Origin: a virus
Lineage: Duplodnaviria > Heunggongvirae > Uroviricota > Caudoviricetes
Length of the DNA stretch: 6,191 bases
Virus record (IMG/VR): IMGVR_UViG_3300029437_000087
Coordinates: 1-6,191 of that record
Strand: one strand, 5' to 3'
Of the stretch, positions 1 through 6,191 are shown piece by piece. How positions within the stretch are numbered: the first letter of the stretch is position 1; each line of letters opens with the position of its first letter. The position numbers were made by a program, and so were the translations under genes. Under the pieces are notes generated by a model. That model ran no database searches. It worked only from the letters and a program-made list of their open reading frames with translations, and was not told the DNA's origin.

Positions 1-332
1 ATCCCCGCCGGTCCATAAAACGAAGCCATACACTCAATCGTTTCATGCCGCCAGAGCTGAGAGCCATCATCGGTCTGTCTGGTGAATGCCGGACTGTCAT
101 CACCTGACCATCCGATAACCCCAAACGCACACCAGTTCGTTTCAACCGGTAGCAGTGGCGGCTGCTCTTTCTGCCAGCGCGGGCGAACCATCCCGGCAGA
201 CAGACCGGAAACGTTACGTATCCACTGGCTTAACAGCCTGTCGAGCGCTTCGTCATAATCCGGATCGCCACTGGTTGGTATTAACCATCCGCGCTCTGTA
301 CTGGTGTTATTGCTCAACCGGAGTTCCCCCAT
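1..332 (-). CDS. hypothetical phage structural protein, N-terminal part only (gene continues past window start)
   Basis: Manual scan: the minus-strand frame whose codons sit at plus-strand positions 3n has no stop between the in-frame TGA at 344..342 and position 1. ATG at 332..330, then MGELRLSNNTSTERGWLIPTSGDPDYDEALDRLLSQWIRNVSGLSAGMVRPRWQKEQPPLLPVETNWCAFGV... Overlaps the stop of the upstream gene (309..307) by 26 nt; no clear Shine-Dalgarno, so the start is uncertain (next in-frame ATG at 191..189). Absent from the ORF track, presumably because no stop lies in the window. Confidence 0.45.
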   Translation of the reverse strand, partial: MGELRLSNNTSTERGWLIPTSGDPDYDEALDRLLSQWIRNVSGLSAGMVRPRWQKEQPPLLPVETNWCAFGVIGWSGDDSPAFTRQTDDGSQLWRHETIECMASFYGPAG

Positions 333-696
333 CAAACGGCATCAACTCACAATGCGCCTGAACGAATCCGGCCCCATAAGCTGTATACGGGTCGACGAAG
401 GTCACACGGTAATCACGGCCCTGATACGTCACGATATCGGCATCACGGCCAGTCTGTCCCTGCGTCAGTCGCTCAGTCGTCACAATCAGAATTGCACCAC
501 TGATTACCTGCCCGGCCTGCATACGACGGTTTTCCAGAGAGCGATCAACAGTAACGACTCCGGCAAACTGCTTTTTAACTTCGCTGTCGCTGCCGATTCC
601 GTCCTCATCCACCGTTTGCACACGGCGTGTTACCCACAAATTGAAGTCGCAAAAATCGGGGTCAAAAAGCACATCTGTTACATCAAGAGTCGGCAT
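307..696 (-). CDS. hypothetical phage head-tail (neck) region protein, 129 aa
   Basis: ORF-track ORF. ATG at 696..694 preceded by GAGGG with 6-nt spacing (minus-strand context GTGAGGGATAAAGATG). Start overlaps the upstream gene's stop by 14 nt. Same orientation and packing as the neighbouring structural genes. No family recognised from sequence alone. Confidence 0.6.
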   Translation of the reverse strand: MPTLDVTDVLFDPDFCDFNLWVTRRVQTVDEDGIGSDSEVKKQFAGVVTVDRSLENRRMQAGQVISGAILIVTTERLTQGQTGRDADIVTYQGRDYRVTFVDPYTAYGAGFVQAHCELMPFDGGTPVEQ

Positions 697-1198
697 CTTT
701 ATCCCTCACTACATGGGTAATAGCTCTGCGATATTGCCCGGTGTCAATTAATGGTTTCGCCAGATCGGTTCCGGGAGATTCGCCAGCAACACGCCGGGCG
801 AGTTCCAGTGTTGCCCCCTTGCGCCCCCGACGAGCCCGGGCTTCAACAGTACTGTCAGCAAGCGGCGTAAAGCCGGTAATGGTCATGTAACGCCTGACGC
901 CATTAACGGCCAGCGTTCCGGCACGGTTGAGTGCACTTTCTGCTCCCGCANNNNNNNNNNTCTGCTCTTCTGCCGATTTAACGCCGGGGACCAGGTGAGG
1001 TCGTGGCGGGATGTTCTGCTCTGGTGAGCCGTATTCGTTGAGGTAACCGATGCCCGCATTACCAAACGGAACATCATCCCGTTCGCTGTCTTCCGAAGGG
1101 ATGCCGACCAGCACATCTTTTTTGGTTAACGACCTGAGCGCATCCAGAATGGCCTTAGCGTTATCCACCCTCGTTGTTACACCGCTTTTGAAACTCAT
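683..1198 (-). CDS. putative head-tail joining / virion morphogenesis protein (HK97 gp10-like), 171 aa, interrupted by a 10-N run
   Basis: ORF-track ORF. The ATG at 1198..1196 overlaps the TGA of the upstream gene (ATGA, 4-nt overlap). Motifs [10 protein letters not shown] and [12 protein letters not shown] resemble the PARPF / DTG-LR-SI motifs I recall in HK97 gp10 / Mu G-type proteins; this is recollection, not an alignment. Residues translated as XXXX come from N bases at 951..960. Confidence 0.55.
951..960. other. run of 10 ambiguous bases (N) inside the 683..1198 CDS
   Basis: Literal nnnnnnnnnn in the sequence. The flanking reading frame is continuous across it only if the true length is 10 nt (or 10 plus a multiple of 3). 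Confidence 0.99.
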
Positions 1199-1602
1199 AG
1201 CTGGCGACCGCCTGCACCGAACATCGTGATCAACTGATAAAATTCAGCGCCATATCGGGTGTTATTCCAGAAACCTGCATCAGGATTCAGCGTCGCGCTG
1301 GTGTCATAGCTGACGCTTACCTTATCCACGGACTTTGAGGACTGAACACCATTGGTTGAACCGCCCGGACCACCAGCCAGCATCGCTCTGCTGTCAGCCG
1401 CCCAGAGCGTCATGTAGTGAGCAACGAACAACCCGGCAAAGTACGGAAACAACTTTTTGCCGGTGACATTTTCGCTCAGCAGTTCATCGGCCAGATTCAG
1501 ACGGAACCCGATTTGGGCGTCGGGATATTTTGCCGGGTCAGCAAACTGCGGGAAGTCGCGGCGAAAATCACTTACCGCTGGCAGACTTTGATTCTTTGAC
1601 AT
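1195..1602 (-). CDS. DUF4054-like phage protein (head-tail connector region), about 135 aa
   Basis: Within track ORF 1195..1701. The first 30 or so residues from the ATG at 1701 ([21 protein letters not shown]...) look like out-of-frame read-through and overlap the upstream gene, so I prefer the ATG at 1602..1600 ([33 protein letters not shown]...); the ATG at 1614..1612 is an alternative. The [10 protein letters not shown]...YPD N-terminus and the position downstream of the capsid gene fit my recollection of DUF4054 proteins. Confidence 0.55.
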
Positions 1603-1936
1603 CTTTAGCCCCATTACCGCCAGTCCGGGCGGCAGTAATCTGCGCCTGCAGGCTGTCGTTCTGCTCCTGCAGTTTGAGCAATGCATCTTTAAGATCGGCA
1701 ATCAGCTTATCTTTGTCGGCAATCTGCGCTTGCAGGCCGTCGATAATGGGTTGCAGATCATCGGTGTCGCTAATCACGCTTTCGGAAAGCTCAGAGTGCG
1801 CCTGGGTGAACCAGTGCGACGCGACCTCTTCCGGTACGTTATGCCGTCCCCGGCCAAACTCCTGTTTTGACTGATCGCCGAGCGTCAGCGTAAACGGGGT
1901 GTGAACATGGATGGTAACCAGCTTTTCTTTCGCCAT
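1568..1936 (-). CDS. hypothetical phage protein with C-terminal coiled coil, 123 aa
   Basis: Within track ORF 1568..2167, but that extension overlaps the capsid gene and reads as nonsense (MVWGIRIAWLRTPTIKNTSATRWFRFRACRC...). The internal ATG at 1936..1934 has a good Shine-Dalgarno (minus-strand TGAAGGAAACTGAAATG), giving [43 protein letters not shown]... The C-terminus [47 protein letters not shown] has heptad-like spacing. Confidence 0.6.
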
Positions 1937-1950
1937 TTCAGTTTCCTTCA

Positions 1951-1966
1951 GGCCCCTTTCGGGGCC
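1951..1966 (-). promoter_or_regulatory. GC-rich stem-loop (6-bp stem GGCCCC/GGGGCC, GAAA tetraloop on the mRNA) between the capsid stop and the next gene's RBS; possible mRNA stabiliser or partial attenuator
   Basis: Plus strand 1951..1966 is GGCCCCTTTCGGGGCC, a perfect inverted repeat. On the minus-strand transcript it reads TGA-TAACCAGAAT-GGCCCCGAAAGGGGCC-TGAAGGAAACTGAA-ATG. There is no U-tract after the stem, so it is not a canonical intrinsic terminator. Confidence 0.4.
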
Positions 1967-1976
1967 ATTCTGGTTA

Positions 1977-2918
1977 TCAGATACCGTCCACATAGGACAG
2001 AGTTTCTTTATACACTGGCTCGACTGCACCCAGCTTGCCGTAGTAAGTGACGATCTGATACAGGCCGCGATACTGCACCGGCACGCTCTGAAGCGGAACC
2101 AGCGGGTAGCGGACGTATTTTTTATCGTTGGTGTACGCAACCATGCGATCCTTATTCCCCACACCACGGCCTTTCAGCCATTTAACCGCGCGGATATTCA
2201 GCGGAACACCGTTCTGGTGATAGCTGATGGTGTTGGTCTGAAGGTACGTCAACAGGGACTGGTTACCCGCAGATGAAACGATGATGCTGGACAACAGAGC
2301 AAACTGTTCAGGCGGGATCAGCAAATCACGCGGGACCACAGAGTAACCAGAAGCGGCCCACGCATCAGACAGCACCTGGTTAATGCTTGCGCGGATTTCG
2401 TCCGGTGTTGAGGTTGCCCACGTTTTGGCAGCGTTGTTGACAGGCACGCCGTCCAGGGTAACAAGGCCTTTCAGGTTTAATGCGGAATCGCCAACATATA
2501 CCTGTTCATCGTTATCCATCTGCCATTTCAGTTGCATCCCGTCATACTTCTGCGTATCAATCGGGCGGCCGACCTGCTGAGCAGCCTGCAATTCTATGAC
2601 CGTCCAGCCAAGTTCCATCCCCCACAGGTTCAGCGGGTTACCGGATTTGCCGGTATCCACGTTCACGCCAGCAATAGCGGTTGAGTCTTTGCCTACCCAG
2701 TTTTTGCCATTCGGATTTGCACCAGTACCCGCAGCGGCGAAGCTGGTATTCGTCCAGCTGGAAATGTCATCTGCGATAGAGACATCTTCACGCAACTGAA
2801 TATCGCGGGTCCAGGTGTACCCCACCAGTGGCAGGTTCAGCGTCTGGTCGAGTCGCTCCAGCTCCCCGATGAGAAAGGCACCAGAGCTGTCAACGGTTGC
2901 CTGATCAAAAGTAATCAT
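1977..2918 (-). CDS. phage major capsid protein (DUF2184-like family), 313 aa
   Basis: ORF-track ORF. ATG at 2918..2916 with Shine-Dalgarno AGGAA (minus-strand TAAGGAACAGACGAATG). Length, N-terminus (MITFDQATVDSSGAFLIGELERLDQTLNLPLVGYTWTRDI) and position after DUF2213-like and small beta-rich genes match my recollection of the DUF2184 capsid family in BPP-1-like head modules. Not verified by search. Confidence 0.75.
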   Translation of the reverse strand: MITFDQATVDSSGAFLIGELERLDQTLNLPLVGYTWTRDIQLREDVSIADDISSWTNTSFAAAGTGANPNGKNWVGKDSTAIAGVNVDTGKSGNPLNLWGMELGWTVIELQAAQQVGRPIDTQKYDGMQLKWQMDNDEQVYVGDSALNLKGLVTLDGVPVNNAAKTWATSTPDEIRASINQVLSDAWAASGYSVVPRDLLIPPEQFALLSSIIVSSAGNQSLLTYLQTNTISYHQNGVPLNIRAVKWLKGRGVGNKDRMVAYTNDKKYVRYPLVPLQSVPVQYRGLYQIVTYYGKLGAVEPVYKETLSYVDGI

Positions 2919-2929
2919 TCGTCTGTTCC

Positions 2930-3436
2930 TTAAATCTTCCAGGAAATTTCTGCATTGCCGTTAGCATCACCGGCACCTGTGAATTCAGCGTTGGTCAGCA
3001 CCACATTTTTGCCACTGACTGACGTGGACATGAATCCACCCAGCGGCACTTTGATGGATTCATCAGTGGAGACGACAACGTATACCGGGTCGCCTTTTTT
3101 GATAGTGCTGGCATCAAAATCAGAACCGAGATTAACGGTCACGTAGCCACGCTTCATGGCGTCGCCCGGGAAGTTCTTGCCTGTTCCCACCTGGCGAACC
3201 ATGTCCGGCTGCGACGTGGTCGGATAAGGGCGCACGTAGATCCCCTTCACCTTGTCTGCGGTATCACCATCTGCCAGCGGCACGAAAAAACCGTCATCAT
3301 CGTATTTACCAGCCAGCCCATAGGCAGCGAAGGCGTTATCGGATTTAAGGACCACCGGTTCGACGGTTAAGTCCTGCGGGCGAGAGACAGCCCCGGCAAT
3401 ACCAACAGGCATCCGGTACAGAAATACATTATTCAT
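2930..3436 (-). CDS. small phage head structural protein, possible capsid cement/decoration protein, 168 aa
   Basis: ORF-track ORF. ATG at 3436..3434, 3 nt after the upstream stop, with AAGGG upstream. Gly/Val/Thr-rich, beta-like composition. Sits between the DUF2213-like gene and the capsid gene, where cement/decoration genes occur in related head modules. The functional assignment is positional inference. Confidence 0.55.
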   Translation of the reverse strand: MNNVFLYRMPVGIAGAVSRPQDLTVEPVVLKSDNAFAAYGLAGKYDDDGFFVPLADGDTADKVKGIYVRPYPTTSQPDMVRQVGTGKNFPGDAMKRGYVTVNLGSDFDASTIKKGDPVYVVVSTDESIKVPLGGFMSTSVSGKNVVLTNAEFTGAGDANGNAEISWKI

Positions 3437-3439
3437 TTT

Positions 3440-4660
3440 TTACCCTTTACGGTTTGCCCAGAATTCAGCGTTTTGTTTGTTCAGGGAAGCGATACTGGTC
3501 ATGCCCATGTTTAGGCGCTGTGCATCGCCGGTGGTGGCGCGGGTGTTTCGCCCTTTGGCAATCTCAGACACGGCATTAAACGCCATGTCGACCGATTGTT
3601 TCGGCAATTTGCGGATATCCGCATCACCGACTATCTGGCGAACCAGCGTTTTGTCAGCGGAAGCCAGAACCTCGCGTTTGAACGCGGTCGGTTTCATCTT
3701 ACGGCTCAGATCGATACCCGGAACAATAACTTCGGCACGCCAGGCTGAGTCACCAGTAATCGTGGTTTCCTCTTCATCGTCCTCGCCGTCACCGGTCGGA
3801 TTATCGTCAGGCTTATTATCGTTATCGCCCGTGGCATTTCCTTCCAGCTTAGCCAGCAGGGCTTTCAGTAATGTTTTGAGGTCATCATCACTGTCGCCGG
3901 TTGGGCCTCCCCCCATCTCTGGTGCTTTGTCCGGTAGTGGTTGCTGCGGGGACAGGTTGATATTGAGATTAACGCCCTGCGGCAAATCCCCCTCATCTCC
4001 TGTAACCGATGCGGGAGCCGACTCCACCAGTTCGTTCATGGTGTCGGCATCTCCTGTCTTGATGGCCGCACGCATGCGGTTCCACCAGTTTTTCTTTTGA
4101 TTTGCCATTGTGTCTCTGTCTCCAATTGCACAACGATTTCCGGCTCTGCCTTTAGGGACAAGAGCCACATGGTTTCCGGTAATATCGACCTGCTCAGCTT
4201 TACCTGGCTCGGTCTGCTCGTACTCCGCGTCATAGCCGCACGACACTTCGCGCAGGCCATCTTCGATAAGCTGAATGGCGTTTTCGTCTTTGACGATAAG
4301 GTCAGCCAGCATCAAATCAGACTGCTCACCCGTCCCGCGCCGGACATTCTGGAGGTGCCCGACAGCAAGCTCTTTCCAGTTCTCGGGATTTACCAGCCGC
4401 ACATTCCCGTTTTCATCTTCAGGATGCAGAATCGTGATGCTCATCCCTTCGAATGAGGCAAGCGTGGCCGGATGGAATACCTGCTCAGGAGAACGCGTGA
4501 CGATTATTTCACCGAACTTATCGGGTTTCAGTTTTGGCAGGTCATCAGCACCATAGAGCTGCTTACCTGTTCGTCCTATCGGCACGTCTCTGCACAGCAA
4601 CGAGCCGTCAGCCAGCTGATAGCGGGTTTCCCCCAGCCGGGTATTGAAAAAATATTTCAT
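3440..4660 (-). CDS. DUF2213-like head morphogenesis protein with acidic scaffold-like C-terminal half (putative prohead protease/scaffold fusion), 406 aa
   Basis: ORF-track ORF. ATG at 4660..4658 with AGGT upstream. N-terminal ~180 aa (..GNHVALVPKGRAGNRCAIGD) resembles what I recall of DUF2213. The C-terminal half is acidic and low-complexity (TGDSDDDLKTLLKALLAKLEGNATGDNDNKPDDNPTGDGEDDEEETTITGD) and then helical, as in scaffolding proteins. Function is inferred, not demonstrated. Confidence 0.7.
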   Translation of the reverse strand: MKYFFNTRLGETRYQLADGSLLCRDVPIGRTGKQLYGADDLPKLKPDKFGEIIVTRSPEQVFHPATLASFEGMSITILHPEDENGNVRLVNPENWKELAVGHLQNVRRGTGEQSDLMLADLIVKDENAIQLIEDGLREVSCGYDAEYEQTEPGKAEQVDITGNHVALVPKGRAGNRCAIGDRDTMANQKKNWWNRMRAAIKTGDADTMNELVESAPASVTGDEGDLPQGVNLNINLSPQQPLPDKAPEMGGGPTGDSDDDLKTLLKALLAKLEGNATGDNDNKPDDNPTGDGEDDEEETTITGDSAWRAEVIVPGIDLSRKMKPTAFKREVLASADKTLVRQIVGDADIRKLPKQSVDMAFNAVSEIAKGRNTRATTGDAQRLNMGMTSIASLNKQNAEFWANRKG

Positions 4661-4674
4661 GTGTTACCTGCGAT

Positions 4675-5448
4675 TCAGGCGGGATAAGATTGGGAGGTGG
4701 GAAAAACGATTTCTTTATAACAGCGACAATTCGGGAGCTCGCCAGCGTGACCTGTCATGCCGTCAAGCGTTGGAGGTTTGCCCCATTCGACAAATTTACC
4801 TTCCATTTCCCGATGAGAATGCCTGACGTCACCATCTTCGGCTGTACGCCAGATATAACCATTCGAACCAATTGACAGCGCACGCGCCTGATCCAGCGCG
4901 CCGGTTGCACGTCCAAGTTCAGTACGGGCAATCAGGTCAGCTCTGGACTTTGCTATATCACCCGATGCGGCTATTTCTTTAGCAAAATATTCTGCTCTCC
5001 CACCGGTCACAACAGCTTCTGTCGCCCGATTCTGGATGTCGTACACCCTGTCAGCCGCCTCGAGGGGGAGCGATTTGATGTACTTGACCTGTTCGGCGAT
5101 GATGGATTGCATCACCTGGCCCACAGGAGCGCTTTCCACAAGATTGCGGAGCTCGCGACTGATGTTCTTGCTGTGTTGCCGCCAAACTTTCTCGTTCTGC
5201 CGGGTTAGGTCCGCAGTAAAGTTTTCCGCGACCTTTGTCGCCCAGGGGGTGATGATTTCACTGTAGCGTTCCAGCGCCTCAATAATTTCCGTGATACTGT
5301 CATTTGAACCATCGTAGCGACCATTTACGATGTCTCCGACCGCCCGCGCTATCCTGCGTAGGCTGGTTCGATAGCGGATTTCCGCCTGACGGTTCCTGCG
5401 GTTCGTCATCAGATTCGCCGATGCCGGGCGGCGCTTCATCTTCGGCAT
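4675..5448 (-). CDS. phage head morphogenesis protein, Mu F / SPP1 gp7 family, 257 aa
   Basis: ORF-track ORF. ATG at 5448..5446 with GAGGA 8 nt upstream. The C-terminal signature ADLIARTE ... DGDVRHSHREMEGK ... GELPNCRCY matches the conserved core of MuF-like minor head proteins as I recall it. The ORF ends right after this core, so there is no C-terminal cargo domain. Confidence 0.85.
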   Translation of the reverse strand: MPKMKRRPASANLMTNRRNRQAEIRYRTSLRRIARAVGDIVNGRYDGSNDSITEIIEALERYSEIITPWATKVAENFTADLTRQNEKVWRQHSKNISRELRNLVESAPVGQVMQSIIAEQVKYIKSLPLEAADRVYDIQNRATEAVVTGGRAEYFAKEIAASGDIAKSRADLIARTELGRATGALDQARALSIGSNGYIWRTAEDGDVRHSHREMEGKFVEWGKPPTLDGMTGHAGELPNCRCYKEIVFPTSQSYPA

Positions 5449-6191
5449 TCTCGATGTCCTCGTCGGTAATGGATGCCCCGATGCCGGTTACGTCAGAATT
5501 TTCGCGCAAATCAGTCATAGCGGCTTTCAGTGTCATCAGACCATCACCCAGCGCCGTACTGATTGCGTTGGTAGTGTTTAACGCCACCGTTGAGCGATCG
5601 ACATCAGACATTTGCCAGAGCGGGTTAAACTCAAACGTGAAATCGTCCGGCAGCGGCTTGCCAAGCTCCGAACGATGCATGATGTCCAGTATCCGCCGCA
5701 CCGGAAGACGTAAACGCCTCTCCTGTAACGAGCTTACCCGGTCGTAATAGTTGGCAAGGTCTGCATCGCCGGTAGAAAATCCTTTCGGGGACTGTCCGAA
5801 CAACCGCACCAGTGGGATACCAACAGCGCCACTAATCTGTTCTGCAAACTGCGAAAGGATGTCATCCAGACCACTGAAGCTGTACTGATGCGTTTCAAAC
5901 TTATCCCGCGAGTCCATGAGTGTCATACCTTCATTGCTCTGGAACTGTCGAATCAGGTCGATATTCTTCAGCAACGCTTCATACGCAGGACCACCAAGTG
6001 CGATAAGCTCGCGTAGCTTCTCCACGCTGTAGGTGCGCAGATGCGCCTTGTAGACCAGCTGCGCCGCGCCGACAGTAGCGCTGTCGAACGCGGTAAGACG
6101 ATCCCAGATACGCTCTACAACCGACATTCCCCATTCGTTCTCGGTCATCTTCTGCTGAAATGGCAGCGTGACGCCATCAAAGCGAATCAGG
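5300..6191 (-). CDS. phage portal protein, C-terminal part (5' end of gene lies beyond window end)
   Basis: Track ORF 5300..6148 begins at an internal Met; I checked that the same frame stays open from 6149 to 6190 (..LIRFDGVTLPFQQK-MTENEW..), so the gene starts outside the window. Lies directly upstream of the MuF-like gene, the usual portal position. Acidic disordered C-terminal tail. Family call is from context and recollection. Confidence 0.7.
   Translation of the reverse strand, partial: LIRFDGVTLPFQQKMTENEWGMSVVERIWDRLTAFDSATVGAAQLVYKAHLRTYSVEKLRELIALGGPAYEALLKNIDLIRQFQSNEGMTLMDSRDKFETHQYSFSGLDDILSQFAEQISGAVGIPLVRLFGQSPKGFSTGDADLANYYDRVSSLQERRLRLPVRRILDIMHRSELGKPLPDDFTFEFNPLWQMSDVDRSTVALNTTNAISTALGDGLMTLKAAMTDLRENSDVTGIGASITDEDIENAEDEAPPGIGESDDEPQEPSGGNPLSNQPTQDSAGGRRHRKWSLRWFK

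What the first reader, a model, noticed from the sequence alone, without database searches (positions are those of the whole stretch)
3440..4130. Possible nested in-frame internal start producing a scaffold-only protein from the DUF2213-like gene
At the boundary between the DUF2213-like N-terminal domain and the acidic scaffold-like half there is an in-frame ATG (4108..4106; ..CAIGDRDT-MANQKKNWWNRMRAAIKTGD..). The minus-strand context is TGCAATTGGAGACAGAGACACA-ATG, with GGAG 11 nt upstream and AGAGA nearer. The local sequence is unusually AT-rich (4090..4110). An internal start here would yield a 222-aa protein identical to the C-terminal half, the same arrangement as lambda C/Nu3, where the scaffold is translated from an internal start within the protease gene.
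Basis: partly seen in the sequence, partly recalled or inferred. Interest (0 to 1): 0.5.

Follow-up and report, generated by a model that had tools for sequence, protein, structure and literature searches.

The report
Hidden scaffold gene inside phage protease gene
A prophage head gene annotated as one "DUF2213" protein very probably makes two proteins, a full-length capsid-maturation protease and, from a conserved internal ribosome-binding site and ATG, a shorter scaffold-only protein; this design is known from phages lambda and Mu and from herpesviruses but is not annotated for this large phage family.

Summary
ATG 4108..4106 (minus strand) is in frame (Met185 of the 406-aa gene 3440..4660) and GGAG lies 11 nt upstream. 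It sits in the most AT-rich, least structured part of the gene and would give a 222-aa product.

In the window alone this is not beyond chance. Comparison makes it compelling. In 95 non-redundant homologues (at most 80% identity), every gene has a start codon (92 ATG, 3 GTG) just after the conserved end of the N-terminal domain. Its Shine-Dalgarno match is far stronger than at other in-frame Mets, and stronger than at the gene's own start in 71 of 78. The Met and its SD move together. When the Met is close, the conserved Gly is encoded GGA in 22 of 24 genes (15.5% elsewhere).

The homologue Pa193 gp24 has a published scaffold-like fragment bound inside the capsid.

No experimental proof exists yet.

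The parts
3440..4660 (-). Full-length gene, 406 aa (44.3 kDa): N-terminal prohead-protease-like domain, linker, and C-terminal scaffold-like half
   Evidence: ORF; PF09979 E 3.5e-42; PHROG 1961 plus 'head maturation protease' PHROGs 530 and 12864. It lies between the MuF-like gene and the cement and major-capsid genes.
4118..4615 (-). DUF2213 domain (residues 16-181), predicted assemblin / T4 gp21-like protease fold
4424..4426 (-). His79 codon, candidate catalytic residue
   Evidence: Invariant in 104 sequences and nearly invariant in the 62 diverse sequences. The catalytic role is inferred.
4241..4243 (-). Ser140 codon (VSCGY motif), candidate catalytic nucleophile
   Evidence: Invariant in the alignments. 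The catalytic role is inferred.
4169..4171 (-). His164 codon (GNHVALV motif), candidate third catalytic residue
   Evidence: Invariant in the alignments. The catalytic role is inferred.
4120..4123 (-). Shine-Dalgarno core GGAG for the internal start, formed by the Gly180 (GGA) and Asp181 (GAC) codons, 11 nt before the ATG
   Evidence: Sequence. Duplex energy with the 16S 3' end is -6.4 kcal/mol. The Gly is encoded GGA in 22 of 24 homologues whose Met lies within 3 residues after the Asp, against 15.5% GGA at other Gly codons.
4106..4108 (-). Internal in-frame start codon ATG (Met185)
   Evidence: Invariant in 120 close homologues. An equivalent start is present in 95 of 95 non-redundant homologues, with position and SD moving together. 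It lies in the low-confidence linker 174-189.
4090..4110 (-). AT-rich, weakly structured region around and just after the internal start
   Evidence: 29% GC (1st percentile of the gene) and MFE -8.6 against a mean of -15.2. The family-wide mean z is +1.35, meaning less structured.
3440..4108 (-). Nested ORF, 222 aa (23.9 kDa, pI 4.8): the proposed scaffold-only product, identical to the C-terminal half of the full-length protein
   Evidence: PHROG 1961 covers it, E 1.2e-81. Predicted helices 192-213, a disordered acidic stretch 220-292, and a helical domain 300-374.
3539..3763 (-). Conserved helical C-terminal domain (residues 300-374), the likely capsid- or core-binding part shared by both products
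   Evidence: pLDDT above 90; nearly invariant D304, A309, P314, G315, R329, L332 and F361. The binding role is inferred.
4037..4039 (-). Second in-frame ATG (Met208), with GGAG at 4054..4051 and the same 11-nt spacing; a possible additional start in this clade only
   Evidence: SD energy -7.4 kcal/mol. The aligned column is Met in only 28 of 133 diverse sequences and the Gly in only 10 of 133.

Best explanation
Gene 3440..4660 (-) is a combined prohead-protease/scaffold gene that is read from two starts in one frame. Ribosomes starting at ATG 4660 make the 406-aa protein, which is an assemblin/T4 gp21-like serine protease domain (candidate triad His79, Ser140, His164), a flexible linker and a helical/disordered C-terminal half. 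Ribosomes that bind the internal SD (GGAG, 4123..4120) start at ATG 4108 and make only the 222-aa C-terminal half. By analogy with Mu I/Z, lambda C/Nu3 and herpesvirus UL26/UL26.5, the short protein would be the abundant scaffold that co-assembles with the major capsid protein encoded at 1977..2918. The full-length protein carries the same C-terminal assembly domain, so a few protease copies would be built into each procapsid and would then digest the scaffold. What is shown: the sequence features, their family-wide conservation and covariation, the two-domain model and the protease-like fold. What is inferred: that the short product is made, its excess over the long one, its scaffold role and the proteolysis.
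For: 1. Among 135 representatives of 50%-identity clusters, 113 (84%) have a Met within 10 residues after the conserved CxIxD end of the N-domain, against 17% for equal windows elsewhere. The offset varies from +1 to +23 and tracks the start of the next conserved helix.
2. In 95 non-redundant genes (at most 80% identity) from IMG/VR loci, 93 have such a Met. The anti-SD duplex energy upstream has a median of -6.7 kcal/mol, and 83% are at or below -6. For other in-frame Mets the figure is 6%, and for all codons 10% (Mann-Whitney p about 3e-49).
3. The two genes without a Met, and the one with a Met but no SD, each have GTG preceded by GGAG or AGGAGG.
4. The SD moves with the start and is encoded by different residues: GGA-GAY (Gly-Asp), AAG-GAG (Lys-Glu) or GAG-GAG-G.
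5. There is selection at a synonymous site. The Gly is GGA in 22 of 24 genes when the Met is within 3 residues downstream, 7 of 22 when it is farther, and 15.5% at 3268 other Gly codons.
6. The internal SD is stronger than the gene's own SD in 71 of 78 genes.
7. The start region is unusually unstructured (mean z +1.35). The second residue is K, A, S or T in 76% of genes. SD spacing peaks at 6-9 nt.
8. The same layout occurs in distant phages: KpV79, Bcep43, RHEph04, PB1 gp22, Vibrio D93 and Synechococcus Yong-M3-232.
9. The model has two domains with a low-confidence linker 174-189.
11. Pa193 gp24 is a family member (E 1.1e-8). Its residues 286-326 were seen bound inside the capsid five-fold vertices and interpreted as a scaffold remnant (PMC11456595).
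12. Mu I/Z has the same design, AGGAG-N9-ATG.
Against: There is no direct evidence for the 222-aa product: no ribosome profiling, N-terminal sequence or gel band.

In this clade the SD is a minimal GGAG at 11 nt, the long end of the family range.

In the window alone the signal is not above chance, and Met208 looks equally good.

The 95 genes are related to each other, so the p-values overstate independence.

phiEcoM-GJ1 has no internal start codon in the 80 codons examined around the end of the protease domain, so the arrangement is not universal.

The protease assignment rests on a predicted structure. Foldseek against PDB found nothing significant, and no peptidase Pfam family is hit.

The C-terminal half does not align with Pa193/PB1 gp24, so transferring the scaffold role to it is indirect.

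A small coiled-coil ORF after the capsid gene has a weak, sub-threshold Phage_scaffold hit. It could be an alternative or additional scaffold.
Confidence: 0.82

Rival explanations
1. P2 gpO-type mechanism. Only the full-length protein is made, and the scaffold part is released by autoproteolysis. The internal ATG and GGAG are then incidental consequences of the amino-acid sequence (Gly-Asp ... Met).
For: The window signal alone is within chance. One family member has a weak Phage_GPO hit, E 0.051. phiEcoM-GJ1 lacks an internal start yet keeps the two-part protein. The Pa193 authors could not tell whether gp24 is cleaved.
Against: It does not explain why a start codon with an SD at initiation spacing is kept in 95 of 95 diverged genes while moving position. 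It also does not explain why Val replacements are always GTG, why GGA is chosen for Gly only when the Met is near, or why the mRNA is unstructured there. Autoproteolysis can coexist with an internal start, as it does in herpesviruses.
Confidence: 0.07
2. In this clade the functional internal start is Met208 (4039..4037), instead of or in addition to Met185, giving a 199-aa product.
For: Met208 has the same GGAG-N11-ATG layout and a slightly better duplex energy (-7.4), within a near-repeat of the peptide motif, IGDRDTM and TGDADTM.
Against: The Met208 column is Met in only 28 of 133 diverse sequences, and the Gly that supplies its SD is present in 10 of 133. The family-wide SD signal peaks at the Met185-equivalent position and falls off within 4 codons downstream. 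Only 6% of other in-frame Mets have a strong SD. Met208 would also remove a conserved helix (192-202) from the product.
Confidence: 0.06
3. The SD-like sequence is a translational pause site at the domain boundary that aids folding of the protease domain, or it is an unused relic of an ancient fusion of separate protease and scaffold genes.
For: It lies exactly at a domain boundary. Fusion and fission of head genes is common in phages (general knowledge).
Against: A pause site needs no start codon 4-13 nt downstream, no K/A/S/T second residue and no open mRNA structure. A relic would not be maintained by compensatory movement over this divergence.
Confidence: 0.04

Closest known systems
Phage Mu gene I (protease) / gene Z (scaffold, p20), nested in frame
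   Same: The position in a portal / MuF-like / protease-scaffold / major-capsid module is the same. The internal start lies in the linker with an SD, AGGAG-N9-ATG in Mu. The short product equals the C-terminal part of the long one.
Phage lambda C (protease) / Nu3 (scaffold)
   Same: It is a nested in-frame scaffold translated from an internal start in the protease gene (own knowledge; also cited in bioRxiv 10.64898/2026.09.13.751334).
   Different: To my knowledge lambda C belongs to a different protease family (S49, ClpP/SppA-like). Here the fold matches T4 gp21 and assemblin, and no S49 hit was found. The resemblance is in gene design, not ancestry.
Herpesvirus UL26 (assemblin protease-scaffold) / UL26.5 (scaffold)
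   Different: To my knowledge UL26.5 has its own promoter and mRNA. Here the signal is a ribosome-binding site within one mRNA, and no convincing internal promoter was found. Sequence identity is only 16-21% over about 100 residues.
Pseudomonas phage Pa193 gp24 / PB1 gp22 ('putative scaffolding protein', PDB 9B40)
   Same: It has the same family N-domain (E 1.1e-8; hhalign 96%) and the same gene position before the cement and capsid genes. PB1 has an SD-ATG after the domain, GAGGG-N7-ATG at Met182.
   Different: The C-terminal halves do not align. The Pa193 paper treats gp24 as one 51.8-kDa scaffolding protein and never uses the word protease.
Phage P2 gpO and archaeal virus HFTV1 gp17/gp17.5
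   Same: Both are protease-scaffold fusion proteins. For HFTV1, an internal in-frame start giving the scaffold was shown by ribosome profiling and mass spectrometry.
   Different: P2 gpO is reported as a single product that is processed by itself. No sequence relation to the window protein was found, apart from one weak Phage_GPO hit in one family member.

Membership tests
Nested in-frame protease/scaffold gene pair (Mu I/Z, lambda C/Nu3, HSV UL26/UL26.5 design) | N-terminal domain is a capsid maturation protease | tested here: met
Nested in-frame protease/scaffold gene pair (Mu I/Z, lambda C/Nu3, HSV UL26/UL26.5 design) | In-frame internal start codon with a ribosome-binding site at the protease/scaffold boundary | tested here: met
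   ATG 4108..4106 with GGAG 11 nt upstream, inside the low-confidence linker 174-189, in an AT-rich, unstructured context.
Nested in-frame protease/scaffold gene pair (Mu I/Z, lambda C/Nu3, HSV UL26/UL26.5 design) | Internal start maintained by selection in homologues | tested here: met
   95 of 95 non-redundant genes have an SD plus ATG or GTG. The SD and start move together, and there is GGA codon bias at the Gly.
Nested in-frame protease/scaffold gene pair (Mu I/Z, lambda C/Nu3, HSV UL26/UL26.5 design) | C-terminal part acts as the assembly scaffold | tested here: inconclusive
Nested in-frame protease/scaffold gene pair (Mu I/Z, lambda C/Nu3, HSV UL26/UL26.5 design) | The short product is made, and in excess over the long one | not testable with these tools
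   There is only an indirect hint: the internal SD is stronger than the gene-start SD in 71 of 78 genes.
Pfam PF09979 (DUF2213; named Pa193_gp24 in the precomputed Pfam labels seen) | Match to the family HMM above the gathering score | tested here: met
   144.7 bits against a cut-off of 22, E 3.5e-42, residues 16-181.
Assemblin / T4 gp21 / HK97 gp4-type prohead serine proteases | Shared fold | tested here: met
Assemblin / T4 gp21 / HK97 gp4-type prohead serine proteases | Catalytic Ser and His residues in equivalent structural positions | tested here: inconclusive
   His79, Ser140 and His164 are invariant, and their order and spacing resemble the assemblin His/Ser/His triad (own knowledge). 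No residue-level superposition was available.
Assemblin / T4 gp21 / HK97 gp4-type prohead serine proteases | Sequence-profile membership (Peptidase_S21, S77 or S78 HMMs) | tested here: not met
   None of these families was hit at E up to 1 by any of 62 diverse members. The relation is at fold level only.
P2 gpO-type scaffold-protease (single product, self-processing) | Phage_GPO HMM match and no internal start | tested here: not met
   The window protein has no Phage_GPO hit; one of 62 members hits it at E 0.051. A conserved internal start is present.

The most novel reading that the evidence does not exclude
The herpesvirus gene plan is an assemblin-fold protease fused to the scaffold, with a nested in-frame gene for the scaffold alone. 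On this reading, that plan is the standard state of a very large tailed-phage family, and it is kept in place by selection on an internal ribosome-binding site that even dictates residues and codons at the end of the protease domain (Gly-Asp as GGA-GAY, Lys-Glu as AAG-GAG). The family had 6410 cluster representatives at E up to 1e-3 and 573 phage records. Together with Mu, lambda and the archaeal virus HFTV1, this would argue that the nested protease/scaffold design is ancestral to, or repeatedly selected in, the whole HK97-fold virus lineage. It would also mean that hundreds of phage genomes, including therapeutic Pbunaviruses, lack an annotated scaffold gene.
Probability: 0.3. Interest if true: 0.6.

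Novelty: new member of a known kind. Interest (0 to 1): 0.45.

Why it matters
It would supply the missing scaffold protein for SEN34-like prophages, which are present in 339 of 5426 complete E. coli genomes, and for the wider DUF2213 family. That family includes Pbunaviruses used in phage therapy, Jedunaviruses, Bcep781-like phages and many Vibrio phages.

It also reinterprets Pa193 gp24, published as a 'scaffolding protein', as a protease-scaffold fusion with a probable nested scaffold product. This could help explain how a gp24 fragment stays in the capsid.

Gene callers and curators could add a nested CDS.

The family is also an unusually clean example of an internal ribosome-binding site constraining both codon choice and amino-acid sequence inside a coding region.

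The design itself is textbook, so the gain is in annotation and assembly biology rather than a new principle.

Tried and rejected
- A single-sequence AlphaFold run gave an unusable model (pLDDT 38). It was replaced by a run with a 104-sequence alignment.
- Foldseek against PDB found only insignificant MCE-domain hits. Pfam at E up to 1 gave no peptidase family. phmmer against PDB with the single protein found nothing; the profile search did find Pa193 gp24.
- A 217-aa 'scaffold-only' protein (P0157) looked like a natural split of the gene. It turned out to be a gene call behind a frameshift in the protease domain of one lineage, so I rejected it as independent evidence.
- I looked for an internal sigma-70 promoter, as would fit a herpesvirus-like separate transcript. 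Only two weak consensus matches were found, no more than in shuffled sequence, and neither is well placed.
- hhalign could not align the C-terminal half to PB1 gp22, nor any part to Mu I.
- Literature searches found no paper describing a nested scaffold in DUF2213 genes. The library lacks most subscription journals, so prior description cannot be excluded. No Pa193 supplementary proteomics files are held.

Full report
**What the window is**

The 6191-base window is the head-morphogenesis module of an E. coli prophage, all on the minus strand.
- Portal protein (Phage_portal_3), 5300..6148, running off the window.
- MuF-like head morphogenesis protein, within 4675..5448.
- The DUF2213 gene, 3440..4660.
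- Cement/decoration protein (XM1_gp53 / Phage_cement), 2930..3436.
- Major capsid protein, 1977..2918.
- Neck genes after that.

The window is 97.5% identical to Escherichia phages vB_EcoM-606R2 and relatives, and 84% identical to Salmonella phage SEN34 (Brunovirus). The 3300-4800 segment occurs in 339 of 5426 complete E. coli genomes. There the gene is always annotated as one 'DUF2213 domain-containing protein'.

**Check of the observation**

All the stated facts hold.
- ATG 4108..4106 is codon 185 of the 406-codon gene. The nested product is 222 aa.
- The upstream context is TGCAATTGGAGACAGAGACACA. GGAG (4123..4120) is formed by the Gly180 GGA and Asp181 GAC codons and lies 11 nt from the ATG.
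- The stretch 4110..4090 has 29% GC against 54% for the gene, which is the first percentile.
- The -30..+30 folding energy is -8.6 kcal/mol against a gene mean of -15.2, among the 5% least structured positions.

Taken alone, the window does not prove anything. About 8% of positions in the gene have an equally good anti-SD match, there are ten other in-frame ATGs, and Met208 (4039..4037) has the same GGAG-N11-ATG arrangement.

**Comparative evidence at the protein level**

Met185 is invariant in 120 close homologues (76-98% identity), but so is its whole neighbourhood.

The informative set is the distant one. An exhaustive search of 50%-identity cluster representatives found 6410 relatives. In 135 of them that carry the conserved end of the N-domain (G-N-H-x-A-L-V ... 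G-R-x-G-x-x-C-x-I-x-D), 113 (84%) have a Met within the next 10 residues and 120 within 15. The background in the same proteins is 17% and 24%. The offset ranges from +1 to +23. In a clade with a Cys-rich insert, the Met sits after the insert, directly before the next conserved helix. A residue that is conserved in kind but not in position, inside an otherwise variable linker, is what a start codon looks like.

**Comparative evidence at the DNA level**

Four IMG/VR scans gave 310 loci. After removing duplicates and clustering at 80% identity, 95 genes remained.
- **Start codon and SD strength.** In 93 genes there is a Met within 30 residues of the motif. The duplex energy of the -18..-4 region with the 16S 3' end has a median of -6.7 kcal/mol, and 83% are at or below -6. 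For the 778 other in-frame Mets the median is -2.1 and 6% are at or below -6. For all codon positions, 10% are at or below -6.
- **The exceptions.** The two genes without a Met, and the one whose Met has no SD, each have GTG preceded by GGAG or AGGAGG. So all 95 have an SD plus a start codon.
- **The SD moves with the start.** It is GGAGAY from the Gly-Asp codons when the Met is 1-4 residues after the Asp. It is AAGGAG from Lys-Glu when the Met is 9-11 residues away. It is GAGGAGG in the Cys-insert clade, 17-24 residues away.
- **Synonymous sites show the selection.** The Gly of CxIGD is GGA in 22 of 24 genes with a nearby Met and in 7 of 22 with a distant Met. GGA makes up 15.5% of the 3268 other Gly codons in these genes.
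- **Relative strength.** The internal SD is stronger than that of the gene's own start in 71 of 78 genes. This fits a short product made in excess.
- **Other start-site features.** The region is less structured than the rest of the gene (mean z +1.35; 75% of genes in their own least-structured fifth). The residue after the Met is K, A, S or T in 76%, against roughly 35% after other Mets. The SD-to-ATG spacing peaks at 6-9 nt; this window's 11 nt is at the long end.
- **More distant phage groups.** The same layout is present in Klebsiella KpV79, Burkholderia Bcep43, Rhizobium RHEph04, Pseudomonas PB1 gp22, Vibrio D93 and Synechococcus Yong-M3-232. phiEcoM-GJ1 has no internal start codon and is an exception.

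The genes are phylogenetically related, so the p-values are inflated. The repeated relocation of the SD and start is nonetheless hard to explain without function.

**Structure and the nature of the two halves**

AlphaFold2 with a 104-sequence alignment (mean pLDDT 74) gives the following:
- a confident beta-rich N-domain, residues about 10-173, pLDDT above 90;
- a low-confidence linker at 174-189 that contains Met185;
- helices at 192-213;
- a disordered acidic stretch at 220-292;
- a confident helical domain at 300-374;
- a terminal helix at 390-402.

**Link to experiment in a relative**

The profile of this family matches the N-terminus of Pa193 gp24 (PDB 9B40, 'gp24 Scaffolding protein', E 1.1e-8). 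gp24 sits in the same place, just before the decoration and capsid genes. The Pa193 cryo-EM study found gp24 residues 286-326 as a helix-turn-helix pentamer bound inside the five-fold vertices. It proposed a scaffold remnant, 'possibly cleaved after assembly', and does not mention a protease (PMC11456595). PB1 gp22, its close relative, has GAGGG-N7-ATG at Met182, upstream of that fragment. The C-terminal halves of the E. coli and Pseudomonas proteins do not align, so the scaffold role here is an inference.

**Mechanism proposed**

Two products would come from one frame. The 44-kDa protease-scaffold starts at ATG 4660, which has a weak SD (AGGT, -3.9 kcal/mol). The 24-kDa scaffold starts at ATG 4108. 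The shared C-terminal domain would bring a few protease molecules into the scaffold core of the procapsid, and the protease would then remove the scaffold. This is the logic established for Mu I/Z (annotated in NC_000929, AGGAG-N9-ATG), lambda C/Nu3 and HSV UL26/UL26.5. It was recently shown by ribosome profiling for the archaeal virus HFTV1 gp17/gp17.5 (bioRxiv 10.64898/2026.09.13.751334).

**Rival explanations**

- A gpO-like single product with self-cleavage.
- Met208 as the real or an extra start in this clade.
- A pause site, or a relic of an ancient gene fusion.

The covariation, the GTG substitutions, the codon bias and the mRNA accessibility argue against the first and third. Lack of family conservation argues against the second.

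**Novelty and verdict**

The design is well known, and the family is loosely annotated as 'head maturation protease' in PHROGs and RefSeq. No record inspected annotates the nested ORF, and no paper in the searchable library describes it for DUF2213.

I rate it a new member of a known kind. It is well supported computationally (confidence about 0.8) and moderately interesting, mainly for annotation and for phage assembly studies. Proof needs initiation profiling, N-terminal proteomics or start-codon and SD mutants.

Noticed in passing
window 951-960: There is a run of 10 N (masked or unknown bases) inside ORF 683..1198 (-). It appears as XXXX in the translation.
   Followed up: no
window 1568-2167 (-): This ORF overlaps the 3' end of the capsid gene. 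The real gene probably starts near [10 protein letters not shown] (SEN34_8 equivalent, about 133 aa). Its C-terminus is a coiled coil with a weak, sub-threshold hit to Phage_scaffold PF06810 (E 0.002, 18.5 bits against a cut-off of 35). It could be a second or alternative scaffold-like protein, or the hit could be coiled-coil noise.
   Followed up: no
window 4037-4059 (-) versus 4106-4123 (-): There is a near-repeat at the peptide and DNA level: IGDRDTM (ATT GGA GAC AGA GAC ACA ATG) and TGDADTM (ACA GGA GAT GCC GAC ACC ATG). Both give GGAG-N11-ATG in frame. The second copy is not conserved across the family.
   Followed up: partly
window 4675-5448 and 5300-6148 (-): The longest MuF-like ORF (257 aa) overlaps the portal ORF by about 150 nt. 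Relatives annotate a shorter MuF gene of 197-216 aa, so the true start of the MuF-like gene in the window is uncertain.
   Followed up: no
L312 2462-3654 (also L313 and L314): One lineage (NCBI GCA_963969435.1 and Logan assemblies) carries a frameshift in the protease domain, just before the Ser motif. Gene callers then report a 174-aa DUF2213 fragment and a 217-aa protein that starts exactly at the internal Met. This is a prophage with a broken protease but an intact scaffold ORF.
   Followed up: yes
L316 1744-2808 (phage phiEcoM-GJ1): This distant DUF2213 gene has no in-frame ATG, GTG or TTG in the 80 codons examined around the end of the protease domain. It is an exception that may rely on proteolysis alone.
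   Followed up: partly
L319 4172-5569 (PB1 gp22, homologue of Pa193 gp24): The published Pa193 'scaffolding protein' gp24 has a DUF2213 protease-like N-domain, yet the paper never mentions a protease. PB1 has a candidate internal start at Met182.
   Followed up: partly
Literature: PMC8770471 (B. cenocepacia BCAM1066): A Tn-seq study called DUF2213 an 'essential domain' because transposon insertions mapped only to the C-terminal part of a prophage DUF2213 gene. This is odd for a phage head gene and remains unexplained.
   Followed up: no

What the first reader, a model, noticed from the sequence alone, without database searches (positions are those of the whole stretch)
5300..5448. 149-nt out-of-frame overlap between portal 3' end and MuF-like gene 5' end
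The portal frame runs to a TGA at 5302..5300, while the MuF-like gene has a well-placed ATG at 5448 (GAGGA, 8-nt spacing). About 49 codons are therefore dual-coded: the portal tail ..DEDIENAEDEAPPGIGESDDEPQEPSGGNPLSNQPTQDSAGGRRHRKWSLRWFK against the MuF N-terminus MPKMKRRPASANLMTNRRNRQAEIRYRTSLRRIARAVGD... Even the latest plausible MuF start (ATG at 5409) leaves over 100 nt of overlap. Either this is a genuine long overlap with the MuF RBS embedded in the portal tail, or an indel has artificially extended the portal frame. The odd basic end of the portal tail (RRHRKWSLRWFK) makes the second possibility worth excluding.
Basis: seen in the sequence. Interest (0 to 1): 0.45.

Follow-up and report, generated by a model that had tools for sequence, protein, structure and literature searches.

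The report
Conserved double-coding portal/MuF gene overlap
In this E. coli prophage the last 49 codons of the portal gene are also the first 49 codons of the next head gene, read in another frame; the overlap is real, is conserved across many related phages and appears to be selected in both frames, but it is a good example of a known phenomenon, not a new one.

Summary
On the minus strand the portal ORF ends at TGA 5302..5300. The MuF-like ORF opens at ATG 5448..5446 behind GAGGA (5461..5457, 8-nt spacer), giving a 149-nt overlap with MuF in the +1 frame.

It is not an indel artefact. The window is 100% identical to a prophage of E. coli H10407. Every annotated relative examined, down to 79% DNA identity, has a 1467- or 1470-nt portal, and the junction aligns without gaps. 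Of the 120 best portal homologues, 106 (down to 58% identity) end in the same DS…LRWF tail.

MuF residues 14–50, encoded inside the portal gene, are conserved down to 59% identity. Synonymous portal sites preserve the start codon (T-ending codon in 36/37) and the GAGGA (GAG in 35/36). ATG 5448 is therefore favoured over PGAP's ATG 5409, and over the post-stop starts annotated in SEN34 and yong1.

Both frames look selected. MuF synonymous diversity falls from 0.55 to 0.34 inside the overlap (p = 5e-5). Rare codons (ATA 37/37, CTA 35/37) and GGT 37/37 hold the portal residues T, S and F.

No expression data exist. Verdict: a genuine conserved dual-coding overlap and a new member of a known kind. 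Many relatives have the MuF start annotated too far downstream.

The parts
5300..6191 (-). 3' part of the portal gene (DUF1073 / Phage_portal_3). It runs off the window edge. The full gene is 1467 nt in the identical H10407 prophage. Stop is TGA 5302..5300.
   Evidence: Pfam PF06381 E = 1e-63; RefSeq CDS WP_000113491.1; PDB relatives Pam3 and E217 portals.
4675..5448 (-). MuF-like / SPP1 gp7-family minor head (head morphogenesis) gene, long form of 257 aa.
   Evidence: PF04233 64.2 bits and TIGR01641 41.1 bits. phrog_324 matches residues 6-255. Homologues down to 59% identity cover residues 14-257.
5300..5448 (-). 149-nt double-coding overlap: 48 portal sense codons plus the stop, and MuF codons 1-49 in the +1 frame.
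   Evidence: MuF is +1 relative to the portal in 60 of the 61 loci where both genes were found; the exception, L032, has its MuF 5' part out of frame.
5457..5461 (-). Shine-Dalgarno GAGGA for MuF, built from portal codons GAG-GAC (E-D).
   Evidence: The Glu codon is GAG in 35/36 non-redundant relatives, whereas other unconstrained Glu columns mostly use GAA. GAGGA is present in all enteric loci, and a different GGGGAG is present where the portal sequence differs.
5446..5448 (-). Favoured MuF start codon ATG, formed by portal codons AAT|GCC (N-A).
   Evidence: The portal N/D/S codon is T-ending in 36/37, versus about 56% T at neighbouring Asp codons. An ATG or GTG lies 143-158 nt before the portal stop in almost all enteric loci and in the second subfamily.
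5407..5409 (-). Alternative MuF start ATG (M14), chosen by PGAP in H10407. It gives a 110-nt overlap.
   Evidence: A start here (ATG or TTG) is missing in many lineages, including Rahnella, Erwinia, Yersinia and Xenorhabdus. No good SD was seen upstream by direct reading.
5302..5385 (-). MuF residues 22-49 (AEIRYRTSLRRIARAVGDIVNGRYDGSN): the conserved N-terminal segment encoded inside the portal gene.
   Evidence: Amino-acid diversity is 0.24. G38, I40 and Y45-N49 are at least 90% conserved in alignment A1. MuF-frame pN/pS = 0.37.
5303..5431 (-). Portal C-terminal tail (APPGIGESDDEPQEPSGGNPLSNQPTQDSAGGRRHRKWSLRWFK): an acidic linker followed by a basic/aromatic end.
   Evidence: AF2 gives pLDDT < 50 and no secondary structure for fragment residues 254-296. 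Composition was read.
5348..5353 (-). Portal codons GAT AGC (D-S), invariant in 37/37. They force the rare MuF codon ATA at I33 and a fixed third-position G at the variable MuF residue 32.
5300..5317 (-). Portal end L-R-W-F-K-stop (CTA CGA TGG TTC AAA TGA), overlapping MuF Y45-D46-G47-S48-N49.
   Evidence: MuF codons are TAC 37/37, GAT 36/37 and GGT 37/37. An RWF or RRF end occurs in 106/120 portal homologues.
5281..5283 (-). ATT (MuF I56). Relatives at 90% DNA identity or less have ATG here, and annotators use it as the MuF start (609-nt CDS). It is not a start codon in this window.
   Evidence: Alignment; annotations.

Best explanation
This is a genuine, evolutionarily maintained out-of-frame overlap in the late (head) operon of a SEN34/Brunovirus-like temperate myophage integrated in E. 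coli.

How it most likely works: the MuF-like minor head protein is most likely initiated independently at ATG 5448. Its Shine-Dalgarno (GAGGA) and start codon are built from the portal codons for …D-E-D-I-E-N-A…. Ribosomes translating the portal continue for another 48 codons to TGA 5300. The same 149 nt therefore encode two things:
- in the portal frame, a disordered acidic linker ending in a conserved basic/aromatic peptide (…DS…W.LRWFK);
- in the +1 frame, a basic N-terminal peptide and the first conserved (probably helical) segment of MuF.

What is shown: the ORFs, their family membership, conservation of the arrangement, and signatures of purifying selection in both frames and on the SD and ATG.

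What is inferred: that both products are made from these coordinates; that initiation is de novo rather than termination-reinitiation, because the portal stop lies 149 nt downstream of the start; that portal-frame ribosome traffic over the MuF initiation site helps keep MuF a minor product; and that the portal end motif acts as a short docking peptide inside the procapsid.

Evolutionary reading: relatives outside the Enterobacterales have 8-92-nt overlaps. The long overlap therefore looks like an extension of the portal tail, by overprinting, over the MuF N-terminal coding region, which then came under selection.
For: (1) Not an artefact.
- 100% identity to NC_017633 and four other complete genomes; 382 E. 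coli genomes carry the region.
- The portal CDS is 1467 or 1470 nt in all annotated relatives examined, down to 79% DNA identity.
- The junction alignment is gap-free.

(2) The MuF N-terminus inside the portal gene is real coding sequence.
- Residues 14-50 are conserved in Xenorhabdus, Pantoea, Morganella, Providencia and Arsenophonus homologues (59-72% identity).
- phrog_324 aligns from residue 6.
- tblastn matches reach query residue 1-2 in many genera.
- MuF-frame pN/pS is 0.37 in the overlap.

(3) Start at 5448.
- The portal codon carrying the T of the ATG is T-ending in 36/37 sequences.
- The Glu codon of the GAGGA is GAG in 35/36, against mostly GAA at other unconstrained Glu columns.
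- Xenorhabdus loci with a different portal sequence still have an ATG 134-149 nt before the portal stop, behind GGGGAG, with the frame closed just upstream.
- A second portal subfamily (Citrobacter koseri, Klebsiella aerogenes) has an ATG at 149/152 nt behind GAGGA.
- An M14-type start is absent in many lineages.
- The initiation region folds less stably than 195/200 shuffles.

(4) The portal frame is also selected.
- MuF synonymous diversity is 0.344 in residues 22-49 against 0.552 outside (Mann-Whitney p = 5.4e-5).
- Near-frozen synonymous sites number 8/22 inside against 5/138 outside (Fisher p = 3e-5).
- Rare codons are fixed: I33 ATA 37/37 (13% elsewhere), L30 CTA 35/37 (6%), R27 CGA 24/25 (9%). 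G47 GGT is 37/37 (37% elsewhere) and D46 GAT is 36/37.
- Portal-frame pN/pS is 0.91 in the overlap, against 1.5-2.5 for the same -1 frame elsewhere in MuF.
- D280, S281, L292, R293, W294 and F295 are at least 90% conserved in 86 portals, and 106/120 homologues end in …RWF.

(5) The tail is predicted disordered.
Against: - There is no transcript, ribosome-profiling or proteomic evidence for either product's ends. The SEN34 paper contains none.
- The compared sequences share ancestry, so raw counts such as 36/37 overstate independence. The inside-versus-outside comparisons on the same sequences are the safer tests.
- For MuF residues 1-13 neither frame clearly dominates: synonymous diversity is 0.28-0.34 in both. 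The conserved MPK.KRR could partly be a by-product of the portal's conserved AEDEAPP.
- PGAP chooses ATG 5409.
- The tail is not universal. Arsenophonus portals stop 22 aa earlier, and a solved relative (9jlf, 444 aa) ends just after the PPGLGE motif.
- The AF2 model of MuF is of low confidence (pLDDT 52), so the helical N-terminus is only suggested.
Confidence: 0.8

Rival explanations
1. Sequencing or mutational indel artefact: a single-base indel has shifted the portal frame, so a false tail (…RRHRKWSLRWFK) reads into MuF.
For: Only the unusual composition of the tail and its rare codons (CGG AGA … CTA CGA), read. Some distant portals end earlier.
Against: The identical sequence occurs in five complete genomes, and the region in 382. 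Portal length is constant and the alignment gap-free down to 79% DNA identity. The tail end is the best-conserved part. The rare codons are explained by the other frame.
Confidence: 0.01
2. The overlap is real, but MuF starts at ATG 5409 (M14), as PGAP annotates. The overlap would then be 110 nt, and the 13 upstream codons are merely open.
For: RefSeq CDS of 735 nt. Many database homologues begin at this position (244-245 aa). An ATG or TTG is present here in the E. coli, Salmonella and Citrobacter lineages. Distant MuFs with short overlaps have about 10 residues before the ERRY motif, as the M14 form does.
Against: There is no start codon at this position in Rahnella, Erwinia, Yersinia, several Xenorhabdus and other loci, all of which have the upstream ATG or GTG. 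No SD precedes 5409. Synonymous portal sites preserve the upstream ATG and GAGGA. Both starts might be used.
Confidence: 0.17
3. There is no functional overlap: MuF starts after the portal stop, as annotated in SEN34, Hafnia phage yong1, vB_EcoM-606R2 and many prophages (CDSs of 531-609 nt).
For: Those annotations.
Against: In the window the corresponding codon is ATT (5283..5281), and no ATG, GTG or TTG lies between 5409 and 16 nt past the portal stop. The roughly 50 upstream residues are conserved as protein down to 59% identity, with a synonymous substitution pattern in the MuF frame.
Confidence: 0.02
4. The overlap is real, but only MuF is constrained. The portal tail beyond the PPG motif is a tolerated, functionless read-through that ends wherever the MuF sequence happens to create a stop.
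For: Much of the tail's conservation is forced by MuF: YDGS dictates xCGAxGGxTC. The tail is predicted disordered. It is shorter in Arsenophonus and absent in 9jlf-type and non-enteric relatives. The chance of an open frame per sequence is about 13%.
Against: The free positions (MuF third bases) are frozen, with rare codons, exactly where they specify portal T, D, S, W and F. They thaw again at the portal stop: S48-T53 show diversity of 0.41-0.74. MuF pS drops from about 0.70 to 0.44, and the -1-frame pN/pS is 0.91 against 1.5-2.5 elsewhere. W at position -2 is also kept in Pandoraea and Cupriavidus, where MuF reads PAGDP instead of YDGSN.
Confidence: 0.18
5. A programmed +1 (or -2) ribosomal frameshift within the overlap produces a portal-MuF fusion protein.
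For: MuF is +1 relative to the portal in every intact locus. PHROG families annotated 'portal protein' match the MuF domain at their C-terminal ends (phrog_2662, 859, 12), which suggests that fused forms exist. Rare Arg and Leu codons occur in the portal frame near the end.
Against: No conserved slippery or stop-context motif exists. The portal ends variously as AAA TGA, CGA TAG or …TGKR*. The invariant nucleotide runs are explained by double coding. There is no Rfam hit or stable structure. An own SD and ATG are conserved. The suspected precedent failed: the E217 portal's extra C-terminal domain is a pyrophosphatase domain, not MuF.
Confidence: 0.03

Closest known systems
Portal/MuF junctions of related head modules (Pseudomonas phage E217/Pa193, Aeromonas phage 62AhydR11PP, Vibrio phage 1.054.O, Aaphi23, and non-enteric prophages of the same family)
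   Same: The gene order is the same: portal (PF06381), MuF (PF04233), DUF2213/Pa193_gp24 scaffold-like protein, cement protein, major capsid protein. The MuF start lies at or inside the portal 3' end.
   Different: Overlaps there are 1 nt (E217, Aeromonas phage), 8-26 nt (Burkholderiales, Sulfuricella and Bryobacteraceae MAGs), 38 nt (Vibrio phage), 80 nt (Aaphi23) and 74-92 nt (Acinetobacter, Thiobacillus). Here the overlap is 149 nt, and the portal reads through the conserved MuF N-terminal segment.
Classical out-of-frame double-coding (overprinted) phage gene pairs, e.g. phiX174 D/E and A/B/K, MS2 L over coat/replicase, lambda Rz/Rz1 (from general knowledge; reviewed in PMC8227390, which I listed but did not read in detail)
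   Same: Two proteins are read from one stretch of DNA in different frames. Synonymous variation is reduced. One frame shows atypical codon usage and encodes a disordered, compositionally biased product.
   Different: Here no whole new gene is embedded. The terminal segments of two old, conserved structural genes overlap: the C-terminal tail of one and the N-terminus of the next.
RefSeq/PGAP annotation of the same prophage (WP_000113491.1 portal, WP_000184969.1 head morphogenesis protein)
   Same: It already records an out-of-frame overlap between these two genes.
   Different: PGAP's overlap is 110 nt (start at 5409). In relatives the same pipeline gives no overlap (609-nt CDS). No description of the overlap was found in the papers searched.
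SPP1 gp6 (portal) / gp7 (MuF-family minor head protein that binds the portal); this statement rests on general knowledge and was not checked here
   Same: The protein families and their adjacency are the same, and MuF-family proteins are low-copy head-internal proteins associated with the portal. This makes coupled expression plausible.
   Different: There is no evidence here for a physical interaction. Sequence similarity is limited to the PF04233/TIGR01641 domain.

Membership tests
Phage_Mu_F / SPP1 gp7 minor head protein family | Match to PF04233 and TIGR01641 above the curated cut-offs | tested here: met
   PF04233 64.2 bits (cut-off 29.6), residues 137-243. TIGR01641 41.1 bits (cut-off 39.65).
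Phage_Mu_F / SPP1 gp7 minor head protein family | Gene located immediately downstream of the portal gene in a head-assembly module | tested here: met
   Order is TerS, TerL, portal, MuF, DUF2213, cement protein, MCP.
Phage_Mu_F / SPP1 gp7 minor head protein family | Protein present in procapsids or virions in low copy and bound to the portal | not testable with these tools
   No proteomic or structural data exist for this phage group. There is no solved MuF relative.
Portal protein, Phage_portal_3 (DUF1073) | Match to PF06381 above cut-off, and homology to portals with solved structures | tested here: met
   215.7 bits for the 296-aa fragment. Pam3 portal 8hds E = 2.6e-37; E217 gp19.
Functional out-of-frame overlapping gene pair (double coding) | Both reading frames open across the shared segment, and this is conserved in relatives | tested here: met
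   The portal frame is open in 48/48 and the MuF frame in 37/48 non-redundant loci over the last 150 nt, including all enteric loci except Arsenophonus L042. The arrangement was tabulated.
Functional out-of-frame overlapping gene pair (double coding) | Purifying selection detectable in each frame beyond what the other frame imposes | tested here: met
   MuF frame pN/pS = 0.37. MuF synonymous diversity is 0.34 inside against 0.55 outside (p = 5e-5). Rare codons are fixed at sites that specify portal residues. Portal-frame pN/pS is 0.91 against 1.5-2.5 in the control.
Functional out-of-frame overlapping gene pair (double coding) | Both products actually translated from the shared segment | not testable with these tools
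   This needs ribosome profiling or terminal peptides. Only sequence signals are available (SD and ATG conservation).
Programmed ribosomal frameshift site | Conserved slippery sequence with a stimulatory element at a fixed position | tested here: not met
   No conserved shift-prone motif was seen. The stop context varies. There is no Rfam match and no unusually stable fold.
Portal-MuF fusion proteins | Portal and MuF domains in one continuous reading frame | tested here: not met
   The two frames differ by +1 and each has its own stop and start. E217 gp19, considered as a possible fusion, carries PF18823 instead.

The most novel reading that the evidence does not exclude
The portal's last roughly 20 residues (…DS…W.LRWF) are a functional short linear motif. 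It arose by overprinting on the alternative frame of the MuF N-terminal segment and is now co-encoded with it, so that two partners of the procapsid portal vertex are genetically locked together. The motif would dock MuF, scaffold or DNA inside the head. The overlap would also set the portal:MuF expression ratio.
Probability: 0.4. Interest if true: 0.5.

Novelty: new member of a known kind. Interest (0 to 1): 0.35.

Why it matters
There are three practical consequences.

1. Annotation. In SEN34, Hafnia phage yong1, the vB_EcoM prophage-derived phages, Klebsiella phage ST405-OXA48phi1.2 and many RefSeq prophages, the MuF gene is started 40-70 codons too late. That start lies inside, or after, a conserved N-terminal segment. 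The same pipeline gives three different starts for near-identical genes.

2. Engineering. Any edit in 5300..5448 changes two structural proteins at once. Conversely, the overlap offers clean single-frame mutations. For example, ATG->ACG at 5448 is silent in the portal, and GAT->GAC at MuF D46 changes only the portal Trp.

3. Biology. It adds a well-replicated case, across several Enterobacterales genera and two portal subfamilies, in which the ends of two ancient virion genes overlap by about 150 nt with selection in both frames. A graded series of 1- to 152-nt overlaps in relatives could be used to study how such overlaps grow.

It does not open a new class of mechanism.

Tried and rejected
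- Indel artefact: rejected by the gap-free alignments and the conserved portal length and tail.
- MuF start after the portal stop: rejected, because that codon is ATT in the window and the upstream protein segment is conserved.
- Portal-MuF fusion precedent in Pbunavirus. I suspected that the unmodelled C-terminal 237 residues of the Pa193/E217 portal were MuF-like. Pfam shows an InPase domain instead, and a separate MuF gene with a 1-nt overlap.
- Programmed frameshift: no conserved slippery site, Rfam hit or stable fold.
- Solved MuF structures: none found even at E <= 10.
- AlphaFold2 of MuF from a 22-sequence alignment gave a poor model (pLDDT 52) and could not confirm how the N-terminal segment packs. 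No fold search was attempted on it.
- Virion proteomics for this phage group: none in the SEN34 paper. No paper describing this overlap was found.
- The promoter/terminator scan of 4600..6191 gave nothing above shuffle expectation.
- The antisense ORF 5304..5747 (+) was considered and set aside as a by-product of double coding. It has no homology evidence and was not searched.
Full report
1. What is in the window

All genes lie on the minus strand:
- 3' part of a portal gene (PF06381), from the window edge to TGA 5302..5300.
- MuF/SPP1-gp7-like minor head gene (PF04233), ORF 5448..4675.
- DUF2213 (now called Pa193_gp24) scaffold-like gene, 4660..3440.
- Cement protein gene, 3436..2930.
- Major capsid protein gene, 2918..1977.

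Positions 4600-6191 of the window, the stretch searched, are 100% identical to a prophage of E. coli ETEC H10407 and four other complete genomes. The region occurs in 382 of 5426 complete E. coli genomes. It also occurs in Salmonella phage SEN34 (Brunovirus), Citrobacter phage Omnitron, Hafnia phage yong1 and four vB_EcoM phages.

2. The observation

Reading the minus strand gives GAGGA at 5461..5457, an 8-nt spacer, ATG at 5448..5446 and the portal stop TGA at 5302..5300. That is a 149-nt overlap with MuF in the +1 frame. Further in-frame ATGs lie at 5439 and 5409.

3. Is it an artefact?

No.
- In every annotated relative examined, the portal CDS is 1467 nt, or 1470 nt where AAC GAT AGC replaces AAT GAC and shifts the stop by one codon. 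This holds from 100% down to 79% DNA identity.
- The junction aligns without a single gap in 15 sequences.
- Of the 120 best portal homologues in the large protein collection, 106 end with …DS…(W).LRWF followed by K, KR, TGKR, PGKR and similar. These reach down to 58% identity and are 480-493 aa long.
- In an 86-sequence alignment, D280, S281, L292, R293, W294 and F295 are at least 90% conserved.

4. Where does MuF begin?

Annotators disagree.
- PGAP starts it at 5409 in H10407 and in relatives of 92% DNA identity or more (735-nt CDS, 110-nt overlap).
- In relatives of 90% identity or less, PGAP and the phage depositors start it 14-17 nt after the portal stop (609 nt), or even later (531-549 nt).
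- In the window, the codon equivalent to the 609-nt start is ATT (5283..5281).

The protein evidence places the start upstream.
- Homologues from Xenorhabdus, Pantoea, Morganella, Providencia and Arsenophonus (59-72% identity) conserve residues 14-50 (…RQAEIRYRTSLRxIAxAVGDIVNGRYDGSNDS…).
- phrog_324 aligns from residue 6.

Among 49 genome loci from one-per-species genomes, plus the annotated loci:
- MuF is +1 relative to the portal in 60 of the 61 loci where both genes were found; the exception, L032, has its MuF 5' part out of frame.
- An ATG (GTG in Yersinia) lies 143-158 nt before the portal stop in almost all Enterobacterales loci.
- A start at the M14 position is missing in many lineages, including Rahnella, Erwinia, Yersinia and several Xenorhabdus.

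Synonymous sites of the portal frame support selection for the signals.
- The N/D/S codon that supplies the T of the ATG is T-ending in 36/37 non-redundant sequences. Neighbouring Asp codons are roughly 50:50.
- The Glu codon that forms GAGGA is GAG in 35/36. Other unconstrained Glu columns mostly use GAA.

Two natural controls agree.
- Five Xenorhabdus loci have a different portal crown and linker sequence. They nevertheless place an ATG 134-149 nt before the portal stop, behind GGGGAG, with the frame closed just upstream.
- A second portal subfamily (Citrobacter koseri, Klebsiella aerogenes, Klebsiella phage ST405-OXA48phi1.2) has an ATG at 149/152 nt behind GAGGA and a basic N-terminus, MLRPSGRRMNLKPALRRRSEIQYRKSL….

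The initiation region is less structured than 195 of 200 shuffles.

I therefore favour 5448 (about 0.7). The 5409 start remains a live alternative or a second isoform. For residues 1-13 neither frame clearly dominates.

5. Are both frames selected?

The analysis used 37 non-redundant enteric sequences.
- MuF synonymous diversity is 0.344 for residues 22-49 and 0.552 for residues 50-250 (Mann-Whitney p = 5.4e-5).
- Near-frozen synonymous sites number 8/22 inside the overlap and 5/138 outside (Fisher p = 3e-5).
- The frozen sites use rare codons. I33 is ATA in 37/37 (13% elsewhere), L30 is CTA in 35/37 (6%) and R27 is CGA in 24/25 (9%). G47 is GGT in 37/37 (37% elsewhere), D46 is GAT in 36/37 and Y45 is TAC in 37/37.
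- These third positions are the first positions of the portal codons for S(-22), T(-18), S(-15), R(-3), W(-2) and F(-1). TAT at Y45 would create a portal stop.
- MuF residue 32 varies (R/Q/K/A/E), yet its third base is always G. That base gives portal D(-16).
- Diversity returns to 0.41-0.74 from S48 onward, exactly where the portal ends.

Nei-Gojobori-type counts agree.
- MuF-frame pS is 0.44 in the overlap against 0.69-0.73 outside.
- Portal-frame pN/pS is 0.91 in the overlap, against 1.5-2.5 for the same -1 frame in the non-overlapping part of MuF.

Because both regions come from the same sequences, shared ancestry does not explain the contrast. W at position -2 is also kept in Pandoraea and Cupriavidus portals, where MuF reads PAGDP instead of YDGSN.

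For a single sequence, an open portal frame across the overlap is only about 13% likely under synonymous recoding. The argument therefore rests on conservation.

6. Nature of the two products in the shared segment

- The portal tail after helix 243-251 of the fragment has pLDDT below 50 and no secondary structure in an AF2 model built from 86 sequences.
- It is strongly acidic (…DEDIENAEDEAPPGIGESDDEPQEP…) and ends basic and aromatic (RRHRKWSLRWFK).
- The MuF N-terminus is basic (8 K/R in the first 21 residues), followed by a segment predicted helical at low confidence.
- Acidic GAN-rich codons read in +1 give Lys, Arg and Met codons, so the two compositions are complementary by construction. 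This is an inference from the genetic code.

7. Evolutionary context

Portal/MuF junction overlaps form a series:

| Overlap | Where |
|---|---|
| 1 nt | E217, Aeromonas phage 62AhydR11PP |
| 8 and 26 nt | Burkholderiales, Sulfuricella and Bryobacteraceae MAGs |
| 38 nt | Vibrio phage 1.054.O |
| 80 nt | Aaphi23 |
| 74-92 nt | Acinetobacter, Thiobacillus, Chitiniphilus, Arsenophonus |
| 143-158 nt | Enterobacterales |
| 152-167 nt | Pandoraea, Cupriavidus |

In the short-overlap relatives the portal stops near the MuF start or at the beginning of the conserved MuF motif. In the enteric clade it reads through that motif. This looks like growth of the portal tail by overprinting, followed by selection on the new end. 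That interpretation is an inference.

8. Mechanism

The portal stop lies 149 nt downstream of the MuF start, so termination-reinitiation coupling is unlikely. Independent initiation at the conserved SD and ATG is the economical reading. Portal-translating ribosomes must cross the MuF initiation site. This would be expected to limit MuF synthesis relative to the portal, in keeping with a minor head protein. That step is not shown.

A programmed +1 frameshift producing a fusion was considered because the frame relation is constant and because PHROG families annotated 'portal protein' carry MuF-like C-terminal regions. However:
- no conserved shift site exists and the stop contexts differ;
- no RNA family or stable fold is present;
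- the suspected fusion precedent in E217/Pa193 turned out to be a pyrophosphatase domain.

9. Verdict

It is a conserved, doubly constrained overlap between the ends of two old virion genes.

It belongs to the well-known class of overlapping phage genes, and a 110-nt version is already in RefSeq. It is therefore not categorically new. No description of it was found in the papers searched.

Its value lies in correcting MuF starts in many genomes and in offering a tractable, well-replicated model of double coding. Direct expression evidence is lacking.

Noticed in passing
window 951-960: A run of 10 N (masked or unknown bases) lies inside the minus-strand ORF 683..1198, whose translation shows XXXX.
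   Followed up: no
E. coli records H53 and H70-H74; L013 426-1892: PGAP names the same DUF1073/PF06381 portal 'anti-CBASS protein Acb1 family protein' in some genomes. E. coli B-lineage strains keep only a 177-nt remnant (98% identical) under that name. This looks like a naming problem rather than a different function.
   Followed up: no
L002 3738-4346; L003 3909-4517; L004 3986-4516; L064 3008-3556; L067 1957-2505: The MuF gene of close and distant relatives is annotated with at least four different starts (CDSs of 735, 609, 549 and 531 nt). Most cut off the conserved N-terminal 40-70 residues that lie inside the portal gene.
   Followed up: yes
window 5304-5747 (+ strand): A 147-aa antisense ORF runs opposite the portal tail. 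The antisense frame stays stop-free over the overlap in 36 of 48 loci. This is probably a by-product of two constrained sense frames. No homology search was done.
   Followed up: partly
L071 9124-11421 and 11421-12257 (Pseudomonas phage E217): The 765-aa E217 portal gp19 carries a C-terminal PF18823 inorganic-pyrophosphatase-like domain (residues 635-753, E = 3e-43). This falls in the region reported as unmodelled (529-765) in the Pa193 portal (PMC11456595). MuF (gp20) is separate and overlaps the portal by 1 nt.
   Followed up: partly
L031, L033, L034, L036, L040 (Xenorhabdus), about 200 nt upstream of the portal stop: These portals have a different crown and linker sequence (…SSYRMAQSEAERIMGSVGNGF…). 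They keep the same MuF N-terminus and the DS…LRWF end, which suggests a recombination (mosaic) joint just upstream of the overlap.
   Followed up: partly
L006-L014, positions 1-426: Two different large-terminase genes (1404-nt 'PBSX family' and 1623-nt 'TerL protein') sit upstream of near-identical portal genes in different E. coli prophages. The module boundary is at the terminase/portal junction, which itself overlaps by 1 nt.
   Followed up: no
L032 (Apirhabdus apintestini) about 2500-2700; L011 2532-3590: There are apparent inactivating changes in relatives. The MuF 5' part is out of frame in L032, and the DUF2213 gene is annotated as frameshifted in L011. These are probably decaying prophages.
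   Followed up: no
L042 (Candidatus Arsenophonus triatominarum); P0195, P0199: Arsenophonus portals stop 22 residues earlier (…GGNPISNEPE*), which reduces the overlap to 92 nt and removes the DS…LRWF end. This is a natural truncation that could show whether the motif is dispensable.
   Followed up: partly
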